DNA from: a virus | Taxonomy: Duplodnaviria > Heunggongvirae > Uroviricota > Caudoviricetes | Virus record (IMG/VR): IMGVR_UViG_2703718800_000013 | Coordinates: 1-8,755 of that record | Length of the DNA: 8,755 nt | Strand: one strand, 5' to 3' | Program-made: the position numbers and the translations under genes | Shown: positions 1 to 8,755 of the stretch, piece by piece | Layout: each line of letters begins with the position of its first letter | Position numbering within the stretch: position 1 is the stretch's first letter | The notes under the pieces: model-generated | Told to the model about the DNA's origin: nothing | The model's database searches: none | The model's input: the letters and a program-made list of their open reading frames with translations, nothing else

Positions 1-1
1 C

Positions 2-1024
2 CAGCGCCTGCCCGGTTCGCAGCCGGGCGTGAATGAAACCACCCTGAATGCCATTGCGTATGCACAGGCGGGGCTGTCAGCACAGGAGCATGAACATCTG
101 GCCTGGATCTCCCGGCAGATAATTCCGACAGAAGCTGATGAAGCCGAACTCCTGAAACACTGCGCATTCTGGGGTGTCATCCGTAAACCGGCTTCCCGCG
201 CTGACGGACCGGTACAACTGATGCTGACCACGGATGCAGGGATCACGGAAGGCGTACTCCTTCAGCGAAGCGATGGTGTTGTGTACCGCATCACTGGCTC
301 TGCGACCGGAAAAGCCGGAACACTGAATGTTAATGTGGAGGCGGAAAGTGCGGGGCGCGCCGGAAATACCCCGACCGGAACCCGCCTGTCCTTTATCACA
401 CCACAGGCGGGCATCAACCAGACAGCCACGGTCACCGGCACGGGACTCACCGGTGGTGCGGATGTGGAAACGGTGCCGGAGTTGCTGTCCAGGCTGGTAT
501 TCCGGGTACAGAACCCGCCATCAGGGGGAACACAGTATGATTTTGAACGCTGGGCACGGGAAGTACCTGGCGTGACGCGGGCATGGTGTAAGCCTGAATG
601 GCCTGAGGCTGGTAGTGTTGGTGTGACTTTTGTTCAGGATAATAACCCTGACATTTTCCCCGGGGAAGGTGATGTGAAGCGGGTGGCGGATTATATCCGC
701 AGTCATGATGATCCGGCGACGGGCCAGCCCGTTGGTCAGCCACTTGGGCCGACAATCAGCGTGTTTAAGCTGACCAATAAGCCGGTGGTGTTTGAGATAA
801 GGATTGTACCCAAAACGCCGGAAAATCAGGCTGCCGTAAAACAGGCATTAACGGACCTGCTTTATAACGAATCGCGGCCGGGTGGACTTGTATTGCCTTC
901 ATCATTCTGGCGGGCTGTTGCAGGGGTGAAAGGACTGGAGGATTTTGAAGTTCGCAGCCCGCTGAAGTCCGTGATGGCCGGAGATACAGAGTTGCTGACC
1001 GTGGGGGAAATCACATGGCTGTAA
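2..1024 (+). CDS. Baseplate J-like protein (Mu gp47 / P2 gpJ family), probably 5'-partial
   Basis: Long ORF ending TAA at 1022-1024. The first in-window start is GTG at 29, but the frame stays open back to position 2, so the true start may lie upstream of the window. Family assignment rests mainly on gene order (immediately upstream of a DUF2313-like gene and the tail fibre) plus recalled resemblance; not verified by search. Confidence 0.6.
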   Translation, partial: QRLPGSQPGVNETTLNAIAYAQAGLSAQEHEHLAWISRQIIPTEADEAELLKHCAFWGVIRKPASRADGPVQLMLTTDAGITEGVLLQRSDGVVYRITGSATGKAGTLNVNVEAESAGRAGNTPTGTRLSFITPQAGINQTATVTGTGLTGGADVETVPELLSRLVFRVQNPPSGGTQYDFERWAREVPGVTRAWCKPEWPEAGSVGVTFVQDNNPDIFPGEGDVKRVADYIRSHDDPATGQPVGQPLGPTISVFKLTNKPVVFEIRIVPKTPENQAAVKQALTDLLYNESRPGGLVLPSSFWRAVAGVKGLEDFEVRSPLKSVMAGDTELLTVGEITWL

Positions 1025-1572
1025 CCCTGACCCCGCATCAGCGCGCCCTGTTGCAGTTGCTGCCTGACGGGCTGGTATGGGATAAGCGGCCGTCATCCGT
1101 TCTTGCGGCTTTGTGCCTGGGCCTCAGTCATTCCACGGAGCGTGTTTCCTGGACCGGCAACCAGATGCTGGCAGAACGTTTTCCTGATTCATCCCGTCTG
1201 CTGCTGGAAGACTGGGAGCGTTATCTGGGGTTACCGGAATGTGATATGACCGGCGCAACCATTCAGGAGCGTCAGCGTTATGCCGGGAATAAATACCGGA
1301 TGAAACCCTCTCTTAACCGTGAATTTTATATCCGGTTTGCGGCAGAGTTTGGTTATGAAATAGATATCCAGCCATCACCGGAATCACAATGGATCAGTAT
1401 TGTGACAGTGAAGACAGCGGTTGGATACCGTCACATGAATGTACTGGACGATATTCTTACGCCACTGCGAATTTATGATGCAAGTGCGCTGGAGTGCATT
1501 TTAAACCGTTATAAGCCAGCCTGGCAGACGTTTTTATATCTGTACGAAAACAGTCATGAGGAGACGGAGTGA
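1015..1572 (+). CDS. Phage tail/baseplate protein, Mu gp48 / YmfQ-like (DUF2313 family)
   Basis: 185-aa ORF. Its ATG at 1015 overlaps the upstream stop (ATGGCTGTAA), suggesting translational coupling. Size and position between the baseplate J-like gene and the tail fibre match the Mu-type late operon. Confidence 0.6.
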   Translation: MAVTLTPHQRALLQLLPDGLVWDKRPSSVLAALCLGLSHSTERVSWTGNQMLAERFPDSSRLLLEDWERYLGLPECDMTGATIQERQRYAGNKYRMKPSLNREFYIRFAAEFGYEIDIQPSPESQWISIVTVKTAVGYRHMNVLDDILTPLRIYDASALECILNRYKPAWQTFLYLYENSHEETE

Positions 1573-2468
1573 TGTATTTTGTCGACAACAATTCAGGTGT
1601 GACCGATATGCCACCACTGGCCCCCTCACAGGGCACGCAGGTTAAATGGTTTACTGAAGGTGACGGACGCAAAGGGATCAGCCATATAGGTCAGGACTGG
1701 CTGAACATCGTGCAGGCAGAGCTGCTTGCCATTCTGACAGAAGGACAGGTTCAGCCGGATAAGGCAAAACTGAACCAGCTGGTGATAGCCATTAAGGCAA
1801 TCATTGCAGCAAACGCATACAGCCGGAAAAACAACCTTAAGGAGATTGCGGATGCAGGTGCAGAAGCACAGGCTGCTGCCCGCCGTCATCTTGGGCTTGG
1901 AGGATTATCAGGAAAAGACAGCCTGGCTGCTAATGATGTGGGAGCACTGGAGAAATCCATGAATTTTGGCGATGTACCGGATAAAACCTCGGCCCGCCAG
2001 AATCTGGATGTTTACAGCAAGAGCGAAGGTGATAACCGTTATCTGCGCAAGGATCAGAATGGCGCGGATATCGCGGACAAAGGAACCTTTATCGATAACG
2101 TCGGTTTACGGGAAACGGTAAATAAGGCGGCGAATGCCCTGCCATCGGACGGCACCGCTGCGGCAGCGAATAAACTCGCCACCCCAAGAAATATTAATGG
2201 TGTTCCTTTCGACGGGACGCAGGATATCAGCATTACTTCAGGGATGACGGAATCAACAGCCAATCAGCGTTATGTTACAGGGGTAAGACTGGGAGCGCAG
2301 GCATTAAGCGGCGGACTGGAATATAATTACTCCCTGTCATCAGGAAATGTGATTACCGGTTTTAAGACTGACGGAGACTGGGAAATGCGTAGTGGTGATG
2401 ACCGTGTTTATTACAGACAGATACAATATTGTATTAATGGGAATTGGGTATCCGCTGCAAGTATTTAA
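1569..2468 (+). CDS. Tail fibre protein (Mu S-like), current orientation; constant N-terminal part plus invertible C-terminal part
   Basis: 299-aa ORF. The likely start is ATG at 1572, preceded by GAGGAG at 1558-1563 (GTG at 1569 is the first in-frame start). The N-terminus (MYFVDNNSGVTDMPPL...WFTEGDG) resembles the conserved phage tail-fibre N-terminal domain. Codon GTC 2100-2102 carries the recombination core, and the C-terminal ~72 aa differ from the alternative cassette on the minus strand. Confidence 0.85.
   Translation: MMYFVDNNSGVTDMPPLAPSQGTQVKWFTEGDGRKGISHIGQDWLNIVQAELLAILTEGQVQPDKAKLNQLVIAIKAIIAANAYSRKNNLKEIADAGAEAQAAARRHLGLGGLSGKDSLAANDVGALEKSMNFGDVPDKTSARQNLDVYSKSEGDNRYLRKDQNGADIADKGTFIDNVGLRETVNKAANALPSDGTAAAANKLATPRNINGVPFDGTQDISITSGMTESTANQRYVTGVRLGAQALSGGLEYNYSLSSGNVITGFKTDGDWEMRSGDDRVYYRQIQYCINGNWVSAASI
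2089..2114. promoter_or_regulatory. Left crossover site for the DNA invertase (gix/hix-like 26-bp site)
   Basis: TTATCGATAACG-TC-GGTTTACGGGAA: two imperfect 12-bp half-sites around the core dinucleotide TC (2101-2102). It resembles recalled hix/gix sites, and inverted-repeat identity begins exactly at the core. Confidence 0.7.
2101..2249. repeat. Left arm of a perfect 149-bp inverted repeat flanking the invertible segment
   Basis: The reverse complement of 3379-3527 matches 2101-2249 in every block I compared by hand. The mirror-image ORFs in the track (2054..2263 minus and 3395..3580 plus share a 44-aa identical stretch) are a direct consequence. Confidence 0.95.
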
Positions 2469-2567
2469 TTAACGGCTCATGGCGTACGGCAGGCAGCGCC
2501 TGATATATGTGTTATCTCAGACAATCCCTGTCCGTATATAGCGATAGTATTATTCCTGTTTTTATCA

Positions 2568-3110
2568 TTGATTCACATGGTGATGTTTATGCAACTGATT
2601 AATGTTAAACGATATTACCCGGAAAACACCCTCTATGGTAATGATGTACAGTATTTTCAGAGTGAAGATGGTAAGGATTTCTACGAGTCCCTGCCATTAT
2701 TCACCAAAAAATATAAACTTTGTATAACACCTGACAGCGGCATTATCTGCTCAATATCACAGGACGCTTCGGCGCTGTATCCTGCGGGGTTCTCTGTGGT
2801 TGAAGTCGACGAACTCCCTGAAGGTGCTGATATTTCGGGTAACTGGAAGTTTGATAATGGCGTGATCTCCCGTATTCCGGTTAACTACGCAAGAAAACTG
2901 GAAGCAATGCGCCAGTTATATCTTAATCAGGCATATGAAAAAATTAATGACTGGAGAACAGAATTACAGCTGGGCACCATCAGTGATGAAGACAGAGCCG
3001 CACTTACCCGATGGATGGCATACATCAGTCAGGTGAAAAAAATGGAACCATCCGCCATTAAAACTGAAGCTGAATTTGATGCCATTAAATGGCCCGAACA
3101 GCCTGAATAA
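2568..3110 (+). CDS. Tail fibre assembly protein (Mu U / Tfa family chaperone)
   Basis: 180-aa ORF with several possible starts (TTG 2568; ATG 2577, 2583, 2589). Blocks SEDGKDFYE, DASALYPAGFSVVEV and a C-terminal WPEQPE match the recalled pattern of Mu U/Tfa proteins. Confidence 0.8.
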   Translation: MIHMVMFMQLINVKRYYPENTLYGNDVQYFQSEDGKDFYESLPLFTKKYKLCITPDSGIICSISQDASALYPAGFSVVEVDELPEGADISGNWKFDNGVISRIPVNYARKLEAMRQLYLNQAYEKINDWRTELQLGTISDEDRAALTRWMAYISQVKKMEPSAIKTEAEFDAIKWPEQPE

Positions 3111-3113
3111 CTT

Positions 3114-3143
3114 AAAGGGTGCTTATCGCACCCTTTTTCTTTC
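3114..3143. terminator. Intrinsic terminator between tfa and the minus-strand cassette, possibly bidirectional
   Basis: AAAGGGTGC (3114-3122), loop TTATC, GCACCCTTT (3128-3136), then TTTTTCTTTC on the + strand. It sits 3 bp after the tfa stop and ends just before the minus-strand cassette stop at 3145-3147. Confidence 0.6.
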
Positions 3144-3144
3144 A

Positions 3145-3527
3145 TCAGACAGATGAAACTGTACGCCATGCATTACTGATATATATCTGCACAGGACGGA
3201 AATAAACCCCGCCAATGTTATCGGCAGAGTTTTTTCCTGTTTCCTGCACGTTAATACCGGAAAGCATACAACCGGAAGGCGCACTGTAATTCCATGACAT
3301 TTCATTGCCTCCGGGTGAATGATAGCTCTGTGCTCCAAGCTGAACGTTCTGTACATACCGGTCATCTGCGGTTGACTGCGTCATCCCTGAAGTAATGCTG
3401 ATATCCTGCGTCCCGTCGAAAGGAACACCATTAATATTTCTTGGGGTGGCGAGTTTATTCGCTGCCGCAGCGGTGCCGTCCGATGGCAGGGCATTCGCCG
3501 CCTTATTTACCGTTTCCCGTAAACCGA
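3145..3527 (-). CDS. Alternative tail-fibre C-terminal cassette (Sv'-like), silent in this orientation
   Basis: The minus-strand frame is open from the core at 3526-3527 through the inverted repeat (encoding the same 49 aa as the + copy) into a distinct ~77-aa C-terminus (MTQSTADDRYVQNVQLGAQ...), which parallels the + copy (MTESTANQRYVTGVRLGAQ...). It has no start codon or RBS of its own at its 5' end. Confidence 0.75.
3379..3527. repeat. Right arm of the perfect 149-bp inverted repeat
   Basis: Reverse complement of 2101-2249. Confidence 0.95.
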
Positions 3528-3539
3528 GGTTTCAGGGAT
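3514..3539. promoter_or_regulatory. Right crossover site for the DNA invertase (gix/hix-like)
   Basis: TTCCCGTAAACC-GA-GGTTTCAGGGAT, with core GA (3526-3527) that is the inverse of the left-site core TC. The inner half-site equals the reverse complement of the left site's inner half-site. It lies directly upstream of the invertase gene, as gixR does relative to gin. Confidence 0.7.
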
Positions 3540-3593
3540 GCCGTATATCTGCTTTAAAAGGCCTTTCCACCTCTTTTTAAGGAAGGTAAATAC

Positions 3594-4154
3594 ATGCTGA
3601 TTGGCTATATACGCGTATCAACAAATGACCAGAACACAGGTTTACAAAGAAATGCGCTGGAATGTGCAGGATGTGAGCAGATTTTTGAAGATAAAATGAG
3701 CGGAAAAACAACACAGCGGCCGGGACTGAAGCGGGCACTGAAGAAACTAAAACCCGGTGACACGCTGATGGTCTGGAAACTGGACAGGCTGGGGCGCAGT
3801 ATGCGCCACCTTGTTGCGCTGACAGATGAATTACAGCAACAGGGGATAAATTTTCGTAGTCTTACTGACAGCATTGATACGTCAACCCCCATGGGGCGCT
3901 TCTTTTTTCACATAATGGGTGCGCTGGCAGAAATGGAGCGTGAATTGATTGTCGAACGGACACGGGCTGGTCTTGCAGCTGCCCGTGAAAGGGGACGAAC
4001 CGGCGGCAGACCCCGTCGTCTCACGCAGGAACAATACGAGCAGGTCGGGCGTTTACTGGCCGGGGGTGTCAGCCGAAGACAGGCGGCACTTATTTTTGAT
4101 ATCGGCCTTTCAACCCTTTATCGTTATTTTCCTGCGAGCGTTTCGGAAAAATAA
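3594..4154 (+). CDS. gin: Serine-recombinase DNA invertase (Gin/Pin/Cin/Hin family)
   Basis: 186-aa ORF with RBS AAGGAAGG upstream. The N-terminus MLIGYIRVSTNDQNT carries the catalytic Ser, and a C-terminal helix-turn-helix region is present. The protein is near-collinear with Mu Gin as I recall it, and its position next to the invertible segment fits. Confidence 0.95.
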   Translation: MLIGYIRVSTNDQNTGLQRNALECAGCEQIFEDKMSGKTTQRPGLKRALKKLKPGDTLMVWKLDRLGRSMRHLVALTDELQQQGINFRSLTDSIDTSTPMGRFFFHIMGALAEMERELIVERTRAGLAAARERGRTGGRPRRLTQEQYEQVGRLLAGGVSRRQAALIFDIGLSTLYRYFPASVSEK

Positions 4155-4244
4155 GACGCTCCCTTTGTTGGGCCTTTACTGAATTAACGCAAAATGGCGT
4201 TTATCGGTCTGTGGATATGATAATTCTGTTTATTCAGGAACAGG

Positions 4245-6326
4245 ATGAATATTATGACGTCCAAATGGGTTCAACTATCATCAATGCCCGGAAACTTTAC
4301 CGTTAAAGTTTCCGGTGGTACAGCGGCATTTCTTGAGGCTCCCTTTCCTCCGGCTGAAACGAAAGGAGGTATGACATTTGCTGACTGTCTCATCAGTTTT
4401 AATACACGGGATTGCCTGTGGGTAAGGCCAGTATCCGGTGATCCGAACGTGGAAATTACCGGAGCGGGTATTGGTGCTGTCATTCCGTTAAGTGCTGATG
4501 TTGCCGGTACTACTGAACCGTCAGACTGGAACAATGCGGAAACATACACTTCCTCAGCAGGAGATAAAGTTGCAGGTCAAACTCCGTCCTGGTATTACGT
4601 GGTTGTTATTGCTGGTCAGTCGAATGCATCGTCATTTGGTGAAGGTCTTCCTTTGCCTGATACCTATGATCGACCTGATCCACGTATTAAACAGCTGGCT
4701 CGCCGTAACACGGTTACACCTGGCGGGGTTGAATGCGCCTACAACGATATAATTCCGGCAGATCACTGTCTTCATGATGTGCTGGATATGAGTAACCATA
4801 ATCATCCAAAAGCAGATCTTTCAAAAGGTCAGTATGGTTGTGTCGGCCAGGGTTTGCATATTGCAAAAAAACTCCTGCCCTTTATCCCGGAAGAGGCTGG
4901 TATCCTTCTGGTTCCCTGTGCCAGAGGAGGCTCTGCATTTACCGATGGTGCTGATGGTGAATTTACTGAAGCTTCCGGAGCAACATCTGCATCATCGCGC
5001 TGGGGAGTCAATAAACCTTTGTTCAGCGATCTTGTTAACCGAACAAAAGCGGCTCTCAGCAGTAACCCCAGAAATATTCTCCTGTCCGTTGTCTGGATGC
5101 AGGGCGAGAATGATCTGAAAACAGGAAAACATGCTGAACATTCCGGTCTGTTTGTGACGATGGTCGAAACATTCAGGCGTGAACTTTCGGCTTTTTCTGC
5201 GCAATCTCCAGCCGGAGATATGGCTTCTGTACCGTGGATCTGTGGTGATACGACGTATTACTGGAAAAATACATATCCAGAACAATACAAAGCTGTTTAT
5301 GGCAAATATGCTAATGAAGCAAAGAACATTCACTTTGTTCCATTTGTTGTGGATGAAAATGGAAAAAATGTACCGACAAATAATCCAGATGAAGACCCGG
5401 ATATTCCAGGTATTGGCTATTATGGTGCCATAAGTCGCGATTCGACTAACTGGACATCAAACGACAGGGCAAGCCATTTCAGTTCATGGGCGCGCCGTGG
5501 AATTATTTCAGACCGTCTGGCAACAGCGATTCTGACATTGTCAGGACAAAAATCTGCTTTCTTCCGCGGTGTAACGGCAACAGAACATTCTGATACCGGT
5601 AAGAGTGAGCCTGAACCCACCGGGGATGTGAAGGACGTGAGCGATCAGATGAAGATCATCGTTTCGTATACTGCAAACGCCCCGACAGAACCAATGAAAG
5701 ATCAGGGGTGGAATGCGGCTTCCGGAAAAGCAACCTTTGTCACGGATGCTGCTGCAACAGGTGGTAACAAAGCGTTAAGGGTGAATAAAGCGCCTAACAG
5801 CATGGCCTCATGGAAAATGTATCATCCGATCACAGCTGATAATGCCAGGGATTTGTTCGCCAGAGGTGGTGATATTTCCCTCCGTTTCAAAATTCCATCG
5901 GATGCGGGCATTGCGGAAAACCGGTATGGTGTTGGTATTTACTGGGCTGTAAGTAACTGGCCTGACGGTGACGGAAAAAATAACCTCATCGCATCATGTT
6001 TCCTGCAAACGGATTCAGCTAACCTGAATGTGATGTATCACAAAGGGAGCGGAAGTCAACAGATAGGATCGTATGGTGTCTTTGATCATGAATGGCATAC
6101 GCTCTCGTTACGGTTTGCAGGTGGTAATAGCATGAGTGTTACCCCAGTTCTGGACGGGAAAGATGGTGAACCATTTGAACTTGTGAAGTGGGTGAATGCC
6201 GGGTTCACGGTGGATCAACTGACACTGACCGATATTACCGGCAATGCAGCCACTTACCCGATGTTGTTTGACACAATTAAAGTGCAGGTTAACGATGCGG
6301 TCTCTTCGTCTAATGTGAATAAATGA
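4245..6326 (+). CDS. SASA/SGNH-family carbohydrate esterase (sialate O-acetylesterase-like; NanS-p-like) with an N-terminal extension and a C-terminal lectin-like domain
   Basis: 693-aa ORF. The GQSN nucleophile motif is encoded at nt 4614-4625, a QGEND block at about 5099-5113, and a downstream D-x3-H (SNDRASHF) follows, the three signature blocks of SASA-type esterases. The ~250-aa C-terminal region looks like a beta-sandwich carbohydrate-binding domain (inference). An alternative start is ATG at 4254. Confidence 0.75.
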   Translation: MNIMTSKWVQLSSMPGNFTVKVSGGTAAFLEAPFPPAETKGGMTFADCLISFNTRDCLWVRPVSGDPNVEITGAGIGAVIPLSADVAGTTEPSDWNNAETYTSSAGDKVAGQTPSWYYVVVIAGQSNASSFGEGLPLPDTYDRPDPRIKQLARRNTVTPGGVECAYNDIIPADHCLHDVLDMSNHNHPKADLSKGQYGCVGQGLHIAKKLLPFIPEEAGILLVPCARGGSAFTDGADGEFTEASGATSASSRWGVNKPLFSDLVNRTKAALSSNPRNILLSVVWMQGENDLKTGKHAEHSGLFVTMVETFRRELSAFSAQSPAGDMASVPWICGDTTYYWKNTYPEQYKAVYGKYANEAKNIHFVPFVVDENGKNVPTNNPDEDPDIPGIGYYGAISRDSTNWTSNDRASHFSSWARRGIISDRLATAILTLSGQKSAFFRGVTATEHSDTGKSEPEPTGDVKDVSDQMKIIVSYTANAPTEPMKDQGWNAASGKATFVTDAAATGGNKALRVNKAPNSMASWKMYHPITADNARDLFARGGDISLRFKIPSDAGIAENRYGVGIYWAVSNWPDGDGKNNLIASCFLQTDSANLNVMYHKGSGSQQIGSYGVFDHEWHTLSLRFAGGNSMSVTPVLDGKDGEPFELVKWVNAGFTVDQLTLTDITGNAATYPMLFDTIKVQVNDAVSSSNVNK

Positions 6327-6355
6327 CGGGTAATTCATTTTATTTAAAATGGTGA

Positions 6356-6541
6356 GTGATTATGCCAATACTACATACATTTATGCTTTATTTTTGCACG
6401 TGTGTGTGTCTGCTTTATCTCCTCAGCGGAGGTTACAAAATTATCCGAAATTATTTTCGAAATAAAATTGATGCAGCCGCAGAGGAAAAGATAAAAAGCG
6501 GTGCTGTAATGCCGCAGCCGAAAGACTCCGGTCAGATTTAA
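6356..6541 (+). CDS. Hypothetical small protein with a hydrophobic N-terminus (questionable)
   Basis: 61-aa ORF in an A+T-rich intergenic-looking stretch with a weak RBS. The hydrophobic N-terminal 25 aa might be a membrane helix, but this could equally be a non-coding leader or promoter region. Confidence 0.25.
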   Translation: MIMPILHTFMLYFCTCVCLLYLLSGGYKIIRNYFRNKIDAAAEEKIKSGAVMPQPKDSGQI

Positions 6542-6576
6542 TTTTTTGTGAACCAGAAAAGGAAAGGAGAATATTC

Positions 6577-6822
6577 ATGCCAGAGATTAAAGGCACGGTT
6601 ACTGAAGAGCTTGTCAAACAGGCACTTTATTCTGAAGAAGTGAACCGCGTGCTGAAGGCGCAGGTTCGCAAGGATTTTGAGGCACAAATCGACGCATATG
6701 TTGATGAAGTGCTGGCCCGAATGGTTGGCCATTCTCCGGCTGAAAACAGCACGGAGAATGAGCCTCAGCCCGTAGAGCAACCAGAGCCGGTTCAGCCCGG
6801 AACTGACAGTGCCATGATGTAA
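6577..6822 (+). CDS. Hypothetical small acidic protein
   Basis: 81-aa ORF with a strong RBS (AAAGGAAAGGAGA, 7 nt before the ATG). It has a helical-looking N-terminal half and a Pro/Glu-rich tail. I do not recognise a family. Confidence 0.55.
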   Translation: MPEIKGTVTEELVKQALYSEEVNRVLKAQVRKDFEAQIDAYVDEVLARMVGHSPAENSTENEPQPVEQPEPVQPGTDSAMM

Positions 6823-6896
6823 CAATACAAACCGACAGCTTCTCCTGTCGGTTTGATTTTCATGGGCGATGTATATACCAGTCAGAGGAAATAATC

Positions 6897-7097
6897 ATGG
6901 ACAAGAACAAAAAGCAGCCCGATACCAAAGGTCTGGAAATATTAAGCGCAGAAATTATCAATGCGCTACGTTCAGGACTTGATGAAAATACATTACAGGA
7001 TCGAAACTTCACCACTGCAATGTGGATAGCGATGCAGATCCTGTGTACCCCAAGATGCGCTATTTTTGCGGTTCGTGAGGGTCAGTTGACTCGCTGA
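6897..7097 (+). CDS. Hypothetical small protein
   Basis: 66-aa ORF with RBS GAGGAA 7 nt upstream. No family recognised. Confidence 0.5.
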   Translation: MDKNKKQPDTKGLEILSAEIINALRSGLDENTLQDRNFTTAMWIAMQILCTPRCAIFAVREGQLTR

Positions 7098-7266
7098 TTG
7101 CCCGAATTACATCAGAAAAGCACGCGTTCCATAATTGCATAGCTGATGAATCACCAGCTGTATGAAAAGAGGTAAAGACACAACTGGTGGATGTCATTGC
7201 TGCAATTGTGATATCAGCTGCAATTCGCGCAGCCTGTAACTTTTGGTCGGTGGTCAGTTTATCCAT
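7060..7266 (-). CDS. Hypothetical small protein, convergent with and overlapping the 3' end of the 6897..7097 ORF
   Basis: The ORF track gives 7060..7290; an internal ATG at 7266 has a much better RBS (AGGAGAAA). Codon usage looks plausible, but no family is recognised and a + strand terminator downstream implies antisense read-through. Confidence 0.35.
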   Translation of the reverse strand: MDKLTTDQKLQAARIAADITIAAMTSTSCVFTSFHTAGDSSAMQLWNACFSDVIRAISESTDPHEPQK

Positions 7267-7380
7267 TTTCTCCTGCCTGAACAGATGCATCTCTGCTTTA
7301 CAGGAGGCCGGGGAATATCATAGGATACACCACGAGCTCAGAGTGAAGCATTGATGCAGTTTTTTACAGATTGACCCAGA

Positions 7381-7417
7381 ACCCAGCATAGTTCCAGCTA
7401 TGCTGGGTTTCCCTTTT
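7381..7417 (+). terminator. Rho-independent terminator (+ strand)
   Basis: Perfect 11-bp stem ACCCAGCATAG (7381-7391) / CTATGCTGGGT (7398-7408) with loop TTCCAG, followed by TTCCCTTTTAT. Confidence 0.55.
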
Positions 7418-7640
7418 ATGTAGTATCCTGTTGATTTGAAACATACTACATATACGCGCGATCCTACCTTCACTGGATAAAAAGGCAATAAAATGATCAT
7501 TTTATGATCGTTTTCACCACCTAACTCTTCGTTTTCTTTAAGTAAATAATCACCGCCCTGAATCATTGTTGATGACTTTTCAATCTATTTGTTGTATCAA
7601 TTAAACAAATCGAATCGATCGTTTTTGTCGATCGATTGCA
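7418..7640. promoter_or_regulatory. Candidate com-mom regulatory region with palindromes and clustered GATC sites
   Basis: A 9-bp inverted repeat ATGTAGTAT (7418-7426) / ATACTACAT (7443-7451). Five GATC sites at 7460, 7495, 7506, 7617 and 7630. A second palindrome AATCGATCG (7612-7620) / CGATCGATT (7628-7636) embeds two of them. A weak possible promoter is ATGACT (7573-7578), 16 bp, TATCAA (7595-7600). Confidence 0.4.
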
Positions 7641-7680
7641 TGAGAAAGGCATCAACAACAAAGCAGGAGGTTATGCGGCC

Positions 7681-7881
7681 ATGTATCGAAACATACGGTG
7701 CCGACACTGCAATAAGCTACTGGCACGGGCCAGTTTCAGTTATCTGGAAGTAAAATGTCCGCGCTGTAAAACCCTCAATCAAATCACATCTCCGAGCGCC
7801 ACAGAGCACCCCACATACACAAGGAAATCCTGTCGTGGGGAACAGAAAGCAAGTCACATCCCGTATCATCAGCACGCCTGA
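7681..7881 (+). CDS. com: Com, zinc-finger translational activator of mom
   Basis: 66-aa product [14 protein letters not shown]...KCPRCK with CxxC-x15-CxxC spacing like Mu Com. AGGAGG at 7665-7670 precedes the ATG at 7681; the track start at 7636 lacks an RBS. The 3' end overlaps the mom start. Confidence 0.8.
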
Positions 7882-8572
7882 ACTTATTCGCTATAACGAC
7901 AATATCGTTGGTTATGGCTCCCGTGAGTTGCGGGTTGAGACAATAAGTTGCTGGCTGGCCAGACTGGTCATCGTCAATAAACATTACAGCCACCGTTTCG
8001 TAAATAACTCCTACCTTCATCTGGGCATATTTTCAGAACGGGAACTTGTTGGCGTAATGCAATGGGGTTACGCCCTTAACCCAAACAGTGGTGCACGCGT
8101 CGTAACGGGTACGCAGAACCGAGAATATATGGAGCTTAACCGGCTATGGCTGCATGACTGTATGCCGAGAAACTCCGAATCAAGGGCAATCAGTTACGCG
8201 CTCAAGCTAATCAGGCAGCTTTATCCGCAGGTACAGTGGGTTCAGTCGTTTGCAGATGAGCGTTGTGGCTGTCTTGGTGTCGTGTATCAGGCAAGCAATT
8301 TTGATTATGTAGGCAGCCATGAAACAATATTCTATGAACTTGATGGCGAGTGGTATCACGAGATTTGCAGGAATGCCATTAAACGAGGCGGACAACGAGG
8401 TGAACATCTGAGGGCTAATATCGACAGAGCCAGTGTGCATAAGTTCCGACAGTTTCGTTACATCCGGTTTCTGAACAAGAGGGCCAGAAAACGCCTCAAC
8501 ACAAAGCTATTCAAAGTCCAGCCTTACCCAAAACCACAAACAGTTAAAACTGGTTTGAAAGAGAGTGAATGA
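7835..8572 (+). CDS. mom: Mom, DNA modification (adenine carbamoylmethylation) anti-restriction protein
   Basis: 245-aa ORF starting at GTG 7835, inside the 3' end of com in another frame; this is the com-mom arrangement of Mu. Its size and its position at the phage right end fit. The exact start codon is uncertain. Confidence 0.8.
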
Positions 8573-8602
8573 GCGCTTAAAAACTCATTCTAAAACTCAA
8601 AA

Positions 8603-8649
8603 GAAAAGCGCCGATTTAGTATCAAATAAGTTGCGTATCGGCGTTTTTC
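8603..8649. repeat. 13-bp imperfect inverted repeat downstream of mom (terminator-like or protein-binding)
   Basis: GAAAAGCGCCGAT (8603-8615) pairs with ATCGGCGTTTTTC (8637-8649) with one G-U equivalent, across a 21-nt spacer. It may be the mom terminator or paired end-binding sites. Confidence 0.3.
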
Positions 8650-8755
8650 ATCGGAATCAAATGAAATGCAAATCGGTATCAAAAAAATCGCCGCGCTATA
8701 TGATGCTTTGTTCCGTAGGGCAACATTACCCCGGTTTTGAAACGGATATTCACGG

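Follow-up and report, generated by a model that had tools for sequence, protein, structure and literature searches.

Invertible tail-fibre segments are a textbook means by which phages hedge their bets on host range, and in the textbook layout each alternative tip is accompanied by a chaperone of its own. The window analyzed here, a stretch of 8,755 nt, makes up the right end of an E. coli prophage that resembles Mu (Sp18-type) and includes a segment in which two alternative fibre tips are encoded together with only one tail-fibre assembly gene (tfa). This raises the question of how the second tip is served when inversion has left tfa antisense to the late operon. Genes in the window follow the same order as in Mu (gp47, gp48, fibre, segment, invertase, com, mom), with cargo genes (SASA/DUF6645, DUF1378-like and DUF826) located between invertase and com. 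Within the segment, tip A is followed by a spacer, the one tfa, a hairpin and a minus-strand tip B, and a Gin-like invertase gene adjoins it. The segment is an invertible tail-fibre (host-range) switch of the Gin/Hin/Pin/Cin type, in a single-chaperone variant.

The constant 5' part of the tail-fibre gene (1569-2101, plus strand, residues 1-177) lies outside the invertible DNA. It matches PHROG 1833 (tail fibre, E=2e-119), and residues 2-198 align with residues 1-190 of the Mu tail fibre S (PDB 5yvq_A, E=1e-64). Switched part A (2102-2468, plus strand, residues 178-299) has a unique Mu-S-type tip from position 2250; fibre residues 231-298 correspond in the alignment to residues 436-503 of Mu S, which form its Tfa-binding tip, and tip A is ~54% identical to the Mu S tip. 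Switched part B (3145-3526, minus strand, 127 aa) lacks its own start codon at the site, and its unique tip (3145-3378) is of the SfMu gp52 / P2-like H / phiTE short-fibre type, with matches to 9cuy_c (E=5e-16) and Mu S (E=5e-7) and identities of 60% to SfMu gp52 and 56-59% to P2-like H. The two parts, 122 and 127 aa long, are identical over their first ~50 aa and unique over the last 72 aa (A) and about 78 aa (B), ending at 2468 on the plus strand and at 3145 on the minus strand as two alternative fibre C-termini. Either orientation yields an intact fibre, of 299 aa with tip A and, upon in-silico inversion, of 303 aa with tip B. Tip B is under strong purifying selection (median dN/dS 0.10 for 32 allele pairs). 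Unfused, both tips can begin at a conserved in-frame ATG, such as position 3384 on the minus strand for tip B. Annotations of this region call for caution, as the "partial" fibre genes and "hypothetical" ORFs listed here are functional halves of a switch.

Two gix-like 26-mers serve as crossover sites, the left one (2089-2114, central TC at 2101-2102) lying inside the fibre ORF and the right one at 3514-3539 (central GA at 3526-3527). The left site reads TTATCGATAACG TC GGTTTACGGGAA and the reverse complement of the right site ATCCCTGAAACC TC GGTTTACGGGAA; compared with the Mu gix sites taken from AF083977 (TTATCCAAAACC TC GGTTTACAGGAA), 22 of 26 bases are identical. Like gix and hix sites, the pair stands in inverted orientation with complementary central dinucleotides (TC and GA), and the left site falls on the same codons (F-I-D/Q-N-V/L-G-L) as the annotated boundary of the Mu G segment. 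The sites occupy the outer ends of an inverted repeat of 179 nt (2097-2275 versus 3353-3531, 95% identity), the arms of which are internal to the segment. Comparison of the repeats shows them to be perfect over 149 bp (2101-2249 and 3379-3527), with the left arm encoding the ~50 aa common to both switched parts and the arms diverging from 2250. The invertible DNA comprises about 2102-3526 (about 1,426 bp). The initial annotation had delimited the segment as 2250-3378, which does lie inside it but is too narrow, being the non-repeated core only, with the gix-like sites further out. Just two sites within three mismatches of the 17-nt core were found in the window and in each relative, and the multiple-inversion layout of p15B Min and of shufflons is absent from them. 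Outside the segment, positions 3594-4154 (plus strand) encode a Gin/Pin-type serine DNA invertase of 186 aa with Resolvase (Pfam PF00239, E=3e-51) and HTH_7 (PF02796, E=8e-14) domains. The protein is 73% identical to Mu Gin and retains the VSTNDQ serine motif, and the first 200 nt of its gene align at high identity, at the sequence level, with the 5' end of Mu gin, the stretch in which systems of this type carry a Fis-dependent recombinational enhancer.

The single tfa (2589-3110, plus strand) is predicted to encode a tail-fibre assembly chaperone of 173 aa, a homologue of Mu U. Profile matches to Pfam PF02413 (Caudo_TAP, E=4e-19), Mu U (5YVQ_B, E=6e-17 over residues 17-153) and PHROG 136 (E=2e-54) place it among the Caudo_TAP / Mu U tail-fibre assembly proteins. 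Its start is ATG 2589 rather than TTG 2568, in agreement with the PGAP start in relatives. Homology to the Mu S-U pair, together with the retention of tfa in a derivative that has tip B only, suggests that Tfa folds and binds the accompanying fibre tip. The gene lies 120 nt from tip A and is convergent with tip B, the two stop codons being 34 nt apart. Whereas the classical Mu G, P1 C and e14 P segments hold two tip-plus-chaperone pairs, this one holds a single tfa. The initial annotation had reported no minus-strand ORF of comparable size in 2469-3144 and had proposed a search for tfa remnants; the longest such ORF is at most 46 aa, and neither an ORF listing down to 20 aa nor a tblastn search of all other frames and strands, with nine Tfa proteins as queries and a very lax threshold, gave anything but noise in place of a second tfa or a remnant of one.

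Such a map could result from decay, the segment being a classical two-pair G segment that lately lost its second tfa, without adaptive design. Two-tfa segments with homologous Tfa are indeed known (L068, L077, L078 and L090), and the 34-nt distance between the tip B and tfa stops is as expected after clean loss of a second gene. The relatives, however, make this explanation very improbable. The one-tfa architecture is present in at least 31 further loci (31 IMG/VR loci plus sampled genomes), which combine three unrelated tip-A types with two tip-B types, and the layout is the same in all sampled members of the lineage despite about 20% nucleotide divergence and exchange of tip cassettes. No remnant of a second gene is found, tfa and the two tips are all intact and under selection, and frameshifts are restricted to occasional single loci (L014 and L019). 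The comparison with homologous segments that the initial annotation had called for thus reveals a one-tfa design kept across relatives. Within the window's prophage family, the same Tfa allele occurs with different tips. A scan of GTDB, at one genome per species and with Tfa as query, returned zero relatives.

Inversion of the segment occurs in nature. A prophage of E. coli JNEC-KY203 (L001) is collinear with the window except for 2097-3531, which is reversed at 99.65% identity, and its left repeat arm equals the right arm of the window with 0 mismatches, indicating that the arms travel with the segment. This prophage has an intact fibre, annotated as such at 303 aa, with tfa on the opposite strand. 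The anatomy proposed in the initial annotation, with two tips, a single co-oriented tfa and, upon inversion, an alternative tip joined to the constant body and tfa turned antisense, is correct. Among 5,426 complete E. coli genomes, 23 have the segment oriented as in the window and 187 have it flipped, with tfa antisense, counts that are not phylogenetically independent, as many come from clonal O157:H7; IMG/VR loci divide into about 6 in the window orientation and 18 flipped. The "Mu prophage" of EPEC E2348/69, which may or may not belong to this family, is reported to flip within cultures (PMC4272514). A Mu-like locus considered as long-read proof of flipping (CP066032.1; PMC9881135) was rejected, since it is a classical two-tfa segment.

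The simplest reading of the map, with tfa antisense to the late operon in the tip-B state, is that this orientation is "off" or defective, giving fibre-less or non-infectious particles, and that the tip-A state alone is productive. The initial annotation had listed a non-infectious flipped state among the outcomes, but the data disfavor it strongly enough for us to give it hardly any weight: the tip-B state is in the majority (187 versus 23), tip B combines strong purifying selection with deep allelic diversity, and prophages that lack the invertase are all fixed in the tip-B state, one of them complete and freshly inserted in flgL. The 187:23 excess might conceivably reflect host selection, not founder effects, if an unfused tip and/or Tfa made by the lysogen acted at the cell surface, although we regard this as a long shot. 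The surface role it would entail, for instance a receptor block against other phages, appears just as improbable, and tfa would then be part of a switch both host-beneficial and host-range determining. A comparable case has been reported for StfE2, generated by inversion of the e14 P segment (PMC12529663).

The prophages lacking the invertase derive from one common deletion, present in 7 IMG/VR loci and at least 6 complete genomes, which eliminated tip A together with the right site and the greater part of the invertase gene, leaving the tip-B fibre gene convergent with tfa. These loci contain five distinct intact tfa alleles (dN/dS 0.10-0.23), a diversity that could be due to recombination import, not to accumulation in place. 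In E. coli M3 the derivative is a whole 38-kb prophage without pseudogenes that splits flgL. The fixed convergent layout of fibre and tfa is shown to be viable.

This derivative bears directly on the possibility that Tfa serves tip A only, with tip B folding without Tfa or borrowing that of another prophage, so that the antisense gene need not be expressed. Tip B has no co-oriented chaperone, both tips are short (about 75 aa) and STEC strains harbor many lambdoid prophages with tfa genes, all of which would fit. Yet the fixed derivative, devoid of tip A, retains an intact tfa, in five alleles and in an otherwise complete prophage; in SfMu and P2-like phages a B-type tip is always accompanied by an adjacent tfa of its own, 2-3 nt downstream; and a dependence on Tfa from other prophages would not carry over to a new host. 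We consequently find this explanation doubtful. The suggestion in the initial annotation that the alternative tip might do without a dedicated chaperone holds only in the sense that the tip would share the single Tfa. SfMu gp51 and Mu U, which share 91% identity, are partners of a B-like and an A-like tip, respectively.

Being part of the DNA that flips, tfa points the same way as the late operon in the tip-A state only; with tip B in place it is convergent with the fibre gene and would have to be transcribed on its own. The 120-nt non-coding spacer that separates the stop codon of tip A from the ATG of tfa (2469-2588, plus strand) is a candidate site for an orientation-independent tfa promoter. 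In every one-tfa locus the fibre-to-tfa spacer measures 51, 79 or 120-121 nt. Where a homologous Tfa is encoded in a conventional context (about 45 cases), the spacer is 4-17 nt, and in Mu, SfMu and a P2-like phage it is 2-5 nt; long spacers are seen only in one-tfa segments. The final ~50 nt of the spacer are invariant across all type-1 relatives, including TATCAT (2563-2568) and a Shine-Dalgarno GGTGAT (2579-2584).

A consensus scan for sigma-70 promoters in the spacers and a weight-matrix scan (160 and 300 nt upstream, six loci) remained at background level, with the exception of a near-consensus, promoter-like ATGATA-17-TATAAT at the deletion junction of the invertase-less derivative. This junction element may drive tfa differently in that variant, which therefore proves less about the spacer. 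The word CATAAYCCC, common to the four late promoters of Mu, is absent here, and the com/mom upstream region has no word in common with the spacer. The Plys and PI promoters of the window family have TTCTGAWRTYCCGCAAANCCYGCC-N15-TAYGCT in common, with exact matches only at those two promoters. A relaxed composite of this pattern matches the window spacer at 2522, but weakly, having been tuned after seeing that spacer; the look-alike is not retained in L004 or in L091, and the CTGATAT word that it contains is present four times in 2000-3600. Folding z-scores of about 0 and a search of Rfam without matches gave no sign of an RNA element in the spacer.

An orientation-independent tfa transcript might also originate outside the spacer, at the 3' coding end of tip A or at a leftward promoter on the invertase side of the right site. 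Tip A contains promoter-like matches, namely ATGACC-18-TACAAT at 2398-2427 and, 261 nt ahead of tfa, CAGGCA-18-TATAAT, and in the invertase-less variant, which has lost tip A, the TATAAT junction element lies at a similar distance from tfa. The tip-A matches, however, do not exceed what a scan of this much sequence would be expected to give, no promoter-like site was identified on the minus strand in 3527-3700, and the fixed variant has an intact tfa without the right site and the 5' region of the invertase gene. A start outside the spacer would, moreover, leave the long spacers of one-tfa segments unexplained, and we deem it unlikely, if worth keeping in mind. An own tfa promoter working in both orientations, also among the outcomes foreseen in the initial annotation, is favored by the intact antisense tfa of the derivative and by the long spacers specific to one-tfa segments, with the promoter itself standing as a candidate.

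A G+C-rich hairpin (3114-3136), identified in a terminator scan, lies between the convergent tfa and tip B stops. It folds on both strands (z = -4.6 and -5.1) and is terminator-like on the plus strand, with a weaker T-tract on the minus strand; L004, L008 and Mu have a hairpin of other sequence at the same position.

The locus is best explained as a G-segment-type switch reduced to a single chaperone. We put at roughly 60% the probability that one generalist Tfa serves both tips and is transcribed independently of orientation, a reading based on sequence comparison in which the promoter itself is inferred. The Gin-like invertase would recombine the two gix-like sites, of which one lies within the fibre gene and the other a short way upstream of the invertase gene, and the resulting flip of about 1,426 bp would couple the 177-aa fibre body to either tip A or tip B. 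Both tips appear to be variants of a small Mu-S-type C-terminal domain bound by a Tfa protein, and the single Tfa would fold either of them. In the tip-A state tfa would be co-oriented with the late operon; in the commoner tip-B state, convergent with the fibre gene, it would form a transcription unit by itself. The most probable source of this transcript is a late promoter, dependent on an activator, in the long spacer, which would travel with tfa on inversion. The hairpin would separate the convergent tfa and tip B transcripts.

Prophages of this lineage, O157:H7 Sp18 among them, are widespread in E. coli and suggest that tip-chaperone pairing is dispensable. One Tfa apparently serves interchangeable receptor-binding tips of ~75 aa and can be encoded convergently to the fibre gene. 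This would imply a separate tfa transcription unit on the strand opposite to the late operon in the commoner state; Mu has four known late promoters. If true, a naturally promiscuous Tfa with a minimal tip cassette would be useful for host-range engineering of phages and tailocins, and the locus, locked variants included, would provide a simple natural system for studying Tfa specificity and dosage.

Among known systems, the P1 C segment (Cin) and the e14 P segment (Pin) resemble the window in being serine-invertase switches of tail-fibre C-termini, but each holds two fibre-tip/tfa pairs. The P1 C segment also has long inverted repeats inside the segment with crossover sites at their outer ends, as in the window. 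In e14 the pairs are stfP-tfaP and tfaE-stfE (PMC12529663). The Mu G segment (S-U / U'-S', Gin) has the same gene order, homologous 26-bp sites at the same fibre codons, a homologous fibre N-terminus and tip A (S), a homologous Tfa (U), an invertase at 73% identity and a hairpin between convergent genes. Mu differs in its two tfa genes (one in the window), its 3.0-kb segment (1.4 kb) and switched parts of 320-340 aa (122-127 aa), while the window has a 149-bp repeat inside the segment, a 120-nt pre-tfa spacer (2-5 nt in Mu) and cargo genes between invertase and com. The invertible region of SfMu (gp49-gp52, Gin) is likewise a Mu-like switch, and no phage-borne tip is closer to tip B than its gp52 (60%); in SfMu, however, this tip has its own tfa, gp51, 2 nt downstream, a gene that the window lacks. 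The single-chaperone asymmetry of Sp18-type prophages and its consequences are not discussed in searchable papers. Sp18 of E. coli O157:H7 Sakai (L006) belongs to the same lineage as the window and shares its one-tfa layout, the nucleotide identity being about 82%, but differs from it in having another tip-A cassette and a 79-nt spacer.

The 8.7-kb window represents the right end of a Mu-like E. coli prophage, and several complete E. coli genomes hold near-identical prophages (97-99%). It encodes baseplate J/gp47 (29-1024), gp48/YmfQ (1015-1572), a 299-aa tail fibre (1569-2468), a Caudo_TAP tail-fibre assembly protein (tfa, 2589-3110), a serine invertase (3594-4154), a 693-aa SASA/DUF6645 protein (SASA-esterase, PHROG 143; 4245-6326), a small DUF1378-like ORF (6356-6541) and a DUF826 protein (6577-6822), with Com and then Mom located 3' of the latter gene (com ATG at 7681). 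Alignment matches fibre residues 2-198 to Mu S 1-190 and residues 231-298 to Mu S 436-503, the Tfa-binding tip in PDB 5YVQ, making the window fibre a 'mini' Mu S without the ~240-aa middle of that protein; the window chaperone in turn matches Mu U (5yvq_B, E=6e-17). The SASA-esterase/DUF6645, DUF1378-like and DUF826 cargo lying between invertase and com/mom (4245-6822) belongs to families typical of STEC prophages and is missing from this position in Mu and SfMu. Upstream of com, a cluster of GATC sites (CGATCG...TCGATCG) at 7600-7681 recalls the region of Mu Pmom under Dam/OxyR control, though Mu's TTATGCCCCAATAA activator site is absent from this stretch.

An inverted repeat of 179 nt (2097-2275 / 3353-3531), perfect across 2101-2249 / 3379-3527 and with arms diverging from 2250, carries the crossover sites at its outer ends. 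These are two 26-mers, one at 2089-2114 with the central dinucleotide TC and one at 3514-3539 with the complementary GA, and they match both gix sites of Mu, read at the annotated boundaries of the G segment in that phage's genome. The initial annotation had proposed an asymmetric invertible segment, with coordinates that imply crossover sites at the inner ends of the repeat; the asymmetry stands, but since the sites sit at the outer ends, the invertible DNA extends over ~2102-3526 (~1,426 bp). From left to right it comprises one repeat arm, the unique fibre C-terminus called tip A, the 120-nt spacer and tfa; a G+C-rich hairpin (3114-3136) comes next, and the minus strand then encodes the unique alternative C-terminus (tip B) and carries the other arm. 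The minus strand of 2469-3144 contains no ORF longer than 46 aa, and tblastn with nine Tfa proteins matched the plus-strand tfa alone, bearing out the earlier observation of a single tfa without a minus-strand counterpart.

Position 2100, base 12 of the outer half-site in the left crossover site, is G in the window and in four related loci (L002, L004, L006, L008), and the matching base is C in four others (L001, L005, L007, L012), independently of orientation; the corresponding base of the right site is always C. This variation could stem from gene conversion or mismatch repair between the arms, or from imprecise exchange. ORFs of 61-69 aa run antisense to the repeat arms (2054-2263, minus strand; 3395-3580, plus strand) and unfused tips can be read from an internal ATG (e.g. 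3145-3384 on the minus strand). In RefSeq relatives both carry the label of a hypothetical protein or of a 'partial' fibre gene. The switch probably generates the antisense ORFs as by-products; the unfused tips correspond to the halves that it leaves unused.

That the segment inverts, as initially proposed, is confirmed by the prophage of E. coli JNEC-KY203 (L001), which is collinear with the window and has 2097-3531 alone reversed, at 99.65% identity. Its left arm is identical to the right arm of the window, indicating that the repeat arms travelled with the segment, and its 303-aa fibre ends in tip B with tfa on the opposite strand, exactly as predicted by in-silico inversion of the window. 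Between the DUF826 gene and com, this prophage differs from the window by a 72-nt insertion (window 7381/7382; L001 10812/10885). Of 5,426 complete E. coli genomes surveyed, counting matches over at least 80% of the query, 23 had the window orientation and 187 matched the flipped construct, and the IMG/VR loci split ~6 to ~18 in the same direction, all counts being inflated by clonality. O157:H7 contains both orientations. The tfa-antisense state is clearly not rare and appears to be the usual one; the 187 to 23 bias could reflect a founder effect, with tip B as the tip specific to E. coli, or else clonality or selection in lysogens.

The one-chaperone layout is no accident, because a single tfa is kept in relatives at ~80-83% nucleotide identity, O157:H7 Sp18-type prophages included, and in all 31 IMG/VR loci. 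These relatives combine three unrelated tip-A types with two tip-B types. Tip-B alleles are deeply diverged (saturated) at synonymous sites and conserved in protein sequence (median dN/dS 0.10, 32 pairs), and the three tip-A cassette types, each of which brings its own spacer and initial tfa codons, have hardly diverged at synonymous sites from locus to locus (L001-L041). This pattern suggests that tip-A cassettes were exchanged recently beside a tip-B/tfa core that is old. Frameshifts do occur, but in isolated loci (L014, L019); together with the pervasive single-tfa layout and the constraint on tip B, this disfavours the view of the segment as a decaying remnant.

Among phages, tip B is closest to gp52 of SfMu (60%), the alternative tip there, and to P2-like H tips, and in SfMu and P2-like phages tfa begins 2-3 nt past the fibre stop. 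Mu U, which goes with the A-like Mu S tip, and SfMu gp51, the Tfa that goes with the B-like tip, share 91% identity, so in nature both tip types are accompanied by what is essentially one Tfa sequence. Within the one-tfa prophage family, the same Tfa allele likewise occurs with different tips. These pairings support a generalist chaperone, with one Tfa probably serving both tips.

In every one-tfa locus the tip-A stop and the tfa start are separated by 51, 79 or 120-121 nt, whereas tfa genes for homologous proteins (53-61% identical) in ~45 conventional contexts (co-oriented or in two-tfa segments) lie 4-17 nt from the fibre gene, and those of Mu, SfMu and one P2-like phage 2-5 nt from it. The one-tfa spacers fall into three types, and AAAACAGATT is common to two of them. 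Since long spacers mark the one-tfa loci, the most natural interpretation is that the spacer provides what tfa requires as an independent transcription unit. Sigma-70 scans for a tfa promoter gave background-level results, and the spacers showed no stable RNA fold and no Rfam match. Mu late promoters do without -35 elements (PMC2582627), and the scans are therefore compatible with a candidate activator-dependent late promoter in the spacer. A shared TTCTGAWRTYCCGCAAANCCYGCC-N15-TAYGCT motif precedes the lysozyme and protease (I) genes of the one-tfa family (~30067 and 21879, minus strand, in L091, the E. coli M3 prophage; also L093 and L094); these sites presumably represent the family's late promoters with their activator site, and the motif differs from the CATAAYCCC box of Mu. 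The window spacer has only a loose, non-conserved look-alike of this Plys/PI motif.

An invertase-less derivative (L022 3691-4010; L091 6200-7950) occurs in seven IMG/VR loci and in no fewer than six complete genomes (CI5, M1, M3, M18, JE86-ST02, S1-CAM-01-A), and descends from one common ancestral deletion in which tip A and the right site were lost together with the invertase gene, of which ~40 nt remain. It retains the spacer and tfa, with a tip-B fibre gene permanently convergent with tfa. These loci carry two tip-B types and five distinct intact tfa alleles (dN/dS 0.10-0.23), and the M3 prophage, which splits flgL, is complete and free of pseudogenes. A tip-B fibre with convergent tfa is therefore a viable layout in which tfa is kept without tip A, and the suggestion that the flipped state is non-infectious is disfavoured. 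The deletion junction contains a near-consensus promoter-like element (ATGATA-17-TATAAT) 123 nt upstream of tfa, from which the derivative may drive tfa; this reduces its weight on spacer function and leaves undiminished its bearing on the need of tip B for Tfa. Of the three outcomes initially proposed, the one in which tfa has its own promoter in both orientations is favoured by the intact tfa of the derivative and by the long spacers, and weakened by the null promoter scans. We put at about 60% the probability that tfa is expressed independently in both orientations, with one Tfa serving both tips.

The prophage lineage (Sp18-type) is already known, and packages DNA and yields Mu-like particles (PMC2669165). 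Our literature search, within its reach, found no discussion of a single orientation-mismatched chaperone. The segment works like the Mu G, P1 C and e14 P switches, with which it shares an invertase, crossover sites, fusion of constant and variable fibre parts and the occurrence of both orientations, and from which it differs in lacking their two tip-chaperone pairs. The one-tfa switch is real, conserved and mechanistically interesting, and is a variant within these known systems, not a new class.

Follow-up and report, generated by a model that had tools for sequence, protein, structure and literature searches.

Organization of the Tail Fiber Locus

The window, meaning the whole 8755-nt stretch of DNA analyzed here, corresponds to the right end of a Mu-like prophage, encoding Baseplate_J, Mu Gp48, a tail fiber, Caudo_TAP, a Resolvase domain combined with HTH_7, Com, and Mom. 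The tail fiber ORF occupies positions 1569–2468 and was assigned to the PHROG 1833 tail fiber protein (E 2e-119). Its constant N-terminal part, Sc (1572–2100, plus strand, with an alternative GTG start at 1569), lies outside the invertible segment, which extends from core to core over 1427 bp (2101–3527) and contains two opposite, in-frame 3′ parts of the gene, as expected of a host-range segment such as Mu G, P1 C, or e14 P. The tip expressed in the window orientation, Sv (2250–2468, plus strand), shares 60% identity with the tip at the C terminus of Mu S. The alternative tip, Sv′ (3145–3378, minus strand), is silent in this orientation, continues in frame from the right repeat arm, and shares 56–60% identity with P2 H-type fiber tips and SfMu; the identity between Sv and Sv′ is 36%. 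In RefSeq, the silent cassette is labeled a pseudogene.

Inverting the segment in silico produced an alternative fiber gene of 912 nt encoding 303 aa, the same length as annotated in inverted relatives. Both Sc junctions are in frame, and the resulting 298-aa and 303-aa fibers, both matching PHROG 1833, are each annotated in relatives. The segment also carries a tail fiber assembly (chaperone) gene, tfa (2589–3110, plus strand; Pfam Caudo_TAP, E 4e-19; PHROG 136), and a terminator-like hairpin (3114–3136, plus strand), consisting of a 9-pair stem followed by a T run, separates the 3′ end of tfa from that of Sv′.

A Gin-Family Invertase and a Putative Enhancer

A gene at 3594–4154 (plus strand) encodes a 186-aa serine DNA invertase of the Gin/Cin/Hin family (Pfam Resolvase, E 3e-51; HTH_7, E 8e-14), which combines the N-terminal catalytic serine domain and C-terminal helix-turn-helix of small serine recombinases. 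The protein matched the Gin structures 3UJ3 and 4M6F with an E-value of 8e-91, is 73–75% identical to Mu Gin, and its C-terminal domain matched Hin's DNA-binding domain (1HCR). The catalytic Ser9 is present, and the positions Y5, R7, D64, R65, and R68 are identical to Gin in the alignment. Residues specific to Fis- and enhancer-dependent invertases have been described in Hin as K47, R48, K51, Q151, R154, and L155 (PMC3798978). The window invertase carries K46, R47, K50, Q150, R153, and L154 at those positions, in the register given by the 1HCR alignment. Its ORF is full length, and the protein is 98–100% identical to those of relatives.

The Hin, Gin, and Cin enhancers carry two Fis sites in cis, spaced 48 bp apart. 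A stretch at 3612–3683 (plus strand; gene nt 19–90) is homologous to the recombinational enhancer annotated within cin in the P1 record. It shares 83% nucleotide identity with cin, and codons for the same amino acid were identical to those of cin in 14 out of 20 cases within this stretch versus 27 out of 79 over the remainder of the gene. The comparison with cin and gin provides only modest support for an enhancer, suggesting that 3612–3683 could act as one. A degenerate-consensus scan of the invertase gene revealed no Fis sites clearly paired at a spacing of 48 bp; one 15-mer matching the Fis consensus perfectly (gene nt 94–108) occurs both in the window and in Mu, outside the P1-enhancer-homologous stretch and with no partner 48 bp away. 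In relatives that still invert, the enhancer-homologous stretch contains 11 mostly synonymous changes. Synonymous-site conservation across invertase genes of the Sp18 family was also considered as an enhancer test and set aside, the genes being too similar to inform it.

The Inverted Repeat and the Crossover Sites

Gapless alignment of positions 2060–2300 with the reverse complement of 3328–3568 yielded a longest perfect run of 149 nt, formed by the left arm at 2101–2249 (plus strand) and the right arm at 3379–3527 (minus strand), which are inverted relative to each other with 0 mismatches. This confirms by exact alignment what an earlier note on this DNA had claimed from comparing the arms block by block. 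Identity begins at the first base of the TC/GA core dinucleotide of both 26-bp sites, as had been proposed. On the outer side it ends at 2100/3528, and on the inner side it fades as far as approximately 2300/3328; an independent repeat search delimited an inverted repeat of 179 nt at 95% identity (2097–2275/3353–3531). The arms are coding: translation produced the same 49 residues in frame in either orientation, a conserved stretch of the fiber shaft (GLRETVNKAANALPSDGTAAAANKLATPRNINGVPFDGTQDISITSGMT). The crossover falls inside a Val codon, GTC at 2100–2102, which is residue 178 when counted from the GTG at 1569, in agreement with the earlier note, and residue 177 when counted from the ATG at 1572, the start used by RefSeq in relatives.

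The left, gixL-like crossover site (2089–2114, plus strand) reads TTATCGATAACG TC GGTTTACGGGAA, with its core TC at 2101–2102 inside this codon, and the right, gixR-like site (3514–3539, minus strand) reads ATCCCTGAAACC TC GGTTTACGGGAA on the minus strand. Two imperfectly palindromic 26-bp sites in inverted arrangement with an identical 2-bp core are a feature of Gin/Hin/Cin/Pin systems. In a comparison with site sequences taken from the annotated Mu and P1 genome records, agreement with Mu gix reached 22 out of 26 positions for the left site and 20 out of 26 for the right one. Half-site symmetry, which the earlier note had named as a check on the assignment, amounts to 7/12 in the left site and 9/12 in the right one, compared with 7/12 in Mu gix and 8/12 in P1 cix. 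The left site occupies the same position in the fiber gene as Mu gix, the homologous codons encoding NLGLQETV in Mu and NVGLRETV in the window. We retain the note's site assignment and take both sites, of the gix/cix type, to belong to a working invertase switch exchanging tail fiber C-termini, the orientation evidence coming from relatives.

The 14-mer TCGGTTTACGGGAA occurs without mismatches exactly twice in the window; allowing up to 3 mismatches, it matched 5 times versus 0.66 expected, a count reached in 0 out of 200 shuffles. A genome contig scan with a 19-mer of the right site returned only 3 matches, in unrelated taxa, which is about the estimated chance number. In all 16 related loci, both sites are conserved and the arms drift. 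The outer half of the right site is variable among relatives (ATCCCTGAAACC, TCCCTGAAAACC, or TTCCTGAAAACC), and the left outer half-site of the window ends in AACG, as opposed to AACC in the family.

Natural Inversion among Relatives

When inverted in silico at 2101/3527, the window became colinear with the related locus L001 over 7250 bp. Inverting L002 at the core reproduced L003 with 0 mismatches in 5752 bp, and inverting L007 reproduced L016 with 0 mismatches in 5050 bp. In the latter pair, shifting the crossover by −1 or +14 nt created mismatches, so the exchange took place within 13 nt (TCGGTTTACGGGA) starting at the core. The L007/L016 crossover is confined to this stretch although the arms are only ~76% identical, with 36 mismatches. 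Together with the clean inversion of the L002/L003 pair, this places strand exchange in relatives at the site core rather than in general homology.

The predicted recombinant junction was found at ≥99% identity in 153 E. coli records, and close relatives of the window are known in both orientations; its nearest relatives (97–99%) are found in non-O157 strains. The Sc–Sv′ junction is present in 186 records and the Sc–Sv junction in 11; as the Sv cassettes vary from one relative to another, these counts do not give a clean ratio of orientations. The L002/L003 and L007/L016 pairs share the left site of the window, including the same non-consensus G. A divergence break at the left core, which would have pointed to cassette exchange, was also considered and rejected: the differences between the window and L002 are concentrated at 300–700 and 3605–3647 instead.

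Overall, we are confident that the repeats delimit the invertible segment for host range in a Mu-like E. coli prophage of the Sp18 type, operated by a Gin-family switch, and that the perfection of the arms does not stem from the invertase. The system is an ordinary flip-switch of the Gin/Cin type that swaps the tail fiber tip and belongs to a known kind. In the mechanism that we propose, the invertase (3594–4154) would bind both 26-bp sites, probably joined by host Fis bound to an enhancer at the 5′ end of the gene that encodes the enzyme, judging from Gin, Hin, and Cin; by the same token, the reaction would depend on Fis and the enhancer and, as in these systems, on negative supercoiling. Both sites would then be cut at the TC/GA core, one half-complex would be rotated by 180 degrees, and religation would leave 2101–3527 flipped. 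In the window orientation, Sc is fused to the Mu-S-like Sv, followed by tfa, and in the opposite orientation, Sc is read in frame with the P2-H-like Sv′. Such an exchange of tips would be expected to change the host range. The prophage family carrying this switch is widespread in E. coli, including STEC, which bears on host-range prediction and, given the pseudogene label of the silent cassette, on annotation.

Origin of the Perfect Arms

We fetched 16 related loci and compared 15 of them over the same 149 nt. The arms differ in 15 out of 15 loci, at 3–37 of the 149 positions, and form patchy mosaics in which two haplotypes are combined as G/G, T/T, or G/T. Compared with its closest relatives, the window has Sv′-arm bases in its Sv arm at arm positions 86, 87, 98, 99, 129, and 138. 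The differences between arms are mostly synonymous; in L008, for example, 37 nt differ but only 9 aa.

The earlier note had interpreted the perfect arms, identical up to the core, as the footprint of repeated inversion that keeps homogenizing them, and had argued from this that the switch is active. The arms are indeed perfect from the core onward, and those of P1, an active switch, are likewise perfect. However, relatives whose arms differ at 3–37 positions have inverted too, including L007/L016 with 36 mismatches. In serine recombination, strand exchange is restricted to the 2-bp core and no heteroduplex forms in the arms, so the invertase cannot homogenize them. The haplotypes of L002 and L003 point the same way: the Sv and Sv′ arms each keep their own haplotype and travel with their cassette through inversions. 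This part of the note is not supported, and we find homogenization by the invertase scarcely credible. The perfect arms are a lineage-specific quirk and constitute no proof of activity. Equally hard to believe is that they were created during assembly or polishing from a mixed-orientation culture by merging reads of the two arms. One can reason that flank-anchored short reads derive from both arms and leave the outer arm unphaseable; nevertheless, the nearest relatives differ at positions (arm 86–138) that are 11–63 nt away from the unique inner ends, a distance that reads anchored in Sv or Sv′ can span, and several complete genomes resolve differing arms.

Two further explanations concern the switch rather than the arms. 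Inversion of the window could proceed mainly through RecA-dependent homologous recombination between the 149-bp repeats, the gix-like sites being relics. The length of perfect identity is sufficient for RecA-mediated exchange, and perfect arms hide the crossover position in the sequence, but we judge this route very unlikely: in relatives, the crossover lies in 13 nt at the site despite ~76% homology over the remaining arm, the intact invertase gene retains the catalytic Ser9, and both sites are conserved in 16/16 loci with drifting arms. It is also unlikely that the switch in this one copy has recently become a fossil whose parts are intact but no longer invert, for example, owing to poor expression or to the non-consensus G beside the left core. 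The orientation evidence does come from relatives and not from the source strain, and, according to a proposal by the authors of the SfMu study, inversion could be reduced or abolished by a change adjoining the central bases (PMC4406740). On the other hand, L002/L003 and L007/L016 inverted with the same left site carrying the same G, and the invertase of the window has a full-length ORF and is 98–100% identical to the proteins of relatives.

The perfect identity of the arms, together with their mosaic haplotypes, appears to be best explained by gene conversion or homologous recombination. The 149-bp arms represent two copies of a conserved shaft coding stretch, one for each tip cassette, and it is mainly the protein sequence that keeps them similar. 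The perfect match would have arisen through recent gene conversion or homologous recombination, either between the two arms or between co-resident prophages in opposite orientations. Identity stops at the core, since the sequence outside it never moves, being fiber coding sequence on one side and the leader of the invertase gene on the other. Recombination between prophages would leave the same haplotype mosaic as gene conversion. A more speculative idea, on balance doubtful, is that the arms form a gene-conversion hot spot by which fiber shafts are reshuffled between cassettes. Perfect inverted repeats are no readout of invertase activity, whereas orientation polymorphism among near-identical genomes is.

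A Single Tail Fiber Assembly Gene

The tfa product shares 32–34% identity with the Mu proteins U and U′ and with a tail fiber assembly protein of the P2 type. It is the sole assembly gene of the segment: no minus-strand ORF of at least 50 aa was found between 2469 and 3122, and 16 out of 16 relatives also carry one tfa per segment. The segment therefore departs from the layout in which each tip is followed by its own assembly gene (U, U′). The missing second tfa is a difference of cargo, not of the switch itself.

In one of the two segment orientations, tfa is antisense. A sigma-70 scan for an orientation-independent tfa promoter remained at chance level (6 found versus 4.7 expected), and a search for a tfa promoter using the Pmom region detected no meaningful similarity. 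The candidate promoter at 2398–2427 was discarded, as it is not conserved across cassette types. We tentatively suggest, as a reading that we hold to be possible but on balance doubtful, that the Sp18-type segment is an asymmetric, one-chaperone version of the Mu/P1 switch, in which Sv would be co-transcribed with tfa and Sv′ would be expressed with the only tfa gene antisense to the late transcript. If this asymmetry is functional, Sv′ could fold without a cis-encoded chaperone, or tfa could be driven by a promoter independent of orientation, or particles of the second orientation could need the chaperone of another prophage or be non-infectious. In the last of these three cases, the switch would be partly of an ON/OFF type. 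The single-chaperone layout, kept across many genomes, poses a small question about tail fiber assembly.

Comparison with Known Invertible Segments

The G segment of Mu follows the same order of baseplate gp47, gp48, S, invertase, com, and mom. The likeness extends to the invertase (73–75%), the sites (22/26 and 20/26, at homologous codons), and the Sv tip (60% to the Mu S tip). In Mu, however, the inverted repeat measures 34 bp and includes both half-sites, whereas that of the window extends for 149 bp from the core, with outer half-sites unlike each other. The Mu segment is ~3 kb long and arranged as S-U-U′-S′, compared with 1.4 kb, one tfa, and much shorter fibers (298 and 303 aa) in the window. 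Also unlike Mu, the window carries a 693-aa DUF6645/SASA gene, a DUF1378 ORF (annotated in relatives), and a DUF826 gene between the invertase and com/mom.

The repeat anatomy is identical to that of the C segment of P1 (and P7), with its invertase Cin and sites cixL/cixR. The P1 arms are perfect for 559 bp from the cix core, the outer half-sites differ (CAATCCTAAACC versus TTATCCAATACC), and the enhancer annotation lies at the 5′ end of cin. P1 differs from the window in its core (TT versus TC), the length of the arms (~0.6 kb versus 149 bp), the number of chaperone genes (two, U and U′, versus one), and the placement of cin, which lies on the other side of the segment relative to the fiber gene.

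Salmonella Hin/hix represents the same invertase family, with the Fis- and enhancer-contact residues conserved in the window protein and with 26-bp sites and a 2-bp core in both systems; Hin flips a promoter, whereas the window switch exchanges the coding 3′ ends of a gene.

The window shares the order Sc–Sv–tfa–Sv′ (inverted)–invertase–DUF6645 with Sp18, a Mu-like prophage carried by E. coli O157:H7 Sakai, and with the relatives of Sp18, at ~82% DNA identity between Sp18 and the window over 1500–4250, and the Sp18 region has already been called invertible (PMC2669165). The arms of O157-type loci are 75–85% identical, not perfect as in the window, and some of these loci carry other Sv cassettes.

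Crossover Sites and Inverted Repeats

The Mu-like prophage in the window, a member of the Sp18 family, carries a tail-fibre inversion switch of the Gin/Cin type (Gin and Cin being the invertases of phages Mu and P1). Gapless comparison of 2060–2300 with the reverse complement of 3328–3568 gave an unbroken perfect run of 149 nt (2101–2249 versus 3379–3527) starting at TC, which bears out the earlier note's description of perfect 149-bp arms with identity from the core. A repeat search reported the same feature as a 179-nt inverted repeat with 95% identity. Outward, identity ends exactly at 2100/3528; inward, it decays to ~2300/3328.

The repeat begins at the TC of each 26-bp site: TTATCGATAACG TC GGTTTACGGGAA on the left (2089–2114) and, read as the reverse complement, ATCCCTGAAACC TC GGTTTACGGGAA on the right (3514–3539). 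The Mu site gix, TTATCCAAAACC TC GGTTTACAGGAA, is matched by the two at 22/26 and 20/26 positions, and lies at homologous codons of the Mu fibre gene. The 14-mer common to both sites has exactly two mismatch-free copies in the window; with up to three mismatches allowed, five matches are present where 0.66 would be expected, a count that none of the shuffles attained.

The coding claims also held: the two arms code in frame for an identical 49-residue stretch, and 2100–2102 is a Val codon, residue 178 counted from GTG 1569 or 177 from ATG 1572. Position 2100, just outside the left core, varies among relatives (compared at the same place in L001, L004, L005 and L008–L010), being G, C or A and giving Val, Leu or Ile; since G-bearing pairs have demonstrably inverted, a change directly beside the core is tolerated.

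Natural Inversion among Related Prophages

We compared related prophage loci after inverting them in silico at the core. Locus L002, from a pig in Sichuan, then equals L003, from a human in Guangxi, with 0 mismatches over 5752 bp. Two bovine isolates from Okinawa (L007 and L016) become identical across 5050 bp once L007 is inverted in the same way. Mismatches appear if the crossover is placed −1 or +14 nt from the assumed point, so the exchange in the bovine pair was confined to TCGGTTTACGGGA; as this held despite differences at 36 of the 149 arm positions, general homologous recombination was excluded as the route in that pair. The predicted recombinant junction occurs at ≥99% identity in 153 E. 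coli records, and both orientations are found among the window's close relatives (database relatives H1–H4 versus H24 and H25). The switch is thus real and site-specific and, judging from the sequences compared, active on evolutionary timescales.

In the O157-type clade of the E. coli genome collection, the junction of the constant fibre part (Sc) with the alternative tip Sv' was present in 186 records, versus 11 for Sc–Sv of the same cassette type. These counts may reflect an orientation bias in lysogen assemblies, but Sv cassette diversity confounds the comparison.

Origin of Arm Identity

The earlier note took the perfect arms as a footprint of repeated inversion and hence of an active switch, but this argument is unsound. 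The same 149 nt carry 3–37 differences in the 15 related loci compared and none in the window only, and the bovine pair inverted with 36. By the established mechanism, invertase exchanges strands at the 2-bp core only, and each arm moves along with its cassette; the reaction therefore cannot homogenise the arms. Beyond the core lie flanks that stay in place through inversion and are unrelated to each other, which is why identity ends there.

Only the core and inner half-site are invariant across the compared loci. The arms combine two haplotypes in mosaic fashion, all combinations being seen in different genomes, and their differences are mostly synonymous (in L008, for example, 37 nt differ but 9 aa), which indicates a duplicated, protein-constrained piece of the fibre shaft with patchy conversion or recombination. 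At 6/6 positions where the arms of the nearest relatives differ, the Sv arm of the window has the bases of the Sv' arm, a pattern that fits one recent conversion tract.

Invertase and Enhancer-like Stretch

The recombinase (3594–4154; Resolvase and HTH_7 domains) matches Gin crystal-structure sequences with an E-value of 8e-91 and is 73–75% identical to Gin, and Ser9 is present. Residues K47, R48, K51, Q151, R154 and L155 of the Salmonella invertase Hin are reported to be uniquely conserved in Fis/enhancer-dependent invertases (PMC3798978); their counterparts here are K46, R47, K50, Q150, R153 and L154.

The P1 record annotates an enhancer at cin nt 19–90. The homologous stretch, a putative enhancer at 3612–3683, is 83% identical to cin, and identical codons make up 14/20 of its same-amino-acid codons versus 27/79 in the rest of the gene. 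A search for a pair of Fis sites at the expected spacing identified none. In L002 and L003, which do invert, the 5' end of the invertase gene has 11 mostly synonymous changes (window positions 3605–3647), in and adjoining this stretch; these form a mosaic patch that matches the allele found in L014 and L015, which are more distantly related.

A Single Assembly Gene for Two Tips

The invertible segment contains one tail-fibre assembly gene (tfa, Caudo_TAP; 2589–3110), a layout kept in 16/16 relatives inspected. The Sv tip (2250–2468) is 60% identical to the Mu S tip, and the Sv' tip (3145–3378, minus strand) shares 56–60% identity with tips of the P2 H type and of SfMu. In Mu and a P2-type phage, unlike the window, each homologous tip has its own chaperone gene downstream. 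Mu U, Mu U' and a P2-type tail fibre assembly protein lie at roughly the same distance from Tfa. In the Sv' orientation, tfa is antisense to the late fibre transcript; a search for a conserved tfa promoter found none. A terminator-like hairpin (3114–3136) lies between the convergent 3' ends.

Gene Context

The window corresponds to the right end of a Mu-like prophage. In the databases, its closest relatives (97–99% identity) are prophages on E. coli chromosomes, while further relatives at ~82% form a large clade that includes O157:H7 strains. Genes for Baseplate_J (29–1024), Mu Gp48 (1015–1572) and the tail fibre (1572–2468) precede tfa, the silent alternative fibre 3' end (3145–3527, minus strand) and the invertase; a DUF6645/SASA gene (4245–6326), DUF826 (6577–6822), Com (7681–7881) and Mom (7835–8572) follow. 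In L001–L016, RefSeq lists the silent cassette as a pseudogene with a "missing N-terminus"; in inverted copies it also reports a hypothetical protein from a 61-aa ORF lying antisense to the arm (window 3395–3580, plus strand). Both calls arise as annotation side-effects from the segment being invertible.

The DUF6645/SASA gene, between the invertase and com/mom, encodes 693 aa with SASA (sialate O-acetylesterase-like) and DUF6645 domains. It is kept in Sp18-type prophages, belongs to PHROG 143 (function unknown), and may represent a moron, a cargo gene whose product would act on surface carbohydrate. Upstream of com/mom, 7613–7636 reads ATCGATCG-N8-CGATCGAT, resembling the GATC cluster that precedes mom in Mu. 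Relative to its closest relative, L002, the window lacks ~72 bp (L002 11883–11956) at 7381/7382, between the DUF826 gene and com. Beyond 8700 the window is no longer similar to L002, the flanking host DNA being different; ~8700 is probably the prophage right end, at a chromosomal insertion site other than that of L002, as expected of a transposing phage.

Comparison with Known Switches

The gene order matches that of Mu, including the com–mom overlap, except that Mu has nothing at the place of the DUF6645/SASA gene. Phage P1 has the same repeat anatomy as the window, with perfect 559-bp arms starting from the core of its cix sites and unlike outer half-sites. The repeat pattern is thus textbook rather than new, and the element represents a further example of an already known switch type.

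Follow-up and report, generated by a model that had tools for sequence, protein, structure and literature searches.

The 8,755-nt stretch of viral DNA analysed here (the window) carries, in the late region of a Mu-like prophage, a gene for a prophage sialate O-acetylesterase of the NanS-p class. Comparison of its sequence and predicted folds with characterized relatives makes it very probable that the encoded enzyme is functional, a NanS-p-class sialate 9-O-acetylesterase in which disordered linkers join three modules. Its N-terminal module is a predicted all-beta domain that occupies the position of DUF1737 in the lambdoid enzymes. The gene and its parts are located as follows.

4245..6326, plus strand: NanS-p-class sialate O-acetylesterase gene, an uninterrupted ORF of 693 aa with an ATG start
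4266..4490, plus strand: N-terminal domain (residues 8-82), predicted all-beta, specific to Mu-like prophages, in place of DUF1737
4491..4580, plus strand: linker 1 (residues 83-112), rich in Ser, Thr, Gly and Ala, predicted disordered
4581..5549, plus strand: SGNH type II / SASA catalytic domain (residues 113-435; aligned to NanS 3pt5 over 113-431)
4620-4622, plus strand: Ser126, putative nucleophile (GQSN), by correspondence with the NanS catalytic residue (PMC9063846)
5475-5477, plus strand: His411, putative base (RASH), by correspondence with the NanS catalytic residue (PMC9063846)
5550..5648, plus strand: linker 2 (residues 436-468), predicted disordered
5649..6305, plus strand: C-terminal jelly-roll domain, lectin-like (DUF6645; residues 469-687), a rare allele

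The class assignment is carried by two matches to solved structures and by the predicted folds, which agree with one another and with the first-pass annotation, where the protein had been read as a SASA-type SGNH hydrolase related to NanS-p. Residues 113-431 align with E. coli NanS (PDB 3pt5, E = 7.7e-114), and the C-terminal part (472-683) with the lectin-like domain at the C-terminus of phi24B NanS-p (6yp6, E = 2.6e-51). Pfam SASA (PF03629) is found at residues 119-316 (E = 3.9e-12; 46.7 bits, cutoff 24.8) and DUF6645 (PF20350) at residues 540-647 (E = 1.5e-32, above the Pfam cutoff), and the ORF scores 867 bits against phrog_143. Superposition of the predicted catalytic domain on 3pt5 by Foldseek recovered the SGNH fold (TM 0.82, 55% identity, 320 aligned columns); the full-length structure prediction is of moderate confidence (mean pLDDT 66.8). 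The proposed architecture was borne out as well, with an N-terminal extension of about 112 aa ahead of the catalytic core (113-435) and a lectin-like beta-sandwich at about residues 469-687 (Foldseek TM 0.88 to 6yp6). Identical annotated copies occur in 4 complete E. coli genomes, and the start at 4245 is the RefSeq choice. An alternative in-frame ATG lies at 4254, and the O157:H7 homologue is annotated from the M4-equivalent start.

All of the NanS-p sequence blocks (GQSN, G-E-x-D and R-[A/S]-S-H) are present in the catalytic domain. The GQSN and QGEND strings noted at first pass map to residues 124-127 and 286-290, and the last block is the RASH/RSSH block described for NanS-p enzymes (PMC10462455). 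Q125, S126, N127, G287, E288, D290, R408 and H411 are invariant among 15 diverse relatives. The catalytic Ser and His and the oxyanion Gln of NanS have been identified (PMC9063846), and NanS is a Ser-His dyad enzyme without a catalytic Asp (PMC9063846, PMC10462455). By analogy, the window enzyme would use a NanS-type Ser-His dyad and no catalytic Asp, with Ser126 as nucleophile and His411 as base hydrolysing O-acetyl esters and with Gln125 and a backbone Gly forming the oxyanion hole. We found no D-x-x-H block V of a classical Ser-His-Asp triad in the esterase sequence. A D-x3-H motif had also been proposed; the string is present (DRASH, 407-411), but as a family motif it fails, as D407 varies between Asp, Ser and Gln in relatives and is Leu in NanS. 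With R-[A/S]-S-H as the last block, an invariant His within it and no Asp in the NanS dyad, D-x3-H is best regarded as a coincidence of this allele.

Predicted disorder extends over both linkers, with pLDDT below 50 at residues 84-116 in one prediction and 74-111 in the other for linker 1, and at residues 435-468 for linker 2, where the relatives do not align. SSP-type autoprocessing motifs have been reported for the phi24B gp84 linkers (bioRxiv 10.64898/2026.04.10.717836), and none were seen by eye in the linkers of the window esterase. After 6yp6, the best Foldseek matches of the C-terminal domain are calreticulin-type lectins and the sialic-acid-binding lectin domain of V. cholerae sialidase (2w68/1kit, CBM40-type; E = 1.5e-8 for 2w68, TM 0.65-0.76), a concanavalin-like beta-sandwich that matches at the level of fold only (15-18% identity) and does not imply the same ligand specificity. 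The aromatic residues proposed to bind glycan in vb_24B_21 (Y510, Y515, Y540 and F611) correspond to Y561, Y566, F586 and F654 in the window esterase, so that three of the four are kept and the other is a Tyr to Phe change. The concanavalin-like jelly-roll at 469-687 most likely binds glycan and keeps the enzyme on sialylated mucin. It is also the fastest-diverging part of the esterase.

Chromosomal NanS has one domain only (about 326 aa) and is exported. The window protein shares with E. coli NanS (YjhS, 3pt5) the SGNH type II fold, the Ser/His dyad, the oxyanion Gln and the R-x-S-H block, but adds an N-terminal module, two linkers and the lectin-like C-terminal domain, and has no export signal. 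Its N-terminus lacks a hydrophobic stretch, with a maximum Kyte-Doolittle 19-mer value of 1.36 that falls within the N-terminal beta domain. Since the esterase has no signal peptide, its substrate becomes reachable only once the phage lyses the cell. Most likely the esterase is active, is synthesized with no signal peptide and is freed at lysis. Its substrate would be Neu5,9Ac2 on mucin, by analogy with the lambdoid alleles, the only ones shown to de-acetylate Neu5,9Ac2 and O-acetylated mucin glycans (PMC8065619). Expression would be expected together with the late genes. A scan of 3400-8000 for sigma-70-like promoters returned 7 sites against 7.4 expected in shuffled sequence, with nothing above chance upstream of the esterase.

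The genes around the esterase are listed below.

3594..4154, plus strand: gin-type DNA invertase, the upstream neighbour (Resolvase and HTH_7; phrog_125)
6362..6541, plus strand: DUF1378 small hydrophobic protein (annotated as DUF1378 in L001 and L002; PF07125 in L004-L008)
6577..6822, plus strand: DUF826 protein, the third gene of the cassette (Pfam PF05696, E = 2.9e-15)
6828..6855, legible on both strands: terminator-like hairpin with an 11-bp stem, a pattern match directly 3' of DUF826
7681..8572, plus strand: com-mom operon, the downstream neighbour near the prophage right end (Mom PF25680, E = 1.4e-77; Com annotated in L001)

The placement of the esterase after gin in a Mu-like late region, as first described, agrees with its surroundings: Baseplate_J, Mu Gp48, a tail fibre, a tail-fibre assembly protein and the Gin-type invertase lie upstream, Com and Mom lie downstream, and homology to other Mu-like prophages stops at 8700. 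The esterase, DUF1378 and DUF826 form a cassette common to Mu-like and lambdoid phages. In lambdoid Stx phages the same three-gene order is found between stx and the lysis genes; DUF1378 is also the next gene after nanS-p in the lambdoid phage BP-4795, and DUF826 lies between nanS-p and S in Stx2a phages (PMC10462455). The window gene is not in the lambdoid Q/stx-to-lysis late region (BP-4795 layout) but between gin and com-mom, where the cassette, followed by the hairpin, occupies the variable gap of an Sp18-like Mu prophage. Its host phage is a Mu-like transposable myovirus. In other respects the lambdoid NanS-p proteins are close counterparts, with a homologous SASA catalytic domain (68-72% identity) and DUF6645 jelly-roll C-terminal domain (44-49%), flexible linkers, no signal peptide, DUF1378 and DUF826 genes next to them and a prophage location. 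A defence or superinfection-exclusion role for the cassette was set aside: PADLOC gave no matches for the esterase, DUF1378, DUF826 or the neighbouring small ORFs, and NCBIfam gave none for the cassette.

An esterase with this N-terminal domain is present in 205 of 5426 complete E. coli genomes. All of the N-domain loci examined (41/41) have a Mu-like context, with the gene after the tail-fibre/gin module and before com; these comprise 40 E. coli-type loci, which are related prophages and not independent observations, and one divergent Mu-like lineage (N-domain identity 35%). Of the 40 E. coli-type loci, 35 have DUF826 after the esterase; the other five contigs end earlier or are rearranged. 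The first-pass annotation had called a position after gin unexpected. This needs some qualification, as the arrangement recurs in Mu-like prophages of E. coli and Shigella, although we found no paper naming both nanS-p and a Mu-like prophage. The allele of the enzyme part found in the window is rare (4 of 5426 genomes). The common Mu-type allele, found in O157:H7 and other STEC (669-679 aa; WP_077821849 in L002, Sp18-like), shares with the window gene the N-terminal domain (99% identity), the position after gin, the DUF1378, DUF826 and com flanks and 97-100% identical flanking DNA, but differs in the catalytic domain (69% identity) and the C-terminal domain (47%).

The N-terminal domain is predicted to be all-beta (pLDDT 86-91), and 15 of its positions are invariant even at 24% identity. 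It belongs to no Pfam or PHROG family, and residues 1-116 have no Pfam match even at E<=10. A follow-up for DUF1737 had been suggested at first pass; Pfam and hhalign agree that this domain is absent from the N-terminus. We considered whether the Mu-type domain could be a remote homologue of DUF1737 (PF08410) and rejected this, the hhalign probability being 0.35%. DUF1737 is a capsid anchor of about 54 aa with an alpha-plus-beta fold (a helix and three strands), in contrast to the non-homologous, predicted all-beta domain of about 75 aa in the window protein. Among the proteins found, only NanS-type esterases carry the Mu-type domain. A HMMER search with residues 1-116 against 1.84 billion representatives gave 5 matches, all fragments of esterases of the same family or low-complexity sequence, and the domain therefore has no detectable relatives outside the esterase family. 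In a word-indexed protein search, the N-terminus by itself retrieved three truncated fragments only, and relatives came up when the full-length protein was the query. Scans of genome contigs with the N-domain alignment and with the distant homologue P0127 gave no matches.

The N-terminal domain and the rest of the protein have separate histories. N-domain DNA is 97-100% identical between prophages, as against only 67-69% identity for the catalytic parts and 34-47% for the lectin parts; at the protein level, the window esterase, P0005 and P0059 have N-domains that are 99-100% identical, catalytic domains that are 67-69% identical and C-terminal domains that are 34-47% identical. Nucleotide identity to L002 and L009 is about 98% up to 4424-4574, where it drops to about 70%, and the mosaic switch, at nt ~4480, coincides with the end of the N-domain and the start of linker 1. 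A near-identical N-domain followed by divergent catalytic and lectin parts indicates that the enzyme part has been exchanged behind a fixed N-terminal module. The exchange reaches across phage types: the enzyme parts of Mu-type P0005 and lambdoid P0070 are 81% and 78% identical, whereas their N-modules are at most 25% identical, and P2-like and E217-like prophages carry nearly the same enzyme part behind yet other N-termini. Among the compared proteins, N-modules never cross phage types but enzyme parts do. On this pattern, the N-domain would belong to the backbone of the Mu-like phage and not to the enzyme. The pattern also has a neutral explanation in homology-limited recombination. As nanS-p recombination can begin only in homologous DNA, a non-homologous 5' end stays with its phage whatever its function.

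We tentatively propose, at somewhat less than even odds in our own judgement, that the N-domain is a phage-type-specific adaptor that fixes the enzyme to the Mu-like virion. The wider form of this proposal, which we hold a little more loosely still, is that NanS-p is a modular display system of temperate enterobacterial phages in which each morphotype places its own N-terminal virion anchor before an interchangeable esterase and lectin part: DUF1737 in lambdoid phages, the all-beta domain in Mu-like phages, where it would be an unrecognised virion-binding module, and further modules in P2-like and E217-like phages. If so, Mu-like particles would bear a mucin-editing enzyme on their surface. 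The lambdoid precedent is phi24B gp84, a capsid decoration protein bound through DUF1737, reported in a preprint (bioRxiv 10.64898/2026.04.10.717836); it concerns a different domain on a different capsid. Display through a small anchor and a flexible linker would make T4 Hoc and phi24B gp84, capsid decorations that bind mucus glycans, possible analogues, although virion association is hypothetical here and neither T4 Hoc nor DUF1737 shows kinship in sequence or fold with the window N-domain.

In a rival account, the gene is purely a metabolic moron: a free soluble esterase released by a lysing subpopulation makes mucin Neu5,9Ac2 usable by surviving lysogens, and the N-domain, without a virion role, could be an extra glycan-binding or stabilizing domain or an evolutionary leftover. 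We give this nearly an even chance. NanS-p esterases are thought to aid pathogen feeding on gut mucin. Such a role is the published view of the lambdoid proteins, for which all tested alleles are active, give cells an advantage in growth on Neu5,9Ac2 and remove O-acetyl groups from mucin glycans (PMC8065619, PMC10462455). It accords with the missing signal peptide and with the position of the cassette in a variable cargo region, the gin-mom interval of the prototype-like SfMu being only 1.5 kb; the small jelly-roll or cupin-like predicted fold of the N-domain fits a carbohydrate-binding module as well, and homology-limited recombination accounts for the mosaic pattern with no function for the N-domain. 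It leaves open, however, why each phage type retains a folded, conserved N-module of its own before an interchangeable enzyme, and why the lambdoid counterpart at that position is a capsid anchor.

It is unlikely that the enzyme instead serves infection by de-O-acetylating O-antigen, capsule (e.g. O-acetylated polysialic acid K1) or another bacterial surface polysaccharide, either from the virion in aid of adsorption or by altering the lysogen surface so as to exclude superinfection. This idea has been raised for NanS-p (PMC8065619) and would suit the location of the gene directly after a tail-fibre, assembly or invertase module in four myovirus types, as well as the high variability of the C-terminal glycan-binding domain, which is expected of host-range determinants. 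Modification of the surface from within the lysogen is improbable for a protein with no export signal, however, and the closest characterized relatives act on host sialoglycans. The window esterase also differs from phage tailspikes and depolymerases in having no beta-helix or tailspike-like fold, no tail-adaptor domain at its N-terminus and no match to a PHROG 'tail' family, and PADLOC gave no defence matches. Finally, it is highly improbable that the gene is a mere passenger, inactive or in decay, of a defective prophage. Adjacent small ORFs do carry frameshift annotations in related genomes, and the distant relative L043 has an interrupted reading frame. Against this, the frame of 693 codons is uninterrupted and is the same in 4 complete genomes, every catalytic residue is conserved, the Mu-like prophage of L001 retains the whole series of head-to-tail genes with just one internal-stop pseudogene, and Sp18-type prophages have been judged intact (PMC2669165).

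Returning to the adaptor proposal, the enzyme is the same in Mu-like, P2-like and E217-like prophages but the N-terminal module in front of it is specific to the phage, and the enzyme and lectin parts are shuffled among these prophages. The prediction that follows is that the N-modules are morphotype-specific virion adaptors. Should this hold, the display of the enzyme on virions would be a general strategy of temperate coliphages in mucus and not the peculiarity of one podovirus. Should it prove false, the known NanS-p repertoire of STEC is still extended: surveys limited to stx-flanking regions, such as PMC10462455, would miss the copy present in at least 205 of 5426 complete E. coli genomes.

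The esterase gene lies in the late region of a Mu-like prophage, in the setting listed here.

Features of the window, with strand where assigned.
Upstream neighbours of the esterase: Baseplate_J (gp47), Mu Gp48, tail fibre, tail-fibre assembly, inverted partial tail-fibre gene, Gin-type invertase
2568-3110: tail-fibre assembly gene U, the sole such gene in the G-like segment
3145-3384 (-): alternative tail-fibre C-terminus, in the G-like segment
4245..6326 (+): esterase, uninterrupted ORF, 693 aa
6828-6855: terminator-like hairpin directly after DUF826 (pattern match)
6897-7097 (+), 7060-7290 (-), 7318-7566 (-): small ORFs between DUF826 and com
Downstream neighbours of the esterase: DUF1378, DUF826, Com, Mom

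The 693-codon frame and the E-values of its matches are far beyond chance. AGGA-like sequences precede both candidate starts, 4245 and an in-frame second ATG at 4254; in RefSeq the identical gene begins at 4245, and the O157:H7 homologue at the M4 equivalent. The first-pass annotation had read the product as a NanS-like, SASA-type esterase with a lectin-like C-terminal beta-sandwich, and this reading holds. Pfam places SASA (PF03629) at residues 119-316 (E 3.9e-12, 46.7 bits, cutoff 24.8) and DUF6645 (PF20350) at residues 540-647 (E 1.5e-32), and PHROGs assigns residues 65-687 to phrog_143 (867 bits), a family listed as of unknown function. Sequence matches link residues 113-431 to the E. coli NanS/YjhS structure 3pt5 (E 7.7e-114) and residues 472-683 to the crystallised C-terminal domain of phi24B NanS-p, 6yp6 (E 2.6e-51). 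A full-length AlphaFold2 model of moderate quality (mean pLDDT 66.8) resolves into three folded parts, with disordered linkers between them (about 74-111 and 435-468), and superposes in Foldseek on 3pt5 (TM 0.82) and 6yp6 (TM 0.88). After these two, Foldseek ranks lectins highest for the C-terminal domain: the sialic-acid-binding lectin domain from Vibrio cholerae sialidase (2w68, E 1.5e-8), lectin domains of Akkermansia sialidases, and lectins of the calreticulin type. Databases already label the esterase 'sialate O-acetylesterase' or 'DUF6645 domain-containing protein'. From sequence, we assign the protein to the NanS-p class of esterases, with an intact Ser-His dyad, a lectin-like C-terminal domain and predicted activity.

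Two of the three motif blocks initially named, GQSN (124-127) and QGEND (286-290), stand, and across an alignment of 15 diverse relatives Q125, S126, N127, G287, E288, D290, R408 and H411 are invariant. NanS belongs to the SGNH type II enzymes; Ser19 and His301 are its catalytic residues, Gln18 contributes to the oxyanion hole, and a catalytic Asp is missing (PMC9063846). In both NanS and NanS-p the final conserved block reads RSSH or RASH (PMC10462455). We therefore rejected the third block, D-x3-H, as a family feature: the string is present (DRASH, 407-411), but D407 is D, S or Q among relatives and Leu in NanS. The Asn of QGEND is likewise variable. Four aromatics proposed as the glycan-binding site of vb_24B_21, the NanS-p of phi24B (Y510, Y515, Y540 and F611), align with Y561, Y566, F586 and F654 of the window esterase.

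The esterase belongs to a cargo cassette of three genes, located in the variable right end of the Mu-like prophage. The Mu-type setting after gin was correctly recognized at the outset; the view that this placement is unexpected survives only in part. All 40 E. coli-type loci with the N-terminal domain (seven from genomes or metagenomes and 33 from IMG/VR) share a Mu-like order of gp47, gp48, S, U, (gin), esterase, DUF1378, DUF826, com, and mom or a DNA methylase, while none of the papers in the literature searched mentions nanS-p together with a Mu-like prophage. A divergent Mu-like prophage (gp47 77% identical, N-domain 35% identical) has the same arrangement. The gin-mom interval of the Mu-like phage SfMu is only 1.5 kb, and Sp18 of O157 Sakai is the described Mu-like prophage of this group and was judged intact (PMC2669165). 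The esterase and its small downstream genes form a cassette common to two unrelated phage types, since the lambdoid phage BP-4795 has the order stx1AB, nanS-p (with DUF1737), DUF1378, holin, and Stx2a phages are reported to carry DUF826 and DUF1378 genes in the interval from nanS-p to S (PMC10462455).

Four complete E. coli genomes carry the identical esterase gene; in STEC2018-607 it lies within a full-length Mu-like prophage inserted in bcsA. Similarity to other Mu-like prophages stops at window position 8700, the prophage right end, and the last 55 nt (8700-8755) are unlike the bcsA flank, so the window comes from another insertion site. Other relatives are flanked by ycjN, T6SS genes or ppc; the insertion sites thus differ and are apparently unrelated, as expected for transposing Mu-like phages.

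The N-terminal domain sets the window esterase apart and is linked to the phage backbone. DUF1737 (PF08410), suggested at first as a possible match, is present in lambdoid relatives and absent from the window esterase, and PHROGs gave no match over residues 1-64. For residues 1-116, AlphaFold2 with a seven-sequence alignment as input predicts a six-stranded all-beta domain at residues 8-82 (pLDDT 86-91), followed by a Ser/Thr/Gly-rich disordered linker. An exhaustive HMMER search (1.84 billion representatives) found the domain solely in fragments of the same esterase family, one of them a homologue 26% identical. N-domain DNA occurs at 95% identity or more in 205 of the 5426 complete E. coli genomes, and the C-terminal allele of the window in only 4 of 5426. 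Sliding-window comparison with two other Mu-like prophages revealed a mosaic.

Nucleotide identity of the window to two other Mu-like prophages (sliding window).
gin through nt ~4480 (N-domain end): 97-100%
linker 1 and catalytic domain: about 70%
C-terminal domain: 32-60%
DUF1378/DUF826 onward: about 100%

Protein identities among the window protein and its Mu-type relatives P0005 and P0059 confirm this pattern (N-domains 99-100%, catalytic domains 67-69%, C-domains 34-47%). Enzyme parts cross phage types: the catalytic domains of Mu-type P0005 and lambdoid P0070 share 81% identity and their C-domains 78%, and the pair of Mu-type P0047 with lambdoid P0118 reaches 78% and 88%, while the N-modules of the two types never exceed 25% identity. 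In a second set, of enterobacterial-type prophages, almost the same enzyme part sits on different N-termini in a Mu-like prophage (L042), a P2-like prophage (L045) and an E217/DUF2612-type myovirus (L044), with the gene just past tail-fibre, assembly or invertase genes. At the sequence level, this is clear evidence for shuffling of the enzyme part behind phage-specific N-modules.

By analogy with the lambdoid NanS-p enzymes that have been assayed (PMC8065619), the esterase may take 9-O-acetyl groups off the sialic acids of mucin glycans. The N-terminus of the protein contains no hydrophobic stretch and hence no apparent export signal; without a signal peptide the protein would meet its substrate only after phage-induced lysis, and we infer that the C-domain directs it to glycans. 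In phi24B, gp84 (NanS-p) is an abundant structural protein whose N-terminal DUF1737 binds capsid hexons as a hexamer, the enzyme being freed later by self-processing (bioRxiv 10.64898/2026.04.10.717836). The same layout recurs in every phage type: its own folded N-module, a flexible linker and an exchangeable enzyme part. Because each type keeps its own module, our best functional guess, held tentatively at rather below an even chance, is that the Mu-type N-domain is a virion adaptor. The mosaic is fitted equally well if recombination starts only at homology, so that a non-homologous 5' end stays regardless of function, but this leaves conservation of the N-domain fold down to 24-35% identity unexplained. 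If the esterase were a free metabolic moron without a virion role, as the published view has it, only the phage-type specificity of the N-modules would fail to fit. Action on bacterial O-acetylated polysaccharides, for adsorption or exclusion, would suit a hypervariable lectin domain and a gene adjoining tail-fibre genes; against it speak the missing export signal and the failure to find a tailspike-like fold or defence-family matches. The intact frame and the conservation of the catalytic residues are at odds with the idea of a decaying passenger gene.

The window protein agrees with NanS-p in catalytic domain, C-domain and companion genes. It departs from existing descriptions of NanS-p in having no DUF1737 at its N-terminus and in lying outside the lambdoid interval from Q/stx to the lysis genes. 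A familiar enzyme class here bears another N-terminal module, as yet uncharacterised, in another phage family. The esterase as such is unremarkable; the N-module pattern opens to direct test a question raised only recently: is NanS-p part of the virion, and if so in which phages?

The esterases of L042, L044 and L045 (705-786 aa) have a near-identical catalytic and lectin part and an extra C-terminal extension of about 100 aa. L042, L045 and a further locus, L043, are in IMG/VR UViG source 2744054454, and L044 is in 2925820202; in L044 a Macro-domain protein is encoded between the tail-fibre and assembly genes. The homologue in L043 (1267-1516) is apparently interrupted: an N-domain stretch lies in frame upstream of the called ORF start, which points to a stop codon or sequencing error between N-domain and catalytic domain. 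In the alignment, lambdoid DUF1737-type P0070 (730 aa) carries an internal insert of about 86 aa in which the catalytic sequence just before it recurs (…DRASHFSSWARR…GYYGSKWR…); this looks like a tandem duplication within the esterase domain.

Beside gin, a 179-nt inverted repeat (2097-2275 and 3353-3531, 95% complementary) brackets the invertible G-like segment. Related prophages differ from the window in its orientation, with U on '+' in some loci and '-' in others, consistent with active inversion; one orientation would put U antisense to the late transcript.

Among relatives, the gin-to-com gap varies most in the stretch that holds the small ORFs between DUF826 and com. None of these ORFs has a significant family match in Pfam, NCBIfam or PADLOC, and PHROGs yields a single marginal one (phrog_25148, E 1.4e-4), covering 25 residues of 7060-7290. 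The STEC2018-607 prophage, otherwise 98-99% identical to the window, has 72 bp that are missing from the window exactly at 7381/7382; the site is inside a terminator-like hairpin with a 14-bp stem (7379-7410), in a region of small unassigned ORFs annotated by RefSeq as frameshifted in relatives. Just upstream of com, the palindrome AATCGATCGACAAAAACGATCGATT (7613-7637) contains two GATC sites and is reminiscent of the Dam-methylation-controlled regulatory region of the Mu mom operon. The right-end anti-restriction module is swapped in the related Mu-like loci L004-L006 (13792-14844 / 4521-5573) and in L042 (13785-14837), where a C-5 cytosine DNA methylase (PF00145) replaces mom downstream of com. 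Beyond the window, RefSeq annotates a 'tRNA-OTHER' inside the STEC2018-607 Mu-like prophage (L001, 3155-3242, -), between head and virion morphogenesis genes.

Follow-up and report, generated by a model that had tools for sequence, protein, structure and literature searches.

Convergent transcription units that act as cis-antisense switches include prgQ/prgX of the Enterococcus plasmid pCF10 and the face-to-face pR and pL promoters of coliphage 186. Morons, or lysogenic-conversion genes, are accessory genes that lie between conserved phage genes, often with a promoter and a terminator of their own and often oriented against the phage operons. In Streptomyces, the convergent pair scbA/scbR also works as a cis-antisense switch (PMC3134472). 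The regulatory scheme of the Mu mom gene has likewise been described, and a divergent promoter, momP2, is documented in the mom region (PMC3378877).

The locus discussed here lies in a window of 8,755 nucleotides, by which we mean the whole stretch of phage DNA analysed. It holds two small genes, A and B, that face each other and overlap at their 3' ends:

6828–6855, both strands: hairpin terminator, 11-bp stem with a T-rich tail on each strand
6885–6889, plus strand: Shine-Dalgarno GAGGA of gene A, spaced 7 nt from its ATG, read directly from the sequence
6897–7097, plus strand: gene A, 66 aa, ATG start; soluble, predicted helical
7060–7097: tail-to-tail coding overlap, 38 bp, both stop codons included
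7060–7266, minus strand: gene B, 68 aa; soluble, acidic, predicted two-helix hairpin
7270–7274, minus strand: Shine-Dalgarno AGGAG of gene B (CTCCT on the plus strand), at a short distance of 3 nt from ATG 7266
7379–7420, plus strand: intrinsic terminator of the A strand, 14-bp stem (hairpin 7379–7410) followed by the T-tract TTTCCCTTTTAT

Like prgQ/prgX, the 186 pR/pL pair and scbA/scbR, A and B belong to facing units with no terminator between them. In pairs of this type, collision and complementary RNA are expected to lower expression of the opposite strand, and a bistable or phase-specific switch is possible. Those systems, however, involve a known regulator and measured reciprocity, whereas A and B are orphan proteins of ~65 aa with putative promoters; they carry no DNA- or RNA-binding signature and belong to a cassette that is mobile between two positions in phage genomes. 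The pair also recalls morons, since it sits between conserved genes and next to cargo, is absent from Mu and is represented by A only in phage Tongde. Also moron-like are the hairpins that bracket it in the window (6828–6855 and 7379–7410, the right one possibly belonging to the mom region) and the orientation of B against the late operon behind a conserved −10-like element, a candidate promoter only, given that consensus scans perform at chance. A moron typically forms one transcription unit, whereas this pair, which looks obligate, has its genes on opposite strands with overlapping 3' ends. Nor does it have the deviant base composition used as a criterion for morons, its G+C content being undistinctive (0.437, rounded 0.44, against 0.45–0.47 in neighbouring cargo and 0.478 in the whole window). 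Finally, the surroundings resemble the Mu mom control region in having com-mom, upstream GATC sites and a possible leftward transcription start. B lies on the strand and on the side that momP2-like leftward transcription would read, a putative equivalence; Mu has no gene at the position of B, and the cassette is found, too, at places that lack a mom region, in the late operon or beside HEPN-containing cargo. The protein families of A (through its relatives) and B correspond to phrog_21398 and phrog_25148, neither of which records the paired convergent arrangement.

Coding capacity of the two frames

The initial annotation of this DNA had described convergent ORFs at 6897..7097 (plus) and 7060..7266 (minus), with a 38-bp 3' overlap and a ribosome-binding site on each. 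All of this is present in the sequence, with GAGGA at 7 nt from A and AGGAG at 3 nt, which is short, from B. The Shine-Dalgarno of A is kept in divergent E. coli alleles, and B relatives have GAGGA or AAGAGG at 5–7 nt from their start codons. The choice of 7266 as the start of B was also sound. A longer version of 76 aa beginning at ATG 7290, given in the program's ORF list, is not conserved: in alleles of ~9% divergence this ATG is lost and set off by a 1-bp indel, which leaves it out of frame and makes ATG 7266 the conserved start.

That annotation had allowed that one of the two ORFs might not be real, and had proposed an analysis of conservation and synonymous substitution across homologues. 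The comparative outcome refutes that alternative. Among the ~9%-divergent E. coli alleles both genes are under purifying selection, with pN/pS of 0.12 for A (11 synonymous and 5 non-synonymous substitutions, p = 6e-5) and 0.13 for B (17 and 7, p = 1.3e-6). Of 19 variable sites, 13 fall at third codon positions of B, and the codon phase of variable sites in these alleles switches at about 7098. Homologues preserve both frames; across lineages synonymous sites are saturated, and pS exceeds pN in all comparisons. The B frame is the sole one open in 9/9 lineages compared; a plus-strand ORF at 7187–7354, which shares B's third codon positions and could have produced the period-3 signal, contains stops in every lineage. 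Taken together, purifying selection on both frames, the open B frame in nine lineages and the recurrence of convergence indicate that the arrangement is more than chance. By these patterns of substitution, A and B are both shown to be genuine genes, for what are predicted to be small soluble proteins.

The products are mildly acidic, with GRAVY values of −0.70 to +0.07, and neither contains a membrane-like segment (Kyte-Doolittle 19-residue maxima of 1.53 for A and 1.23 for B in the window, lower in other lineages). The A family is marked by the conserved motif RNFxxAMW[IV]AMQxxCxP, and the AF2 model of A is helical (mean pLDDT 63). In B the N-terminus, (K)[ED]KLT[IT]DQK[LI]Q.A, is nearly invariant while its codons vary synonymously, and the middle of the protein is highly variable; AF2 places helices at residues 8–37 and 40–60 (mean pLDDT 74). 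The two proteins are unrelated, an inverted duplication having an hhalign probability of 0.4%. Two structural readings of B were considered and set aside. For Rop/Rom, none of the eight B-family members has a Pfam match at E <= 5, and Foldseek gives E = 5–9 with TM ~0.48–0.49, many unrelated helical hairpins scoring equally well. The KLTID segment, which we take to resemble the strands of ribbon-helix-helix proteins, suggested the other; there is no Pfam match, and the AF2 model is a continuous helix from residue 8 without a strand.

Window A is 37% identical to its counterpart in the Salmonella pair (E = 2e-12). It has no match to phrog_21398 (function unknown) at E <= 0.01; this profile is matched by 9 of the 12 aligned A relatives, up to 5.4e-29, and the matching relatives are 37% identical to A. 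All eight B-family members match phrog_25148 (function unknown; best E = 1.2e-8), window B doing so at E = 1.3e-4 over profile positions 3–27 of 61. PGAP labels A as a hypothetical protein (WP_001536755.1), and in the RefSeq loci L001 and L002 it annotates only A, leaving B unannotated. No match to either protein was found in Pfam, NCBIfam or PADLOC, toxin-antitoxin and defence models included, nor any similarity to terminase-associated families. A tblastn search of 50,697 phage records with A, B and P0010 as queries returned nothing, profile searches of PDB sequences gave a best E of 0.18, and Foldseek against BFVD and PDB, run with models of only moderate confidence, gave a best E of about 1 for B and none for A. 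Rfam across 6700–7750 was likewise empty. Scans of reference-genome contigs also returned nothing, the tblastn confirmation step being probably too strict for ~38% identity over 65 aa, and no paper was found under the gene, protein or PHROG identifiers.

Distribution of the pair among Mu-like prophages

Homologues with 20–40% protein identity occur in Mu-like prophages of Salmonella, Citrobacter, Mixta and Erwinia, and pairs of this build are present in E. coli, S. enterica, S. diarizonae, Citrobacter, Mixta, Erwinia and IMG/VR contigs. The A family spans five genera plus Yersinia phage Tongde. An exhaustive HMM search recovered full-length B relatives, the distant ones 34–40% identical, and each of these has a convergent partner homologous to A. 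Throughout the HMM survey, which covered 45 fetched loci and the window, every B locus was accompanied by a convergent A, and the 3' overlap was present everywhere except in one damaged copy (L044); B without A was found at none of the loci examined. These loci show that Mu-like (Muvirus-type) prophages carry A and B as a two-gene cassette, undescribed until now and inherited together.

The cassette occupies two sites, A having the orientation of the phage operons and B being antisense to them. The first site lies near com-mom (as in the window), com-dcm or HEPN-containing cargo. Here, in E. coli and S. enterica, the pair is far from the packaging genes and amid accessory cargo, its neighbours including a NanS-p-like esterase module, Mom, a methyltransferase and, in relatives, a HEPN-domain protein. 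The second site is in the late operon, between the genes for the small and large terminase subunits, where B is antisense to the operon. The gene for the large terminase and gp27 (small terminase) immediately flank A in S. diarizonae, Citrobacter, Mixta, Erwinia, several IMG/VR contigs and Tongde; in loci L027–L033 there is an 8-nt overlap between A and the stop of the small ORF before it. Neither gene exists in phage Mu, whose two terminase genes are separated by 7 nt, while Tongde carries A alone; the genes are therefore accessory. The Mu-like prophage Sp18 has no cassette at its right end.

The partnership is not obligatory for A, since A is found without B in Tongde, L007 and L013, and L020 has a mutated B start codon next to an intact A. 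L007 and L013 do not represent an independent A-only arrangement; they result from a 405-bp deletion between AATCACC repeats. A further pair of loci, L021 and L022, have nearly identical A and very different B, a pattern that speaks against close and specific co-evolution of the two proteins through an interface in the variable part of B.

Transcription geometry and the region upstream of B

The left hairpin (6828–6855; −17.0 and −18.6 kcal/mol on the two strands, z = −4.0 and −4.4) closes the plus-strand DUF6645-DUF1378-DUF826 operon and forms the left edge of the cassette, homology to cassette-less Mu-like prophages stopping just to its right. It is the first terminator-like site for a minus-strand transcript from B, once past all of A, and B-strand hairpins are found past A at equivalent positions in L027 and L033. 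This hairpin had not been listed in the initial annotation. On the other side, the 7379–7410 hairpin (−22.5 kcal/mol, z = −6.05) is the only terminator-like plus-strand site after A and is placed beyond both B and B's upstream block. Its relatives display four versions of the stem, all at −18 to −22 kcal/mol, with compensatory changes and with G.T pairs tolerated only on the plus strand. No terminator-like site or stable structure was detected between or within A and B in the window, L022, L027 or L033, and the overlap itself is devoid of unusual or stable structure (z = +0.42 and −0.01).

With terminators only outside the pair, a transcript of A would cross the whole of B and its upstream block in antisense before ending at 7379–7420, and a transcript of B would likewise cross the whole of A in antisense before reaching 6855–6828; the two transcripts would thus overlap. 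The earlier statements that the only plus-strand terminator (7379–7410 and its T-tract) lies beyond the minus-strand ORF, with none between the genes, and that plus-strand transcription would cross the whole minus-strand gene, hold for the window, and the convergent geometry is conserved in five genera and two genomic contexts. Owing to this conservation, mutually exclusive or antisense-coupled expression is a reasonable reading, and the pair may be under antisense control. The coding overlap itself varies in length among lineages (38, 26, 20 or 11 nt). Of the six substitutions that E. coli alleles show within it, five alter B but leave the amino acids of A unchanged; with only A's frame constrained there, the overlap may simply reflect compaction.

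The DNA to the right of B contains the following elements:

7267–7378, minus strand: non-coding block preceding B; no other DNA of the locus is as well conserved between E. coli and Salmonella
7283–7292: perfect palindrome AGATGCATCT, 10 bp, ~20 nt upstream of B
~7352–7361: second palindrome GCATCAATGC, in the upstream block of B
7318–7566, minus strand: ECs_4996-like N-terminal remnant, frameshifted (phrog_26524; a pseudogene according to PGAP)
7460–7509: GATC sites at 7460, 7495 and 7506, in the mom upstream control region; context, outside the cassette
7681–7881, plus strand: com (Pfam Zn_ribbon_Com, E = 3e-12; PGAP)
7835–8572, plus strand: mom (Pfam Mom, E = 1e-77; PGAP)

Between E. coli and Salmonella the upstream block is 61–66% identical, against 44–50% for the two coding sequences. 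In Salmonella the ECs_4996 frame is interrupted by a stop within the block, so the constraint is not due to protein coding. The palindrome at 7283–7292 changes symmetrically, to AGATATATCT in other E. coli alleles and to TAATGCATTA in Salmonella, which makes it a candidate operator. Homology to the cassette-less Sp18 resumes at its centre (~7285), the right edge of the swapped segment. Since Sp18 also has the right hairpin and the upstream block, these may be part of the mom control region and not of the cassette; the 7379–7420 terminator probably insulates that control region from upstream transcription. Within the block, the best B-directed promoter-like match is TTCACT-19 nt-TATGAT, with an unusual 19-nt spacer, and a second match, TTTACA-18 nt-TAGGAT (7297–7326), points toward the right hairpin; taken alone, sigma-70 consensus matches occur here at chance frequency, as scans of the window and of relatives' loci indicate. 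In the late-operon lineages, a −10-like element at −40 to −45 of B and the AAGAGG Shine-Dalgarno of B are each conserved in 8/8. A potential anti-Shine-Dalgarno pairing in the leader of window B (CUCCUG/CAGGAG) was discarded, as it is not conserved in Salmonella.

The frameshifted ECs_4996-like remnant lies upstream of B and overlaps the mom control region. In L002-type alleles the corresponding ORF is 99 aa long and its stop overlaps the B start (ATGGATAA), so that translational coupling would be possible there. B is not itself the C-terminal remnant of such a gene, tblastn similarity stopping at the shared N-terminus and B having a family of its own. The layout of the GATC sites resembles the Dam/OxyR site cluster of Mu Pmom and suggests a homologous arrangement. 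The com and mom genes (7681..8572, plus) form the right-end operon of a Mu-like prophage and are mentioned as context only.

A model of reciprocal expression and its alternatives

We propose that A and B form an accessory cassette of the prophage in which antisense coupling makes their expression reciprocal, a reading to which we assign a probability of about 0.5 on the basis of comparative evidence. A is co-oriented with the phage operons, be it the late operon or gin and the accessory genes, and should therefore be made when these are transcribed. B, pointing against them, would be driven from its own upstream region, which in the late-operon lineages offers the conserved −10-like element, some 42 nt ahead of the start codon, and in the right-end lineages a conserved ~110-bp block with palindromes, adjoining the mom control region. 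The orientation of B, its own upstream region and the presence of momP2 in Mu make B the better candidate for expression in the lysogen. Expression of the two genes would be reciprocal through collision of RNA polymerases, through pairing of roughly 450 nt of complementary RNA, or both, and B would be switched off as phage transcription sweeps through.

The strongest competitor, to which we give appreciably less credence, holds that A and B are independent morons that lie tail to tail by chance; the overlap and the flanking terminators that they share would then result from genome compaction, and neither regulation nor function would couple them. Compact phage genomes often contain short convergent 3' overlaps, and it would agree with such an origin that the overlap has no fixed length (38, 26, 20, 11 nt) and in E. 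coli constrains only A's frame. Further points in its favour are that A and B are unrelated proteins, that A stands alone in Tongde and in deletion derivatives, and that B alleles can be exchanged beside an unchanged A. Against it, B never occurs without A in the loci examined, the orientation is always convergent, and the pair has been kept at two unrelated positions in five genera despite saturated synonymous sites. In the late-operon version, moreover, B is embedded antisense in an essential operon, and there the transcription of one strand must come into physical conflict with that of the other.

A toxin-antitoxin-like module, with a small toxin restrained by antisense transcription or by the protein of the convergent partner, appears improbable. 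The geometry would be compatible, and a pair of small genes would be at home among the many conflict genes of this prophage region (Mom, a cytosine methyltransferase and, in relatives, the HEPN-domain protein). The initial annotation had likewise raised a small, possibly toxic, protein. This idea finds no support, as neither product has a membrane-like segment or a match among the Pfam, NCBIfam and PADLOC toxin-antitoxin and defence models. A type I system would call for a small hydrophobic membrane-active protein, whereas A and B are mildly acidic and soluble, and in either direction the antisense partner is a protein gene under purifying selection, not a small RNA. A type II system would be a co-directional operon with toxin and antitoxin domains; these genes are convergent and have none. 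B is lost or disabled beside an intact A in L007, L013 and L020, and A is alone in the phage isolate Tongde. With B always accompanied by A, and with A lying along operons that are expected to be silent in the lysogen, neither assignment of toxin and antitoxin fits simply.

We regard as equally improbable a role of A, and perhaps of B, as accessory factors in DNA packaging or late morphogenesis, the mom-side copy having been displaced. The most diverse location of the pair, between the small and large terminase genes, would suit this role, as would the 8-nt overlap of A with the preceding small ORF in L027–L033. Mu, however, packages its DNA without either gene, and the E. coli and S. enterica pairs reside in accessory cargo far from the packaging genes. 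The antisense orientation of B relative to the packaging operon is unlike that of structural or assembly genes, and neither protein resembles terminase-associated families. Lastly, that one ORF is a chance open frame and only the other a gene, as the PGAP calls of A alone in RefSeq loci and the 3-nt Shine-Dalgarno spacing of window B might suggest, is very hard to reconcile with strong purifying selection on both, frame-preserving homologues of 20–40% identity in five genera, and, for B, a frame open in all lineages, a synonymously varying motif and good Shine-Dalgarno sequences in relatives.

Returning to reciprocal expression, one may ask what the cassette does. The absence of B without A, the invariant N-terminus of B and its fast-evolving, exchangeable body suggest that B may be an effector of the lysogenic phase. 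Speculatively, B could act in exclusion or in another host/phage conflict, and transcription of A, or the A protein, would cancel B in lytic growth. A still more specific version, which we hold to be doubtful, is a new, self-contained module in which the small lysogen effector B lies antisense within or beside phage operons and A serves as its off-switch by collision and antisense RNA, and maybe by binding B's invariant N-terminal helix, so that an exclusion or defence function would not hinder the phage's own lytic growth. The fast-evolving body of B would be in keeping with a part in phage-phage or phage-host conflict.

In any event, two ORFs that were hypothetical or unannotated become a defined, conserved two-gene unit, and the pair is present on hundreds of E. 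coli and Salmonella contigs, including those of Shiga-toxin-producing strains. The absence of B from the RefSeq annotation of the examined loci exemplifies how small genes on the antisense strand escape notice. What is unusual in the late-operon version is that a protein gene under purifying selection lies antisense between the terminase genes of an essential operon; this offers a compact natural setting in which to study transcriptional interference between convergent phage genes that both code for proteins. Should B indeed be a lysogen effector that A antagonizes, the prophage conflict systems would gain a new small-protein module, and it would be easier to explain why the mom-side region is a hotspot for cargo.

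The pair in its prophage setting

The window is the right end of an E. coli Mu-like prophage. Chromosomes of several E. coli strains, some of them Shiga-toxin producers, match positions 6300-7650 at 99.7% identity except for a 72-bp indel. The relevant features are:

2097-2275 and 3353-3531: 179-nt inverted repeats, with tail-fibre genes around an invertible segment
3594-4154: Gin/Cin-type invertase
4245-6822: DUF6645/SASA esterase gene, DUF1378 gene, DUF826 gene
6897-7097, plus strand: gene A, 66 aa, GAGGA 7 nt ahead of the ATG
7060-7266, minus strand: gene B, 68 aa
7318-7566, minus strand: degraded ORF
upstream of com-mom: GATC-bearing control region
7681-7881: com
7835-8572: mom

The inverted repeats are 95% complementary. 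The 1,077 bp that they bracket lie between the ends of tail-fibre genes and next to the invertase gene, and form a G-segment-like invertible host-range switch. The DUF6645/SASA gene is sialate O-acetylesterase-like. Together with DUF1378 and DUF826 it lies between the invertase and the A/B pair as cargo of a Mu-like prophage; in lambdoid Stx phages this trio typically follows stx (the nanS-p module). Three GATC sites (7460, 7495 and 7506) are reminiscent of the cluster of Dam/OxyR sites that is known from Mu Pmom. Just upstream of com, an inverted repeat kept in relatives (AATCGATCGTTTTTGTCGATCGATT, 7613-7637) holds further GATCs at 7617 and 7630.

Both ORFs and their 38-bp overlap are present as described in the initial annotation. 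The ORF list extends B from its end at 7060 back to an ATG at 7290; alleles at ~9% divergence lack this codon, and a 1-bp indel puts the position out of frame in them, so the conserved start is 7266, as originally proposed. Folding of the overlap region revealed unusual structure on neither strand (z = +0.42 and -0.01). Also borne out is the claim that the plus strand lacks a terminator-like site from A until a hairpin with T-tract (7379-7410, z = -6.05). Another strong hairpin, at 6828-6855, is scored as a terminator whichever strand is read; it ends the DUF826 operon and is the first terminator-like site that a B transcript would meet, past all of A.

Two genes for small proteins

Twelve more copies, taken from genomes of E. 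coli, from metagenomes and from viral contigs, were aligned with the window. Among E. coli-type copies, 10 of the 14 variable sites left of ~7098 occupy third codon positions of A, and 13 of the 19 to the right occupy third positions of B. Outside the overlap, A shows 11 synonymous and 5 non-synonymous events (pN/pS 0.12, p = 6e-5); B shows 17 and 7 (pN/pS 0.13, p = 1.3e-6). Since one plus-strand frame has third positions in common with B, every frame was checked, and that of B was the sole one open throughout the nine lineages compared. All cross-lineage comparisons gave pS above pN in both genes, B being the faster-evolving (pN 0.22-0.45 versus 0.09-0.20 for A in the lineages carrying the pair between terminase genes). 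Five of the six changes within the overlap alter B yet are silent in A, indicating that the C-terminus of A is constrained and that the last residues of B are free to vary. The B N-terminus, (K)[ED]KLT[IT]DQK[LI]Q.A, is near-invariant while its codons vary synonymously, and the constraint is therefore on the protein. A and B are thus two real genes, both with homologues and both under purifying selection by the conservation and synonymous-substitution analysis that the initial annotation had called for; its alternative, that one ORF might be spurious, is refuted by the pN/pS values and the open B frame.

The two proteins, unrelated to one another, are soluble and mildly acidic, with no membrane-like segments; their AF2 models, of moderate confidence (mean pLDDT 74 for B, 63 for A), are helical hairpins. 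Nothing significant emerged from Pfam, NCBIfam or PADLOC scans, from profile searches of PDB sequences, from Foldseek against BFVD and PDB, or from Rfam across 6700-7750. The sole family matches are phrog_25148 (B) and phrog_21398 (relatives of A), neither with an assigned function. Relatives are all named "hypothetical protein" in databases, RefSeq annotates A and misses B in the two loci examined, and no paper in the literature searched mentions either gene.

Conservation and movement of the cassette

Word-indexed searches with the proteins returned near-identical matches only. An exhaustive HMM search with B reached full-length relatives in Salmonella (65-66 aa, 34-40% identity), each with a convergent partner on its contig and a 3' overlap of 26 nt; the partner is an A homologue (37% identity, E = 2e-12) with the common motif RNFxxAMW[IV]AMQxxCxP. 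An A-family profile search added Citrobacter, Mixta and Erwinia, where B is again convergent with a 26-nt overlap. When HMMs of both families were run over 45 fetched loci and the window, a convergent A was found at every B-bearing locus. Most lineages have an overlap of 26 nt; it is 38 nt in E. coli and, in two lineages of greater divergence, 20 or 11 nt. At one locus (L044) A is damaged and the overlap absent. The convergent, 3'-overlapping architecture is conserved across five genera and two genomic contexts.

The first context, in E. coli and S. enterica, is the prophage right end, after accessory genes trailing the invertase, where the neighbour on the other side is com-mom, com with a cytosine methyltransferase gene, or cargo including a HEPN-domain protein. 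The methyltransferase type (L005, L013, L024, L025) lacks mom. In the third type (Salmonella L022:2526-3839, also L023 and L026), three genes on B's strand stand where com-mom would be: one for a protein of 257 aa (phrog_17809), one for a HEPN-domain protein of 123 aa, whose PF05168 match falls exactly on the gathering cut-off, and a 43-aa ORF. The right end appears to be a hotspot for swapping defence and counter-defence genes. In the second context the pair is inside the late operon, flanked by gp27 (small terminase) and the large terminase, with A along the operon and B antisense to it. This arrangement occurs in S. diarizonae, Citrobacter, Mixta and Erwinia and on several viral contigs; in several of these lineages (L027-L033) a small ORF precedes A, and its stop and the A start overlap by 8 nt.

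Both genes are accessory: phage Mu has neither, its two terminase genes lying 7 nt apart, and only A of the two is present in Yersinia phage Tongde, an isolated Muvirus whose large terminase gene begins 25 nt past the A stop. The segment (~6856-7285) occurs in 15 of 5,426 complete E. coli genomes. A can stand alone; B has so far been found only with A. Most of B is gone in L007 and L013 through a 405-bp deletion between AATCACC repeats, and in L020 its start codon is replaced by ATA; A remains intact in both L013 and L020; in L007 it has an in-frame deletion of 10 aa. In that metagenomic copy (L007:923-1093) the 30 bp for residues 10-19 of A are gone in addition to the larger deletion, and A of L013 bears an A18T change. 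Between L021 and L022, A is almost identical and B strongly different, so B alleles have been swapped next to an unchanged A. The main rival explanation is that A and B are cargo genes independent of each other that happen to be packed tail to tail. This proposal is favoured by the variable overlap and the A-only phage, and opposed by the strict co-occurrence of B with A and by the joint relocation of the two.

Most E. coli Mu-like prophages carry, in place of the segment, the C-terminal half of ECs_4996, a 154-aa minus-strand ORF (phrog_26524; L004:2311-2775 in Sakai Sp18) with a C-terminal CxxC...CxxC. In Sp18-type prophages it overlaps the mom upstream control region, and PGAP often calls it frameshifted. 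Its middle part coincides with a DNA block kept as non-coding sequence in Salmonella, so ECs_4996 is only a putative gene. In the closest genomes, of L001 type, a ~79-bp unit that ends in the terminator hairpin is present twice, as diverged tandem copies, and 7285-7420 of the window looks like a recombinant between these two copies at CCCAG(A/C)A. There the window is 72 bp shorter than L001 (3980-4200), and compared with L002 it has gained 7 bases (CCCAGAA); the repeat change shifts the frame of the ECs_4996-like remnant, which is 82 aa in the window versus 99 aa in L002 and L008.

Control elements and a possible switch

The ~110 bp upstream of B (7267-7378) are 61-66% identical between E. coli and Salmonella, against 44-50% for the coding sequences, whose synonymous sites are saturated. 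The Salmonella version of this block has a stop in the ECs_4996 frame; its conservation therefore reflects non-coding constraint. A 10-bp palindrome at 7283-7292 changes yet stays palindromic (AGATGCATCT, AGATATATCT, TAATGCATTA). A further palindrome in the block is GCAT(C/T)AATGC. Promoter-like hexamers occur there on both strands, though, taken alone, these matches are at chance frequency. All eight late-operon lineages have AAGAGG 5-7 nt ahead of B and a -10-like element at -40 to -45 (TGATAATGT, TGGTAAGGT or GGTATAAAT). Leftward transcription toward the position of B has a precedent in Mu, where RNA polymerase is recruited, without the activator C, to the divergent promoter momP2 of the mom control region (PMC3378877).

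The 7379-7410 hairpin exists in four stem versions, all folding at -18 to -22 kcal/mol, and tolerates G.T pairs on the plus strand only, which makes it a real plus-strand RNA hairpin. Sp18 has it as well, so it is probably not specific to the cassette and instead keeps transcription from upstream out of the mom control region. On B's strand, terminator-like hairpins lie only past A, with equivalent positions in L027 and L033; terminators are confined to the outside of the pair. At 7297-7326 (+) is a promoter-like TTTACA-18 nt-TAGGAT, kept in Salmonella L022, followed ~55 nt on by the strong terminator (7379-7420). By its anatomy, 7297-7420 (+) is a candidate gene for a ~85-nt small RNA antisense to the region upstream of B; Rfam gave no match to it.

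From this arrangement we infer that each transcript reads antisense across the partner gene, in which case expression of A and B should be reciprocal. A would be produced whenever the phage operons are transcribed; B would be driven by its own upstream region, and the lysogen is the most plausible setting for that. It is tempting to speculate that B acts as an effector in the lysogenic phase, its body being exchangeable, and that A, or transcription of A, turns it off when the phage itself grows lytically. There is no support for a toxin-antitoxin reading, nor for the earlier idea of a possibly toxic protein, given the missing membrane-like segments and Pfam, NCBIfam and PADLOC matches.

On the late-operon strand of L027 (3930-4000), L032 and L033, a long hairpin (AGCCTCTTT...AAAGAGGCT) with T-tract TGTTTTTTCAC sits between B and the large terminase gene, just before the latter's start codon. 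It is kept with compensatory change in Citrobacter and holds, on the opposite strand, the Shine-Dalgarno sequence of B. A terminator-like element ahead of an essential late gene is unexpected.

The A/B pair is thus a genuine cassette, conserved and not described before. In architecture it belongs to a general kind already known from convergent cis-antisense pairs and phage morons; its protein families, though, are uncharacterised, and one of its placements, antisense between terminase genes, is unusual.

Follow-up and report, generated by a model that had tools for sequence, protein, structure and literature searches.

A conserved palindrome with two GATC sites as a candidate Dam-sensitive OxyR operator upstream of com-mom in a Mu-like Escherichia coli prophage

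Introduction

Is the Dam/OxyR lock on the DNA-modification operon of phage Mu peculiar to Mu, or do other prophages keep their mom gene silent in a comparable way? Mom-type modification shields phage DNA against many restriction enzymes and has toxic effects when mistimed. As Mom is both protective and toxic, the mode by which mom is silenced matters for the conflict between phage and host. At the Mu mom promoter (Pmom), which carries three GATC sites, unmethylated DNA is repressed by OxyR (MomR), and C acts as the activator. Knowledge of Dam/OxyR control dates from the 1980s for Mu and from about 2000–2010 for agn43 and gtr, and the promoters controlled in this manner form a group of the mom, agn43, gtr and opvAB type.

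This question is raised here by the region upstream of com in an 8,755-nt stretch of viral DNA (IMG/VR record IMGVR_UViG_2703718800_000013), referred to below as the window. A prediction made previously from the bare sequence (the original prediction) had described this region as GATC-dense, palindromic and similar to the Dam/OxyR region of Mu, with a different site layout. A literature search retrieved no report on the methylation or regulation of com in this prophage, a result of limited weight given that many subscription papers lay outside the search.

The com-mom locus and its prophage setting

The window corresponds to the right-hand end of a Mu-like prophage of E. coli and includes baseplate and tail-fibre genes. 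The following genes and signals are relevant here:

3594–4154: Gin-type recombinase gene
4245–6326: DUF6645/SASA-esterase gene, followed by two small DUF genes and then by com and mom
7665–7670, + strand: com ribosome-binding site (RBS), AGGAGG
7681–7881, + strand: com, encoding a zinc-ribbon translational activator of 66 aa
7835–8572, + strand: mom, encoding an adenine-modification enzyme

The com product was matched to Pfam PF10122 (Zn_ribbon_Com; E 2e-12) and exhibits 45% identity to Mu Com in a MAFFT alignment (45.8% by tblastn), while mom was assigned by a match to PF25680 (Mom; E 1.4e-77) and by the PGAP annotation in the related locus L001. The reading frames of both genes are intact, and the RBS, which was read off the sequence, is conserved, being invariant in the class A and B alignment described below. 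The end of com overlaps the start of mom, so that a zinc-ribbon com gene overlaps mom at the prophage's right end, as in the Mu-type operon. The Mu-like gene order is also present in L112 and L001; this order and the Pfam matches to Com and Mom confirm the earlier assignment of a com-mom operon in a Mu-like prophage.

Positions 7300–7700 were matched in 233 of 5426 complete E. coli genomes, and many of the best matches were from STEC strains. In strain 48, this interval is 99.8% identical to that of the window and is located inside a complete Mu-like prophage, which encompasses genes for a repressor, ner, transposase A and B, gam, a Mor/C-family protein, lysozyme, head and tail. A search of positions 6700–7900 against Rfam (E up to 1) returned chance-level matches only.

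GATC content and the distal sites

Recounting placed GATC at exactly 7460, 7495, 7506, 7617 and 7630, and all five predicted positions are therefore correct. The predicted density well above chance was not borne out, as the window overall is not GATC-rich (29 sites observed versus approximately 34 expected) and at least five GATCs within some 175-bp stretch were obtained in 209 of 2000 dinucleotide-preserving shuffles (10%). Since the same density is reached this often, the five sites do not by themselves form a significant cluster. The region is AT-rich, with a GC content of 34% versus 48%. Conversely, the proximal pair (7617 and 7630), unlike the five-site cluster, exceeds chance. CGATCG occurs twice in the window, both times inside the palindrome described below, CGATCG-N7-CGATCG is expected 0.0004 times per window, and ATCG-N7-CGAT was found once in 50 kb spanning a whole related prophage. 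Of the GATC-dense palindromic region as originally described, the site positions, the palindrome and a proximal pair beyond chance thus stand, while the density of the five sites does not.

Mosaic boundaries were drawn from a comparison with 60 related loci. Many relatives share 7285–8000 with the window, while L038 and L043–L050 share only 7572–8000; as homology with the latter starts there, the com regulatory module begins near 7572. Two features follow from this comparison and from the promoter scan:

7461–7488, − strand: candidate leftward sigma-70 promoter, TTGCCT-16-TAGGAT (score 9.2)
7572–7680, + strand: com regulatory module, from the mosaic boundary to the com start codon

GATCs 7460, 7495 and 7506 all fall in the neighbouring module, 7285–7571, which looks non-coding. 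Minus-strand open reading frames 7318–7566 and 7060–7290 gave no Pfam match, and the 68-aa product of the minus-strand frame 7060–7266 gave no tblastn match against phages. PGAP annotates a ‘frameshifted hypothetical protein’ at 7318–7566; this candidate was rejected and the interval was treated as non-coding because it lacks a Pfam match and its reading frame is not kept in L032 or L055. Relatives with another spacer retain the leftward promoter in the form TTGACT-16-TAGGAT or TAAGAT. In the window, GATC 7460 overlaps the end of its -10, and GATCs 7495 and 7506 are positioned just upstream of its -35.

These observations bear on the possibility that all five GATCs (7460–7633) jointly form a single, extended Dam-sensitive region controlling com-mom. 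For AT-rich DNA, five such sites within 175 bp are indeed locally dense, and Dam/OxyR and Dam/Lrp switches with distal and proximal pairs exist, for example gtr and pap (PMC2909390). However, the com module from 7572 is kept without 7285–7571 in L038 and L043–L050, and the distal sites are only partly conserved elsewhere, with 7460 lost in L051, 7506 lost in L055 and none of the three kept in register in L056 and L059. Together with the non-significant scan statistic, this renders a single five-site unit, as originally envisaged, improbable. The three distal sites lie in a separable module, would not be part of com control and fit the conserved leftward promoter better.

The palindrome and a candidate OxyR site

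Within the com module, the proximal GATC pair is part of an inverted repeat, for which the following elements were defined:

7613–7637: perfect 9-bp inverted repeat of 25 bp, AATCGATCG-TTTTTGT-CGATCGATT, proposed Dam-sensitive operator
7618–7632: core ATCG-N7-CGAT, ATCGtttttgtCGAT, resembling one OxyR dimer half-site (7/10 positions of the ATAGnTnnnAnCTAT consensus)
7596–7610: candidate partner OxyR half-site, ATCAattaaacAAAT (6/10 positions of the consensus), centred 22 bp upstream of the core

The two arms (7613–7621 and 7629–7637) are separated by 7 nt and contain one GATC each, at 7617–7620 and 7630–7633, which places these sites 13 bp apart. A palindrome with two symmetrically placed GATCs upstream of the com RBS was accordingly confirmed. 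As at Dam/OxyR-controlled promoters, the GATC pair is embedded in an OxyR-type half-site, ATCG-N7-CGAT, at 7618–7632. The candidate partner half-site includes the 10-mer ATCAATTAAA, which is also present in Mu.

OxyR sites were sought by a simple consensus scan for two half-sites, with a maximum score of 20. The two half-sites at 7596–7632, spaced by 7 nt, scored 13/20, compared with 13 for Mu, 13 for gtr and 14 for agn43, all against a degenerate, AT-rich consensus. The four best scores in the 8.7-kb window (13–14/20) start at 7565–7596, in an AT-rich region. Because the consensus is degenerate and as AT-rich as the region itself, these scores constitute weak evidence. A scan of IMG/VR with CGATCG-N7-CGATCGAT mostly returned matches in GC-rich coding DNA, with a minority in AT-rich intergenic DNA.

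Conservation of the element among com loci

The com loci were grouped into class A (window-type), class B (Citrobacter-type) and class C (phage Chuche and Salmonella prophages). In a 400-bp alignment of classes A and B, which are diverged relatives with a mean column identity of 57%, the longest invariant non-coding block upstream of com corresponds to positions 7616–7636 (CGATC.TTTTT.TCGATCGAT). Across the com loci compared, the arms are invariant and the 7-nt AT-rich spacer is variable (TTTTTGT, TTTTTAT, ATAAAAA or GTAATAC), a pattern that is expected of a dimer site contacted in its arms. The element also precedes com in class C loci and in Mu. The aligned elements read:

Mu: TCGATCGgtaatacAGATCGATT
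Window: TCGATCGtttttgtCGATCGATT
Class B: ACGATCGtttttatCGATCGATA
Class C: CCGATCGataaaaaCGATCGATT

Among 79 distinct com upstream regions, 33 contain the 13-bp GATC pair, the carriers being the three enterobacterial-type classes, Mu and the distant locus L100, in which the flanks of the pair differ and the GATC spacing is that of Mu (18 and 13 bp). In the same survey, the pair was absent from com loci of Haemophilus-, Pseudomonas- and Acinetobacter-type phages.

An inverted repeat of this kind could also act as a hairpin, either as a stem-loop in a com 5' leader or as a leftward terminator. Taken alone, the 25-nt hairpin folds stably (-10.2 kcal/mol, z -3.4), it was listed as terminator-like on the minus strand in a consensus scan separate from that for OxyR sites, and a weak upstream promoter candidate, ATGACT-17-TATCAA (score 4.2 in the window and 5.5 in L043), implies a transcription start near 7607 that would include the repeat in the leader. 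However, since the arms never vary there is no compensatory change indicative of pairing, the whole putative leader folds no better than shuffles (z -1.1), and the stem is a mixture of AT and GC pairs with a poor T-run in its minus-strand tail (CGATTTGTTT). In Mu, moreover, both the GATCs and the distance between them are retained although one of the arms is imperfect. The arms are also self-complementary individually (ATCGAT and CGATCG), as GATC-centred protein sites should be. A role as a hairpin is consequently regarded as very improbable.

The same comparison addresses whether the palindrome is a product of chance or a decaying relic devoid of present function. The -10 candidate of the window is degenerate (see below), and individual sites or the whole operator were lost in relatives L042, L068, L007, L082 and L086. 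Against this, the element is strictly conserved across diverged lineages in which the flanks diverge, com and mom are intact and preceded by a conserved RBS, and the expected frequency of CGATCG-N7-CGATCG, given above, is very low. Of the explanations considered, this one is the hardest to credit.

Comparison with phage Mu mom

Mu promoter coordinates were derived from the AF083977 annotation and sequence and from oligonucleotide sequences in PMC4461284, of which the tin7 oligo agrees with the Mu-type layout (PMC4461284); an 18-bp PvuI fragment confirms the spacing between GATC1 and GATC2 of Mu (PMC3378877). The window and Mu carry the same operon, in which com and mom overlap, and in both it occupies the right end of a Mu-like transposable prophage. 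They furthermore share the proximal GATC pair (GATC2/3 of Mu), with its 13-bp spacing and its flanks (TCGATCG-N6-nGATCGATT), as well as the upstream 10-mer. In Mu, the proximal element reads TCGATCG-N6-AGATCGATT, with ATCGgtaatacAGAT as its core.

In contrast, the distal GATC of Mu, located 18 bp upstream of this pair, is missing from the window, which reads AATT/CAAT at this position. Three GATCs spaced by 18 and 13 bp were found in Mu, L100 and class C loci, whereas the window possesses the 13-bp pair only. Between the last GATC and com, Mu further has a C-binding dyad, TTAT-N6-ATAA, which abuts GATC3, as well as a poor -35 separated from the -10 (TAAGAT) by a 19-bp spacer that includes a T6 run; in the window, neither the dyad, nor the T6 run, nor a promoter with a 19-bp spacer is present between the operator and com. 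Finally, the Mu operator spans approximately -54 to -87, upstream of where C binds, while that of the window lies nearer the gene.

The original prediction of a different site layout is thus correct with regard to the distal GATC, the C site and the distance to com (51 versus 78 nt), but not for the proximal pair, in which spacing and flanks are the same. Its broader suggestion, that the element resembles the Dam/OxyR region of Mu, is supported by the match of the palindromic pair and by the nearly identical core of the experimentally characterized agn43 operator presented below. The palindrome element and the Mu mom control region probably share an ancestor.

Comparison with agn43 and P22 gtr

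In E. coli K-12, the region that regulates agn43 (flu) reads cGATCaatatctattttatcGATCgtttatatcGATCgataag, and its core, ATCGtttatatCGAT, is of the same design as that of the window. Of 22 positions compared between TCGATCGTTTTTGTCGATCGAT of the window and TCGATCGTTTATATCGATCGAT of K-12 agn43, 20 are identical, and a manual count gave 23 of 25 for class B against the agn43 core. The second and third GATCs of agn43 are likewise 13 bp apart, and a single OxyR repressor site lies near or overlaps the core promoter, which corresponds to the candidate site in the window. However, agn43 contains a third GATC 19 bp upstream, whereas the window has two only, and its operator is located just downstream of a strong promoter (TTGTCC-17-TAGAAT), with the annotated start at GATC-I. 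No strong com promoter of this kind was observed in the window. The regulated gene also differs, being an adhesin gene in agn43 and a DNA-modification operon here.

In P22 gtr, both GATC pairs conform to GATCG-N7-CGATC (ATCGgtaacaaCGAT and ATCGcttgtatCGAT), the design also seen in the window. These pairs start at -110/-97 and -46/-33, are spaced by 13 bp, and each lies within one OxyR dimer half-site with the consensus ATAGxTxxxAxCTAT (PMC2909390). Dam methylation abolishes OxyR binding at gtr, while bound OxyR blocks Dam; agn43 is described as having one repressing OxyR site, the binding of which is abrogated by methylation, and Mu mom and agn43 are summarized as the other Dam/OxyR systems (PMC2909390). 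The proximal gtr pair is positioned on the -35 of a promoter with a published transcription start, TCGATC-17-TACACT (PMC2909390), similar to TCGATC-16-TATCAT/CATCAA in the loci studied here, and gtr and com-mom are both prophage-borne. Conversely, gtr has two GATC pairs and three half-sites that allow activating (AB) and repressing (BC) OxyR positions, while the window has one pair. Judged by sequence, ATCG-N7-CGAT with GATCs 13 bp apart is a signature common to every characterized Dam-sensitive OxyR site inspected.

Candidate position of the com promoter

The last GATC is located 51 nt upstream of the com ATG in the window, compared with 78 nt in Mu, a difference of 27 nt. GATCs precede the com ATG by 109, 91 and 78 nt in Mu and by 107, 89 and 76 nt in L100, and by (82,) 64–65 and 51–52 nt in classes A, B and C. 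Two discrete geometries are therefore evident, in which the last GATC lies approximately 51 or approximately 77 nt from com. An interval of 51 nt implies that the operator cannot be situated at -54 to -87 as in Mu. It must instead coincide partly with the core promoter or lie directly beside it, an arrangement also seen in gtr and agn43: the operator must either overlap the -35 and spacer, as does OxyR(BC) of P22 gtr, or be placed in the early transcribed region, as in agn43.

In the promoter scan, the known agn43 and gtr promoters were recovered as controls. For the window, no plus-strand candidate scored above 5.3, and from the sequence we infer the following promoter position:

7628–7655, + strand: best-guess weak core promoter, with a -35-like TCGATC at 7628–7633, a 16-bp spacer and a -10-like CATCAA at 7650–7655

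CATCAA lacks the key T at -7 and scores poorly. Given that this is the sequence available at the position and that no better plus-strand candidate exists, the promoter would be weak and probably activator-dependent. At the same place, class A variants L036 and L051 carry TCGATC-16-TATCAT. The Mu stretch between the last GATC and com, with its C-binding dyad and promoter, is missing from loci of the compact, 51-nt type. Among these, classes B and C possess a good -10 (TATACT or TGnTATCAT) 7 nt past the last GATC, and TGnTATCAT in combination with a TCGATA -35 scored 9.4.

The C-type activator and other candidate binding proteins

A Mor/C-family gene is located just upstream of the lysozyme gene in the relative that is 99.8% identical to the window over 7300–7700, and its product exhibits 39% identity to Mu C (E 4e-35). 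A C-family late activator is thus encoded by this prophage type, as in Mu, with the gene situated outside the window. Nevertheless, the Mu-type C site TTAT-N6-ATAA was absent from the whole related prophage, and neither ATAAC at 28 nt upstream of a -10 nor a T6 promoter with a 19-bp spacer was found between the GATCs and com. In L100, an ATAAC motif does lie 28 nt before the -10, which is also its place at Mu Plys and Pmom. In the related prophage, ATAACCCC/GGGGTTAT occur only within coding regions, and no 8- or 9-mers are shared between the com upstream region and those of lys, I or other late intergenic gaps. As it is only 39% identical to Mu C, the homologue may recognize a different sequence; activation of com by this protein is a guess.

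The palindrome may alternatively bind a protein other than OxyR, such as the C-type activator or another phage regulator, with the GATCs being incidental, or SeqA. SeqA recognizes GATC pairs in the hemimethylated state and would couple expression to replication, and the 13-bp pair falls inside the spacing it accepts. A perfect dyad beside a weak promoter is typical of a dimeric activator or repressor site, the C site of Mu abuts GATC3, and the divergence of the C homologue is compatible with an altered site. However, ATCG-N7-CGAT, or indeed any GATC-N9-GATC, occurs just once in the 50 kb containing the whole related prophage, indicating that the palindrome is not a motif of the other late promoters served by C, and no k-mer is common to the regions upstream of lys or I. 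The element moreover precedes com in integrase-type, non-Mu phages (Chuche) and is present at the host-controlled agn43 and gtr promoters, which operate without such a phage activator. Because the motif is unique in the prophage and shared with non-Mu phages, agn43 and gtr, a C site is rated low, and binding by another protein is overall considered unlikely.

Proposed control of com-mom

We consider it probable, based on the combined comparisons, that the palindrome at 7613–7637 is a Dam-methylation-sensitive OxyR operator for com-mom, and we infer OxyR binding, an effect of methylation, where the promoter lies and what the activator does, as follows. In the un- or hemimethylated state of GATCs 7617 and 7630, a tetramer of OxyR would occupy the core at 7618–7632 together with the weaker half-site at 7596–7610, thereby blocking the overlapping or adjacent com-mom promoter and keeping the toxic mom operon off. 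With an operator that covers or adjoins the core promoter instead of spanning -54 to -87, repression would proceed by direct occlusion of RNA polymerase. Full Dam methylation of both GATCs would exclude OxyR and leave the weak promoter free to fire, probably aided by the C-type late activator of the prophage, and the Com protein produced would then switch on translation of mom. With two GATCs, compared with three in mom and agn43, the effect of methylation might be too small for such control.

These findings suggest that the Dam/OxyR lock is not peculiar to Mu and is conserved in a common E. coli prophage lineage. New elements are the conservation of the lock across this lineage, its occurrence in two discrete geometries, and the compact two-GATC form represented by the window, which lacks a recognizable Mu-type C site. 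A more speculative and doubtful extension is that the lineage dropped the C-dependent promoter of Mu and that the single pair on the core promoter acts as a heritable ON/OFF switch similar to those of agn43 and gtr. In that case, com would be expressed in part of the lysogen population together with a swappable DNA-modification gene, which is mom here and a Dcm-type or other methyltransferase gene in relatives, and the prophage would carry a phase-variable DNA-modification cassette driven by Dam and OxyR. Since the compact form would place its operator over the core promoter, an arrangement shared with the phase-variable genes agn43 and gtr, bistable expression of prophage DNA-modification genes in lysogens is directly testable. 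GATCG-N7-CGATC furthermore represents a simple and specific search key for candidate Dam/OxyR switches.

Exchange of the modification gene downstream of com

Sequence homology between the window and some of its relatives stops at about 7848, within the com/mom overlap. In three related loci (L002, L053 and L054), mom is replaced by a Dcm-type cytosine methyltransferase located 3' of a near-identical com, while phage Chuche carries another DNA methyltransferase in this position, again 3' of a near-identical com.

Corresponding intervals in related loci
L002, 3529-4581
L004, 2643-3434

Given this end of homology and the methyltransferases in place of mom, com and its operator thus behave as a fixed control module ahead of a swappable DNA-modification gene.

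Natural variants of the proposed operator and its layout

Three variants of the Chuche/Salmonella prophage type of com upstream region (class C; L007, L082 and L086, at about 1440-1470 in each) lack the 31 bp that separate the first GATCGAT repeat from the third, leaving one or zero GATC upstream of an unchanged -10 (TATCAT). These represent natural alleles without the operator and could be used as controls.

A distant com-mom locus (L100, 1397-1506), whose Com is about 49% identical, retains the exact layout of phage Mu (L003, 1092-1203), with a GATC spacing of 18/13, 44 nt from the last GATC to the -10 and 28 nt from ATAAC to the -10, whereas the remaining flanking sequence differs from that of Mu. 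This retention amid otherwise different flanks argues that the Mu-type geometry is itself under selection.

CGATCG-N7-CGATCGAT was also found, accompanied by a third GATC close by, in other AT-rich intergenic regions of IMG/VR phage contigs that do not adjoin com, and these sites are candidates for further Dam/OxyR switches.

IMG/VR loci carrying CGATCG-N7-CGATCGAT away from com
L150/L153/L189/L215/L232
L230/L163/L216
L186
L144

Features of the mosaic module 7285-7571

Sequence features
7297-7326, plus strand: promoter-like site TTTACA-18-TAGGAT
7379-7410, plus strand: stem of a strong terminator with T tail, downstream of this site
7417-7426 / 7443-7452: perfect 10-bp inverted repeat TATGTAGTAT ... 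ATACTACATA, 16-nt spacer
7461-7488, minus strand (leftward): candidate sigma-70 promoter TTGCCT-16-TAGGAT, conserved in relatives

The relatives' version of the leftward promoter reads TTGACT-16-TAGGAT or TAAGAT, including in L055, whose spacer differs. This promoter is directed at small, variable minus-strand genes with starts near 7290/7266, which the mosaic boundary at 7285 adjoins. Since GATC 7460 overlaps the end of its -10, the promoter could itself be Dam-sensitive; GATC 7495 and 7506 are located immediately 5' of its -35.

The plus-strand unit at 7297-7420 could encode an antisense sRNA, about 85 nt long, directed against the leftward transcript's leader. Compensatory changes in its hairpin were observed in L055, L056 and L059, and the promoter-like site and terminator are present twice in L001 (E. 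coli strain 48; 72 extra bp) and in L056. An Rfam search (E up to 1, 6700-7900) returned no match for this putative unit. The inverted repeat is kept across loci with the window-type com upstream region (class A).

Probable accessory gene and prophage setting

Between the Gin-type recombinase and com lies the following gene.
4245-6326: 693-aa gene, SASA (sialate O-acetylesterase-like) domain and DUF6645

Mu has nothing here, which makes this gene a probable moron or accessory gene.

The Mu-like prophage of E. coli strain 48 interrupts a tail gene of a lambdoid prophage (L112, 2472-2948; L001, 10476-10586) and is flanked by the two halves of a split 'phage tail protein'. A similar 'inserted Mu-like phage' is annotated in the Stx-phage records LC727881 and LC727895.
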